Shown: piece after piece, positions 1-64,000 of the stretch | Layout of the letters: every line of letters begins with the position of its first letter | Numbering within the stretch: position 1 is the first letter of the stretch | From: the human T2T-CHM13v2.0 reference genome, Homo sapiens | Reading direction: 5' to 3' (one strand) | Length of the DNA: 64,000 bases | Assembly: GCF_009914755.1 (NCBI RefSeq) | Contig: NC_060935.1 | Translations under genes and position numbers: made by a program | The notes under the pieces: model-generated | What the model saw: only the letters and a program-made list of their open reading frames with translations | Told to the model about the DNA's origin: nothing | The model's database searches: none

Positions 1-209
<209 letters not shown>

Positions 210-316
210 CTAAGGAATTGGACAATATATTAGAATACAGCCATATGATGGTCTGGAGTAAAGATGATTAATAAATGTATTGTAGAAGAATTCATTATAA
301 ATAATATGTAATAAAT

Positions 317-626
317 AGGGCACGGTGGCTCATGCCTGTAATCTGAGCACTTCGGAGGCCAAGGCAGAAGGGTTGCTGGAGGCCAAGAGTTTAAGACCAG
401 CCTAGGCAACATAGTGAGACAGTCTCTATAAAGAATTTTTTAAAAATTAGCTGGGCATGGTGGCGCACACCTGTAGTCCCAGTTACTCAGGAGGCTGAGG
501 CAGAAGGATTTTTTTGAGCAGAATAATTCTAAGATGCTGTGAGCTGTGACAGTGCCACTGTACTCCAGCCTGGATGACAGAGTGAGACTCTGACACAAGA
601 AACAAAACAAAACAAACAACAACAAA
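317..626 (+). mobile_element. Alu (AluJ-like)
   Basis: Diverged dimeric Alu with (CAAAA)n tail. Confidence 0.9.
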
Positions 627-682
627 ATAATACATATACTATGATATCATTTATAAAAAGATAAACATCTATATTTGCATTG

Positions 683-893
683 ACATGGACGCAGGGAGGG
701 GAACATTACACACCGGGGCCTGTGGCGGGGTGGGGGGCTAGAGGAGGGATAGCATTAGGAGAAATACCTAATGTAGATGATGGGTTAATGGGTGCAGAAA
801 AACACCATGGCACATGTATACCTATGTAACAAACCTGCACGTTCTGCACATGTATCCCAGAACTTAAAGTATAATAATAATAATAATAAAAAA
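683..893 (+). mobile_element. L1PA 3' end fragment
   Basis: gggagggatagcattaggagaaatacctaatgtagatg...cccagaacttaaagtataataa is the typical primate L1 3' UTR end. Confidence 0.92.
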
Positions 894-989
894 ATCTTGG
901 TGTAATGTTGGACAACAAAAAAAAAAAGGAAGAGAAGGACTAAGAAGAAATAGATCAAAATGATTACTTGGTAGTGGGATCACTGGTAA

Positions 990-1160
990 GTTTTTAATTT
1001 TCATGGGTACATAGTAGATGTATATATTTCTGGGGTACACGAGATGCTTTAATACAGGCATACAGTGTGAAATAATCACATCATGGAGAATGGGGCATCC
1101 ATGCCCTCAAGCATTTATCCTGTGTGTATTACAAACAATCCAATTACACTCTTAGTTATA
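990..1160 (-). mobile_element. L1MA-type 3' end fragment
   Basis: gggtacatagtagatgtatatatt...catccatgccctcaagcatttatcc matches an antisense L1M 3' end. Confidence 0.7.
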
Positions 1161-3580
1161 TTGGTGATTTTTATTCTTGTGCTTTTATAATGAGAAATAT
1201 ACCAATAATCCAATAACCATTTGCAACTCGATGTTAGGGCAAGTTATCCTTGCTTAGCTGGGTCAGCTCCTCTTTCCTTCTAGTGCAATGGAGAATACTC
1301 CTGGGAGACTCGGTGCATTAATGCTCGTACTGTGGGTATTGGCAAAAGAGACATGGAGCGAGTTGGTCTAATGTTATACAGGAAAATGTTTATGCTTTCA
1401 GGATTTGGCACCTTGAGGTCAGTCCTTTCCATTATGACCTTCAATATTACACCAGTAAAATATTCTCTAATTTGCAAATTAAAGTATTTCTTACAAAACC
1501 CTCAGGGATGAATTAGTAAGTGCATCACAACCCTCCTCTACCTCCTTAAGCTTCACCCTCTTCTAGAAAATAATGTCTTATAAAAGATGATAGTTTTCTC
1601 CCTTTTAGGAAGTCAGGGCTGGTAAGGCATTCCAATGGTTAGGGATTTCAGCAATTTCTATCTCGTTGCTTTGCTCAGCACATTGATTCCTCTTCATAGT
1701 CCAAGCTCCAGCCATCATAGAACATTCCAGCCAGCAGGAAAGCAGAGAGGAAAGGGGGGCATGCCCCAAGGTCATGGGGCAACACTTCCATTACACCCAT
1801 TGTCCAGAAGCTGGTCATATGGCCACTGCAAGGGAGGATTCTGGAAGGCTGGGAAATGTAGTCCTTATTCTATATGGCTCAGCTAAAAGTTGGCATCCAA
1901 TTTTTAAGGAAAAAAGAGAAAATGCCCTGGAGAGCATGCAGCAGCCTCTGCCACAATCATACATGTGGGCATCACAGGGAGACATGTGTCAGAGAAGACA
2001 AACCAAGTGTAACAGTTTTCATCTCTTTTGCATCCACTCAACCTAGAAAGCATTTCCTGGTGCTCACATTTATTTGAAAACACTCTATATACTACAGAAT
2101 TCTGAGATGTGGCCTCTGGGGAAGAAATAAAACAGCTGCAGCAAATAAAGCAGATGGGAATTAAGAATGCTGGAGGAGCTCCAAAATACAATCCCATTGT
2201 CCACTAAGTGCCCACCCTACAAAGAATGTGCTCCAAAATAGAAACTTTATGAAACTTTGAAGCATTTGATTAATGTAAGCCTTCATGAATAATGCAAGGC
2301 TGTGTGCCAGGGTTTCATGTGAAGCTGAGAGAGGAGAAAGATTAGCATGCGCATTTTGGCTTTAAAGAAAATTAAGAAAAATTCACAAAGGGAACTCAAG
2401 CATTTGGGGGCAAGAGGTGTTGCCACTAAAATGGCTTCTGCAGACATGCCCCCTGCAGTGGTGGAGGGGGGCGGGTGCTCAGCAAACACTGGCTGGCTCG
2501 CCAGGGAGATTCCCTGCCACAGGGTAGGTACGGTTCACCCTCCTAAGGGCCCCCCAGGTCCAGTCCTGTATGCAGTTGGGTAGGACAGTCAGGGCCAGTC
2601 ATGCATGTGGCTGCAGGCAGGCCCTGAAGATTCCTCTTTCCCCTGAAAATATCTTTCCCACCTACAGGTTTCTGGAACTAGATCTTCCTCCCTCAGATAT
2701 TCTTTATGTTAATGAATTGTCTTCTGTAGAAATGCAAAGATCTTTTGGAAGGGCTGTACACAGGTATCGCTTCAAAATACAACCCTTTCTATTCTGCCCC
2801 TAAAATGTGTTTTACACATTTTATTATGAAATATTTAATACTCACAAAAGGTATAAAGAATTTTTCATGGTCATAAGTTAAAAGCGAAAAAGAATATGTA
2901 TAGTTTAGGAACTACCTGAGTACACATTACCCAGCTTAATATATAAAATATTATCAATGGAGTTGAAGCCCCTTTGACTTCCCCAGTCACATTTCCTTTC
3001 CTGCCCCTAAAAGTAGCTGCCGTCTTGAATATAATGTGCATGATTCCCAAGCATGGGATGTTGCAGGAATTTATGATCTGGCCACTCACCCCCATACATC
3101 CTGCCCTTCTACTGGTTTAGGCCATTATCATTTTTCACCAAAGCCATTCATTCAGCACACATCAAACACTACTCTCGGCCAGGCACCATGACCACTGTTT
3201 CCTACCTAGTATCCTTGCCTCCAGTGTTTCTCTCCATCCGATTTACCTCCCACATTGCAGTCACAATATTATATCTCTGCTCAAGAACTTCATATGGCTC
3301 CCTACTGCCTATATGCTAAAGTCCAAGCTCTTTAACACGGCATCCAATTCCATGTGAACACATTACTAGGGCCACTCCCAGAGCCTTGGAAGGGTTAGGG
3401 TAAGGATTAAGGTGGGGTTAGGGTTAACACTAATTTCACAGTAAATGGGCTTCTGTACACATTTGCATGGCTGCAATAATACATTCCTGTGGTGTGTCTT
3501 CTCATTTTAGTGGAAGAAATTGAACAGACTTGTTCAAATCACAGCTCTGCTTTTTGCCAGACCTTGGGCAAATTGCTTTG

Positions 3581-3948
3581 TGCATTAGTCTGTTCTCACA
3601 CTGCTGTAAAGATATTATCTGAGGCTGGGTCATTTATCAAGGAAAGATGTTTAATTGACTCACAGTTCCACATGGCAGGGGAGGCCTCAGGAAACTTACA
3701 ATCATGGTGGAAGGTGAAGGGGAAGCAGGTACTTGTAAGACAGCAGGAGAGAGACAGCATGAGGTGGGGAAGTGCTGAACACTTTTAAACCATCAGATCT
3801 CATGAGAACTCCCTCTCTATCACAAGAACAGCATAGGGGAAACTGCCCCCATGATCCAATCACCTCCCACCAGATACCTCTCACGGCATGTGGAGATTAC
3901 AATTCGAGATGAGATTTGGGTGGGGACACAGAGCTAAATCATATATCA
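3581..3948 (-). mobile_element. MaLR solo LTR (MSTA/THE1D-like)
   Basis: tgcattagtctgttctcacactgct...gagatttgggtggggacacagagc...atatca. Confidence 0.88.
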
Positions 3949-5678
3949 ATATCACTTTGCCTCTTCGAGTTTTCATTTCCTAATAGAGATAAGCACATCT
4001 ATGAAAGAGACTGTTAACTAATCACCAAAATCCCTTTTGTCCTTCTTCTATAGGTCTAAGATTGTAGCTAAGATATTGCTACCCAGGTAAGGACCATATT
4101 TCTCAAATTCTTGCCAAGTCTGGGATTTGATTCTACCTTACTGAAAGCTAATATGTTAGCTTCTGACTGTTTCACTGGTGCTAATGGAAGACACAAGACC
4201 CTTAGGTCAGAGACAAAGGAGTTTAGTACTCATGACACATCAAGCAGCAGGAACATCAGCATATTTGCATTGGTTCTTCTTGCCCTGGGTCTTATGGGGG
4301 ATAATACAATGGCCCCAGATGGATGTTATGCATGCAGAGTGTTTGTGTTGCAACTGAGGAGCACCAAGCTTGGGGAATCCATCACTTTTATAGTAAGCAA
4401 TAAGCAAGCCTATTCATTGTCCCTGGTGGTGTGTGTGTCATAGGGAAGGATAAGTAGATGTAATTTCATTTCCTAAGGTAATTGTCTGTATAAACAACCC
4501 TAAGAAATAGCCAGAATAAAAGAGCAGTGAGATCCTTGAAGTTCTGGTATATTCAGCAAGACATGTAGGAATGCAAGAGGTCCAAGGAGGACTCTCTCCC
4601 AACAGCTCTTTTGAAACTTGATATGGCCATGTCACTTAGACTTCTGCATTAGAATATGAGGGGCAAGATATGTGTCCCTTGTGGGAAGACACCTTAAAAC
4701 GAGGCTATGCCTCATTTAATTCCTCTTTCCCCTTTGTGTTTGCTGGTTAATGGCAATGACAAGAGAGATTTTGGAAGACAAGTGTTGAAAAAGCTGCCAT
4801 CAGCCTGAGTCCAGGATGACTGTGCACAGAAGGGTTGCCCATCAACTTAGAACATTCACTTCAAATTGTCACGTGCGTGAGACATACACTTTTTATTCTG
4901 CAAGCTGTCTGGAAACGTCATTTGTTACAGTGACTCAGTATATCCTTCACTAATAAAACATCTCATGCAGAAGGGTTGCAAGGATTAAATGAAATTCCAA
5001 TGGCTAAAGTTTGTGCACAGCTAACTCTGGGCCAGGGTCTTGCTAAAAGCTTGAGTGTGTTATTTCATTAAATAATTACAATAATCTTTCAAAGTAGGTG
5101 TCATCATCTCCATTTCATAATTGGAGATCAAAGACATTAAAAAATATTCTTAAGCTTCAAGGATGAAACAGTAGCAGAACTGGGACCAAATTCAGGGCTG
5201 ACCAATGCCAAGCCCATGATTGTCTTCAGTGTGCCACATGTTTTCCAGGGTTTCAATTTTAGGTTCCAGGTTCTCTCTCTTTCTCCCTCTCTCTCTTCTC
5301 ACTCTCTCTCTTTAGCCATCCCACCTACCGTTGATCCCTCCTCTCTTCTTTTTCTCTCTCCTTCCGCCATTTCTTCATATTGAATTATATTTTCATACCA
5401 GATAGCATACTGGAATGCAAAAAATAACTCCAGTCAGGAGCTCTGATTTTTGGTTTCAGCTTCCGCAAATCCTAGCTGTGAGTACTTGGTCAATCATTTA
5501 ATCGCTCTGAGCCTGAGTTTTCCGGTCAGAGTAAAATAGATAGATCAGTAATAGTTGTCTTACCTATCTTACATGATAGCCAGAAGGTTCAATTAAAATA
5601 CATTGCATTGAAAGTCTTTACAAATTGAAAAACATTCTAGAAATGGCAGGTGTTACTCTTTACCCCCATCCCATATGC

Positions 5679-5863
5679 CAGTAGTTCACAAAGTATAGTC
5701 CCTGGACAGCAGCATCAGCGTCACTGGGAGCTTGTTAGAAGTGCAAATTGTTAGGCTCCACCCAGACCTGCTGAATTATGAAATCTGGGGGTTGGGTCCA
5801 GGAAACTGTGTTTGTTAAGTTCTCCAGGTGATTCTGATGCACACTGAATTTTGAGAACCACTG
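5679..5863. mobile_element. MER5A hAT-Charlie MITE
   Basis: cagtagttcacaaa...ttgagaaccactg terminal inverted repeats, ~185 bp. Confidence 0.88.
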
Positions 5864-6946
5864 TCACACATGCTTGGACATACGTTCACAGGCACACACA
5901 CTCATATTCAGGTAAAATCAAGTTAAAATAAATATTAAATAAAAAAGAAGCCATATAAGAGCTGCCTGTGGATGGTGTTTGGGAGAAGGAGGTAGTGAGC
6001 CGTGCTAAGAAGAGGCTTGGGAGGAAGGAGTGAGATATCCTTGCCATTGCAAGGATAAGTGTCAGGCCTCTTAGTTCAGTGGAATTTCTCTCCTCTTCCT
6101 CCCGAGTTGGTGCTGTGAGCCCCACTATAGCAACTGGATGAGGAGCAGGAAATGTGGGTCTTAAGGAAATAACTCAATATTTTTAGGATTCTTTCCATTG
6201 TAAATAAGAGAAACCCATCACAAACAGTTTTGGTCAAAAATGAACACTTATCGGCTTACAAAATTTAAAAGTCCAGAGGTAGATTGGCTTCATGCATAAG
6301 ACAGATTCTGGGTCTCAAACGTCATTGGAATCTATTTCTCTCATTGTGCTGGCTCTAATTTTCCCTGTTATTTTCATCACTCTTGGGGTCTTCTCTTGCA
6401 GTGGTAAAAATAGCCAAAAGCCTTCTAAGGCCCATGTTTGATTTGTTTAGCCACTCCCATATAAGAAGGAGTGACTTTTTCCCCATGGTTCCAACAGAAA
6501 TCCTAGGCTGACTCTCTTTGATCCTGCTTGGGGCACTGGACCAATTAACATGACTCTGATTGGCCAGACCTAGGTCATCCCCAATCCTGGAATCTGGCAA
6601 GGCCACACGAACTGGGTCCTGAATTATCTGATAGAGCAGAGGTATCTTGAACTGCTCACTTTAGGACTGCCTAGTGAGAGACACATAACATTTCTCTTTT
6701 ATTTAAGCCAGTGTGTTTTTGGGTTTCTTTGTTCTAGCAGCTTAGCCTGCATGCTAACATACCCTGTACCAAGGAAGCAGTGTGGGAAAATGGACTGATT
6801 ATTTAGAGATCTGGGATCTCATTAGTTCTACAATTTGCTGTGATGTGACCAGTTTCTTCTTGTGTAAAATAAGCCATGCGGATTGAATCTGGGATGCAGG
6901 AAAATGGAATTCATCTTGAGCAGAATGGGGAAAATAATCGTATTTA

Positions 6947-7278
6947 CAGTCACTCCTCTGTATCTGTGGGTTCTGCATCTGTGGATGCAACCAATCATGG
7001 ATCAAAAATATTCGTGAGAAAAACAATAAAAAATAACAATACTACTATAAAAATGGTAAGAACCAATATAGTATTACATCTATTTACATAGCATTTATGT
7101 TGCATTGGGTGTTATAAGTCATGAGACTTACATAGAGATGATTTAAAGTACACATGAAGATGCACATAGGTGATACGCAAATACTACGTCACTTTCAATA
7201 AGGGACTTGAGCATCTGTGGATTTGGGTATCTGTAGGGGTCCTGGAGCTAATCTCCCATGGATACAGAGAGAAGATTG
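6947..7278. mobile_element. Tigger-derived MITE (Tigger3a/MER2-like) inserted in a MIR
   Basis: TA-flanked cagtc...gattg termini; characteristic gtatctgtgggttctgcatctgtggat sequence. Confidence 0.82.
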
Positions 7279-8277
7279 TACTTCATAGGGTTGTGAGAAT
7301 TAGAGGAGCTAATGCCTAGGGCCTGAGACACAACAGATGCCCTATAAGTATGAACTATATTCATTATTATAAGGTCTGCCCTGACTGACTGCAGGAGGCT
7401 GCCCGGAAGGCTGAGTTGACAAGCCTATAAATCCCCACCAGGACCACATCAGAGCTCACTGGAAATGAGCACCATTGTCAGCCAGCAGTGTTATCCATGG
7501 ACACAGGACAGGGAGTTCCTTGTAATGGAGGAGGCCCCTTCCCTTCCAACTTTAGAGAATGGTATATATTTATACTAAGCCAGCTTAGAAGTGTCCTCTT
7601 TTCCCCTTTTCCCTATACTACCCACACCACCAGGGGCTTCAGGTAAAACACAAACATAAGAGTCCCTGACAGCCTTTCACTCCCTGGCAGTTCTTTTCTC
7701 CACCCACTTTCTCATTTTCTGGGCCGAACTCTTGAATCCGGAGACTCCAGACTTATGAGAGATGCCTAGACTTCTCCAGCTTCTCTTTTTAAATTGTTTT
7801 TACTTCCCTCTCGTTCTGACTCAAATCTCATCTCAGGGACTGGAAATTGCTGTGTTAAATGATATTGTCAGCCTGGTCTTTGAAGGATGCGTTTCTAGGA
7901 CCGTGGCCTCCCCACAGGTCCAATCCCATTTGGGGTGATTCTGCCTCTGCTGGTTCCACTAGCCTAAGAAGTTCTGGGTCCAAAGAGGAGCCTCCATGGG
8001 GGTTCTGGTCTGCTGAGAACCCAATCACTAACACAATTTAGAAAATAACCCAAGTCAGATAATCCAAATCTGAAATCCCATCCCCAATCCCTAATTGTAT
8101 GCAGGGAAATGTCTTATTTTGACCATTTTCAAAAGTCACAGAAAGTGTGGAAATGATGTATGAGTGAGGGCTCAATTGAAGAAAATAAAATCCAACTAGT
8201 TTAAATGGGATCGTTTGCAGAGGCTAAATCCACTCCAACAGCCCTATTCTTAAATCTTTCGATTCCTTCTTCTATAT

Positions 8278-8498
8278 TGGAGTTGGCAAACTATGGCCTG
8301 CTTTTGTAAATAACACTGCCACCTGTTTGTGTAAGCAAAGCTTGATTGGAACACAGCCACGCCCGTTCATGTACATATTGTCTATGGCTGCTCTAGCACT
8401 TCTGACAGTGGAGTTTAGTTACAGCAAAGACCTCATGGTTCACAAAGCCCAAAACTTTTACTGCCTGTCTTTTTTTCAGAAAAAGTTTGCCAATTCCT
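8278..8498. mobile_element. MER58A-like hAT element
   Basis: gttggcaaactatggcc...ggaacacagccacgccc...aaagtttgccaattcctg. Confidence 0.8.
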
Positions 8499-9145
8499 GT
8501 TCTATATTATATCAACTTCACTTAGCACAGGCCACCATCAGCCAACGAAGCTAACAACTGCTCCCATACACCCATGTGTGTACTTACTCTAGTAGCTCTG
8601 GAAGTGGCACCCATAGCAACGACTTCAGTCTGAACTGTAGTTATGCTCCTCCCTCCATGGTCTAGCATCCTCCACATCCCTTTCCACACCCATGGATAGG
8701 AGAGACAGATGATTTTTTTTTAGGGCAGCTGTAGACGCATCTTGGTTCTCAGACAGAGCCAGGAATATACAGCTCTGAGCCTGTCGTTTTCTTTCTGTAA
8801 ACTCTCTTAGTCTGTTAGTTGAAGTCAGTCAGTCCCATTGTGCCGTTGGCAGTAGGGAGTCCTTTTCTACCATGAGGAGAATGTATGAGAAGTGGAGACA
8901 GTACAACTGGAGAGCCTGTACTGATGGAATATGGGCACCACTACTCAGCTCCAGCTAATGATTGTTACAGTGGAATGCAAACCTGTGTTGTCAAATCTTC
9001 TGATTTGTCAAGAGAGGCTGGAAATATTGTTTTGTTTTGTTTTAACAGGCAGTCATTGCACACTGAGGTTTAAGGCTTTACTTGTTGGTGATCTTGGGCA
9101 AGTTTGTGTGCTTTTCTTAAGCTTGGTGTCCTAAGCTGTCCAGTG

Positions 9146-9298
9146 AAAGAAAGGAAGAAAGGAAAGAAGGAAGGAAGGGAGGGAGGGAGAAGGAAGCAAG
9201 GAAGGAAGGGACGGAGGGAGGGAGGGAGGGAGGAAGAAAGGAAGGAAGGAAGGAAGGAAGGAAGGAAGGAAGGAAGGAAGGAAGGAAGGAAGGGAAGG
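9146..9298 (+). repeat. Purine-rich microsatellite including (GGAA)13
   Basis: Perfect GGAA run at 9240-9291. Confidence 0.95.
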
Positions 9299-10198
9299 AC
9301 TATATCTTGTAAGGGTTTTGTGACACTTATGTGTGATAATTCATATCAAGTTCTAAGAATGGAGTCCGGCTTGTACAGAGCACATGATCAGCAATTGCTA
9401 GCCTCCTGTTTTTCACTAGGCACTGGAGGAGGCACTAGATGGGGATTCCATCTTTCTTGTCTGCCTCTATTCGGAGTGAAGAATGTTCTATTTTCATGGC
9501 AGGACTGCAGAGCCCACCTGGAAGAGAGCTCCAGGGTCCACGCGAAAGTCTCTAGAGCTCCTTCTATGACGGGGTGAGATAGACACACCCAAGGAACTGC
9601 CCCAAACAACATCTATGGCAGACTTTTGTTAGGGGAGAGAAATAAATAAGTAAAGAGAAAAAGAAGTAAAGCAGGAAGGAAAGAAAGGAAGGAGAAGGAA
9701 AGAAAGAAGAGGAGGAAAAAGGAGGGGAGAAACTAGACTCAGTAAAAATCAAAGCATAGAAACATTGTAATTAATGTATAGGAATAGACTGTAGATGTAT
9801 GGTGTAGGAATATTAAAAAAGTACTAAGCAAGACTCATGTTGCAGATTATAATTAATAATAGGTAAAGGTATTTAAGATTTATTGTTAAGTTTAAAAAGC
9901 AAGTTATAAAATAATGTATATTGAATGATATCAATAGCATATATGAATTTACATATATCCAACTAGAAAAAAGACTGGAAGGAAAGCCAACAAAATATAA
10001 AAAATGGTTATCTCTGGGTGACAGAATTATGGATGACTTTTGTTTTGTTTTACTTCTGTGAACTTCCTAAGTTGTCTTCAATGAACCTGTGTAACTTGTG
10101 TAGTAAGACAAAATGGGAATTATGAAAAATAATCATTTTGATTGCGAAGCCACTGGTTGGATAGCTGAACCCTGAGTTTCAAATACTTTTTCAATCTT

Positions 10199-10212
10199 CC
10201 AGCAGGTGGCGC
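10199..10212 (+). promoter_or_regulatory. CTCF core motif
   Basis: CCAGCAGGTGGCGC matches the consensus CCASYAGRKGGCRS at every position. Confidence 0.7.
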
Positions 10213-11553
10213 AATGGCAATGTCCGCCTCCTTGGGAGAATTTCACTCCACAATTAACAGAATCTCAGATCTCAGCCCACGCCAGCCATGGAGCAGAGGG
10301 CTTATTCTCTGGCGGGGAGGGGGAACTTGAAAGAAAACACTCAAACCCAGAAGCTGCCCACACTCAGATTGCTGGCCCTATGGCTCAGTTCTTCCCACAG
10401 TAGGAGAGACAAGGTTTTAGGGTAAATGCAATGATACAGGCAGAAGAAATATGTTTTCTCTTCCTCCCTTACCCTCCCTATCCCCCGTAATTTGGCCCTA
10501 GGCAAAGTTCAAATTCGTCTTTTTGGTGGGCATTTCTAGATTGCATTGGATTTGCAGCTCATTCAAGCCCTAATGGTAAGTGAGAGTTTGGGCTCAAAGG
10601 TGAAGGAAAAAAGCAGATAATCATCTTATCCACAATGCTGTATGGTTAGAGGATCTTTAATGTAGAGCACACCTTGTGCATGAAGATGGTGGACATGCTG
10701 GCCAGCCATCGGCTGTTGGGGAGCGCTGAAGGCAAAAGGAGCCTGTGGCCGGGTTAACCAGTCTACCAGGAGTGAATGAGACAGAATCTCTCCAGGCTTG
10801 GACACCACAGGAGGCTGGGCTATTCATAGCCAGGGTACAGCCTTAGCTTGATCTGGAAGTGAAGAAACCCTCAGAGAAGTCAGCCGCACTCCATCACTTT
10901 GAATTTTGTTTTAAATCTTAAATTTGCCCACGTCCAAGAAAACCACTCCAAAGGGAATCCAGCAGGGGAAAAGCCACCAGAGTCCACCAAAACGGTCCAC
11001 ATTCCCCCCAGATCCACACGCACACATACCATCTGGAAACAAGTAATGCTCTGGGCCTTCTATGCTATTTCTCAAAGCTCTTCAGTAAGCCTCCAGTGCC
11101 CTTCTCCGTAATGACATGGAAGAAAAAGAAAAGAAACGAGGGAAGAAAGAAAGGAGGGGAGGGAGGAAAAGGACTACCGCAGCTCATCTTGGCAGAAAGA
11201 AGCTAGCAGACTCCTCCCTCCTTCCCCAGAAGTTTTCACTTACTGATTCATCCCCATTGTGATCTAGATGCCGTCACAGAGGACCTGCTTGCATGGGGGC
11301 ACTCACCTAGGTTTTGAGAAAAGTCAATCAAAGCCCTTGACATACAGGAGCTTTCTATTTCAGACAATCCAGATGATCAGAAGAAACCACATAAAATGAC
11401 AGGGAACAAGGATCTGGAAGTAACTGCATGTGTCTCTCCCTTCATCCTACAGATGTTCATTCTAACTCTCTCTCTCTCGGACACACACACACACAGACAT
11501 ATGTGCACACGAACACACACATTCCCTGGGGTGCTACAGTAGTAGGGAATGCA

Positions 11554-11941
11554 TGCTATGGTTTAAATTTGTACCCAAGATTTATGTGTTGGAAACTTAA
11601 TCCCCAGTGCAACTGCAGTGTAGGGGGGTGGGGACCTTTAAGAGGTGATTAGGTCATGAGGATGCTGTTCTACTAGACTAATGTCACTTTCATAGGAGTA
11701 GATTTGTTATCAAGAGAGTGGTTTGTTATAAAAGCGAGTTTGTCCCTCTCTTGTGCTTTCTCTCCCTCTCCCTGTCTCACCCTCTTGCCCTTCACCATGG
11801 GATGATGCAGCAAGAAAGTCCTTCTCAGATGCTAGCACCTTGATATTCCCACTCCCAGAACCGTGAGAAATATATTTCTTATCTTTATAAATTATCCGGT
11901 TTGTGGTATTCTGTTATAGCAACATAAAATAGACTAAGACA
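11554..11941 (+). mobile_element. MaLR solo LTR (MSTB/MSTD-like)
   Basis: tgctatggtttaaat...gtattctgttatagcaaca...gactaagaca. Confidence 0.85.
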
Positions 11942-12779
11942 TCACACAATAAAAACAGCAACAAAATAATGAACACATATAAGGCTATATACTAACAAGT
12001 TTAGCTTAAAAGTTAAGCACTTTGGAGTCCCTCGGCCTGGGTTTAAAGCCAGCCCTGCTGCCTTCTAGTGGAACATCTCAAACAAATTACCCAAAGTTTT
12101 TGAATCTTAGTCTGTACATCCGTTAAATGATAATAATAATAATGGCTACAAGTCACACTATTACAGAGAGGATTCAATGAGATCTTGCATATAGAGCCCT
12201 TGGTGCAGTGCCTGGCTGTGACCAGCACTCAGTATGTATTGACTATTGCTGTTTTCTGAAAGCATATTGATAACGGGGCAGTTTGGGATTGCCAGGCTGG
12301 AGTTTGTTGATGGAAAGGAAATTTTATCAAGGGCAGTGATGTCCAGTGACAAGACTGTTTGGCACTGAAATCATTTTACAAGGAGCTTCAGTATGCTTTA
12401 AAATAGAACCCAACACATTCTTGCCACAGGGGTCCAAAGTGGCTATCTGTAAAAAGCAGTGTGATTAATTAGCTGAAAGGGTCAGGTGATCTTCAAACTA
12501 ATGAACCAATGTGGCCCAAGAACCAATCAATCAGAAAGAACCCTGGCTCTAGAGCCAAAGCAGCCCCCTGGACATCCCTGGCGTGCCAGGCCCCTTCTCT
12601 TGGATTCCAGGGAGTCCAGGGGACCCAGAGAAGAGGATGGGCAGCAGTGACACAGATGGGCACTTGGCAGTGACTACAGACCAGCTGATACAGATATATT
12701 TCAGTATTTTAATAACCTGCATGGACATGCCGGTGCATCCTGGCTGAACATGAGCTCTAGGTCAAGATATGAATTTCAT

Positions 12780-13078
12780 CCAGGAGCAGTGGCTCATGCC
12801 TGTAATCTCAGCACTTTGGGAGGCCGAGGTGGGCGGATCACTTGAGGTCAGGAGTTCAAGACCAGCCTGGCCAACATGGTAAAACACTGTCTATACTAAA
12901 AATACAAAAATTAGCTGGGTGTGGTGGCATGCACCTGTAGTCCCAGCTACTCAGGAAGCTGAGGCAGGAGAATCACTTGAACTCGGGAGGCCGAGGTTGC
13001 AGACAGCCGAGATCACATCACCACGCTCCAGACTGGGCAACAGAGTGAGACTTCATCTCAAAGAAAACAAAAAAAAAG
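12780..13078 (+). mobile_element. Alu (AluS-like)
   Basis: Full dimer with A tail. Confidence 0.93.
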
Positions 13079-13412
13079 ATATGCATTTCAATCCCACCCC
13101 AACCTGAGTGTTTCTTAGTCCATTAGCCAGGAATGACACAGCAAGAAAGAGATCCATGGAGAAGGTTCGAATTGATTCAGTAGAAAGAAATCTTTCCCTA
13201 ATTCTGGAAGAACAACTCAATGTCAAAATGGTACATGGTTGCTTCCTATTCTTGTGTAGCTGGTGGAGGCTTAAGTATTCAGAGCCCCACCTTCTAGCTA
13301 CTGAGAGTCCAGGAGAGAGCTATTTCCAGTGACGATGAAAGGATCGCCCACTAGCACACAGGGATCTGCTGAGGTGGGCTTGGTTCACAGGGGTGAGGAA
13401 GATGACAGGAAG

Positions 13413-13490
13413 GAACTCCTGACCTCAAGTGATCTGCCCTCCTCAGCCTCCCAAAGTGCTGGGATTACAGGCAAGAGCCACCGTGCCTGG
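13413..13490 (-). mobile_element. Alu 5'-end fragment (~80 bp)
   Basis: gaactcctgacctcaagtgatctgccc...gagccaccgtgcctgg, with no tail. Confidence 0.85.
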
Positions 13491-16400
13491 TTGAAACTCG
13501 TATTTTGACCTAGAGCTGATGTTTTCCAGGGTGCACCAGCATGTCCATACAGGTTATTAAAATACTAAAATATATCTTCAGGTGCTTGTGGGCATGGAGA
13601 GAGGAGACTTGGGAGCCAGTCTCCATGGTTTTCTGTATGGGCTTTCAACAGAGAGGGGCTACCAAGAGAAGCTGGAAGAATGGTTTGCCCATACATTCTT
13701 CAGGAAACCCTGGGAGAGTAAGGAAGTTGTCCTTCAGAACTGATAAGAATGGGAGAGGGTGAGGGGAGAGATCACTCCACCACTGCCAGGTGGCCTCAGT
13801 ATAGCTGACACAGTGTGGCCTCAAAGCCAGCAGCAGAATGGAGCCCTAGCAGCTGAAAGCAGCAACAGACTTGGGAGTCTTATTCACTGGGCTTTGGAGG
13901 CCGCACAGGGGCTGAGAGTCCTTGTTTGGTGGCATTTCCAAGACTTTCCCCAGGGTTTTTCCCAAAAGGGTTGCAGGGCTTTGAGGAGGGAACCAGAAGA
14001 TCTGCCACAGTAGGGAGGAAGGCTAGAGGAACATCTGTCGCTCAGTGGCAACAACCCCCATATCTGGAGAGCATCCTGCAATTTATAAAGCATGGTCTCA
14101 TTCCTAACTCTTCCCAGCAGAGATAATTATTCCTGTTGTGTAGATGAGAAAACTAAGACCCAGAGAGGTAAAGGGACTTACCCAAGGTTAATCATGGCAG
14201 AGCCTATTCACACTGGTTCATCATTCCATGTTTTCTGACTGTCAATTCAGTACTCAGTCAGAGGGGCAGACGGGCAGACGAGGTGCCTGGGGTGCAAAAC
14301 GTAAAGAGGTCAGGTCCTTAAGAGTGAGGTGGCTAGGACACAAAATTTAAAGACACACACAATCTCGGGTCATGAAGTGCCACACCCGCATCCAGGCCTT
14401 GCTTTAATTACCACTCCCATTCCCCTCCAGCGTTGAGGGCTTCACTAGAGAAGCCTATTGCTGGCATTGCACCCTGGATATCTCTGGCATCCATTTGCCT
14501 GTTGAGCAAGCCTGTGGCTTCACCACATCCTTCCTCAGAAGCTGCCTGGAATCTCCATCTGTTCTTGTAGTTAGGAGAAGGGGAGTGAAGGAGAATGTTG
14601 CCACCGGATATGCCGGGCACCACAAACAAACAACAAAAAGGATTCATGTGTTCAATGGAGCTGAATTTTAATTGATACTTTCTCAAACAGTGGTTCTGAA
14701 CCAACATCGCTCAGCCCCCGAAGATGATGAAGGGGGTGCGGTTTAACGCCACAATTAGCAGACAACCCCACAACAAATACAGTAAACATTAATCATATTA
14801 AATATTGAACTCAGACTTTGGTACGCTTGAAGAGCAATGGGTTTTTAAAATTTTATTTTACAGAAGACAAAGCAATGATTGTGGAGGAATTATTCCGATG
14901 TCAGTGCTGAAGGGAAATAATGTAACATTCTGGAATTTATATAAAAATTACAGCTTTGTTGTGTTTCACACTATATATAGTAATTTAATCATTTGCAGCT
15001 GATTAATTTCAGTGAAGGAAAATGTAGCATTATGCATCCCTAATGGAGTTCCAAGGTTTGAATTCTAATCGTGAGTTGGGCACAGTTTAAGTCTAAATTA
15101 GCAATTAGCTTGGGCAAGGGACATTTAGGTTGAATGGAAGTCATCTGTTGACATGTCCTGAGTCAACAAGAGAGTAGCAATGAAGATCATCAGAAAAATG
15201 CCTGCCACAGAACACTCTTCGCTGGCTTATTAATTATAGTGCTGAACATTAGCAGAGTGCCATTCCACTTTAGAAAACCTTTTCGTGTACATTTATCTCA
15301 TTTGCTTTGGTCTTCATCTAAGTCTGTGAAGTGGGTGTTTGTGCTCCATTTTATAGCAAGGAAACTGAGGCTTGGAGAACTTAAGGCCACACGGAGGAAG
15401 AGCACCCTGTGGCAGGATTTGAACCCAAGAGTTCAGGCTTCAAAATCAGTATCCTTTCTACATCAAGATATTTTCTGGGGACAAATTTGCTCCATCTTGA
15501 GGTCCTCCAGAGGTTAATCCTCAAATACATCTAGAAGCAGGTACTTACTGTTCATATCCCTTTTTACAGATAAGGCTCGTGTGGGTCAAGTTGCTGGTCC
15601 AAGCATGCAGCTGAAATTGAAAACCTCGTTCTTCATCATAATACTTAGTACCTCTCAAAGATGGTTCTTAAACACCAGGCTGAGCCTTCTCGATCTTGTA
15701 GTCCACTTGGGATTTGGTGTGTTTGGGTGTGATGGCATATTTTGGGCCAGGAACTAAGGAGAACTAAGGCACATTTTGGATATTCTCAGATCCTGCTCCC
15801 CCACTTCTCCACCCTGCTCTGCTCCAGGAAGGAGGAACTGGGTGGATCTGTCAAGTCTGGTCAGTGGGAACAGCAGCAGGAGAGAGGAGGTAGAGAAGCC
15901 AGCAGACTCAGTGTTTACTCTTCTGGTTTTCTCACTGCAGGGTTGCCATGAGTCTGCTGTGTCCCTTACCCAAAAGTCATGGTCCCTCTCACTGCCCCTT
16001 CAGATCCAGGGTGATCATGGTGCTCACTATTACCAATCCTGGGGTACTACACACTCTTTTCCTGCCTTTTTCTTACAGCCTGTCCTCCCCTTTGTAACTC
16101 ATTCCTCTATCCAGGAACCCTGCCTGATTGATGGACAAAAATACAGTATAAACCCCACCCTTCACATCAAAACTTGAGATTTGGAGTGAAACTTACTGAA
16201 TCAGCTAGAGTCCTGGCTGGAAGCAGAAGTTTTCAGATAGGTTAAAAAAGAGATTTTTTTTTAATGAAATGACTACTTATAAAGGTGTGGACAGGGTTAA
16301 GTGAACAAAGAAATATCAAGGCACCCAAAGACTGGAAGAGCAGGAAGCTATTACTATTCCTAAGGCTGAAAGGGCTGAAGCTGGAAGTCAGGAGGGGCCC

Positions 16401-16649
16401 CTGACTACTCTCTCTTCTTGCCCTTGGAAGTCTTGCCTGTAGCAGGCTCTCATGGGTGACACCCAACCAGAAACCTGACTGCAGGGCAATGTGGATGGTG
16501 CAGGGTTCAGGATCACCCTCTCAGGGTACAAAATAGGACAGACAAGGTAGAAAGTGGAACACTGTAGAAAAACAGGGAATAGCCTATATGTTTATCTTGT
16601 ATCTTTGCAGAGGCTGGAGGTTAGGAAACATTAATACTTAAGAGTGTCT

Positions 16650-17575
16650 TAGTTTTACAGGAGAATTTCTTAAGTATTTCATTTCCAACAAAACAATGGA
16701 TTCAAGCAAGGATCATCAATAGATGCTAAAATGATTGAGTAAAAAGTTGGTTGGATAAAGGATATTAACGTGACCTCAAAGTATCCTCCCAAAGATTACT
16801 CGTTAATTACAAACAGGTAATGCGATCTGTCAGATGCTGGCTTAACAAAGCAATCAAGCTTAGCGTCTTCAATAATGGGACCTACTGATGCTATGTGCCC
16901 CATAATGGAATGCAGTGGGAAGCAGACAACTTCACCTTTGTTGGATTCTTGCAAAAATGCTTACGCTGAACCTAACCAAGAGAAATATCAGACAAATCCA
17001 GATTCCAGAGCATTCTATAAGACAACTTGCCTGGATGCTTCAAAAAAGTCAGTGCCTTGAATAGCAATAGCCACAAAGACAGAGCTAAGCAGAAAAGAGA
17101 ACTGTACAGGAAAACTTGGATGAACCTGGCCAATATAATGTTGAGCAAAAGAAGCCAGACTCTAAAAAGAGCATGTAAAATGTGATTTCATTTACATCAA
17201 GTTAAAAAACACACAAAACCAATTTAGTCATTAGAAGCCAGACTAATGGATATCCCTAGGAGGTGATGTCAGAAAGGGCACCCAAGAAGGAATTCCAGGG
17301 TTGCTAATGATGTTCTGCTTCTTGATCTGAGTGCTGGTTACAAGTGCATACTCAATTTGTGAAACCTCATTATAACTAATACACAGTGTGTGCGTGTGTG
17401 TGTGTGTGTGTGGTGTGTCTGTGTGTTAGAGAAGGAGAGAGAGTATTAGTGTGGTAAAAGATTAACAGTTGATGAAACTAGCTAGGTGTTGGGTATATAA
17501 GCATTCATTATCATTATATTATTCTTTTAACTCTTCTCCAGGTTTGAAATTTTCAAAAATAAAAAATATAAAAAA
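16650..17575 (+). mobile_element. Old L1ME-type 3' fragments with a (TG)n tract near 17386
   Basis: atgttgagcaaaagaagccagac...gttctgcttcttgatctgagtgctggttaca resembles L1ME 3' ends. Confidence 0.65.
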
Positions 17576-17944
17576 TGGTTTCAATCATTTTTGTAAGTGT
17601 TGAATTAATAGAATTGGCCAGCACACTATGTACTAGCAGTGGCCTCTCCAGTGATTTTCCCTCATTTATACACTTATTTAAATATATGCAAACTATTCAC
17701 ACTTAACCAACATAAAACAAACAACTCAAAACCATTTTGCATTCATCATAATCCCTAAACACAAGCCAAATACCTCATCTGGTGCCCAAACACAGGCATA
17801 GCAATCTGTTCCCATGTTGAGAGAAAAGCATCTGTGTTAGACATACTAAGCTATAGCTTGGGATCCACAAAGCCATATCTATGGGACTTTGAATTCTCAA
17901 GGGTTATTTTAATGTTAGGCAATTTTTACTATGTTCACTGTCGT

Positions 17945-18790
<846 letters not shown>

Positions 18791-19945
18791 TGACTGACTT
18801 TAGAATCCAACCTGCTTAACCTGTGACACCACTGGCAATGTTGACCAATATTGGAACCTCATTTTGCCTTCAAATCACACACCCTGTTGGGGTAGAAGGA
18901 AGAAGAAAATTCAGCTCCCTATTCTCTGGTGTTTTCAGTTCCAGGCATGGATTTTACAAATCCCAAAAGAGGGTAATGATAACAACAAAAACAAACAAAC
19001 AAACCAGGAAAGACAGAGAAGCTCTATTTGTTTTTGTCTACTCCCATTCCAAAATGGCACCCTGGCCAGGCCAGCTACAGAAAACCTGATGTAAACATCA
19101 GATACAATGAGAAGCAATAGTCTTCACTCTCAAAGACCATAGCTGCAAAATTCTTATGCTTCTCCCCACCCTCACCCACCCCTTTAACTGCCAAGGATTC
19201 AGGGAGGGCACAAGCACTGTGACCTCTTGGCATCCTTGGTCTGAGAAAGATGCAGATTCTTTCCCCAACTCTTCAACTTTTCACTGCCAACTGAACAGAC
19301 ACCTTTGGTTCAGCTCGCCTACCAACTATCTGTGAGCCACTCTCTAGCACGGTGCTGGAACACAGTAGATGCTTGATAAATATTTTTTGAACGAGTGAGC
19401 TATGGAGAGAAGAGCTGTGGAAGAAGCAAAAGTGGTTTTCATGGAGCATTCTATGCAACTTGGAGGGCTTTTCCCCCCACCTATGCTGAGAACCCAGCTC
19501 TGGAATCCTCAAGGGGACCATCTCGGGATCAGTACAGTCCATGCATGGCATGGCCATTAGTATTCTTATCTTAAGTGGCTTTGCAGACAATTGACTTCTG
19601 CAATGAGCCAGGGTAAGAGAAAAATACCATGGCTGTGTAGCAATTGCAGAGGACAGGCTGATTTCCAAGTTTATGTGTGATAACCCTTTGGGACTCCTTG
19701 ACATGACTAACTCAGCATGTGTAAGGTGCTGAGAACCTGAGGCAGCATGAGAGACAGTTGATGAAATTTCTGGTATTATTACAATGAGTTCAATTTTGTG
19801 CTTAAAAATCTGTATTGAGAGCAAATTTTGTGCTAGATGCTATGCTAAGTAAATACATTATTTTATTTAATTCTCACAACAACCCAATTAGTTATCTCCC
19901 TTTACAAATGAGGTGACTAAGTCCTGAAGAGGTAACTTGCCTACG

Positions 19946-20547
19946 TGTGATGGTTAATTTTATGTGTCAATTTGACTGCTGTACTGGGTGCCCTAATATT
20001 TGGTTAAACATTATTCTAGGAATTTTGATGAGAGGGTTTCCAGATGAGATTAACATTTGAAACAGTAGACAAAGTAGAGGAGATGGTCTTTCCCAGTGTG
20101 AATGAACCTCATCCTATCCCTTGAAGGCCTAAGCAGAACAAAAAGGTGGAGTGAGAGAAAATTTACTCTCTGTGTCTTTAAGCTGGAATATTGATTGAGC
20201 ATCTCCAGCCTCCGGACTCAGACTGTTACTATACCATCTGCTTTCCTGAGTCCTCAGTTTGGTGACTGCAGATCTCAGGATTTCTCAGCCTCTATAACCT
20301 TGTGAGCCAACTCTTTATGAAAGATAGACAGATAATAGATAGATGATAGATGGTAAATAGATAGATTAGATAAATAACAGAGAGACGGATAGATGGATGA
20401 ATGGGTGGATGTATAGATGATATATAGATAGATAAATGGATGGATGGATGGTGGATGGATGGATAGATGGATGAATAGATGGATAGATAGATGGATAGAG
20501 ATATATATCCTATTCGTTCTGTTTCTCTGAGAACCTAGACTAATACA
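19946..20547 (+). mobile_element. MLT2 (ERVL) solo LTR containing a (GATA/GGAT)n expansion
   Basis: tgtgatggttaattttatgtgtcaa...gactaataca; 5-bp TSD ctacg/ctaag; splits a MIR. Confidence 0.88.
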
Positions 20548-20799
20548 CTAAGCTCATGCAATTATATAATAGACACTACTGGCTGCTTGCCTACCAACAA
20601 TTATGAGACATCACACTCCCCGCTGCTGGTAGGACTCATCCTCCACTCTGTAGATTTAAAATGTAAAATACTTCCCTTCCCAGCTTTCACTGCATTCAGG
20701 GCACAGATGTGCACCCCAAACCTTGCTGTGTGGATTTAAGGAGAGTTTGCTGGGGGCTATTGGGAAAGAGTTTCTTTCCTTAAAAAAAAAAAAAAAAAT

Positions 20800-21188
<389 letters not shown>

Positions 21189-24100
21189 CTAAGAGGGAGA
21201 GATTGCCTTCATGCTTCAGAAAGCAGTGGCAGAAAGAAAGAAAACATTTACATTCAAATAATATTGTAGAGCTGCTGAATTAACCAATTCTGAAAGCACT
21301 CTGCCTCCAGACTTCTTACGTGAGATAACAGATAACCTTATTGTTTAAGTTCCTTCTATATAGAAATTTGTTTTCTGTTCCCAAAAGCATCCTAATTGTT
21401 CAGTTGATTTAATTTTCACTGTAAGAGCTCACATCAGTGGAAGTCTGTTTATCTAGTCAAAGGTATACTTATTATATAAGTTCACTTAATACTCTTTATT
21501 ATTTACAAATATTCGAATGAAATGCTAAATATTTCTATTTACCTATGCCCATATCCATTCCTTCATCCTTCCATTCCTCCATCTGTCTGTCTATCTACCT
21601 ATCTATCAGTGATCGAGTGACTGACTGGTCGATTGTTCTGTGGTCAAAAAATTTCAGGAAGTGGTTTCCTACTAATACATAACCCCTTCTGGAGAGCCTC
21701 TGAGAAGCTTCTACAGTAAAACAAACAAACAAAATCCAAAACAAAACGTGAAAATTGAACTCAGCATTTTCCTGATATTTTGTTTGTTTAATCCCTTTTT
21801 TGGGCACACATTTTAATGGCAACCCATTTTTGGAAATGTGCATATGACTAGGTAACTATCTCCTAAGATTCCCACACACACATTTTAAGAGAGCAATTAT
21901 TCCCTCTGAAGGCAACACTTGTTATTCTGAAGCACTGAAGCGAAGCCGCCAGTACACAGAAGCCACTTGGATGTTGCTTAGCAGATGTTTACAGATAGCT
22001 TGATGTTAATTTCTACACAAAAGATATATTTCTGGCCTTGCCTTATTGTTTATGATTCACGACTAAATTCTGGGAACCTTGAGTCTGGCCCATCATCCTG
22101 CCTGAGCTGACCATATTTGACACAGACAGTTTCCATTCATGGTGGCCACATGCCCTGTCTACACCATCCACACCCCAAGAGGTAATTCAGTGCTTGTGTT
22201 TTAACATAAACTTCAAGTCACATGCATACTAACACTACTTCATGAGCAAGAAATTACCACGTCTGGTTCATTGACATTTACTTCTGGGAACCATTTCAAT
22301 CAGATTAATTCATTTATCTAAATAATCTTCCACTCACTTCACAACATCAAAACTCACCAATACATTTTCTGTTGATGCTTCCAACTTTCCTTTTTGTACA
22401 GTGAGAAGCAAGATTAATTTTTACCTGGAGTTCACAGACTGGGCACTTATTAGAGTATGAGGGAATGCAAATAATAACAACCTCTATCCCAACAGAACAC
22501 AAGAAAAGGGAAAAAAGTAGGGCAGATGGAGATGCAAATGTCAATCTACTACTAATAGGGCTGCTGCAGAAAGTTGCTTAGATGTGCAGCAGCAACTGTA
22601 GGCTTTGTGTTAGGCAGGAGAGGTAGCTTATGCAGCAGTAACAAACAACCCAAGAGTCTTGTTGGCTAAAAACAAAAATTTAGTTCTCTATCACATTACA
22701 GATCCACTGTGGCCCAGCTGAGGATCTGTTCCATGGCACCTTAACTTGGAGTCACAGCAATTGGAACAGACTCTAACTGGAACATTTTCAATTATCATGG
22801 AGGAGAGGGAAACGTAAGTATGGTGAGCCCCACATTGACTCTCAGAGCTTCCACTTAGAAGTGACCCATCACTTCTGCTCAACTGTCATTGGCCACGTGT
22901 AAGCTCTCCTACCACAGACCCCCAATATTGAAACTCAAAGCTAACCAGATGTGTTCCCCTGCAACAGGCATCACTAGAAAAGCTACAGGCTTCCTCCCGA
23001 GCATGAGGGCAAAGGCTTTACTCCCACGTTTACCCTGTAGCCAAGAGCAGAGCCAAGCACATGCTCTCTACAGACAGGCAGACCCCAAAAGGAATGGATG
23101 AAGGAACTAAATTTCCCCACTCAGGTGAGAGGGCAGAGAGTCACCAGGCAAAAGCAGTCAAGCCACAGTAAGATTTTTGCAAAATGGGTTACTCCACTTA
23201 TTCATTGTCTTCTTTTTTAAATTCTCCATTTCACCATTTCACTCTTGGCGTCTTTATTCTTCAACAAGTTCTATGCCTTCATCATTTACTTCTCCATTAT
23301 CCTAGCCTTCTTCATTCTCCTCATCCAAAAAACCTGAACCCAACTCCACTGCTGGATGCCTGACCACGTGCACCAGCAGTCCCATATCTGAGCTCCAAAC
23401 AGTAAATCTTTACATTTAGACCAGTCTGAGAAGGATTCTTCTGTGATTGCCACCATAGGCTTCCAATGGGAAACACTGAGGTCAGGGGTGAACGAAGAGA
23501 AAATGTGCAGCGCCCAGGATCAGCAGGTGATGGTTCAATGGGAGTTTCTCCCCATCAGCACTTTTGCTGATTCTGATCCCCTCTGAGGGCATGCCCTTTC
23601 CTTTTCCCTTTCCTTATCCAAATCCCAACTATTCTTCAAATGTCAAGCTCAGGTCCCACCTCCTATGGGGCACATTCACACCTCTGCAGCCAACCCATAG
23701 CCAAACCCTGACTACATCCCTGTGCTAACACTTGGAGCTCACACTGTTGTCTGACTTCATGTGTGATGATTTGACTCTACAAGTCACCTTGGAGGATGGG
23801 GACAATGCTTTATTTGCTTTCTGCCTCCCTGGCAGCACCCAGGCCAGCATTAGGCACAGAGCAGCCTCTTGACTGTTTCTGATGCATAGGCTGTGCAAGG
23901 TGGTTGGTGAGGTCTGCTCCCGTCACAGTGAATGGGGAAGTGACTGAGAATCCGCCTCTGTCACATAAACATTCGATGGTGCTGATAACTCGGCAAACTG
24001 TTTCTGTGCAGGTCCTGTATTGTAGTACTGCTGAGACCCTGAGTTCTAGAAAACATGTCACAGATGCTAAGGGGGTATTTCTCAGCTAAAATCTGCAAGA

Positions 24101-24511
24101 AAGTAAAGAAAACACAGTTTATTATAATTATTGTAGTATTCAGTTCTTCCAGGCTTCTGGGTTTCTTGTTTATTTGTATTAACTGCATGCCTTTAACCAA
24201 GGTAAAGAGATGGATTTTTGCCCTGTTTATTACCTAGTAGTTGTACTCAATTCTGGCTTGACGTCAATGACCTTTAGTGACATCCTGATGATAAACTACC
24301 TCTCTTGCCTAAGTTACTGGATGTGCCAATAGTAATAGTAATAGCTAAACTTGTAATGAGCCAGTTACTGTTCCACGCACTTTGCTATGAATCTCAATGT
24401 CCTAGAGTCACGGAGAGGTTGGGTTACCTGGCAAAGTTTACGGAGCCTGGAGGTGAATCAGAGTTTGAACCCCTGTACTCTGCCTCCAGAGGCCAGACCT
24501 TAAACCTCTAC

Positions 24512-24711
24512 CAGGGATGTCCAATCTTTTGACTTCCCTGGACCACATTGGAAGAATAATTGTCTTGGGCCACACATAAAATACACTAACACTAGTGATA
24601 GCTGATGAGCTAAAAAAAAATCACACACACAAAAATCTCATAATGTTTTAAGAAATTTTATGAATTTGTGTTGGGCCTCATTCAAAGTTGGGCCACATGT
24701 TGAACAAGCTT
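24512..24711. mobile_element. MER30 hAT MITE
   Basis: gtccaatcttttgacttccctggaccacattggaagaa...gatagctgatgagctaaaaaa. Confidence 0.85.
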
Positions 24712-25664
24712 TCTCCACATTAAAGAGCAGGTGAAGCAAGAATGGGAGAATTCGGGTCTTCTAAAACCAATCACACGGGGCATGACTTTTGCAGCCACAC
24801 AGACCTGGGTTCAGATTCTTGCTTTACTGTCTTATTTCAGACAAGTCATTTAACCTTTCTATGCCTTAGCTCTTTCATCTATAAAAGGGGTTAAGGAAGA
24901 TTAATACTATATAATGTGTCTGGCACGTAGATTCTTAATAAATGTTAAGCATGGATTTGTTCACCTGTTCCCTGGTCTTTTAAGGTCGGAATCATTAGAT
25001 CATTGAAATTGCACACCATCTGCTCACTCTTTTCACTCAGTTCCATGACTAGCAAACACAGGACAAAGCAGGAAAAGTGTCAGATAGAGGAGAGTTTTTA
25101 GGCTGGCCAAGCAGTGAATAGACAATCAGGCACCTCTGTTCAACCTCTGCACTCATCAACCCTCGGGTTCCCCTAGGAGATACCAGATTCCACTGGTTTC
25201 AGCTTGGAGGACAGGCTTATGGCTGAGAAGAAACCCAGTTTCTTGGGCATTTATTGTTGCCCCCTCTTTAACTGCCTTCCTTCCCTTTTCCTCCTCTAGC
25301 CCTTAAGCAGATATTTCAAATTTATTAATAGGTCTCAAGTCCAATGACTGAGCTACAAACAGCAGAACAAACCTGTGTTTCTTCACAAGCCCATTAAAAA
25401 AACGTGACAGAGACCTGGCCTAGCTGCACAGAGGGGTGAGCTGGTTAATTTAGCTTTCACTTCCAAAAATATTCAAGGCAATTTAATAGCTTCATGCAAA
25501 TAGCTGTGTCTGGATGTCAAATCATCCCTTCCTTGATATGAATCATGGTTTATTCTGTTATCCCTTTAGCAGGACAGCTGGGTGGTCAAGTGTGGACTGG
25601 AGGGAGTCTGCCTGGGTTTGAACCCCACACTTGCTGCATGACCTTGGGCAGGTCACTTACCCTC

Positions 25665-26153
25665 TGTAGTAGGCTAAATAATGGCCAAAGATAACAGGTC
25701 CTAATACCTGGAAGTGGTGAATGTTACTTTACACAGTTAGGTTTTTGTAGACATTGTTAAATTAAGGATTTTAGACAAAAGGGTTATCCTGACATATCTG
25801 GATGCCCTGAATGCCATCACATGTCCCTAAAAAAAGGAGAGGCAGGGTATCGGGCTCACTGCATCAGAAGGTGCAGTGATGACGGAAGCAGAGAGAGATC
25901 TGAGGATGCCACACTGTTAGCTTTGGAGATGGAGGAAGGGGCCACAGGCCAAAGAATGTAGCTCCAGAAGCTGGAAGAAGCACAGATTTCCCCCTAAACA
26001 CTGGAGGGTACAGCCATGCCGACATCTCGATTTCAGTCCAGTGAAGCTCATGTTGGACTTCTGGCCTCCAGAACTGTGAGAGAACAAACTTGAATCGTTT
26101 TAAGCTACCAAGTGCATGGGAATTTGTTACGGTATCCCTAAGAAACTAGTACA
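25665..26153 (+). mobile_element. MLT1 (MLT1D-like) solo LTR
   Basis: tgtagtaggctaaataatggcc...aaactagtaca with perfect 5-bp TSD CCCTC. Confidence 0.9.
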
Positions 26154-28647
26154 CCCTCTCTGAGTCATGCTTTCCATGATTCCAGATCAGATGGGAGCAA
26201 GAAGCTGATAGGGGTGGCCAGAGAGCGAGGTGGTGAAAAGCGAGATGGGGAGATACTGACCACGAACACCACAGCTGAGCAATTTCCTAGGGACACAGGG
26301 CAGACGTCCACAGATGCACTCCTTGACTGCAAGAGCCTGGGGTAACACTACACAAATCTCAGCCATATTTGTGACTTTGCAGTCAAAATCTCACTTTGCC
26401 ACTGGGTGACCTGGAGCAGATTATTTAACCCTTCAAAGGATCAGTTGCCTGAGCTGCTAAATGTGTTAAATAAGCCATAGCAAGCACAAGGCTGGTTTCC
26501 TTATGGTCCCCTCAAGGAGCGAAGAAGCAGGAGGGGCTTCTCTTATCTTGCTCTCCACTCCCTTCCCTTTGAACACTGATGAGATAAGAAAGTTACGCAA
26601 AGTTGACTCCCATAGCTTCACTGCACACTACCACCGGGGCCCCTAACGTCAACTTGCAGATCAGGATGGGTCCTTGATGGAGTTCCTTTCGGCCATTCAA
26701 CATCCATTAGGCACATATTTATTGAGCACCTACTAAGTGCCAGGCACTGGTCAAAGCACAGCCCCCGTGAAATTTTTTAAAGCAGAACAATGTAGTGCAG
26801 GGCCGCTGCCAGCTCTGAAAGCGTTTTGCAGATTAGAGAAGGTTGCCCTTGCAAACACAGCCCTGTCGGCACACGGCTTAGCAAGCAGGGAGACCTTTTG
26901 TGTAATGAAAAGCAAACTTCTTCATCTGAGTGGACACAGCCCGTGCAGGGGGCATGTCTTGGCAAGCAGAGTGAGAACTGCATTTGGGCCCTCTGTGCCC
27001 CTCATCCAGGTGTGCCAGTTGTGTGCGAGTTTCCAAACAGACAGCATCCCTGAAGTCATGCATTTTTCTTAAAGATAAATGGGTTCTGTTTAAGGGCTTC
27101 TCTTTAATCTGTAATTTCAGACTGTGAAAGTGTCTTTTCTTTCACAAAGTGAGGGTGAGAATAGATGGGAGTTGTTTGTTTTCTGTTTTGTTAAATGTCC
27201 TCACTTAGCAAAATAAAAAGTTGACAACTTTCTTCCAGTTCTTTATTTTGGACATTTTACTGGTCCATAAAATTCAACATTTGGGGAATGAATTACTGAC
27301 TGATGGGAGGTGTGGCATGGTAAGAAGTCCTCTGTTCAAGCGAAGGAAAAGTCACCCAAACAACATAGACCTGGGCAGGTACCATCAGTGTCCCTGAGCT
27401 GCAGTGTTCACATGACGTGATCTTGCAGAACCTGCTGGGTTGCTATGGTTATCTCACCATGCCTATCCATTACCTTTGTGACACATGAGGTTCATACCAC
27501 ATAGATATTCAGAAAGATTTTTTTATGTGTCTCAGAAATGAACACGCTAGAAATAAATATCATTGCTTGAACGCAGCTGCATACACACATGAAAATATTT
27601 ATGCACACAGGAGAATCATTACTTCTTGCATGCATTGGTGATTAGATGTACCTCATCTGAAGTTCACACAGCTGTGGAATGGGCAGACCTTGGCTCCAGA
27701 GACAAATCTAGATTCTCTCTCTTAGGCAGGATCCCGTCAGTTGACAGAAAAAGAGAACTGAGAACTGGTCTTGGTTAAAAAAAAAAAAAAGAAAAGAAAA
27801 ATAAAAAAAAGATGGTGATGAGATGGGGAAAATGCATTGCCTCACATAATTGAGAAATGAGGTGTTTATTTCAGGTACAGCTTGATCCAGGGGTTCAGGG
27901 ACAGACAGTATCAGGACCGGGGTTCCTCCCACCCCCATACACTCTGCCTTCCCTTGTACTTACTGACCACAGGCTCTTCCCTGGTGAGGGCCCCACCATG
28001 TGTTCAGTTGGCTGCCAAAGTTCAAACCTTGGATGGAGAGATCAACCTTCCCAACAGCTCACAAAGTTCTGTGCCTGTGTCTCATTGGCCCGAATTAGAT
28101 CATATACTCATCACATGAGGGGGACGGTTAGTTCTTTGGAATAAAGTCATGGTGCATGGCCAGGGTCAGGGGATGCTGCCAGTCACACTGAATTTCACTT
28201 CAAAAAGGAGTGGGTCTAAGAAATTAGTCCCCAAATAGACATCTCCACGCAGCTCTGCCTCCTTTTGCATTCACCCCACCTCCTCCCTGATCTGTTCTCC
28301 ACCTGCTCTGTGCTCCGAGATGCTGACCTCTGAGGACTGCAAGCCTCAGAGGACCAAGCCCCTTGCTGGCTGGCCCCTGACTGGGTCAGACAACGGGAGG
28401 CACCAGCAGGATATCTGAAGGAGGGAGGAGGAAGAGGTTGGGGTATTTCTTCCATGCATCCTCTTTGCCCTAGTGCCTCCCCAGAACCCACTCCCTCTGG
28501 GTGCTGGTCACACCACGTCTATCAGCCTTTGAGGGAGTAATAGGCTCCTTCTGCTTCTAGTCTCTAGACATCTCAGCATCCCGTGTTTGTTCCTTTGACC
28601 CTGACCAGGTATCTGTACGTTGTCCCTTAAGTCTTTTAATTTAAATC

Positions 28648-28843
28648 AGGAGTTAGCAAACTTTAGCCCACAAGCCAAATACCACCCTCCCAGTCTCCTT
28701 TTGCAAAGAAAGTTTTCCTGGAACAGAGCCACACACACTGTTTAGGTATGTCTAAACATACCTGCGACTGAAATTGTATGTGACCTGCAAAGCCAAAAAT
28801 ATTTACTATCTGGCCTTTTATGGAAAATATTTGCCAACCCCTG
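28648..28843. mobile_element. MER58A-like hAT element with an internal deletion
   Basis: caggagttagcaaact...aaatatttactatctggcc...tttgccaacccctg. Confidence 0.8.
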
Positions 28844-31800
28844 GGTAAACCACCTGATGGATTTGGTTTCCTGCTGGGACCCTGTCTATTACATCTCCTT
28901 ATAAAATGTAAGGCGAGAACACAGCTTTTGCTGTAGGATTTTTATGTGAAGGTTGGGACGATACTAAAATGATCGGCCTAGCTATCCTGATGGCTCAAGG
29001 GAAAACCACACAGGGGAAAGACAAGTTTTTCTTTTTAAAAAATACAGTGAGCACTGCTCTCTCCTGTCCTTGGAGTTAAGGGGTCTCAGGGCAGAGAATG
29101 CACCCCACTGCTCCTGTTCCTGCCCCATGCTTGTATAGACAGCACACGTGAGTGCTCCGACTTCATCAGGGCATGCCAGTGAACAGGAAAATCAATATGT
29201 AAAAAAAACAAACCAAAATGCTGGATGAAAAAGATGAACATTGCTAGGTTTAGGAAATAAAAATGTTCTAAACAGATAAACAGTAAGCAAAGTGCTTTGA
29301 TTTGTACTGTTTTCCAGCCCATAAAACCCTAATATCCGGCGACGTTTCATTAAAAGCTTCCATGCCACTCGGCATGCCTGCTGTGGCTTGAATAGATGGC
29401 TGCAAAAATGTTATCCGAGCTGCAGACCCAATCTTTTGCAATGTTTTACATGGGTGCTAAATGGGGGAGAAGTCTGATCAATCACAAACAGAACACCAGT
29501 TTAGGGGAGAAGTAAATGTTGGCGTTAAATGAACAATATCTATCATTCTGCAATGTGGTTCTTCCAGTCAATCAAAAAAAAATAAATAAAAAAGGTAGGC
29601 AAAGAGCATTTATTGGAGTGAAGAAAAAAAAAGAGTAATGAACACATGCAACCAGATCTTTCAGCTTTCAGAAACAGAGAGGGCTTGTGTATTGAATAAT
29701 ACATAGTGAAATAAATGTTCAAATTATGTTGGAAAATGGTTCATTTGGACTCCTAGCCCTTCCAATCTCTAACCCGAATAATACTCCAGTTTATGAAATC
29801 CCTTCCTAATATATCAAAGGCTCTTCACCTATTGTTGCATTCATTCCCTCAGTGGCCCCTACTGGAAGCTTGCTGAATGACCAGTCAGACCGGAATTCAC
29901 TGTGCAGGACTCTTTTCTTTAATGACCTCCATTCCTGTGGCTGCAAAGAGGAGGAAAAAGCCCTGGTCGGGAAATCAGCACCCTGAAGTGGATTCTGAGC
30001 TTTGAAGCTGAGAGGCCTTGAACAAATGATTAAATCACTCTCTGAAGCTCAGTTTCTTTATCTGTAAATTGGGACCAACACCTCTCGCCTGCCCCCACCC
30101 CAGATTCTGGTAAAGTCATTCATTCACATTTGATGAATATTTACTAAGTACATTTTATGTGTCAGGAGGGTGCTGAGTGAGAAGGAAGAGGCAGTCCCTG
30201 CCTTCTGGAAGCTCAAATGTAGAGGAGAATGGTCAGTGAAAATATGATGTCATAAGCCCCAGGAGAGCGTCAGAGACAGTTCCTGAAGACACTGGGAAGG
30301 ACCTGCGGACCAGGAAGAATTGTGGGAGGAAGGGGTCTCTAAATGGATTCTGAAGAATAAGTCAGTGGGTAGGAGTACAAAGGAGGATATTATCACCACA
30401 GGGAAGAGGACAGAGAATGTGACCCTTCAGAGGAGGTACTGGAAGCATTTTTGCACGGCCGAGTCACAAGATTCAAGGTAGGGCGAGATTCAGGGCAAGA
30501 GCCCTGAAAACAAAGGAGAGCTAAGTACCCAGATATCAAGGGCCTCCAGGTTCTGTTAAAGAGTTTGGACTTCTACCTGAGGACAGTGGGGAGCCCACTG
30601 AAGGGTACCTGTTGGGATGATGGCCTGCCTCCATATGTTTTAGGCCACCCCCACCAGCCCACCCCAATAACTTCCAGGTGGAGGAGTTACAGAGGGCAGA
30701 CTGGAGGCTTGGGATCCAGTGAAAGATGTCAGTGGCTTGAAGGAGAGAAGAGGCGGAGGTAAGAGGTGGCATTACAGGAGGACTCCATCCATTGCGGAGA
30801 AAAGGGAGAGGAAGGCATCACCAAGGAAACTAGGTTCTGGCTTAGCTGAAAGGGCAGATGCTGATTCTATTCACTGAGAGGGCGCATGCCTGAAGGTGGT
30901 GCCTGGTGCAAGGCAAGGTACACAGTAGGTGCTTAGTAAGTGTTTGTTGACTCAAAGCAGAATCTTTATTCTCCCAGCTTCATTCTCCTCCTACCCCTGT
31001 TAACATCGCACCCCCCCCAACCCCGCCTCGGCTCCACCCCCACCTCATCCTGCACATCACTGCCTGGTAAATCTTCTTAAAACACCAATTTGTCTGTCAG
31101 ATTTAAATGGTTCATTTAAATGGCTCAGGATTTCCCCAGACACCACTCAAAGCCCCTCTGCTCAGCACCCCCCACACCCAGCCAGCCTTGCTTCTGCTCT
31201 GCTTCAGTCAGGCCTTCGGGACATCGGCCACGTGACCTGCTCCCCTCAGGGCCTCTGCTGGGGCAGTGCTTCCCTCCAGGAGCACCCCCCTTCCTTTCAT
31301 TCTGCCACCGCAAATTTGAATCAGAGAATCACAGTGGAGACCAGGGAAAAAAAGAAAAAAAAGTCAATTCCCTCTGGATTCCTGTTGCTTCTGCTAATTC
31401 AAGGCAGGCTTAATTCTTTGACATCCAGGCAACTCATCGGGTCTGTGGCTGAGGAAGCTGCAAGAGAGGAGAAATAGGAGGTAAATTTATCTAGATTAGA
31501 GATAAATTGACAAACGAGCTATGTCTTAATATATCCTTCTAGCATATCCCAGACTCTTGGAGTCCTTTTGATTTTGAAACATGTTTTTAAAGCATGAGTG
31601 GATTATGATTGTCAGAAAAAAAGCAGTTTCTTCCAGGCCTTAAGCTATAAAAACTGCTATTCCTGTTCTCTCTGCAAATGAGCCCACTTTAGTATGCCCT
31701 GCTGGGAAATGAAGGCAATTGCTTTATTCCTGGGAATTACCAAAGATTTACTTGAAAGTGCTACCTCACACGCAGTGGGTAATAAGTCTAAATGAAAAGG

Positions 31801-32330
31801 AAAACAATTAGCCCAAATATGCCAACCTCAACAGTGTTGGTTGGTTGGTTGATTTTGAAAGCTCAATTTTATTTCTAGAATCAAAAATTGCAAAAACAAA
31901 CAACAAACTACAAAACCCCCAGTGGTTAAAGTCCTTGAATGAGAAGTCCCTAGGAAGAACACAGATGGGGTTCCTTTCAGGGCCACCTACCTTTGTGCTT
32001 GAGCCCACCCAGGACCCTGGGAAAGGTGCCCATTTGGACAAATTGGGCCCCCAAATTGCAATCCATCAGGCCAAGAAAGCTACAGAGCCACCAAAAATAA
32101 CAAATAGATCCATGTTCTCTTGTCTGTCCTGCATACTTCCCATTGCAAATGACAGGCCTCCAGCCTCAAGCCGGCTTCACCGTCCATCCAACCACCAGGG
32201 CAGTGTTTCTCAAGGTATGATCTAAGAACCACGTGCACCTGCATTAGTATCAACTGAACTCCTTATTAAACACACAGATGCATGACACCCATTCCACACT
32301 TTCCAAGTCCAAATCTCTGGAGGTAGTTCT

Positions 32331-32365
<35 letters not shown>

Positions 32366-32648
32366 AGATGGAGTTTTGCTCTTGTTGCCCAGGCTGGAGT
32401 GCAATGGTGCGATCTCGGCTCACCGCAACCTCTGCCTCCGGGTTTAAGCAATTCTCCTGCCTCAGCCTCCCAAGTAGCTGGGATTACAGGCATGTGCCAC
32501 CACACCCAGCTAATTTTGTATTTTTAGTAGAGACGGGGTTTCTCCATGTTGGTCAGGCTGGTCTCGAGCTCCCGACCTCAGGTTATCCGCCCACCTCTGC
32601 CCCCCAAAGTGCTGGGATTACAGGCGTGAGCCAACATGCCCCACCCAG
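32331..32648 (-). mobile_element. Alu (AluSp/Sq-like) with 14-bp TSD
   Basis: Long T tract; TSD CTGGAGGTAGTTCT at 32317 and 32649. Confidence 0.95.
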
Positions 32649-33296
32649 CTGGAGGTAGTTCTATTCTTCAACATCATCAGGGTAGCCACACTAACAACAC
32701 CTCTTTTTCCTCTTAGTCCATGGGCATTTTCCTTCAATTGTTCTCAACATATCCAGCTTAAGGTCCGTGGTCCATTGTTTCAATAACAAATCTTGCTAAT
32801 ATTGTAAACTTCCTTGCAATTCTACTGTGTTCCTCCAGTAAACACACTCCCCATCCCCCTCAATAACTTTGTCAAATCTCTTCAAACTCCAATTTTCTAA
32901 TTGCCGATCCCCCACCCTTCTTGCATTTGACCTCACTTCTAATTGTCGGAGATTTAGAGATGTCTCTAAGATGTCTCTCCTCTTTCAGACACCAACACAT
33001 GTACCCCTGTCTCCATGGGCCCCTTCCTTCACCTTGACTCAGGATCCCACCCCAACTCCTTCTCGGAACCTTACACTATCAACATGCCTCCTGCTTTTCG
33101 GGTGTTCATCCACCTCCTTTCAATCAATCCTTCCCCTTGGCTCTTTTTGGCTTCGTAGAGTATCATTAGTGACAATTAGTGTGAGTATTCTCTCCAATAT
33201 CCCAGGAGGAGAATCATTACATCAATGAACACATACTATATACCTGGCTACCACAAGTGAATGTTAACCTGATTGTTACCTTTAAATCCTTTTTTT

Positions 33297-33306
33297 AATA
33301 ATAATG

Positions 33307-33338
<32 letters not shown>
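33297..33338 (+). repeat. (AAT)n microsatellite
   Basis: Direct inspection. Confidence 0.9.
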
Positions 33339-33339
<1 letters not shown>

Positions 33340-33500
33340 TGTTTCAATATAGTTTTAAAAACTTATAAAAAATTTTAAACTTTTTCTTATAAATTATAAA
33401 AATTTTCAAATACATTCAAAAACAGAGAAACTAGTATAATGAACTCCTACTTACCCATCAGCAAGCCTCAACAATTGTCACCATTTTATCAATGTATATA

Positions 33501-33805
33501 TTTTATTTATTTTATTTTATTCTGGAGACAGAGTTTTTGCTGTGTTGCACAGGCGGGAGTGCAGTGGCACAATCTTGGCTCACTGCAAACTCTGCCTCCC
33601 AGGCTCTAAGATTCTCCTGCCTCAGCCTCCCAAGAAGCTGGGATTACAGGCATGCACCACCATACCCAGCTAATTTTTGTATTTTTAGTAGAGATGGGAT
33701 TTCCCACATTGGCCAGGCTGGTCTTGAACTCCTGACCTCAGGTGATGCACCCGCCTCCACCTCCCAAAGTGCTGGGATTACAGGCATAAGCCACTGCACC
33801 TGGCC
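33501..33805 (-). mobile_element. Alu (AluS-like) within old L1 sequence
   Basis: Antisense dimer ending gcacctggcc. Confidence 0.92.
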
Positions 33806-35366
33806 ATATTTTAAAGAAAATTCCGTGTATTGGGCCATCACATTATGCGTCTCTAATTGATAAGGGCCAATTTTATAAAACATAACCTCCAGGCCGTTAT
33901 CACAGCTAAATAACTGTGATTCCTTAATATCACCTAATTCTCAGTCCATATTTTATTTTCCCAATTGTCTCCAGGATGTCTTTTTATAGTTGGGTTGTTC
34001 AAATCAAGATCCAGACAAGGTTCTCATACTGTATCTCATTGTTTTGTCTCTTAAGTTGTTTTTGTCCTCTAATAGTCTCCCTGCCTTTATATTTTTTAAA
34101 TGCCATTGATTTCTTGGGCCATTTGTTACATAGAGTGTCCCACACTCTTGACTTAGCTGATCACATTGTTAAAGTGCTGATAACTTGTGTCTCTATCTCC
34201 CATATTCCCCTATATTTGTCTTTTTTTTTTTTTTTAAATCAAGAGTACTTCATAGGCAGTACTTTTAAACATACTTACATGATGGAGACCACTTTCAGAA
34301 AATCTGTCCCTCATCCTCACATCCTCTTCCAGCTACCAACTTTCCTCCTCCCCATCCATAGCTGAAGGAGTCTCCAGAAAGCCACCACGTTTGCTTTCTT
34401 AATTTCTTCAGCTTTCACCCTCTCTTCAACCCAGTCAGATCTGGCTTCTGCTCCTGTCACACCCAGAAACAGTAATGACCTCCATTCTTTCAAATCAAAC
34501 AGATATTTATTTGATCAATTCCCATCTTATTCCAGTTATAGAATTCAATAGCTTAAGGCGGGAATTTATCTGTATCTCTCATAGTTCCATGGATTGACTG
34601 GAATCAGCTGAGCAGTTCTCACTTGGGGCCTCTTAAGGAGCTGGCGTCATCTGAAGGCTTCACATCCTAGATGGCTTCTTTCTTCACATGGCTGCTATCC
34701 AGGTTGGATCTCAGGAACAACTGGGGACTGGGATCTCTCCCTCTCTCTCCTTCCCCTTCCATAGAGTACCTTCACGTGGTAGTTTGGGCTTCCTCACAGC
34801 ATGGGGGTTTATGGGTAAAGAGACCTCTTACATGGGGGCTGGCGTCTCACTGAGAAAGTATTTCAAGAGACCAAGATGGATGTTGCAAGGATTTCTGTGA
34901 CCTTGATAGTCGCGTAGCATCCCCTCTGCTTCAGTCTAGTGATTGAACGGGCCCCACCCCCATTCATTCAGTGTTGGGGGCACTACACGAAGATATGAAT
35001 TTCAGGAAGCATACTTCCCTGGGGCCATCTTTGGAGACTATCACACTTCTCCTTTGACTCTTCAACAATTATCAGCACCTCAGTAAATTATCTGATTTTT
35101 GAAATACTCTGACCGCTTGCTCCCATAACAAGCCACTTTTCTGTTCCCTTTCTACCTCTCTGACAAAAACCTCTCAGTGGTCTTTGCAGGCCCCATCTAC
35201 CTCTGCCCAGTCCTCCAGGCCTGGTCCTAGGTTTCTTCTCTTCCAAGCCTCTTCTCTCCCAAGCCTCTTCTCTCCCAAAGCCCTTTCACATGGAGGTCCA
35301 TGATTTCAATTAATTCCTAAAATGGGCATGACTAAAGTATTATTCACTCCAACCCAAATCTGTCCT

Positions 35367-35422
35367 CTGAGTATCATATCCCACCTTCTAGAAACTGAGT
35401 ATCATATCCCACCTTCTAGAAA
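35367..35422 (+). repeat. Perfect 28-bp tandem duplication
   Basis: CTGAGTATCATATCCCACCTTCTAGAAA x2. Confidence 0.95.
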
Positions 35423-36160
35423 CCTCTTCTTGAATATTACAAAGGTATATTAACATGTTCAACTAAACTCAGAATCAACCCCTGCCCCAAAATAAGCCCC
35501 TTCCACATTTCTTCATTTCACCTAATGGCACCTTCACTGCCTCCAGTTACACAGAAACTTGAGGGTCATCTCTCTCTCTCTCTCTCTCTCTGATTGAATC
35601 TATTCATTCTATCACCAAAATATTACTTCTAAAATGTTTCTGCCACTCTTCCCCACCTCCACTGCCATCACCCTCTATCCAGGCCACCCTCTGGGGCTAT
35701 CCCTAGAAGAAAATGGGACCCATAGCAACTCAAGTCAGTGCAGAGTTTATCCAAAGTACTGACCCTTAAAAGGGAGCCACTCTGTACTGGCACTGGCATC
35801 TTTTATTGGCTCCAGAAGATACTGTTAAAAACTGACACTCAAAATTGAATTTTAATGATGGTTCATTAAAAAGATATTCATTTTGCAGCCTCTCACCTCA
35901 AGTGTGGGGCCCAAGGCAGATACTCCATATTCTCTTCCTGAAGGAAAGGTCTGCTAACAGGTCTCCCTTCATCCACTCTTGCCCCCTAGAACCTGCTCTC
36001 CACACAGCGGCATGAGTGCAAATGTGAATTATGTCCTCTGTTTAAAACTCTCTCATGACTTTTCATTGGTTTTGGGGTAAAAGCAAAACAACAACAACAA
36101 CAACAAAAAAAAAAAAAAAAAAAAAAACCCTTAGCATAGCTTACAATATACATAGGAAAC

Positions 36161-36524
36161 TGTATTAGTCCGTTTTCATACTGCTGATAAAGACATACCC
36201 AAGACTGGGTAACTTATAAGGAAAAAGAGGTTTAATGGGCTTACAGTTCCACATGGCTGGGGAGGCCTCACAATCATGGTGGAAGGCGAAAGGCACATCT
36301 CACATGGCAGCAGGCAAGAGAGAGAATGAGAGCCAAGCAAAAGGGGTTTCCCCTTATAAAACTATCAGATCTCGTGAGACTCACTCACTACCACAAGAAC
36401 AGTATGGGAGAAACGGTTCCCGTGATTCAATTATCTCCCACCCGGTCCCTCCCACAACATGTGGGAATTATGGGAGCTACAATTCAAGATGAGATTTGGG
36501 TGAGGACACAGCCAAACCATATCA
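36161..36524 (-). mobile_element. THE1 solo LTR
   Basis: tgtattagtccgttttcatactgctgataaagacataccc...gccaaaccatatca. Confidence 0.93.
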
Positions 36525-36938
36525 GGAACACAGTCTATCCTCTTACAGCATTTTGACGCAAGTAACAGGAACTCAAACTCAATCTTGCTTGAACAATAAG
36601 GAATTCTAATATCTCATAGAACAGAAGTCCTGAGGTAGGGTGGCCTTTAGGGCAGATTGATTCAGCAACCCAACCTTTATCAGGGAGAAAGATTCTTTCC
36701 ACATCGCTATTCTGCCATCCTCAGTGCTGGCTTCTTCCTGAGAGGGGAAGATAGCTGCAGCAGGCCCAGGCTTCACATCCAGATTTCACAACACTCAGGG
36801 GAACACATGGGGCCATCTTTTCTTGTGGCTTGTTCTTGAGAGTGAGGAAGCTGTTTTTGGAAGTCCCCTGTGAAACTTTCCTTAATTGCTCTTTTGCCAG
36901 AATTGGGGCCCACCCTTATAACTAAACCAATTACTGCG

Positions 36939-37294
36939 TGATATGGTTTGGCTGTGTCCCCACCCAAATCTTATCTTGAATTATAGCTCTCACAATTCCC
37001 ACACGTCGTGGCAAGGACCTGGTGTGAGGTAATTGAATCATGAGGGTGGGTCTTTCCCATGCTGTTCTCATGATAGTGAATAAATCTCATGAGATCCGAT
37101 GGTTTTATAAAAGTGAGTTCCCCTGCACAAGCTCTTCTCTTGCCTGCCACCATGTAAGATGTCCCTTCCTCTTCCACCATGATTGTGAGGCCTCCTCAGC
37201 CACGTGAAACTGTGAGTCCATTAAACCTCTTTTTCTTTATAAATTACCCAGACCCAGGTATGTCTTTATCAGCAGGTGAAAATGGACTAATAAA
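36939..37294 (+). mobile_element. THE1 solo LTR
   Basis: tgatatggtttggctgtgtccccacccaaatc...aatggactaataaa; TSD-like ctgcg/ctggg. Confidence 0.93.
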
Positions 37295-37619
37295 CTGGGA
37301 GAGGGATTACTACCTGGAACTGAGAGTGAAGTTAGCATCCCCTGATGCAGAAAGCTGTGTTAGTGGATGTATGGATTCCTGAACAAAAGAGGGATTCTGT
37401 TGGAAGGAAGAAGGGTGTAGGCACTGCTAGGGAGGCATGTCTAGTGACCCCCACCTTATACCTCTCCAGGTGATCTCACTCCTGCTTCTCTGGACTCTCT
37501 CCACTGCAGCTGCAGCAGTCTTCACATCCTTGTCTGCACCTGCTTTCTTCTATCACAGTCCTTGCACACACTCGCCCTGCCCGAGGAATGCTTTCTCCTA
37601 GGGAAATCCGATTCATCCA

Positions 37620-38625
37620 TCTGTCTGGGAGGAAATTTAATCTCTCTTTAACCCTCATAAATTCGTACTTGGGACAGACTCCTGTTAGCAACAGATTAAC
37701 AAGGGAAAAACAAGCAAGTTTATTAACATGTGCAGTGCACATCACATGGGAGAAACTTCAATAAAAGGTGTCAACCTAACGTAACCACAAGGCTCAGGAT
37801 CCAGTTCAAATGAATTGATTTAAGTAAAAAGTGTGAGGGTGGCCATCCCAGGACACATGGACAGCAAAGAATAGTGACTGCTGTTCTCGGTGTAGGGAAA
37901 AGTGAAGATCATTTATACCGACAAAACTGGAGGCGCTGAACAGAATTACAACATTTTCCATCCAAAGGCTAACACAGAGATATAAGATTGACTGGCTACT
38001 CTTAATTACATTTTAAGGAGTTTGCTTAATATTCTGTTGAGAAGAGGTAACAGTCACAAGGGTCTCTGTCATTTAGTCTAGGTTTGAATGAAGAACAGAA
38101 AACCTAGCAAAATATAACTCTCAACACAAAAGTCAGGAAGAAACAGCCATGCATCAGAGAAGAAAAACAAGCATGTTATATGACTCCGTTTTCAAGGCTT
38201 AACTTTTCCCTTTGGCATAATCAATTTTGAAGGTCCTGAAATTTTCTGTTCGCAAAGGTAACTCCAAGCAGTGGCTTCGAACTCTGGCTTATATGGTATC
38301 TTCAACAAAGAACAATAAATTTTAGAGAAGTGACAAGACAAAGGAAAGCAGTTGTAGGTTTCCAGAGGTGGGAAACTGTGGGAAGGCAAATATATGGGAG
38401 TAAAGTCATTGAGTAAGGTTTGTTTGCAGATTACTCCTGTGCCATATCTGAGTGAACAACAGCTGTTCCCAGTAAAGAAGAATTTATATCCTGTCTTTGG
38501 AAGAAAAAGCAGGGGAGGATAGAAAGAGCTTTCCCTCTGTTTGCTGCTTCTTAATTGCCTTTTGCTCAAAAATATTTATGTCAAAGAAGCATCTTTTGGG
38601 ATGACATATTCTACTTTCTTTCACT
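37620..38625 (-). mobile_element. ERV1 (MER4-group-like) LTR sequence, probably two nested LTRs
   Basis: Resembles MER-type LTRs, ending ggggatgacatattctactttctttca; inner unit roughly 37770-38253. Family not resolved. Confidence 0.5.
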
Positions 38626-38679
38626 TCCAATCTCAGCTAAATGCCTTCCCCTGGGGAAATCCAACTCATCCTTTTGTCT

Positions 38680-39070
38680 GGGAGGAAAAGCTGCTGGAAT
38701 AAAAGCAGGCAGAAGAACATGGAAGGACTAGACTTGCTGAGTCTCCTGGCCTTCATCTTTTTCCTGTGCTGGATGCTTTCTGCCCTTGAACACCAAACTC
38801 CAAGTTCTGTAGCATTTGGACTCTTGGACCTACACCAGTGGTTTGCCAGGGGCTCTCAGGCCTTCAGTCACTGACTGAAGGCTACACTGTAGGCTTCCCT
38901 ACTTTTGAGGTTTGGGGACTCAGACTGGCTTCCTTGCTCCTCAGCTTGAAGATGGCCTATTGTGGGACTTCACCTTGTGATCGTGTGAGTCAATACTCCT
39001 TAATAAACTCCCTTTCATGTATACATCTATCTTATTAGTTCTGTCCCTCCAGAGAACCGTGACTAATACA
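38680..39070 (+). mobile_element. MLT2A (ERVL) LTR, 3' part
   Basis: ggactagacttgctgagtctcctggcc...ttaataaactccc...gactaataca. Confidence 0.88.
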
Positions 39071-41563
39071 TCATTCTCCACCCCTCCCTGTGTTCACATT
39101 GTTTGCCCCATAAGTCCACTCTGTCACTGGCACATGGCTTGCTTTGGCCAACAGGATGTGAGCAGATGTGACACAGCAGATCTTTACAAAAGCACTTGCA
39201 CTTTTCTGCTTAGGCCTTGCTGGCTGAGTGGCCATAAGCACATGCCTGGGCTAGCCTCCTGGAGTATAACTCCCCTGGGACAGCCAAATTGTCCTAGTTA
39301 TCCCAGCTGTGGCCATCCTAGCAAAGCCAATAGCCAACCAGTCCCAAGCTTGTAAGTGAGCACAGTCAAAACAAGGAAGACTGCCCAGCCAACAGCAGCT
39401 GACTGCAGAGGCATGAGCGAGCCCAGCCCAGCAGAGATAAGCTAAGCTGAGCCCAGGTCAGCTAAGACCCTGCACACTTGTAAACAACACAGTTTATTCT
39501 TGCACGCCAATGAAATTATTGAGGTTGCTCATTACAAAGGATTAGTATGTCAATGGATATCTGGTAATAAATGCGATTTAAACATCCAGCAATTGAGGAA
39601 TGGTGCAATACCTTGCAGCAATTAAGAAAGCTGGTATAAAGACTATACTTTCAGGGATCATTTCTATAGTTCATTACTAAAGAAGTCTATCTGAACATGT
39701 AGAACACATGACACCATAAGGAGGAGGCACAACATTCTCCCTAGAGCCTGAAGCTGGCTCTTGGTGTTTCATGACTACAGCAGCCATTTGCCACTGATGA
39801 CTGTTCTCTTCCAGGAGAATAAGAAGGAGAAGATGCAGTTTGGGTTGTTTAAAAAAAAGAATTCTGATGCAGATGTATATTGACTTGAAATGTTCACAAC
39901 AGACTGATAAATTGTAGGCGGAATGGGAATGGGAAGCAGGTTGCAAAACAATGTATGTAATATGATACCATTTTCATAAAACATATATTTACACATTTGC
40001 ATATGAATGAGTCAGGTCTGATACACAAGATGCTGAAAGTGGTTATTTCCAAATGGTAGGATTTGGGGTGATTTTCATTTGTTGTTTATCTGTGTTTTAG
40101 AGTTATTCTATAGGAACATGTGTCATTTGTACAATTTTCAAAGGGGAGAAAAAAATCTTTTCCATAGAGTACAGCATTAAAAAATTTTGAAATCCTTTAG
40201 CTTATCCATAACAACCCTGAGTGTGTTTCAAGTACTTTTTGTGGAAAAAGTCATTGTCCGCTCTTGCAGCATCCTGTCCAGGAGACTTGGTAACACTGGC
40301 TTGTCCAGGATTCACTAAGGGATTGCAGGTAGCAGAACCTGCCTGTCTGATCCCACTGGTAACCCTGAGCTCTGTGGTTGGCAGTGGCTTCATCTTTCCA
40401 GCCCACACAGAGACAGCGAAGCCTAAAAGCTCCTCTACCTTGGAGGAGGCAAGGGTTGGGGTCACTGCGGTTCCCTACTATCCTAACAGCAGAGTAGAGC
40501 CTTCCCAGTAACTTCTTGCCCACAGAGGTTAGTTATGACCTTTAGGAAAACAAAAGAGACCTTTTAAAATTTCCTACTAACAGGAAGCCAAATTTCATAC
40601 ATTCAGAGTAAGAAATTCAATGCCCCAAGGCAGGACAAGGATAGCTACCACCTTAATCCTTCTAAAGGATAAAAGGACTTCCTGCCGGCCTGCCTGCCTG
40701 CATTTCCTCCTTCCTTGCTCTATTTTTCTCTTTCTTTTTCTCTCTCTCTCATTCTTCCTCTTTTCTTCCTTTCTTATCCCATTTGCAGTTAGGCTTTTAC
40801 CTAAAACAAATCCTAGTTTAAAGCAAGTAGATCCGTCCCTTTACTGTCCTTACCAGTTCTCAATTTGCAATAAATCCCAAATACTTTTTTTTTTTTTCTG
40901 CCATTACTGGTGCTGTTGCTAAAACCCTCCTCAGAGAGCTGGTGAAAATTACCCATCAGGCTGATGGGGTCTCATGGAATCATATAATCCGATCCCAGCT
41001 TGTCCCTAAAACACTCACTTCTTTCCATCATTCCTACTTCCTTATCCTTTTGCCGAATTCGAATAGATCTTAATCTTTTCAGCATTTTTATGCCCCAGCA
41101 CTCCTGTCCTACCGTCCTCACATTCTGTGGAGACATTGACTCAGAACATGCCCAACTGCCCTTGCATCTCCCTCTAAATGGCTCCCTGCTGTTTGTTTCC
41201 AGTGTATCACCCTCCTCACCTCCCATCTCCCGCCAAGCTCTCGACCCCAACACAACTGGTTTTCCCTAGGACAGTGATTATTTTGGTTCAGATCCAGAGG
41301 ATCATGAGGAGTCCATGAGGCCCTGAAGGTGATCCACAAATCTTCAGAAAGCAAAGCAGAATCTTTATGTCAATTTTTAGGTGTGAGTCCCTAGCTTTCT
41401 TTTAATTTCCAAAGGGCTGTATAGATCTAGACAGTGCTTTATCAGTTACCCTCTCTTTCTTGAATTTTTAGGCTCCCTCCCTTTCAACTGGTATCCCCTT
41501 CTCCATCTACACATAACCTGGGTGTACCAGGGCCATGGACAACTACGAAATATAATTACCAGG

Positions 41564-42288
<725 letters not shown>

Positions 42289-42359
42289 CCAGAAATAAAA
42301 ATAACTTGCTTTAAGATATCAAAGTTGCTATCTTTGTTACACTGACAATAGATTCCTAA

Positions 42360-44985
42360 CTTATCTTTTTTCTCTGGCTGCTTTTAAGATCTTCTCTTTA
42401 TCACTGGTTTTAAGCAATTTGATTATGAGATGTCTTAGTGGAGTATTCTTCATGTTTCTTGAACTTGGAGTTTATTGAGCTTCTTGGATCTGCAGATTAT
42501 AATTTTCATAAAGTTTGGAGATTTTTTCACATCATTTTTTCAAATATGTATATTTTTTGCTTCCCATTCACAGACTTGAATTATATATATAATTCCAAGT
42601 GGCACATCCCACTTCCTGGGTTCAGTGGGATAGTCCTACCTCCCTGGAGACCCTACCAACCAACACATCTTCAGCCCCTCCCTCCTGAAGTGGCCACAGC
42701 AGCTCAAGGAAGACAGAAATTTAAGTTTGTCCCAGAGATAACTAATGCTCTTTAATTTTTAAAATTCGTTCTTGTCTGAGTCTTTTACTTAGGCCAGTTT
42801 CTATTGCTATGCCTCCAAGTTCATTAATATTTTCTTCTCATTGTAAAGACTGGGGGACCTCTTTCTTAAGTGATCTTTGTCTTAAGATTTGGTGCAATAT
42901 ATCAGTAGACCTAACAGAATGAATATCTAACAAAAGAAAGTTGAAAACTAAATGACTGTTACCTTTCTCTTTGAAATACTGTAGGAATGAAAGTTAGATA
43001 TACTTTGTGACTTCCACGAGACACTGACCATCACACAGGCTGTGATTTTTATCAGTGCAAGACGCAAGGTGAGCAGGCTCACTGAGAAAACGCACACCAG
43101 GGACTTCACAGTTCCTGCTCTGCATGATGATATGGACTAGAAGGAAAAAGATGTTAGCATGAGGGATTTCTGATCAGGGTCAAGCTGTGTTCTGATCACT
43201 AATGACTTGTCGGCTTGTGGGATGGAGGAGCAATGAGTGTCTTTGGTTACAAACTGTGATCTACCTACCAATTGTGAAAACTATATTCACAGGAGTCGAC
43301 AGCAGCAGTTGATGGCAAGATGGTACTCAGAAATGGCATTGATGTAATTTAGGACGTGGAATCATAAGTGAGACAGCACACAATTAGAACAAAGAATTGG
43401 CAGAGGGGGTCGACTTGGGAAGAAAGGTGTGGATATAAACTGTTACTGAAGAAGACAAATAGATTGTTCATGACACTGAGACTTTCTACGATACCATAGC
43501 GGAAGAGATGCCCATGCATGTGGCTGACCTTATTTCATTCCGAAGTGAGATAGTTTTGGATGCAGTGCTCGTTGTTGCTGAATAAGTGACCACAATGTGC
43601 ATTGTGCTTCTTTCTTTGGAAATATTTGAATCTTGTCTCAATGCTTAAAATCGATCAGAGATACAGATTTTGATAGCAAAGTGACATTAGTCATGAGCCC
43701 TTGTGAAGATAGTCATTATTTTTTATCTTCTTTAGAGTTAGACTGAGGGGGTGGGTATAAAAGATGGGGTCTATAACATCTTTCTTTCTTAGAAATGTAT
43801 TTCCTAGTCCCATGGAAATGGTTGCATTAGATGTTCTCTATCATTTAATAATATACTTGTGGACTAAAAGATAAAAGTGCTGTATGAAATAAGCCAATTA
43901 TGTTAAACTAGCACATCTGCCTTTACTGCGTTTATCATTAGTCTGAATAGAAAGACCTTTAAAATTAATTTTTTAGAAAGCATTTGAATGCATTCTTTGC
44001 TATTGTATTTATTCAATAAAGTATTTAATTAGTAAAAAGATATTGTCTTCTGCAATATCTAACCTTCTGTTAATCTTATATGGTGTATTTTTCATCCCAG
44101 ATTTCAAAGTTTTGCTATCTAGGCTTTCAATTTGTGTCTTTTTTGTATTTTCTCTGGCTCTTCTGAACTTTTAAAACATTTAACACAATTACAATAATTG
44201 TTTTAATGTTCTTCTCTGTTAAGTCTAATATCTGTGTCAGTTCTGGGTCAGTTTTTACAGACCGATTATTCTCCTCGCTGTGTTTTCCTGCCTTGCTGTG
44301 TCTTTGATTGGATAATGCAAATTGTGAATTTCACCTTGTTGGGTGCCAAATTTTTTTTTTTTTTAATTCTTGTATGTTTTCTTGAGCTTTTCAGGTCTTG
44401 CCTTTGTGCTTTGAGAGGCACTTTCTGGAGCAGTGCTCAGTCTAGGGTTAATTATTCCCCACCACTGAGGCAAGACCTTACTAAGTACCCAGTGCCCCAT
44501 GAATGATGAGTTTTTCCAGTCTGACTGATGGGAACAGGTACCATGCCTGGCACCCACTGTTCCTTCTAATCCTTTCAGATGGCTCAGTCCTCAGCCTACA
44601 CGCATGCACTGTTCACCACTTTGCTGAATGGCCAAGGGGATCCTCTGTGGAGCTTTGGGATTCTCTCTCTGTGCAGCCGTCTTCTCTCCAGTACTCTCTC
44701 TTTAGAACCACGGCTGACTTGGTCTCTCTGGACACTCACTTCTGTCTTTTCAACTTCAGGAGTCTGCCAGGATCCATCTTAGTTCTCCCTCTCTGCACAG
44801 TGACCTGGCAACTCTGCCAAGGTAATTCTGGGGTAATCCTGGGACTCACCTAGTTTGTTTCCAATGTTGTTCATTGCCTGGTGTCCAGTGTCTTGAAAAC
44901 TGTTGCTTCATATATTTTGTTTGTTTGTTTCAAATGGGAGGATAAATCCAGTCCCTCCTTCACTCCATCTTGACCAGAAGCAGAA
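42360..44985 (-). mobile_element. Old L1M fragments (host of the EIF4A2 retrocopy)
   Basis: ctctggctgcttttaagatcttctctttatc... The L1-like sequence resumes across the retrocopy (ttttcttct|gcaatatctaacc). Confidence 0.65.
42839..44039 (+). pseudogene. EIF4A2P5: 5'-truncated, partly processed EIF4A2 (eIF4A-II DEAD-box helicase) retrocopy; symbol from recollection
   Basis: From 42985 it translates as [34 protein letters not shown]...ALHDDMD*KEKD...DLPTNCENYIHR. From 43395 it gives IGRGGRLGKKGV..., then after a frameshift ...EEMPMHVADLI. This is the eIF4A2 C-terminal half with stops. About 500 nt of 3' UTR, AATAAA at 44015 and a short A tail follow. TSD ATATTTTCTTCT (42827) / ATATTGTCTTCT (44040). 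Confidence 0.93.
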
Positions 44986-47478
44986 GTTGGTAGCTATTGT
45001 TATTTTATCATTCATTCAAGATATTTTAGGGGCACCTACTATGAGCCAGGCACTATACTAGGTTGAGTATACAGTGGTGAGCCAAAAGAATATGGTCCTG
45101 GTCTCACAGCAAATCTGTCTTATGGCGATCAACTTCTGCCAGAAGGCAGTAAATATGGTAGGCCCTGGATTTACGAACATGGACATGAATCGGCTGTGAT
45201 CATTTCTCTCAAGGAATTCAGAATTAGAAGGGAAGAAAAATTAATACAAAGCTGACTGTGAGAAGTATGTGAGATACAAAGGCTCTGGGCATATTGATGA
45301 AGAAATAATTAATTCTGATTTAAGGTATAAGGGAAAACTTCATGGAGAAGGTGACATTTGAGTTGGGACCTGAAAAGTTCATGTAATTTTGAATGGTGGA
45401 GAAGCAGGAGGGAGGTAGAGATGCTGAAAGTGCTTTTAAACATGTGGCAGACACAGCTATTTGGCTTGTTCTTCCTCGCCCACAGAACCCTAATCATGTG
45501 CTTCAGAGGATGCTACATACAGTACTTTCCAGCTCCTACCAGTGAGTCTTGATTGGTTGAAATCAATCATGGAATTTCTATTCCCCATGCCTGTCACTGG
45601 ATCCAGCATAGGCACATGACACAATTCTGGCCAATGAGATATGAGGGACAGTCTGCTGGGAAAGTTTATTTTTCAAAGAAAGGGAGAGAACATTCCTTTC
45701 CCCTACTGTTTCTGAGGGAGAAACAAAAACAAAAACAAAAAAACCTGATTCCTTGATGATGTCCTGAAACCACTGAAATTAACCAATCTGAAACCAATAT
45801 AACTCATGACTTCTTGTTGCATGAGATGGTAAAGTTTTCTTCTTGTTTCAGTAACTTCTGGTTGGATTTTTGTTGTAGTTGATGGTGTTACTTTTGGCCA
45901 GATGCGGGAGACCAGCATACCCTAAGCTGATCAGTTTACCCATTTGAAACTCGCTTTTCCTTTTCACTGAATCAACCCTCTGCTAAATGTTACTTATCTT
46001 GTTCTTGTTCCTCTGCTTCATCAAGAATGGAGGTTAACCTAAGACCTAAGGCATGACAATGCACTTAGTCACTCTTCCCAAACATGCACATGGGGGGGAG
46101 ATGCAAAACAGCTTTGAAAATGAAAGAAAGCAATTACACAGTGCAATACCTTGACTATTCTGTCCCATCATCCTTCCTGAACCTTTGATTGGGAGGACTT
46201 GAACTCTTATGGTAGGGTGGAGGGATGAAAATAAATATAAAGGAAAAGAGTGTAGGCAAGCCCAGGGGAAATTATGTAAATTCTTCCGGATTCACAGCAG
46301 TGCTAGAATTCTCTGGTAATTCCCACAGGAGCCAAGACTACCTCTGAAACAATCTAACTGTTGGAAACCACCAGTGTCTGGCAGGAAGCCAACTATAACA
46401 AGGGCAAAAGATATGCCTTTTTGGAGAGTCTGGACCAATCCCAGGGACCCAGGCCAGCCTGTGGCCAAAGTTGTGAATATGCAAAAACTGTCACCAGTCT
46501 CCACTCGCTTTCCCGTTCCCTTCCTAGTCCCCTTCTTTTTCTAGCCCCAATCTTTTTCTCCCTGTTCCTCCTCCCACTCCTCCTTCTCCTCCCTCACTCA
46601 CTCAACAATTCATATCCTGCTTGCCTGATGAGCACAGAAGGTACTAAACCGCCTACCTTAGGACACTTGCATTTCAGCAGGGAGCTCTTACACCCCCAAG
46701 GTAATGCTCCTCTATTGCTAGAAATTCAGATCTCTAGGCTGGCTGGGGGAAGCATGTCTGGTCTCAGGCACAGTACTTCTTGTGCCATGCAAAGTCAGCT
46801 GGTGGGAAGGGGGGGATCCAAGGAAAAGAAGGGGACTAGGAAGAGAAGCGGGGATCCAAGGACTGGCTTCCCAGCTCTCACTGCCAGCCAGTGGGGTCAC
46901 AAAGACATTGCCTCAAATGTGGAGCTGTCCTCTGCTAGCTCGTACAGGATCTTATCCTTCTCTCACATAACTACATCCTTCCATCTAGCTTATCTTACTC
47001 ACCTTCAGTCTCAATTTAAATGTGTCTTCCTCTGGGAGGCCTTCCCTGATTGATTCCCATGTCTGGATCGGTTCAGTACCCCCAGACCACTACATGCCTT
47101 TCTCTGTGAGCACTTGTCATGCTGACTTGTGATCCATGGATCTCAGTTAGCCAGAATCCAGCACAGCCTGACACTTAGCAGGTGCTCAGTTTATGGAACG
47201 AACGAACGAATGAACATCTGTTCATATACACTATAGCTCTGCAGACACCATGATTATCTTGTTCTCCATTGTACCCTCAGCACCCAGTCCAGTGCTTAGG
47301 CTGTAGTAGTAAGACAGTAATGATTTATTAATTGATTGAAAGAGGGCGTCCCAAGAAAGGGACTTGCGTCTATGTTGCGACGACATCTTTATTGCAAGGG
47401 CAAGAAGCACATCCCAGACCTTTTTGAAAACATCAGGGATGGAGGTGGGAGGCAAGGCAAGATGGAGGAAATTTCTAG

Positions 47479-47833
<355 letters not shown>

Positions 47834-47994
47834 TTCTAGGGATTCTTAACCTGGGGCTCATAGGTGGGGCTTCAAAAGATCCATGAATCCTCCGACTCTT
47901 TAATCAAGCACCCGTGTCAGTAGCTGTATGTGCATTTTTCTGGAAGAGGATCATGGCTTTCAATGAGTGTCAAAAGGCTGAGACTGCTCGAGAC

Positions 47995-48175
47995 CTCACC
48001 GTCCAATACGGTAGCCATTAGTCCCGTGTGGCTCTTTAAGTTTAGATTTAAATTAAAATTTCAGTGCCTCACTTACACTAAGCTACACATCAAGTGCTCA
48101 ACAGCCACTACCTACAGGCCAGACCAGATAGAGGGCATTTCCATCATTGCAGAAAGTTTGATGGGACAGATATCT
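47995..48175. mobile_element. MER3-like hAT MITE
   Basis: gtccaatacggtagccattagt...catttccatcattgcagaaagtt. Confidence 0.7.
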
Positions 48176-48689
48176 GTATTGGTAGCATTACCAACTGAAT
48201 ACAGGTAAGATTGGATCCAATTAGTGCTTTTGTAAAATGAGTTACCAACATTTAGAAATAAAACATAAAAATCTAAAATCCTGATTGATTTCATTTGGGA
48301 AACAGGACTATCTATCAGCGTGGGGCCTGCGTTCCCCTGGCAGCTGGAACGCACAGTACCGCTCCCTTTAGAGGGACTCTTGGTCATATAGAAGTTCCCC
48401 GCTTGACCCTCCTTGACGACTGACAGTACGACCCTCGTTTCTAGGGGACTTCGCCCGTCTTGGTCTCCGTCCAGGCTCGCGTTTGTAACCAGACTCCAAA
48501 TTTTACTAAATGGGGTTGAATTGGGTTTGAGAGCACATCTTAGAGCAGGGTCTAGGGCTGAGATTCGGGGTCTCAGTTGGAAGTTGAGGAAGGGCAACGT
48601 CTCCTTCCTTACAGTTTTCCCGGAACTGTAGGAAGTCAGAGGGAATTTTATCCTGCACATCTGTTGCTTGACAAAGAACTTCCCAATCC

Positions 48690-49620
48690 TCCTCCGAGCC
48701 CTCCAGTCCCTAGCCCAGTTCGCCCGGGCCCGCCCCTAGCAACAAGATCGCGGGGAGGGGCCGAGGCGAAACACGAGCCCCGCGCCCACCACCCCAGCTG
48801 GCGACGTGGCTCCGCGGCCCCGGCTTCCCCCGGCAGCTCAGCGACCAATGGGCGCGCGAGCGGGGCCGCCCGCAGCTTCCCAGCCCGAGGCCCCGGCGCG
48901 CCCCTCTGCTCCGGCTCGGGGCGGGCACTGGCGGAGGGACTGGCCAGTCCCCTCCTCCGCGCCGGCCCCAACCCTGTCGCTGCCGCCGCGCTCCGAGTCC
49001 CCATTCCCGAGCTGCCGCTGTTGTCGCTCGCTCAGCGTCTCCCTCTCGGCCGCCCTCTCCTCGGGACGATGGCGCGCGGTGGCCGCGGCCGCCGCCTGGG
49101 GTTAGCCCTGGGGCTGCTGCTGGCGCTGGTGCTGGCGCCGCGGGTTCTGCGGGCCAAGCCCACGGTGCGCAAAGAGCGCGTGGTGCGGCCCGACTCGGAG
49201 CTGGGCGAGCGGCCCCCTGAGGACAACCAGAGCTTCCAGTACGACCACGAGGCCTTCCTGGGCAAGGAGGACTCCAAGACCTTCGACCAGCTCACCCCGG
49301 ACGAGAGCAAGGAGAGGCTAGGGTGAGGCCGCGGCCAGGGCCCCGTGGGGGGCGGCGCAGGTGTCCGAGGGCCGCCTGGGCGAGAGCCACGCGGGATACC
49401 ACCGCCAAAGCGAAAGCGAAATCGCGCGCGCGGCCTCGAGGATGGGGCCCTGCCCAACTCGGCGCTGGGGCTCAGGCTAACTTGCTGGAGGGCCCCGGGA
49501 CCCCAGCTTGGAGATCGCCGCCGCCGCGCCCCGGCCGGGGTGGTTTCTCGCGGGGAGGCGAGAACGTGGCAGCGGCCGCGGGAGCCAGGACGGCGAGGGC
49601 CCGCCCCCTCCCCCAGGTTG
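48690..49620 (+). promoter_or_regulatory. RCN1: RCN1 CpG island / TATA-less promoter
   Basis: Very GC- and CpG-rich across exon 1. GC boxes (ggggcggg near 48918), CCAAT at 48845, RFX-type CCTAGCAAC at 48735, GACGTGG at 48803. Confidence 0.92.
49069..49322 (+). CDS. RCN1: Reticulocalbin-1 coding exon 1 (signal peptide, N-glycosylation sequon NQS)
   Basis: ATG at 49069 in strong Kozak context (ACGATGG). Reads [33 protein letters not shown]...DESKERLG, the RCN1 N-terminus. Donor GG|gtgagg at 49323; 254 nt. Confidence 0.98.
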
Positions 49621-49886
49621 CATCAGAAGGGAGGGGAGAGTGCACAAAAGAAGAGTTTGTCCACAGTGGCCTGTTAGTGACATGAGTTCCTCCCCACTCT
49701 CTCGCAGTTTCTCTCTGATCCCCCACTCCCGGGGAGAAGGGCTTGAGACACTCGCTAAGAAAATCTCAGGGATGAACATAAATGGATAAAAGATGAAGGG
49801 GCAGGCGAGCGACAGGCTTGCTTCCTGGTCTCGGCCGCAGTGGTCTTGCCTTTTGCCTAATCGCCCTGTAAATCTATCGTAAGGAG

Positions 49887-50203
<317 letters not shown>

Positions 50204-53118
50204 AAATCTAGTGTAGGGATACAAAAATCCGGTTGAAAAGGGACACGCAGTTTCCGATTGGAAACACGAGGGAGCAGGAATGGAAACGGTTCGCCTGAAA
50301 CGTTTCTGTTGGCAGCAGATGTCTGCAGAAGCACTCAGTTCTTTGGCAACTGATTTGTTTGGGGGGCAAAAAGCTGGAGGGTTCTCTTGGTGGTGGAGGA
50401 TTTTGACTTGGGCTGTTAAAGGCAGTTGAGTCAGGAACCAAACCCGGGAAACAAAACTTCGGCGCATTTTAGTACACCCTCCCCGGGTCCCCTGAGGAAA
50501 CACTTGGGCACTGTGCGGAGGTATCTGGTGGTCCTTGCACAGAGGACCCAGCAGGCAGCCTGGTCCCAGATGGAGGCAGGGCTGGGGAAGAAACCAGCAG
50601 TCCTGCCTATTGGGCACCAGGTCTCAGATCTCCCTGAACCTGATTCCTGGGGGTGGAGGATCTTCATGTTCTGCCACATGAAAGAGAACACAGCCATCCC
50701 TGTGTTCCTGGGGGCCTCCAAAGGCCAAAGTGTTTCATTGGAATATGAGGATAAATTATACCTATTGTGTAGGTGCACCATTTGCCTGCTCTGATAAAAA
50801 GACCTTTGAACTTCAAAGTCACCTCCAAACAATTACCTTTTATCTTGCAGAGTACTTTCTCTTCTCAGTTAGGACTTAACAATAGGGGCCATTGATGAGT
50901 TCAGTCTATTGTATTGCTTTGAGGCACTTGGAGACTGATTTATCCTGGAGCCCTGAGTGGCAGCCACATTGTCACTGGAGAGGAGGCAGGGAGAGGTTTT
51001 GGGATTTGGAAAACTTTATAAGGTGTGGTCATGCAGCTTCCAGTTAATGCCTTCATTGTGACAGTTCAGCCTAGTAGTGAGAAAAAGTGACGGTGAAGTT
51101 GGTCTGGATTTGATCCTTGTATCAACACCTTGACTTCATTCATTTATTCATGCAACAAACATTTGAATGGCTACTGTGTACCAGGCCCCAGTTTAGATAA
51201 CTGGCAGGTACAAAGATGAAACCTTATGCTCTGGGCGTCGAAGTGCTTGTAAGCAAATGTGGAGGAGAGAAGCACAGACAAACTAGCCATTATGCACAAT
51301 TGCTGCAATGATGGCCTATAAAACCTACTGTGAGCACATTCAGGAGAAGGAGCCGCCAAGGCTGCAGGTTAGAGAGAGGGGATTGGGGCTGTCACCTGAT
51401 CAGAGTTTGTAGGATGACTTGGAGGTTGCCAGGTGTACAGCAGGGGAAGGCCTTCCTGAAGAGAAAACAGCCCATTTCTAAAGGGTTTGAAAAGCGTTCT
51501 GGGGCATGAGGGGTGGTGAGTCTGCAAAGGGGCAGGGAAGGGAAGTGAGAGGTGAGAATGGAGGGGAAACCAAGGGCAGAGCAGGAAGGACCTTGGTGAG
51601 ATGGACATGAGATGTTATCCTGTACATTGTCAAAATGTCATAATCCCCAAAACTCATTGGGAAAGTCAGGCTGGCAGGAGGGCAGTACACAGAGAACATA
51701 ATCAAGGCACAGACTAGACCAGTGGCAGGGAGAGGAGGTGAATGCCAAAGGGGCTTGGTCTCTCCGGATTCCAGGAGGGGATGAATCTAGACACCAGTGG
51801 GAGGCAGAACTGGCAGCTCTTGCTCTTGACTCAATGAGGGGGAGAAGAGAGAGGTAGGAATCAAGGGGACATCCGGGTCTCTGGCCTTAGCCACCAGATG
51901 GGTGATGGATGCACCATTCACTTGTAGGTTAAATGTGGGGTAGAGGCGGGGTAGGAGGTGCTGGAAATTATGGGTCCTGTTTGGGATGGGGCTGAGTGTG
52001 AGAAGCTGCCCCTCTGTCCAAAGCTTCTGTTTCAGTGGTCCCCTCCAAGATTGGGCTGAGGAGGAATGAGTGTGGCTGGATCTAGGCAACTTTGTCACCA
52101 TCACCTGTCAGTCCTGAAAATGTGACAGCTCTAAGGCCCCTAAAGACACCTGGACCAGAGGTTGCAAAGTGGGAACCCGTAGGCTGCATGCATTCATAAA
52201 TATGCGACACAGTGTAAATTACTTGCCCACGTTTAAAGTTTGAATGGTTTCACATACAGACCCCCATATCTGGCTTCTCTTGACACCTTTATTCCCATGT
52301 GTCAGTCATCGTCTGCAGCAGAGTCGGCCAGCCCTATTTGGCGGCTAGCAGGGTACCTCCAAGTGGCCATAGGTCCCATCAAAAGGTTTTGCTCATTCTG
52401 TTACCTGTTGGTGTTGAGAACAAATGATGATGGAGTTGGTCTGGGTTTGCTCCTTGCATCAACACCTTAACTTCATTCATTTATTCATGCAACAAACACC
52501 CGAATGGCTACTGTGTAGCAGCTACCATCAGCCACTGATCTAGATTATTGTCTTTAGTGAGGAAAAGCATGCATTCTCTCCTTTATTCCTCACAACATTC
52601 CTTGTGAAGTAGGTGTTCAGTTTACAGATGGGGAAACTCAGAGAGTCAAGACACTTGCCCAAGATCACGCAGATAATGGGGACCAGAGGCAGGACGGGGA
52701 TCCAGGTGTTCTGATGAAAGTGCTAGGCTTCATCTCCATCCTAGCTGCCTTTCCCAGGATCTCCCTTGACATTGTTAAAGAGAAGGTTAAGATCTTATTT
52801 ATTCTTACAACAAATATTTATTGAGTCCCTAATATTTGTCAGGCTGAGCTATGTCCTAGATGTTTATTTGGCATAGATTAGATGCTGTCCTTTCCACAAA
52901 AGAGGATTGTAGAGTCTGATGTCATTACCCTGAGATTATGTTTCCCAGTTGGCGTTGGGTAACCCACTGGCATGTCTCCACTGTGTCCCCAGGATCAGAG
53001 CAGTGCTTGGCACATAACTGGGCTCAACACTGCACAATGTTAAAAGAATTCTGCTGTGTCTGGCTATGATTTCCTGGGGGAAGAAGCCTGAAGACACTTG
53101 AAGTTTCATGTTTTAGTC

Positions 53119-53712
<594 letters not shown>

Positions 53713-55017
53713 CCTATCTTTTAGGATTGAGACCTGTTAAACTTGCAAATGAAGGGGTACTTTCAAGCTGTTGGTGATGTTTACACCTTCCTGAGAAAGA
53801 GGAGCTTGGGTTCTTGGGTTCAGGTAGGAGGTGGAGACATTGATTATTCACTCCTCCCCTTCTCGTGTACACCCTCCCCCACCTAAAAAAAAGTTATAGG
53901 AGATTTTCTCTGTCAAACTATCAAACTGATGAATTTGTTTCCCATTTTTTATTAATTAAAGATTAATTGCCACTCAGAATGTCTGTTGACAAGAAAGTTT
54001 TACCACTGAAGCTGTTAGAATTCCAGCCCAAAACAAAGAAAGAAATCTAGAGTTAGCCTGTATGACCTCCTCCCAGATAAATGGACTACAAGGGTGAAAC
54101 TTTTTTAAACACTGGGGATAGCTTGGAGGTGTTTTTGAAGTTCCCCACTGGGATGCTGTCCTGGTTTGGGACCATCTGGTCTAGAGATGACAAAAGTGGG
54201 TTCCCAGCCTGAAGTTTGCTCTGGGCTAGCATTTAGGGTACCTCAGTGGAGTTCAGTGGGAAATTTGTGAAACCTAGGCCAGCTGTGGAGCTGGTATAGG
54301 AGTCTTTACCCTAAGAGCAGAGGGTTTAAGGTTCCTAGAGCGGATCAGCTGGTCAAGTTTTGTGAATAGATTCTATGATGTCAAGGCTCCTTCAGCCCTG
54401 ACATTTGTGCTGTGTCCACCATCTGGTGTCTTCTTGCTTTACGTTTCAAGTCTTTGTATCCATGGTGGTGGGATTTAAAAAAAAAAACTCACTTATCTTT
54501 TGATTTACATACAGTTTCCACTTTTTGCCTTGGACCTAAGCCAGAAGACATGAGTTCTCACCCCAGTTTTACCAAATACTGGCTGTGTAATCTTAGAAGT
54601 TATTCCATTTCTCTGGGCCTCAGTTTCCGTTACTCCAAAATGAGGGTGCTGGACTACAGCAGGGAAGATTAATAGGTTTCATCTTACAGATCAGCTCTGA
54701 TCCGTTGATAATGGCCATCACCAGAGCACAGTGCTGAGAATTCTGAGAGCACCTCTAGGTTTATCAGGACAGAGGGGCACGATCCATTAGCAGTGTCTGC
54801 CATCAGCACTGGTTGGGGGAAAGCACATCAACCTTGGAAGGATAAACTTGAAGATTCCTTCCAGCCTCCTTGGATCATTGATTCTGTTGTAGTTGTATGT
54901 GCATTTTGGATTGTGCAGGTGTTTGATCTTTTGCTGGACCAGCATCACACAAGCCTTGATAATATAACAGCCTTGTGCCTGTGTGTGGGTTTCTTTTTTT
55001 TTTTTTTTGTACTGCAG

Positions 55018-55211
55018 GAAGATTGTTGATCGAATCGACAATGATGGGGATGGCTTTGTCACTACTGAGGAGCTGAAAACCTGGATCAAACGGGTGCAGA
55101 AAAGATACATCTTTGATAATGTCGCCAAAGTCTGGAAGGATTATGATAGGGACAAGGATGATAAAATTTCCTGGGAAGAATACAAACAAGCCACCTATGG
55201 TTACTACCTAG
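55018..55211 (+). CDS. RCN1: RCN1 exon 2 (EF-hands 1 and 2)
   Basis: Poly-T tract + ctgcag acceptor. KIVDRIDNDGDGFVTTEE...DRDKDDKISWEE...YYL. Donor G|gtaaga; 194 nt, frame-consistent with exon 1. Confidence 0.98.
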
Positions 55212-56223
55212 GTAAGAGGTGCTGCAGGAGCGATGACACAGTGGGGGCCCAGGTCACAAGCTTTTTGTAGACTCTCTCTTCTCTTATCATATCCACTCCC
55301 TTCAGGGAGATGTCACAGCCTCCTAAGTAGAACCTGCTTGTATAACACCCTCCTCTGTAAACTCAGAATGTACTGAGTTGCTTACACTGAATGAAGTTAC
55401 AGGTGGGAGGGAAGGGCTGTGAGGGCTAATAAAAAAAATCCCTTAGATTGAGACCCCATCTCAACTTCGTCTCAGATGCACACACGGAGAAGAAAGCAGA
55501 AAGGAAGTGTGTCTGTGGTATATTTTCAAAATGCTGCCTAATTCTGGATAGCAAGGATTGAGTGGGCCGGAGCAGTCAGGGAAGGCTTCCTGGTGTGGGT
55601 GGTTTGGAAACTGGAGCCTTGGAGAATGGATTTATATTTGGAGAAGGTGGGTCAACTGGAGGGGCAAAGATGCAGCAATGCATGCAGTAATGGGAAGGGT
55701 TTAGATCCAAGACAAACAAGATCGGGAGAAGGAAGGAGAAATGAGATTACAGAGGCACGGGGTGCAGACCTGCTGGGTGCATGGTGAGGTTGGCAAAGAA
55801 ACAGGCCCAAGGAGAACCAAAGATGCACTCACGCGGCCAGAATCGGGGAGATCTTGAAAGCCAGGCACGGCGTTGAGACAAGATGTTTTGGGTACCAAAG
55901 AGCCTCTGTATGTTCCAGATCTAAGAATGAGATGATGAAAGTAGAGTTCTGCAAAGAGAAGTATGGCAGTAATATAGTCTAAAGCCTGCGCTCTTAACCA
56001 CTTGCAGTAATTCCCCTAATATGCCATGAGGCCTAGATTATGGGGTGGCTTGAAGGGACTGATATTAGAGGCATTCTGACATAGAATGTTTTAAAGAACT
56101 CAGTAGGTCGGGACCTTTTTTCCCTATATGTACCATTTGAGCATGCAGGATGAGTGATCTGGCAGGAAACGCCTTTCTTGACCGCACGGTTTAAAAACAT
56201 TTCTGCATACATACATCCTGCAG

Positions 56224-56402
56224 GAAACCCCGCAGAGTTTCATGATTCTTCAGATCATCACACCTTTAAAAAGATGCTGCCACGTGATGAGAGAAGATTC
56301 AAAGCTGCAGACCTCAATGGTGACCTGACAGCTACTCGGGAGGAGTTCACTGCCTTTCTGCATCCTGAAGAGTTTGAACATATGAAGGAAATTGTGGTTT
56401 TG
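56224..56402 (+). CDS. RCN1: RCN1 exon 3 (EF-hand 3)
   Basis: cctgcag acceptor. [10 protein letters not shown]...[12 protein letters not shown]...KEIVVL. Donor TG|gtaaga; 179 nt. Confidence 0.98.
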
Positions 56403-56910
56403 GTAAGATAAGTGAAGAGTCTGGGCTGGGAAGAGACCAGGGAGAAAACTGCCTCCAAATCTTGTCTCTTCCAAAGAGAGAAGATTTTTCAGCCTGAAGG
56501 GAATTGGAGAAGGACTCTGAAGTAGAGTTTGTTGGAATCCCCGTCTACCCAGAAAATTAGTCAGGTCAGGCTGGCTGCTGTAACAGATAGCCCCCAGTTG
56601 TAGCCATTTAACACTAGCAAAGCTTGTTCCAGCCAGATGGACCTCCTGGGCTGTTCTCTGAGCACAGTTGGGTACCCAGTTCTCCTCTAAGCACTCCTGC
56701 TTGTGCTCTGCCATCTTGTAGCTTCAAAGTCATCCTGGCAACACCCAGCTGGCTGACAAAGGAAAAGAGAGGGAATGAGAAGATACAGTCTTTGTTTACT
56801 CTTCCGGCCAGGGAATGACACATCCCCTTCACGTATGTTCCACTGGTCCCTCCTAGATATGAAGAGGCTGGGAAATACAGTTTAGATACGTGCCTAGAAA
56901 GAGTAAATGG

Positions 56911-57239
<329 letters not shown>

Positions 57240-58421
57240 CTAGTCTCTGCCCCATTTTTCAATTTTAAGGGACTTGGAAAAAGACTCAGAAATGGAATGA
57301 ATTGGATTGTTAAAACTGTATGGAAATGTAAAGTAAAAATTATGGCTGGAAGAGATGCTACCCTTAGTGGGTGGGTCTTTGGAGGGTGGGTGGATCAGGC
57401 CCTAGGCTTTGAGGAATGACTATGCTTGTAAGGCCTCAGAATGTAGTTGCTTTCCGTAGTGTCTTGTTGGGTCCCAAATGTCTTCATTTTCCATGACAAT
57501 TAAATAAATGCCATCACCTGTTTTCCTGGGCAGATGCACCAACCCAGTTCCAACTGTTTCAATCCTGGGAAACAGATGGCTAGAGCTTTTGTTTACACGA
57601 GCTGTGGATGGTTTTAGTTATCCAGGTGGTGGAAGGGTCCACTCATGCTTCATCCTCCTGACTGCCATGACTGTAAGGACTGGGCAGTGGCTCCAAGAAT
57701 CATTTCTCTTTACCACTCAACATTCATGTAGTGTTAGCTAATGTGGCAGAGGACAGTGCAGGTGGTGAATGATCCCGAGTAGACTACGAGCCTTTGGGAG
57801 TGGCTCTCTGCTCTCAGGTTGGCTCTTTGGTTTGACCCAGGATGCCTCTGAGTTGCTGTGCCAATGAACAGTAAACTCATTTAATTATTGACCCAATCAA
57901 AAAATACTGAATAAGAGGTCAAGTATACTAAATACAGAGCACAATACATCAAAAAGTCAGATATACTTTTATTTTTTAGTTGCCCACTGTTTCACATTTC
58001 TCTTGACACCAACTCAGTATTCATAGTCCTGTTAGCACTAGAGTCTATTCTTGTGGTCATCTAATCCAGTGGTTCTCACACTGGGTTTCTCGCATGTTCC
58101 CCAGTGGGTGTTTTGGCTGGATGGTGGAGTTAGTTGGCCTGGCAGGGCCTCCTGATATCGTCAGAGCACCTCTGGGGTTACAGGTACATCTTGCTTGCTT
58201 TGAAGAAAGCATTCTGCTCTGGAAACTGGGGTGGGGGATTAGGAACAGAAACTATTGCCTGTTTTTTACAGATAAAAAACTAGTTCCCAGGGAAGTAAGG
58301 CGATGAGCCAGAAGTCACCAAGCATTCAGCAGTAAAAGCTGGACAAAGGAGGACAATAGAATTCTCAGACTTCTTAGAGCACATGGCCATCTTGCATTCT
58401 GTTTTACCTTTTGCTTCCTAG

Positions 58422-58482
58422 GAAACCCTGGAGGACATCGACAAGAACGGGGATGGGTTTGTGGATCAGGATGAGTATATTG
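58422..58482 (+). CDS. RCN1: RCN1 exon 4 (EF-hand 4)
   Basis: ttttgcttcctag acceptor. ETLEDIDKNGDGFVDQDEYI. Donor G|gtgagt; 61 nt. Confidence 0.97.
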
Positions 58483-60534
58483 GTGAGTACTGACCTAGAG
58501 TCTTGCTCAGCTGTCCTGACTGGGCCACATGACCCCACCCACACGTCTGGCTACTTTCCCCAGACGTCTCTTTTAGCAACAGCTGCAAGTCTATAAGTCA
58601 CTCCTGGGAGCTTCCAGCCTGCTTGTCCCATCAGCCCTAGTGATGTAGTATCAGGGAAGTATTATTAGGCCTCATTCAGTGGAGAAGAGATGAAAAGGCT
58701 GGCCCTACACAAGGCTGGCCAACAGTTGGCCCCATGACTCTGAGAGGTGCCCTTCATCACACTGCCTAGTTTTACCTTTGCAAAAGGACATTGGAGATCC
58801 CATAGATTTACAGTGAAGATAGAGGAGACAGTGTCAGGGCAAAGACTCTAAAACTGGACTGGGTCAATGGAGCCTAGAAACTCTGAGTAGATGCAGCTGT
58901 GATTAACAGAACTGTTTATGTGTCTGAGCACTTTGCAGAAAGGCATTCTTCTTAGAAAGATAAATGCTTTACAGAGTGCACAATTGCCCAATAATATGCT
59001 CATTTTGTGCCCCTCGTTTCCCATCCTTTGGATGGGAGTCCTATAGTGTCAAATTAATGTATTTGGGTCTGAACCCACCATTGCTGGTTAGAGCCCTTCC
59101 TGGTAGCCCCAAATCCCCCCCAGCCCAACCCCCGCTAGAAAGGACTAGAGCAGGCAACAAGGACAATTCCATTTGATCCTCACCACCTGCTATGGCACAT
59201 GGCTCCAGCTGCAGGCTCCCTTCTCATGGCAGCTCTTTTCCCAAGTCTCAATAAAGTAAAAGCTGGAAAATCATTTGGTTTAGGTGTTGACCTATGAAAA
59301 GAGAAATGAAATATGTATAATTTTTGTACAGATTTTTAATCAGAGCCATTAATTACCTTTAAATGTAAAACTCAGAGCCTGAGTTGCTGTCTCTGGTTTT
59401 GTGGTTGTATTACTTTGCCATCCCAGACACGAGAACAAGTGCCTTCAGCAATGAAGAGCAGACTTTCCTCTAATCATTAGAAATTATGTTTGATCATGAG
59501 CCAAACACTGTTCCTTGTGTGTCATTGGTAACAGACAAGGTAGCTCTCGCCACAGTAATTAAAGTGATCTTGGTGGCACTACCCTGATAGAATAACATAT
59601 GCTGACAGCTCCCTCATCAGAGCAAGCAGTTGAGCCTTCCTCTTGCTGGGTCCACGTGCGAGGGTCACGTTCGGAGGCGCAGACCTCTTACTGTGGCACT
59701 GGGGATGAAATGAGACTGACAGCAAAGACTGCATGATCAAAACAAACAATGTAGTGCTTTTGATTGAAAGTGTGCGCTCTGCCCAGCCCTCCGGAACTGT
59801 GCATTGAAATGGTGCAAAGTCAGAGGCAGAACTCTTTGAGTGGCTTTGCCTAAAAGAAGCATCCCATTCTTTACAGTGAATAGGGAGAGGGAGGTGGAGG
59901 CGTTGCGCTTGAAAATCGAATACCTAGTGACTCACAGGCAGAGGAAACCCAATGTATTGACTCGTCATTTCACTTCTCGGGGAGGCTTCTCTTCAAGCAG
60001 CACCAAGTGGAAAGTGTGTGGTGGGGGGTGGTAGTAGGAAGAGCACTGGAATTAGGAACCCTACCTTCACCAATTAGCTGTGTGACCCTGGGGTAATCAT
60101 GTAATGGCTTCAAACCTCAGCTTCCTCATCTGTAAAATGGGGGAAAAAAAAGTGAGCCCATTTTTACAGGATTCGATGAAGCTCGAATTAGCTAATACAT
60201 ATTACAACTCTTTCTCAAAAACAATGTAGACATGTCAGTTAGGGGTCTACCTTGTAGTCAAGGGTCTTGTCTTTTTTTTTCCTTCACTTACTACCTGCTT
60301 CATTCACCACCTGACATTTCCAAGCTCTGCTTCCGTGACAGAGAAACTGCCTGCAGGGTATCTCTCTTTTCCAAGAGCTACTGACACACACACAATGCAA
60401 AAACGTTTCCTTTTTCTTTTCCTTGCCATTTTGTACAATGGGGATAATGACCCATCTTGTAGAATTGTTATAAGGATGAAATATAATGACAAGTGAAAGC
60501 CCTTTGGAAATGATATAAACAATAGTACTAAACA

Positions 60535-60965
60535 CAGTGGCTAAGACTCTGGGTTGAAAGCAGAGTGACCATGTTCCTGTGCAGCCTCCAGCTCATATGA
60601 GCTGTGGGTCATTGGGTAAGACTTTACCTCATTGTTTTCATCTGTAAAATGGGAATTATAACAGCACTCACTTTGTAAGGTTGTTATGTGAAAATCAAAT
60701 GAAAACTGTGTGTAGAACACTTTATACAGTATCTGGACCATAGTGTTCAATGTTAGTCATTATTATTAGTTTTCGCTTATGTAGTGCCAGTTTGGGTTGT
60801 AGAGGGCTTTTACATCAAAATGGCACATTTGATCATAATAGCCCCATGATTTATAAATTATCATCTCCATTTTACAGACAAGGAAACTTCAGGCTCAGTC
60901 ACTGAACTAAGTCAAAAGCCGGGATTTATCTTTTGGCTTCTAAACTCAGTTCTTTCTACTCCACC
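60535..60965. mobile_element. Two MIR elements in opposite orientation (intron 4)
   Basis: ttcatctgtaaaatggg core near 60637 and ccattttacagacaaggaaac core near 60867. Confidence 0.75.
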
Positions 60966-61154
60966 ACATGGCCTTCATCATGAATAAATTACTGCATCAT
61001 TATCCCCAAGAAACTGCCTACCAGCTGTTTGAGTTAGGTCTCTGGATTGGTTGTCGCCTTTCCTAAAGCTCAGGAGGTCAAGTTTGTTTTATGGGGGTGG
61101 GGGAGGTTTACCTTCCCACTTTCCTTTGTAACCAACAATAACCTTCCCTTCTAG

Positions 61155-61354
61155 CGGATATGTTTTCCCATGAGGAGAATGGCCCTGAGCCAGACTGGGT
61201 TTTATCAGAACGGGAGCAGTTTAACGAATTCCGGGATCTGAACAAGGACGGGAAGTTAGACAAAGATGAGATTCGCCACTGGATCCTCCCTCAAGATTAT
61301 GATCACGCACAGGCTGAGGCCAGGCATCTGGTATATGAATCAGACAAAAACAAG
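61155..61354 (+). CDS. RCN1: RCN1 exon 5 (EF-hand 5, start of EF-hand 6)
   Basis: ccttcccttctag acceptor. [14 protein letters not shown]...[12 protein letters not shown]...ESDKNK. Donor AAG|gtattt; 200 nt. Confidence 0.98.
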
Positions 61355-62238
61355 GTATTTCCCATTCTTCTGGAATCACTGATTGAAGGGAGACAGTTTA
61401 CATAAGATCGGTTTTGTTTGCTTTTTCGGCGATAGCATTGACCCATGTGGCCATGTCTTTATTGACTTTTCCTTCTTGTCCTACAGTGGAGACCTGTAAA
61501 CTTGAGCTAATACCGTGATAACCCACAGTAAAATTATTAGGCCCCAACTTTCCTGGAAAGTCAGCTGTGAGCCACAGACTTACATTAAGTCACATTTCCT
61601 AAGATTGCAGAACTTTGTGGGCAGGACACGATTTAAGAAGTATACCCCGTGTTGCCCTAGGATCAGCTTATTTATCCATTCATTGTCACCAAATACTTAT
61701 CAAACATCTGTGAGGTGTCAGGAACAAGGAAGCCCATCCCATTAAAGCCCAGACATCCTCAGGCAAGCTCAGGTTTCTGGCTTTAATGCCTAGTACTTCG
61801 GTATCTATTGATAAACATCCAAATAAACAAATCAATACATTTAGAAAAATGTCCTGCCTATTCCCCACTTTGCTGATTGCCCCCAAATTCTCAGGTTATG
61901 CCAACAGTCAGTTTAGGCAGCGAGGCTGTAAGAGGAAAGTGGCATTCTTGAGGGCCTATTTTGGGAAGACCAACACTGCTTGTGGGCACAAATGGATTCT
62001 AGCTTCTGAATTACTCGGGGACTTCCCTGACACGTTAGCACGGTTTTTATAGCAAGAGGCTGTTCCGATTTGGAGTTTTGCAATGCAGTCATGGTAGATG
62101 AAGGAGGTGCCCAGTAGCTTCTGGATTACTAAATATAGTATTTTAAATGTTGTACATCAGTGAAATGACATGAACATCATACGGAACTAGTACAGTTACC
62201 AGAGCTTCCATGACAGTGCTCTTTGATCTCTTCTATAG

Positions 62239-62346
62239 GATGAGAAGCTAACTAAAGAGGAAATATTGGAGAACTGGAACATGTTTGTTGGAAGCCAAGC
62301 TACCAATTACGGGGAAGATCTCACAAAAAATCATGATGAGCTTTGA
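62239..62346 (+). CDS. RCN1: RCN1 exon 6 coding part, ending in ER-retrieval signal HDEL
   Basis: ctcttctatag acceptor. [38 protein letters not shown]. Exon sum 254+194+179+61+200+108 = 996 nt = 331 aa + stop. Confidence 0.98.
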
Positions 62347-63385
62347 TAGACACTCACCAGAATATGGCAGACTGTCATAGGCATTCTGTTATTGTCTTGG
62401 ATTGTTGCTACAATTGTCTAATTTACAGCAGTTGTGATCCCACAAAAAGCAAGTTTATACCTCAGATTGGGGTATAAAAATTGTTTTTCGCTCAGTATTT
62501 ACTGGAAAATGGACATCACTAGTCTTTCAGTAAGATTTCTCTCAAAACACGTGAAAACCTTGGTAAATTGCAATTCTTTCTGGGGATATATTGGTACAAC
62601 ATGACTTAAAACTTTTTTTTTTCTATTAAAACTTAAAGGGGAACAAAACTTGAAAAAGCCCTGTTCTTCAGAAGGTGAGTGGGTTGAGGGAGGCAGTAAT
62701 ATGAAGTGACTGCTGTGTATTTTAACTACCAGATTTTTTATATTTGCCACTGTTAAATAGTTGGAAAGGGGAAATTCTGATTAAGCGAAAGTGGTATCAT
62801 CCTAGGTAAGCTTATTTCAGAACAAGTCTAATATTTCAGATTCTTTCTTTTCGACTTTATACTCTGAGTTATTACTTACTGTAAGTGGTGTATATGAAAC
62901 CTCCATGCATTTTCCAGTATGGATCTGCTAATATGCACAGTAAATCCATGTCTTTGTTTGTTTTTCTATTAAAAAGCAATCAAGAAAGATAATGTGAAAA
63001 AGAAAGGAATTTAGAGGTAGGGAAAAGATGAATGTCAGACATTTGAAGAACTATAGTAAAATGATAAACACTAAATATACTTGAGAAAACTTTCTTAATA
63101 TGCCAATGAGGTAGGCCTGATCTTTGAAATAGTGAATAGGAATACAATGCATTTCCTCAGTGATCACTGATTAGAATGAGTTGGTGGGATCCTTGGGAAG
63201 CCAAACGGAGCGGAGTTCTGGATCATGTCCCATCCAGTCCAGTGAATCCACGACCCGCAGACCTGCCCCCCCGCAACAGCTTATACCATGGAATGAGGAC
63301 AAGGTGATACTCTGAGCTGTGGACTGAACTGGCAGACACAACCTGTACAGATTGAAATTTCACCTTGTAAGGAGGAAGTGAATGA

Positions 63386-63391
63386 AATAAA
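63386..63391 (+). terminator. RCN1: More proximal polyadenylation signal AATAAA
   Basis: Canonical hexamer followed ~25 nt later by a GT-rich element (ctgtgtcctgtggtgttt). Confidence 0.65.
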
Positions 63392-63573
63392 GGATCCCCC
63401 TAAGGATTTTCTACTGTGTCCTGTGGTGTTTGACTTCACAGATGCTATTTGTGACATTATTCATATAGCATAAAACAGTGGGGTTGGATCCCATGAATAA
63501 CATTATAAAGGTTCTGGGGTTTTTTTTCATCCAATTACTAGAATGTTCAGAATAGACTCATATTTACTAATTT

Positions 63574-63579
63574 AATAAA
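63574..63579 (+). terminator. RCN1: Distal polyadenylation signal AATAAA
   Basis: Canonical hexamer followed by T-rich downstream sequence. Confidence 0.7.
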
Positions 63580-64000
63580 TGTATATACTTAATGCCTTTA
63601 CTTTTCTAGGTCATTTTAACTATAAAATCTTCCTGAAAAAGGTTGCACCTGGAAAATCTGGACTTCTTCCCTGGGCCTATGAGGCGCTGTAGGAGGAGGC
63701 CTATGGGATCTGGCCCCTACCAGCAGTAGCATCATCTCCTTACCACTGTCCCTTTCATACCGCCTATAGTCTGGCCCCAGAGACTTTCTAGTCCTCAGAC
63801 ACACCAAGGTCATTCCCAGGTTGGGCCCTTTGCACTTGCTGCCCCCTCACATTCAGAATACCCATCTCTCACGCCCTCGGGTAACACATGGTACTTCCTC
63901 AGGGGGGCTTTCCAGACCCCACTATTTAAAGTAATCCCAACTCGAATCTCGGTTTCACATCCCCATTTTATTTTCTTCTTGGCATGCATTACTATTTGTA

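What the first reader, a model, noticed from the sequence alone, without database searches (positions are those of the whole stretch)
42839..42984. Same retrocopy is semi-processed: its 5' end looks like retained intron
Seen: upstream of the first homologous codon (GAA TGA AAG = EWK) lies acctttctctttgaaatactgtag, a pyrimidine tract + AG, instead of the expected upstream coding sequence. It lies inside the TSD-bounded insert, while the downstream coding stretch is intron-free. Knowledge: EIF4A2 introns host several snoRNAs (SNORD2, SNORA81, SNORA63, SNORA4). Inference: the template retained, or began within, this intron while also including the poison exon. It may be a snoRNA-host processing intermediate or a detained-intron transcript rather than canonical mRNA.
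Basis: partly seen in the sequence, partly recalled or inferred. Interest (0 to 1): 0.72.

Follow-up and report, generated by a model that had tools for sequence, protein, structure and literature searches.

The report
EIF4A2 retrocopy keeping its SNORA81 intron
This dead chromosome-11 copy of EIF4A2 was reverse-transcribed from an RNA that still carried part of one intron, including half of the small nucleolar RNA SNORA81, so it is a tidy fossil of an already described kind of snoRNA-linked retrocopy, not a new mechanism.

Summary
Window 42840-42984 is EIF4A2 intron 7 sequence. It aligns to the parent gene on chr3 at 125 of 143 aligned bases (87.4%). The whole-genome search matched this part only to the parent locus.

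The copy starts inside SNORA81, at model position 108 of 179. It carries the snoRNA's 3' hairpin and then the rest of intron 7. A 183-nt SINE-like block present in the parent is absent; the retrocopy keeps that block's empty site, with one copy of its 9-bp duplication. After the intron come exons 8-9-10, the known intron-10 poison exon and exon 11, all precisely spliced. The copy ends at the proximal poly(A) site with a short A run. It is flanked by a 12-bp target-site duplication. Six of 10 paralogous copies of the host repeat confirm the empty target site.

This matches a described class: Weber's (2006) Type-3 snoRNA retroposons with a partial snoRNA. The matching RNA, an EIF4A2-SNORA81 snoRNA-retaining transcript, was found bound to dyskerin in 2022.

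A chr18 copy starts at SNORA81 nt 1-2. Three of 4 EIF4A1-SNORA67 copies start at snoRNA nt 1. These favour a template whose 5' end was the snoRNA, followed by incomplete reverse transcription.

Verdict: a real feature and a new member of a known kind. Interest is modest.

The parts
42827..42838 (+). 5' target-site duplication (12 bp; 11 of 12 identical to the 3' copy); target reads TT/AATATT, loosely like the L1 endonuclease site
   Evidence: Read. Empty-site model aligns across the junction in 6 of 10 paralogous host-repeat copies; L007 shows the motif once.
42840..42902 (+). 3' part of SNORA81 (3' hairpin plus ACA-box region), starting at model position 108 of 179; an 8-nt loss in and next to the upper stem; no 5' hairpin and no H box
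   Evidence: Aligns to L009 5812-5882 with 59 matches, 4 mismatches and 8 gap columns. SNORA81 lies at L009 5705-5882 (213.9 bits). Weak Rfam hit in the window: 29.8 bits against a gathering score of 45.
42903..42984 (+). Rest of EIF4A2 intron 7 down to the 3' splice site (polypyrimidine tract plus AG). 42915-42923 is the single-copy 'empty site' of a SINE-like insertion that the parent now carries.
   Evidence: 42903-42923 = L009 5883-5903 (20 of 21). 42924-42984 = L009 6096-6156 (46 of 59). The parent-only block L009 5904-6086 is flanked by CAGAATGAA at 5895-5903 and 6087-6095.
42985..43122 (+). Exon 8 (138 nt); the Trp codon of EWK is now TGA
   Evidence: Ungapped alignment to L009 6157-6294, 84.1%.
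43123..43212 (+). Exon 9 (90 nt); intron 8, which holds SNORA63, is removed
   Evidence: L009 6525-6614, 85.6%, ungapped; SNORA63 at L009 6330-6461.
43213..43292 (+). Exon 10 (80 nt); intron 9, which holds SNORA4, is removed
   Evidence: L009 6833-6912, 86.2%, ungapped; SNORA4 at L009 6642-6779.
43293..43394 (+). Intron-10 poison exon: 102 of the parent's 107 nt, the last 5 nt missing
   Evidence: L009 7340-7446, 86.3%. The exon equals hg38 chr3:186788310-186788416 in PMC9250932. In the parent it gives a stop two codons into the exon.
43395..44033 (+). Exon 11: remaining coding part (to about 43535) and the 3'UTR, up to the proximal poly(A) site after AATAAA
   Evidence: L009 8155-8792; coding part 89.4%, 3'UTR 90.4%.
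44034..44038 (+). Remnant poly(A) tail (5 A)
   Evidence: The parent continues with unrelated sequence after L009 8792.
44040..44051 (+). 3' target-site duplication

Best explanation
EIF4A2P5 is an L1-made retrocopy of an EIF4A2 'snoRNA-retaining transcript', not of canonical mRNA. In Weber's terms it is a Type-3 snoRNA retroposon of SNORA81 (old name HBI-61) with a partial snoRNA.

Shown:
- The insert (42840-44038) holds, in parental order and orientation, the 3' 71 nt of SNORA81 as measured in the parent.
- Next comes all of intron 7 downstream of the snoRNA, in its state before a 183-nt SINE-like element entered the parent.
- Then come exons 8, 9 and 10, the intron-10 poison exon and exon 11, all precisely spliced.
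- It ends at the proximal poly(A) site with a short A run, and it sits between 12-bp target-site duplications inside an older interspersed repeat.

Inferred:
- The template was a polyadenylated EIF4A2 RNA in which intron 7 stayed unspliced while introns 8, 9 and 10 were removed, with the poison exon included.
- Its 5' end most likely lay at the SNORA81 5' end. The H/ACA snoRNP would have protected that end after cleavage and 5'-3' trimming. This is Weber's model, and it resembles the cSPA and '3' snoRT fragment' RNAs.
- L1 reverse transcription started at the poly(A) tail and stopped 107 nt short of that end, at the top of the basal stem of the snoRNA's 3' hairpin.

The copy is dead. It has several in-frame stops and only half a snoRNA.
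For: 1. Homology and colinearity with the parent.

2. SNORA81 is at L009 5705-5882, and the copy starts at L009 5812, which is model position 108.

3. Exon junctions are exact and the poison exon is present (PMC9250932, passages).

4. The target-site duplication and empty site are verified in 6 of 10 paralogous copies of the host repeat.

5. The class is defined in print.
[quoted passage not shown] Thirty of 42 RPL10 pseudogenes are of this type, 18 with the entire U70 and 12 with a partial U70 (PMC1687206, passages).
- 'Partially processed, exon-containing hnRNAs' are described in PMC1802619 (section 11).

6. The RNA exists today.
- EIF4A2 retained-intron transcripts are among the most dyskerin-enriched cytoplasmic RNAs. 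The two listed have log2FC 6.59 and 6.09.
- 5' RACE found a '3' EIF4A2-SNORA81 snoRT fragment' (PMC9394076, main-text passages; supplement table and the Fig. S4B legend).

7. Evidence for a snoRNA-defined 5' end.
- A second locus (chr18, L012/L040) starts at SNORA81 nt 1-2 and ends at the EIF4A2 poly(A) site.
- In the paralogue EIF4A1, 3 of 4 copies that carry SNORA67, the downstream intron and spliced exons 10-11 start exactly at SNORA67 nt 1. The fourth starts at nt 79.
- Taken together, 0 of these 6 intron-bearing copies start upstream of the snoRNA.
- Zero of 4 full-length EIF4A2 retrocopies (chr10, chr18:13.07 Mb, chr11:58.19 Mb, chrX) contain intron 7 or the poison exon.
Against: - This copy does not reach the snoRNA 5' end, so its own sequence cannot separate a snoRNA-ended template from a longer intron-retaining mRNA that was truncated at random.
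- The stop point is not at an obvious structural block. The 3' strand of the basal stem had already been copied.
- For the EIF4A1 snoRT, published 5' RACE places the RNA start at the end of the upstream exon, not at snoRNA nt 1 (PMC9394076). The exact RACE start for EIF4A2-SNORA81 is only in a figure that I could not read.
- The chr18 copy has lost everything between SNORA81 nt ~126 and 3'UTR position L009 ~8428. An Alu without a clear target-site duplication sits at that join. Its original content is therefore inferred, and Luo & Li read it as an Alu/snoRNA template-switch chimera.
- The sample is small: 2 EIF4A2 copies and 4 EIF4A1 copies.
Confidence: 0.62

Rival explanations
1. The template was an ordinary capped, full-length EIF4A2 transcript that merely retained (or had 'detained') intron 7 and included the poison exon. 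L1 reverse transcription stopped at a random point that happens to lie in SNORA81.
For: - 5' truncation is routine. Luo & Li report 39 (19%) of their H/ACA retrogenes as shortened at the 5' end (PMC1802619).
- Full-length snoRTs exist alongside 3' fragments. For EIF4A1 the 3' fragments account for 86.3% (PMC9394076).
- The start point does not coincide with a snoRNA end.
Against: - None of the 6 intron-bearing EIF4A2 or EIF4A1 copies starts upstream of the snoRNA. Four of the 6 start at snoRNA nt 1-2.
- None of the 4 long EIF4A2 retrocopies keeps intron 7.
- By rough arithmetic, not a tool result: the 178-nt snoRNA is about 8% of a roughly 2.2-kb intron-retaining RNA, so random truncation would rarely land in it.
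Confidence: 0.3
2. The RNA really began inside SNORA81. Either a cryptic start lies in intron 7, or an unassembled snoRNA was cut (for example by sdRNA-type processing), so the copy is full-length for its template.
For: The copy begins at the 5' pocket of the 3' hairpin. That H/ACA-derived small RNAs come mainly from 3' hairpins is recalled, not checked here.
Against: - No second copy shares this start. The other SNORA81 copies start at about nt 1-2 (chr18) and about nt 8-10 (chr21).
- The scan_promoters_terminators tool (bacterial-type sites) was not run, and I have no transcript data.
Confidence: 0.05
3. The 5' 145 nt were joined by L1 template switching, twin priming or filler DNA, or the whole unit is a DNA-level duplication.
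For: Template-switch chimeras of small RNAs are known, and Luo & Li invoked one for HBI-61c.
Against: - The intron-exon 8 junction is contiguous, as in genomic DNA, and in the same orientation. That excludes inversion, filler DNA and a switch from spliced mRNA to mature snoRNA.
- Three downstream introns are gone, and a poly(A) run and target-site duplications are present. That excludes DNA duplication.
Confidence: 0.02

Closest known systems
Type-3 snoRNA retroposons (snoRTs) of Weber 2006, e.g. RPL10-U70 (PMC1687206)
   Same: A snoRNA at the 5' end, the entire downstream host intron, fully processed downstream exons, a poly(A) tail at the host gene's site, and a target-site duplication of about 14 bp. 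In 12 of the 30 U70 cases only part of the snoRNA is present, as here.
   Different: - The host and snoRNA pair (EIF4A2 and SNORA81) has 0 occurrences in Weber's main text.
- Weber's supplements were not readable; only 417 characters are held.
- The spliced part here also contains an NMD 'poison' exon.
H/ACA retrogenes from 'partially processed, exon-containing hnRNAs' (Luo & Li 2006, PMC1802619), e.g. ACA40/MGC5306 with 7 independent copies
   Same: The host intron carrying the H/ACA snoRNA together with all 3' exons, retroposed by L1.
   Different: The HBI-61 entries I saw in their table are HBI-61b (chr21) and HBI-61c (chr18, called an Alu chimera). No chr11 copy appeared among them.
EIF4A2-SNORA81 snoRNA-retaining transcript and its 3' fragment (PMC9394076)
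   Same: The same intron is retained, joined to exon 8. Their reverse primer spans the intron 7/exon 8 junction (read). The transcripts are polyadenylated and 5'-shortened forms exist.
   Different: - That is present-day RNA in MCF7 cells; this is an old DNA copy.
- The modern RNA contains the 183-nt SINE-like block, since their nested primer lies in it. The retrocopy does not.
- Whether the modern RNA carries the poison exon is not stated in what I read.
SPA / cSPA RNAs (5' snoRNA-ended, 3' polyadenylated; NOP56-SNORD86)
   Same: The proposed template architecture: a snoRNP-protected 5' end with a spliced, polyadenylated downstream part.
   Different: Those are box C/D cases. Here the snoRNA is H/ACA, and this copy does not reach the snoRNA 5' end. 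Known to me only through review passages (PMC11028025).
Canonical EIF4A2 processed pseudogenes (chr10, chr18:13.07 Mb, chr11:58.19 Mb, chrX)
   Same: The same parent gene and L1-type retrocopies.
   Different: - They join exon 7 directly to exon 8 and lack the poison exon.
- Three of the 4 run to about L009 8923-8927, a more distal 3' end.

Membership tests
Type-3 snoRNA retroposon (Weber 2006) | snoRNA sequence (entire or partial) at the 5' end of the insert | tested here: met
   42840-42902 matches SNORA81 model positions 108-179. This is the partial form.
Type-3 snoRNA retroposon (Weber 2006) | snoRNA 5' end fully matured (insert begins at snoRNA nt 1) | tested here: not met
   The insert starts at nt 108. 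Weber also counts 12 of 30 U70 copies with a partial snoRNA as Type-3, so this does not exclude membership.
Type-3 snoRNA retroposon (Weber 2006) | Entire downstream intron of the parental host gene | tested here: met
   42903-42984 matches L009 5883-5903 plus 6096-6156. The only parental sequence missing is a 183-nt repeat flanked by 9-bp duplications in the parent.
Type-3 snoRNA retroposon (Weber 2006) | Fully processed downstream exons | tested here: met
   Exon 8/9, 9/10, 10/poison exon and poison exon/11 junctions are exact, apart from 5 nt missing at the end of the poison exon.
Type-3 snoRNA retroposon (Weber 2006) | A-rich tail at the host poly(A) site and a target-site duplication | tested here: met
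   AATAAA is followed 13 nt after its end by 5 A. There is a 12-bp target-site duplication (11 of 12 identical), and the empty site is confirmed in 6 of 10 paralogues.
Canonical processed pseudogene | All introns removed | tested here: not met
   145 nt of intron 7 are retained, contiguous with exon 8.
Functional box H/ACA snoRNA gene (SNORA81, RF01241) | Two hairpins, H box and ACA box; score at or above the Rfam gathering score | tested here: not met
   Only the 3' hairpin is present. The Rfam score is 29.8 bits against a gathering score of 45, and there is an 8-nt loss in and next to the upper stem.
Copy of a 5' snoRNA-ended polyadenylated RNA (SPA/cSPA-like) | 5' end coincides with the snoRNA 5' end | tested here: inconclusive
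   Not met by this copy. It is met by the chr18 EIF4A2 copy and by 3 of 4 EIF4A1-SNORA67 copies.

The most novel reading that the evidence does not exclude
EIF4A2P5 and its chr18 sister are old fossils (roughly 50-100 Myr, uncalibrated) of a snoRNP-capped, polyadenylated EIF4A2-SNORA81 RNA. On this reading:
1. The dyskerin-bound '3' snoRT fragment' pathway is ancient.
2. Retention of the SNORA81 intron and inclusion of the intron-10 poison exon occurred on the same molecule. That fits an uncapped, untranslated RNA that escapes NMD.
3. Such snoRNP-protected fragments are preferred templates for L1 in the germline. This would explain why the snoRNA-host transcripts most enriched with cytoplasmic dyskerin (EIF4A1-SNORA67, EIF4A2-SNORA81, TAF1D-SNORA40) all left Type-3 retrocopies.
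Probability: 0.3. Interest if true: 0.5.

Novelty: new member of a known kind. Interest (0 to 1): 0.35.

Why it matters
The locus is a dated snapshot of EIF4A2 RNA processing. It shows three things:
- An RNA retaining the SNORA81 host intron already existed when the copy was made.
- The vertebrate-conserved poison exon was being spliced in on the same molecule.
- A SINE-like element entered parental intron 7 later.

It links two literatures that use the same abbreviation for different things: snoRNA retroposons (2006) and snoRNA-retaining transcripts (2022). It also suggests that retrocopy 5' ends can be used to infer the true 5' ends of these RNAs. Retrocopies point to snoRNA nt 1, whereas published RACE for EIF4A1 points to the end of the upstream exon.

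On the practical side, RefSeq's EIF4A2P5 span (42985-43586) covers only about half of the real insert (42840-44038).

None of this changes the known mechanism.

Tried and rejected
- **The repeat finder** did not report the target-site duplication, which has no exact 8-mer. I found it by eye and tested it with empty-site alignments.
- **L007**, the first paralogue of the host repeat that I tried, matched only the left flank by blast. Read by eye, it still shows the duplicated motif once. Nine further paralogues were fetched.
- **Rfam on the parent-only 183-nt block** gave no SRP/Alu-type hit. Blast to two Alus gave only matches of 29-31 nt at 83-90%. Its family is therefore not determined. It is a high-copy repeat, with 276 first-look candidates and 40 scored, 39 of them other loci at 69-95% identity, mostly about 70-76% over most of the block. 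'Alu-monomer-like' rests on a recalled motif.
- **Other EIF4A2 snoRNAs.** The 5 SNORA63 and 2 SNORA4 copies found outside chr3 end 5-18 nt past the snoRNA and never reach the downstream exon. They look like Type-1 snoRTs; I did not check them for A tails.
- **Inversion/twin priming, filler DNA, switching from mRNA to mature snoRNA, and DNA-level duplication** are rejected on colinearity, the intact intron-exon junction, the missing downstream introns, the A tail and the target-site duplication.
- **A functional snoRNA** is rejected.
- **Literature.**
  - 'EIF4A2P5' occurs in 1 paper, a methylation list seen in the search listing only.
  - A search on EIF4A2, SPA and snoRNA-capped terms surfaced the review PMC11028025. 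A listing alone cannot show that EIF4A2 is absent from the SPA literature.
  - PMC12152556 has no EIF4A2 or SNORA81 in its text or in the supplements held.
  - A search on semi-processed and retained-intron retrocopies gave nothing specific (listing only).
  - The only EIF4A2 entry in the intron-retention table of PMC4737145 is intron 10, not intron 7.
Full report
**What is there**

The window is human chr11 (T2T), as given in the hub annotation. The first EIF4A2-like codons, GAA TGA AAG, begin at 42985.

A search of the window's own genome with 42800-43100 returned the window itself and two nearby pieces of one chr3 locus. Those pieces cover query 41-124 and 116-301. It also returned four EIF4A-like loci that match only from query 184, two bases before the exon start, and one short hit on the host repeat in the left flank (C3:46.8 Mb, query 1-47).

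I fetched the chr3 locus as L009 (G000:C3:189603001-189612500). It is the EIF4A2 gene. Rfam finds SNORD2, SNORA81, SNORA63 and SNORA4 in it above their gathering scores. Its translated exons give the eIF4A2 C-terminus.

**Alignment to the parent**

Blastn of window 42300-44300 against L009 gives six colinear plus-strand blocks:

| Window | L009 | Content |
|---|---|---|
| 42840-42923 | 5812-5903 | SNORA81 3' part and intron 7 |
| 42915-43122 | 6087-6294 | end of intron 7 and exon 8 |
| 43122-43213 | 6524-6615 | exon 9 |
| 43212-43293 | 6832-6913 | exon 10 |
| 43289-43395 | 7336-7442 | poison exon |
| 43389-44033 | 8149-8792 | exon 11 and 3'UTR |

The refined exon borders carry canonical splice sites in the parent. 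Exon 8 is L009 6157-6294, exon 9 is 6525-6614, exon 10 is 6833-6912 and exon 11 starts at 8155.

The extra exon between exons 10 and 11 is the published poison exon. PMC9250932 (passages) gives it as a 107-bp cassette in intron 10 at hg38 chr3:186788310-186788416. That corresponds to L009 7340-7446, with a GT donor at 7447. This fixes both the offset (hg38 = L009 + 186780970) and the intron numbering. As a cross-check, intron 10 is 1242 nt in L009, and it is also 1242 nt in the retained-intron entry of PMC4737145.

It follows that SNORA81 lies in intron 7, SNORA63 in intron 8 and SNORA4 in intron 9.

**The flagged 145 nt**

SNORA81 occupies L009 5705-5882 (213.9 bits). The retrocopy begins at L009 5812, which is model position 108 of 179. 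That is the last paired base on the 5' strand of the basal stem of the 3' hairpin.

- Window 42840-42902 is the 3' hairpin plus the ACA region: 59 matches, 4 mismatches and 8 gap columns.
- Window 42903-42923 continues into the intron (20 of 21).
- Window 42924-42984 is the last 61 nt of the intron, down to the 3' splice site (46 of 59).

Between the last two pieces the parent has 183 nt (L009 5904-6086) that the retrocopy lacks. In the parent this block is flanked by the 9-bp direct repeat CAGAATGAA, at 5895-5903 and 6087-6095. The retrocopy has that 9-mer once, at 42915-42923.

The block is a high-copy interspersed repeat. The search gave 276 first-look candidates and scored 40. The other 39 loci match at 69-95% identity, mostly about 70-76% over most of the block. 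It has a T-rich 5' end and short Alu-like matches. I take it to be an antisense Alu-family monomer, but its family was not determined, and Rfam gave no SRP-type hit.

The simplest reading is that the retrocopy preserves the intron as it was before this element inserted into the parent.

**Boundaries of the insert**

- The 3' end is at the parent's proximal poly(A) site. AATAAA is followed by 13 nt and then five A in the retrocopy.
- The sequence ATATT[T/G]TCTTCT occurs at 42827-42838 and again at 44040-44051.
- The right flank belongs to an old interspersed repeat with 233 first-look candidates.
- I built an empty-site model from the left flank, one duplication copy and the right flank. It aligns across the junction in 6 of 10 paralogous copies tested. 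Five of the 6 show no gap at the join; L055 has a 4-base gap within the duplicated tract. In the other four, the alignment covers only one side.

The insert is therefore 42840 to about 44038. It is a single retroposition into a pre-existing repeat. The 145 nt are part of it. They are not host sequence and not filler.

**What kind of thing it is**

The architecture is a (partial) snoRNA, the whole downstream intron, processed downstream exons, an A tail and a target-site duplication. This is Weber's Type-3 snoRNA retroposon (PMC1687206; passages).

- Weber reports that 30 of 42 human RPL10 pseudogenes are of this type, 18 with the entire U70 and 12 with a partial U70.
- He explains them by cleavage of the host pre-mRNA, exonucleolytic trimming up to the snoRNA 5' end, and normal splicing and polyadenylation of the rest.

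Luo & Li (PMC1802619; section 11 read, passages) describe the same thing as 'partially processed, exon-containing hnRNAs'. Their examples include seven independent ACA40/MGC5306 copies.

- The HBI-61 (= SNORA81) entries I saw in their table are HBI-61b (chr21) and HBI-61c (chr18).
- No chr11 copy appeared among them.
- EIF4A2 and HBI-61 do not occur in Weber's main text. His supplements could not be read.

**The RNA today**

- Two EIF4A2 retained-intron transcripts are strongly enriched in its RIP-seq table (log2FC 6.59 and 6.09).
- The legend of Fig. S4B describes 5' RACE of a '3' EIF4A2-SNORA81 snoRT fragment'. This was one of the two most abundant snoRTs; the other was TAF1D-SNORA40.
- Their reverse primer spans the intron 7/exon 8 junction, and a nested primer lies in the 183-nt block. 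I read both.

That TAF1D is the same gene as MGC5306 is recalled, not checked.

**Where did the template start?**

This copy alone cannot tell, so I looked at sister copies.

*(a) A second EIF4A2 locus on chr18.* A search with SNORA81 plus flanks found a chr18 locus (L012/L040, minus strand). This is Luo & Li's HBI-61c.

- It starts at SNORA81 nt 1-2, directly after unrelated A-rich target sequence, and runs to about nt 126.
- After an Alu with no evident target-site duplication, it continues with the EIF4A2 3'UTR from L009 ~8428 to the poly(A) site. That stretch is interrupted by three more Alus, of which two have target-site duplications seen as overlapping alignment ends and the third repeats a short 3'UTR motif.
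- Luo & Li called it an Alu/snoRNA template-switch chimera.
- The EIF4A2 3'UTR lying beyond the Alu argues instead for one RNA that carried both SNORA81 at its 5' end and the EIF4A2 3' end, with later or concurrent internal loss.
- Its outer target-site duplication is A-rich and only weakly recognisable.

*(b) The paralogue EIF4A1.* SNORA67 lies in the intron before exon 10.

- Four loci carry SNORA67, the downstream intron and exon 10 spliced to exon 11.
- Three of them (chr7, chr1, chr8) start exactly at SNORA67 nt 1. One (chr9) starts at nt 79.
- A fifth locus (chr6) has the snoRNA plus 53 nt of intron only.

*(c) The long EIF4A2 retrocopies.* None of the four (chr10, chr18:13.07 Mb, chr11:58.19 Mb, chrX) has intron 7 or the poison exon.

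Across both genes, 4 of 6 intron-bearing copies begin at snoRNA nt 1-2, 2 of 6 begin inside the snoRNA, and none begins upstream of it. This favours a snoRNA-defined 5' end with incomplete reverse transcription in the truncated copies.

My odds are about 0.6 for that model and about 0.3 for random truncation of a full-length intron-retaining mRNA.

One unresolved point remains. Published RACE puts the EIF4A1 fragment's start at the end of the upstream exon, not at the snoRNA.

**State and age**

The copy is dead.

- The coding part has 6 in-frame stops before a 2-nt deletion shifts the frame, and 3 more after it.
- Only half of the snoRNA is present. Its Rfam score is 29.8 bits against a gathering score of 45.

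K2P distances to the parent:

| Part | K2P |
|---|---|
| Whole insert | 0.130 ± 0.011 |
| SNORA81 part | 0.066 |
| Rest of the intron | 0.200 |
| Coding exons | 0.153 |
| Poison exon | 0.157 |
| 3'UTR | 0.103 |

If most change lies on the pseudogene lineage, and using a recalled neutral rate of about 1.2-2.2e-9 per site per year, the copy is very roughly 50-100 Myr old. This is not calibrated.

The poison exon lacks its last 5 nt. There is no usable donor at that position in the parent, so this is most simply a later deletion.

**Verdict**

The feature belongs to a kind defined in 2006, and its RNA counterpart was reported in 2022.

What is new is limited to four points:
- This locus is recognised as a SNORA81 Type-3 retroposon. 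I did not find it listed in what I could read.
- It carries the poison exon on the same molecule as the retained intron.
- It records the empty site of the SINE-like block in the parent's intron 7.
- The chr18 copy is re-read as a sister copy.

Noticed in passing
L012/L040 (G000:C18:21894005-21898725, minus strand): A second EIF4A2-derived copy (Luo & Li's 'HBI-61c chimera') starts at SNORA81 nt 1-2 and runs to about nt 126. After an Alu without a clear target-site duplication it continues with the EIF4A2 3'UTR (L009 ~8428-8792), which is interrupted by three more Alus. This argues for a snoRNA-5'-ended EIF4A2 RNA as template rather than an Alu/snoRNA template switch.
   Followed up: partly
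L071 (chr7), L072 (chr1), L073 (chr8), L074 (chr9), L078 (chr6); parent L070 (chr17, EIF4A1): Four EIF4A1 copies carry SNORA67, the downstream intron and spliced exons 10-11. Three start exactly at SNORA67 nt 1 and one at nt 79. A fifth has the snoRNA plus 53 nt of intron. Published 5' RACE for the EIF4A1 snoRT places the RNA start at the end of the upstream exon, which does not match.
   Followed up: partly
L014/L021/L047/L049 (G000:C3:186257794-186264804): An old, roughly 70-75% identical partial copy of EIF4A2 lies 3.35 Mb upstream on chr3. It keeps introns and SNORA81-like and SNORA63-like sequences, and it extends past the poly(A) site. It therefore looks like a DNA-level duplication, not a retrocopy.
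   Followed up: no
L022 (chr3:73.98 Mb) and L023 (chr2:197.90 Mb); also L012: Two 3'UTR-only EIF4A2 fragments both begin at L009 ~8519-8521, next to the A-rich TATAAAAG motif. The chr18 copy has an Alu inserted at the same spot, with a target-site duplication at L009 8517-8533. This may be an L1-endonuclease hot spot inside the 3'UTR.
   Followed up: partly
L052 (G000:C2:197888378-197888513, +) versus L023 (C2:197899240-197899465, -): A SNORA4 copy and an EIF4A2 3'UTR fragment lie about 11 kb apart on chr2, on opposite strands. Both derive from EIF4A2. Whether this is coincidence or one rearranged insertion is unknown.
   Followed up: no
window 42985-43586 (RefSeq EIF4A2P5 span) versus 42840-44038: The annotated pseudogene span covers only about half of the real insert. 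It omits the 145 nt of SNORA81 and intron sequence and about 450 nt of 3'UTR.
   Followed up: yes
window 43390-43396; L009 7442-7446: The retrocopy lacks the last 5 nt of the 107-nt poison exon. The parent has no usable splice donor at that point, so a later 5-nt deletion is the simplest reading.
   Followed up: partly
L004, L006, L016 versus window 44033: Three of the 4 canonical EIF4A2 retrocopies extend to L009 ~8923-8927, about 130 nt past the site used by EIF4A2P5 (L009 8792). This implies that two poly(A) sites have been in use.
   Followed up: no
window 39639-39848: The hub table lists a U3 snoRNA copy 3 kb upstream of the retrocopy, so two snoRNA-related sequences lie within 3.2 kb. 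I did not examine it.
   Followed up: no
L011 (G000:C21:30032301-30032473): An SNORA81 copy (Luo & Li's HBI-61b) starts at about nt 8-10 and ends about 13 nt into the intron, followed by an A run and a likely target-site duplication. It is an ordinary short snoRNA retroposon.
   Followed up: partly

What the first reader, a model, noticed from the sequence alone, without database searches (positions are those of the whole stretch)
43293..43394. EIF4A2 retrocopy contains the NMD 'poison' exon
Seen: a 102-nt block (gagtcgacagcagcag...gtaatttaggacgtggaatcataag...aacaaag) sits exactly between ...TATATTCACAG (YIHR) and AATTGGCAGAGGGGGT (IGRGG), and it lacks GT..AG ends, so it is not an intron. Knowledge (recalled): EIF4A2 has a highly conserved ~100-nt stop-containing cassette exon at this junction, giving a ...YIHRSR* isoform. 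Here the frame reads CAC AGG AGT CGA CAG, one base from that stop. Inference: L1 machinery captured the normally degraded isoform, giving a dated germline fossil of poison-exon inclusion and a neutrally decaying copy of a conserved exon.
Basis: partly seen in the sequence, partly recalled or inferred. Interest (0 to 1): 0.8.

Follow-up and report, generated by a model that had tools for sequence, protein, structure and literature searches.

The report
EIF4A2 retrocopy carrying poison exon
An old, dead retrocopy of the translation factor gene EIF4A2 preserves that gene's stop-containing "poison" exon together with part of a snoRNA-bearing intron, so it is a fossil of an unproductive transcript rather than of the normal mRNA; it is a neat curiosity of known kinds, not a new mechanism.

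Summary
Window 43293-43394 sits between EIF4A2 exon 10 and exon 11 sequence. It matches, at 86-87% identity, the 107-nt poison exon in EIF4A2 intron 10 on chr3. That is its only other place in the genome. In the parent the frame reads YIHRSR-stop. In the copy TAG has become CAG.

- **Extent.** The insertion is 42840-44039, twice the annotated pseudogene. It has a poly(A) signal, a short A remnant and a 12-nt target-site duplication that 0-1 of 1640 controls equal.
- **Retained intron.** It starts inside SNORA81 and carries the rest of intron 7, while introns 8, 9 and 10 are spliced out. This is the architecture of a 5'-truncated "Type-3 snoRNA retroposon" (Weber 2006).
- **Exon length.** Only 102 of the 107 exon bases are present; the donor-side 5 are missing.

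None of 4 other EIF4A2 retrocopies, nor 2 weaker (69-70%) eIF4A-like copies, has the exon. This copy is the most diverged of the five.

The likely template was a snoRNP-ended, polyadenylated 3' fragment. If uncapped and untranslated, such an RNA would escape nonsense-mediated decay. That step is inferred, not shown. Verdict: a new member of known kinds, of modest interest.

The parts
42827..42838 (+). 5' copy of the target-site duplication (ATATTTTCTTCT)
   Evidence: 11 of 12 bases match 44040-44051. 1 of 1640 equally spaced control pairs reaches the score, and 0 of 1640 do when the match must abut the insert.
42840..42902 (+). 3' part of SNORA81 (parent L011 4812-4882, about nt 108-178 of the snoRNA). 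This is the 5' end of the insertion.
   Evidence: Searches show the alignment to parent intron 7. One search places SNORA81 at L011 4705-4882. Searches give a cmscan SNORA81 hit at 42766-42902 of 29.8 bits, below the gathering score of 45. One search shows that the sequence upstream of 42840 is no more like the snoRNA 5' half than 300 of 615 control windows.
42903..42984 (+). Rest of EIF4A2 intron 7, retained. It includes the empty site (42915-42923, CAGAATGAA) of a 183-nt Alu-like insertion now present in the parent.
   Evidence: Parent L011 4904-5086 is flanked by the CAGAATGAA direct repeat, and its end matches 12 or more dispersed repeats in the window.
42985..43122 (+). Exon 8 (138 nt), 84% identical to the parent
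   Evidence: its translation matches eIF4A proteins in the PDB, E 2e-18.
43123..43212 (+). Exon 9 (90 nt). The junction with exon 8 is exact. An in-frame stop lies at 43138-43140.
43213..43292 (+). Exon 10 (80 nt). Both junctions are exact.
43293..43394 (+). Poison exon of intron 10, 102 of 107 nt. The parent stop TAG reads CAG at 43300-43302. The last 5 nt of the parent exon are absent.
   Evidence: PMC9250932 passages
43395..44033 (+). Exon 11: the end of the coding sequence (normal stop TAA reads TCA at 43535-43537) and the 3' UTR up to a proximal poly(A) site, with AATAAA at 44015-44020.
   Evidence: Homology to the parent ends at 44033 = L011 7792.
44034..44039 (+). Remnant of the poly(A) tail (AAAAAG)
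   Evidence: The parent continues with unrelated sequence after L011 7792.
44040..44051 (+). 3' copy of the target-site duplication (ATATTGTCTTCT)

Best explanation
Window 42840-44039 is a single L1-type retroposed copy of an unproductive EIF4A2 transcript. The template RNA had four features. It still carried intron 7 from within SNORA81 to exon 8. It had introns 8 and 9 removed. It had intron 10 removed as two pieces, so that the 107-nt stop-containing poison exon was included. It was polyadenylated at a proximal site. In architecture it is a 5'-truncated 'Type-3 snoRNA retroposon': snoRNA, then the whole downstream intron, then the processed downstream exons, then an A tail, flanked by a target-site duplication. 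The poison exon comes along as an extra. Shown: the anatomy, the parentage, the duplication, the uniqueness of the exon among human EIF4A2 copies, and the relative age. Inferred: the template was a 3' fragment whose 5' end was protected by the SNORA81 H/ACA snoRNP, like the 3'-snoRT and cSPA RNAs described for EIF4A1 and NOP56. If such an RNA is uncapped and untranslated, its stop codon would not be read, it would escape nonsense-mediated decay, and it could persist long enough to be reverse-transcribed. Reverse transcription would then have stopped inside the snoRNA's 3' hairpin. Also inferred: the missing 5 nt at the exon's donor end are a later small deletion. The copy has since decayed without constraint and has no function.
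For: Parentage. and map successive pieces of the window onto chr3 in order: intron 7, E8, E9, E10, an intron-10 piece at C3:189610336-189610442, then E11. The exon bounds come from 4 fully processed retrocopies and from GT-AG sites. The chr3 locus carries SNORD2, SNORA81, SNORA63 and SNORA4, which PMC8759569 passages name as EIF4A2 intron snoRNAs.

Poison exon. It is 86.3% identical over 102 nt and occurs at only 2 genomic places. The parent frame reads YIHRSR-stop. PMC9250932 passages describe a 107-bp cassette in intron 10 that is conserved in vertebrates and stabilised by UPF1 knockdown.

Retroposition. The junctions E8/E9, E9/E10 and E10/PE are exact. AATAAA and an AAAAAG remnant are present. 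The 12-nt target-site duplication abuts both ends, and 0-1 of 1640 controls equal it.

Intron 7 retention. Window 42840-42984 is colinear with L011 4812-5156 minus a 183-nt Alu-like insertion that has its own 9-nt duplication in the parent.

Known classes. Weber 2006 (PMC1687206, passages) defines Type-3 snoRTs. [quoted passage not shown] It also notes that annotations overlook the intronic parts. PMC9394076 passages describe a cytoplasmic, dyskerin-bound, 5'-truncated EIF4A1 snoRNA-retaining transcript and cite cSPA RNAs as polyadenylated. PMC12152556 passages describe 3'-polyadenylated fragments ending at the snoRNA at their 5' end.

Age. This copy is 88.7% identical to the parent over 939 aligned bases of E8-E11. 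The four other copies are 95.6, 90.7, 91.0 and 91.5% identical.
Against: The insertion does not start at the mature 5' end of SNORA81, which is what the snoRNP-protection model predicts for an untruncated copy. It starts at about nt 108 of 178, and the upstream sequence is unrelated to the snoRNA. A capped, full-length, intron-7-retaining mRNA truncated by chance at that point would leave the same sequence.

The exon's donor junction is not exact, being 5 nt short, while the other three junctions are exact. A deletion landing just there is a small-probability event. My rough estimate is 2-10%, given about 15 other indels in 1200 nt.

The A tail is only 6 nt.

No data here show that an EIF4A2/SNORA81 3' fragment exists. 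EIF4A2 and SNORA81 are not mentioned in PMC12152556, PMC9394076 or PMC4233243 (0 occurrences in the main texts).

The SNORA81-derived part is oddly well kept: 2 substitutions in 74 nt against 11.9% elsewhere, binomial P 0.005. Plain neutral decay does not predict that.
Confidence: 0.85

Rival explanations
1. The template was a full-length, capped EIF4A2 mRNA that retained intron 7 and included the poison exon. L1 reverse transcription simply fell off at a random point that happened to lie in SNORA81. No snoRNP-protected fragment was involved.
For: 5' truncation is the rule for L1-mediated copies (established knowledge). The start at about nt 108 of the snoRNA is not the mature 5' end. Full-length snoRNA-retaining transcripts are described beside the short forms (PMC12152556 passages).
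Against: By my arithmetic from the exon sizes, a random end within the 178-nt snoRNA, out of roughly 2.2 kb of possible template, has a chance of about 8%. Such an mRNA would carry a stop 3 codons into intron 7 and so be an NMD target twice over. Weber 2006 reports partial-snoRNA Type-3 copies as a common outcome of the snoRNA-ended class.
Confidence: 0.3
2. One reading: a retrocopy of the ordinary, fully spliced NMD isoform (exon 10, poison exon, exon 11), 5'-truncated in exon 8 as the annotation (42985-43586) implies.
For: The annotation starts at 42985, which is the start of exon 8. The exon 10 / poison exon / exon 11 order is as in that isoform.
Against: Homology to the parent continues 145 nt upstream of 42985 through intron 7 into SNORA81. 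The target-site duplication lies at 42827-42838, not at 42985.
Confidence: 0.03
3. The 102-nt length is original. The template used a donor site 5 nt upstream of the annotated one, so no later deletion occurred.
For: The other three junctions are exact, so an inexact fourth junction invites a splicing explanation. 102 nt is a whole number of codons.
Against: The parent sequence at that point is AAAG|AGCGAG, with no GT, GC or AT at the would-be intron start. PMC9250932 gives 107 bp. The copy has about 15 other small indels. The 5-nt gap can be placed in two ways, one of which spans the junction.
Confidence: 0.12
4. The block is an unrelated insertion (a transposon or other locus), or the whole region is a DNA-level duplication of EIF4A2.
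For: None found.
Against: The block has only one other genomic match, inside EIF4A2 intron 10. Introns 8, 9 and both halves of intron 10 are absent. A target-site duplication and an A remnant are present.
Confidence: 0.01

Closest known systems
Type-3 snoRNA retroposons (snoRTs) of Weber 2006, PLoS Genet (PMC1687206), e.g. U70/RPL10
   Same: An H/ACA snoRNA sequence is followed by the entire downstream intron of the host gene, then by the processed downstream exons, an A-rich tail and a target-site duplication. The element was annotated as a processed pseudogene with the intronic part overlooked. A later Alu insertion in the parent intron is absent from the copy, a situation the paper also reports for ACA36/DKC1.
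   Different: This copy starts at about nt 108 of SNORA81 rather than at the mature 5' end, so it belongs with the 'truncated versions'. Its processed exon series includes an NMD cassette exon. EIF4A2 and SNORA81 (or HBI-61) have 0 occurrences in the paper's main text; its tables and supplements were not read.
The EIF4A2 poison-exon (NMD) isoform: the 107-bp cassette in intron 10, called 'exon 11' in the mouse literature
   Same: Same exon, same acceptor junction to exon 10, and the same position before the last exon. The parent frame is YIHRSR-stop.
   Different: It is a DNA fossil, not an RNA. It has 102 of 107 nt, the stop has mutated to CAG, and the source RNA also retained part of intron 7.
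snoRNA-ended RNAs: the 5'-truncated, dyskerin-bound EIF4A1 snoRNA-retaining transcript (3'-snoRT); cSPA RNAs (NOP56), described as polyadenylated
   Same: The predicted template has the same layout: snoRNA-containing intron at the 5' end, spliced downstream exons, and a poly(A) tail. The EIF4A1 case is the closest paralog of the parent gene.
   Different: No EIF4A2/SNORA81 RNA of this kind was found in the papers read. Its existence here is inferred from the retrocopy alone.
Processed pseudogenes as fossils of splice variants (Shemesh et al. 2006 PNAS)
   Same: A retrocopy records an alternative isoform of its parent.
   Different: That paper is not held. Only its title was seen in a reference list. 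What it covers, including whether it lists EIF4A2, is recalled or unknown.

Membership tests
L1-mediated processed retrocopy | Introns removed at exact exon-exon junctions | tested here: met
   E8/E9, E9/E10 and E10/PE are exact. PE/E11 is 5 nt short on the PE side.
L1-mediated processed retrocopy | Target-site duplication flanking the insert | tested here: met
   11 of 12 bases match, abutting both ends. 1 of 1640 controls equals the score, and 0 of 1640 when abutment is required.
L1-mediated processed retrocopy | Poly(A) tail after a polyadenylation signal | tested here: inconclusive
   AATAAA lies at 44015-20 and homology ends 13 nt later, but only a 6-nt AAAAAG remnant is left.
L1-mediated processed retrocopy | Insertion at an L1 endonuclease-like TT|AAAA site | tested here: inconclusive
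   The flank reads ...CATT|AATATT.... The resemblance was judged by eye against a recalled consensus.
Type-3 snoRT (Weber 2006) | Starts at the mature 5' end of the snoRNA (truncated versions allowed) | tested here: inconclusive
   It starts at L011 4812, about nt 108 of 178. The upstream sequence is unrelated to the snoRNA. This fits only the 'truncated' subclass.
Type-3 snoRT (Weber 2006) | Entire intron downstream of the snoRNA present | tested here: met
   42903-42984 is colinear with L011 4883-5156, apart from the parent's later 183-nt insertion.
Type-3 snoRT (Weber 2006) | Processed downstream exons of the host gene, then an A tail | tested here: met
   E8, E9, E10, PE and E11 follow in order.
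EIF4A2 poison-exon isoform | Cassette from intron 10 spliced between exon 10 and the last exon | tested here: met
   exon identity from PMC9250932.
EIF4A2 poison-exon isoform | Full 107-nt exon with the annotated donor | tested here: not met
   102 nt are present. The last 5 nt are absent.
EIF4A2 poison-exon isoform | In-frame premature stop; transcript degraded by NMD | not testable with these tools
   The stop is present in the parent and mutated in the copy. NMD sensitivity is known from the literature only.

The most novel reading that the evidence does not exclude
The copy is a germline fossil, tens of millions of years old, of an EIF4A2 RNA that began at the SNORA81 snoRNP and ended in a poly(A) tail. 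That would be a cSPA or 3'-snoRT-type RNA, not so far described for this gene. Being untranslated, it would be blind to its own poison exon. If so, snoRNP-ended fragments would be a route by which NMD-doomed splice forms survive long enough to be copied into the genome. The copy would also show that intron-7 retention and poison-exon inclusion occurred on one molecule.
Probability: 0.45. Interest if true: 0.5.

Novelty: new member of a known kind. Interest (0 to 1): 0.35.

Why it matters
The finding corrects an annotation. EIF4A2P5 is about 1.2 kb (42840-44039), not 0.6 kb, and it contains snoRNA and intron sequence.

It gives a physical record that the EIF4A2 poison exon was being included in the germline or early embryo long ago. 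That agrees with the exon's reported vertebrate conservation, so it is no surprise.

Its more useful point is a testable link. Retrocopies of NMD isoforms should be rare. This one may exist because its template was a snoRNP-ended, untranslated fragment. A genome-wide census could test that idea: count retrocopies that carry poison exons and ask how many also start at intronic snoRNAs.

Tried and rejected
1. **Insertion starting at the SNORA81 5' end (42766).** This was suggested by the end-to-end cmscan hit. I rejected it. Window 42740-42839 is no more similar to the snoRNA's 5' half than 300 of 615 (strict gaps) or 158 of 615 (permissive gaps) control windows. The target-site duplication sits at 42827-42838.

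2. **A functional single-hairpin snoRNA remnant.** This would explain the 97% identity of 42840-42914. I rejected it. The 5' strand of the basal stem is missing and the upper stem carries deletions. The low substitution count stays unexplained.

3. **Rfam support for the Alu nature of the parent's 183-nt insert.** The search gave no hit at E up to 1. The Alu-like call rests instead on matches to 12 or more dispersed repeats in the window and on my reading of the sequence.

4. **PDB naming.** The exon-8 translation matches eIF4A-I and eIF4A-III chains, not an eIF4A-II chain. The EIF4A2 assignment therefore rests on the DNA parent locus and the hub annotation.

6. **Shemesh 2006** is not held in the library.

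7. **Literature searches.** 'EIF4A2P5' found 1 unrelated paper. 'retrocopy + nonsense-mediated decay + poison exon' found 1 review. 'processed pseudogene + poison exon' found 11 papers, 9 of them listed; the listed titles and abstract openings did not concern this topic. I read listings only.
Full report
**Observation**

The window reads ...ctatattcacag | gagtcgacagcagcag ... gaacaaag | aattggcagaggggg, with the block at 43293-43394. The block begins GA and ends AG, so it is not an unspliced GT..AG intron.

**Where the block comes from**

A search of the window's own genome with 42985-43600 mapped consecutive pieces of the query onto one locus on contig 3:

| Query | Place on C3 |
|---|---|
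| 1-138 | 189609157-189609294 |
| 138-229 | 189609524-189609615 |
| 228-309 | 189609832-189609913 |
| 305-411 | 189610336-189610442 (87%, E 7e-28) |
| 405-616 | 189611149-189611361 |

I fetched that locus as L011. It carries SNORD2, SNORA81, SNORA63 and SNORA4 above the Rfam gathering scores. PMC8759569 (passages) names these as the snoRNAs in EIF4A2 introns. The hub annotation calls the window feature EIF4A2P5. The exon-8 translation matches eIF4A proteins in the PDB (E 2e-18); those chains are eIF4A-I and eIF4A-III, so the paralog assignment rests on the DNA.

I derived the exon bounds from four fully processed retrocopies and from GT-AG sites. In L011 they are:

- E8: 5157-5294
- E9: 5525-5614
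- E10: 5833-5912
- E11: from 7155

The block aligns to L011 6340-6441, inside intron 10. It is preceded there by ...aatacag and followed, five bases after the alignment ends, by gtcggt. PMC9250932 (passages) describes a 107-bp 'poison' cassette exon in EIF4A2 intron 10. That exon is conserved with its flanks across vertebrates, and the isoform including it is stabilised by UPF1 knockdown. A mouse study calls it exon 11 of 12 (passages).

In the parent the frame runs CAC AG|G AGT CGA TAG, that is H-R-S-R-stop. My first joined translation carried one intron base too many; the reading above uses the bound at 5912 fixed. In the window the TAG is CAG (43300-43302).

A search with the parent exon and its flanks found only two places in the genome, the parent and this window.

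**Other copies**

Four other EIF4A2 retrocopies go directly from exon 10 to exon 11, so 0 of 4 carry the exon. They lie at C23:52.12 Mb, C18:13.08 Mb, C10:74.07 Mb and C11:58.19 Mb. Two weaker eIF4A-like copies (69-70% identity, on C24 and at C10:93.02 Mb) also lack it. The tool warns that its counts are lower bounds.

**The insertion is larger than annotated, and it retains an intron**

Aligning 40001-47000 to the parent extended the homology in both directions.

- *Downstream.* The homology runs through the 3' UTR to 44033 (L011 7792), 13 nt past an AATAAA at 44015-44020. Then come AAAAAG and unrelated sequence. This is a proximal poly(A) site. Three of the other copies run on to about L011 7925, and the chr18 copy ends at 7797.
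- *Upstream.* The homology continues past the start of exon 8 through the 3' end of intron 7 and into SNORA81. Window 42840-42914 matches L011 4812-4894, and 42915-42984 matches L011 5087-5156.

The 183 nt of the parent that are missing from the copy (L011 4904-5086) are flanked in the parent by a direct repeat, CAGAATGAA, which the copy has only once. The end of that 183-nt piece matches at least 12 dispersed repeats in the window, and it retains one CpG. I read it as a decayed antisense Alu-family element inserted in the parent after the copy was made. Rfam gave no support for this at E up to 1.

The true 5' end is fixed by a target-site duplication: ATATTTTCTTCT at 42827-42838 and ATATTGTCTTCT at 44040-44051. 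Only 1 of 1640 control pairs at the same spacing scores as high. None of 1640 does when the match must abut the insert.

cmscan aligned the whole SNORA81 model to 42766-42902, but at 29.8 bits, below the gathering score of 45. The part upstream of 42840 is no more like the snoRNA's 5' half than 300 of 615 control windows. The insertion therefore begins at about nt 108 of the 178-nt snoRNA, just after the 5' strand of the basal stem of its 3' hairpin.

**What kind of thing this is**

The order is: partial H/ACA snoRNA, complete downstream intron, precisely spliced downstream exons, A tail, with a flanking duplication. This is the definition of Weber's Type-3 snoRNA retroposon (PMC1687206, passages). 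That paper:

- notes that such elements were annotated as plain processed pseudogenes with the intronic part overlooked, which is what happened here (annotation 42985-43586);
- explains them by cleavage of the pre-mRNA and exonucleolytic trimming up to the snoRNA, while the 3' part is spliced and polyadenylated.

RNAs of that layout are now described. PMC12152556 (passages) reports 3'-polyadenylated fragments that end at the snoRNA at their 5' end, some of them cytoplasmic. [quoted passage not shown] None of these three papers mentions EIF4A2 or SNORA81 in its main text.

**Mechanism proposed, with what is shown and what is inferred**

*Shown.* The template RNA kept intron 7 at least from mid-SNORA81 onward. 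It lacked introns 8 and 9. It included the poison exon. It ended at the proximal poly(A) site. It was inserted with a target-site duplication on another chromosome.

*Inferred, at about 55-60%.* The template was a snoRNP-ended 3' fragment rather than a full-length mRNA. By my arithmetic from the exon sizes, a chance truncation inside the 178-nt snoRNA has a probability of roughly 8%. For the snoRNA-ended class, partial snoRNAs are a common outcome.

Retention of intron 7 in a translated mRNA would give a stop 3 codons into the intron, 18 nt before SNORA81. That is the right geometry for NMD cleavage followed by 5'-to-3' trimming up to the snoRNP.

A fragment without a cap would not be translated, so its poison-exon stop would go unread. 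This would explain how a 'normally degraded' splice form lasted long enough to be copied. It remains an inference.

**The 5-nt shortfall**

Three junctions are exact. The poison exon, however, ends at ...AAAG, whereas the parent has ...AAAGAGCGA|gt. The would-be donor AAAG|AGCGAG is not canonical. The copy has about 15 other small indels. The gap has two equivalent placements, one of which spans the junction. I favour a later deletion (about 75%). I cannot exclude an odd donor site or a reverse-transcription slip.

**Age and decay**

Over E8-E11 the copy is 88.7% identical to the parent (939 aligned bases). The chrX, chr18, chr10 and second chr11 copies are 95.6, 90.7, 91.0 and 91.5% identical. 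Private non-CpG changes are 7.2% in this copy against 1.7-4.9% in the others. It is therefore the oldest of the five.

With recalled neutral rates of 1-2.2e-9 per site per year, a divergence of 0.11-0.12 substitutions per site gives roughly 50-120 million years. That is at or before the primate radiation, and it is consistent with the copy predating an old Alu-family insertion in the parent. No orthologous loci could be examined, so this date is rough.

The poison exon is 86.3% identical to the parent. This is within the 81-91% range of the other segments apart from the SNORA81 part, as expected for unconstrained decay. The reading frame is broken, for example by a stop at 43138-43140.

One oddity remains. 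The SNORA81-derived 74 nt have only 2 substitutions, plus four small gaps totalling 10 nt. This gives P 0.005 against the 11.9% rate elsewhere. The segment has no CpG sites and lacks a complete hairpin. I regard this as unexplained and probably chance.

**Comparison and novelty**

The poison exon is well known. Type-3 snoRTs and retrocopies of alternative isoforms are also known; for the latter I saw only the title of Shemesh 2006, because the paper is not held. I found no paper that describes EIF4A2P5's content:

- 'EIF4A2P5' found 1 unrelated paper.
- 'retrocopy + nonsense-mediated decay + poison exon' found 1 review.
- 'processed pseudogene + poison exon' found 11 papers, 9 of them listed. 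The listed titles and abstract openings did not concern this topic.

These were listings only, and Weber's tables and supplements were not opened. The finding is a new member of known kinds. Its modest twist is that a poison exon and a snoRNA-intron fragment are preserved from the same ancient RNA molecule.

Noticed in passing
window 42840-42914: The SNORA81-derived part of the retrocopy has only 2 substitutions in 74 aligned bases (97%), against 81-91% identity in every other segment (binomial P 0.005). It does carry four small gaps (10 nt in all) and lacks the basal-stem 5' strand. There are no CpG sites in this stretch. Unexplained, possibly chance.
   Followed up: partly
L011 4904-5086 (G000:C3:189608904-189609086), parent EIF4A2 intron 7: A 183-nt decayed antisense Alu-like insertion flanked by the direct repeat CAGAATGAA lies just downstream of SNORA81 in the parent and is absent from the retrocopy. 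It gives a relative date: the retrocopy is older than this insertion. The repeat family was not determined.
   Followed up: partly
L015 about 1490-1690 (G000:C21:30032301-30032473) and L016 (G000:C18:21897103-21897225): Two further SNORA81 copies lie outside EIF4A2. The chr21 copy covers nearly the whole snoRNA, is followed by an A-rich tract, and has similar A-rich flanks (snoRNA retroposon-like). The chr18 copy holds the 5' two-thirds and is interrupted by an Alu. Neither is followed by EIF4A2 exons.
   Followed up: partly
G000:C3:186259294-186261417 (L018, L023, L025): A second chr3 locus about 3.3 Mb upstream of EIF4A2 holds 75-76% matches to both SNORA81 and SNORA63, within about 2 kb of each other. 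It may be a paralogous snoRNA cluster in another host gene. Not examined.
   Followed up: no
window 39639-39848: A full-length U3 snoRNA match (108.8 bits, model 1-219) lies 3 kb upstream of the retrocopy on the same strand and is annotated as LOC124902847. Whether it is a U3 retro-pseudogene was not examined.
   Followed up: no
L003 about 2423-2760 (G000:C18:13.08 Mb retrocopy): The chr18 EIF4A2 retrocopy also ends at the proximal poly(A) site (L011 about 7797), after an insertion of about 300 nt in its 3' UTR. So 2 of 5 human EIF4A2 retrocopies record use of the proximal site and 3 record the distal site (about 7925).
   Followed up: partly
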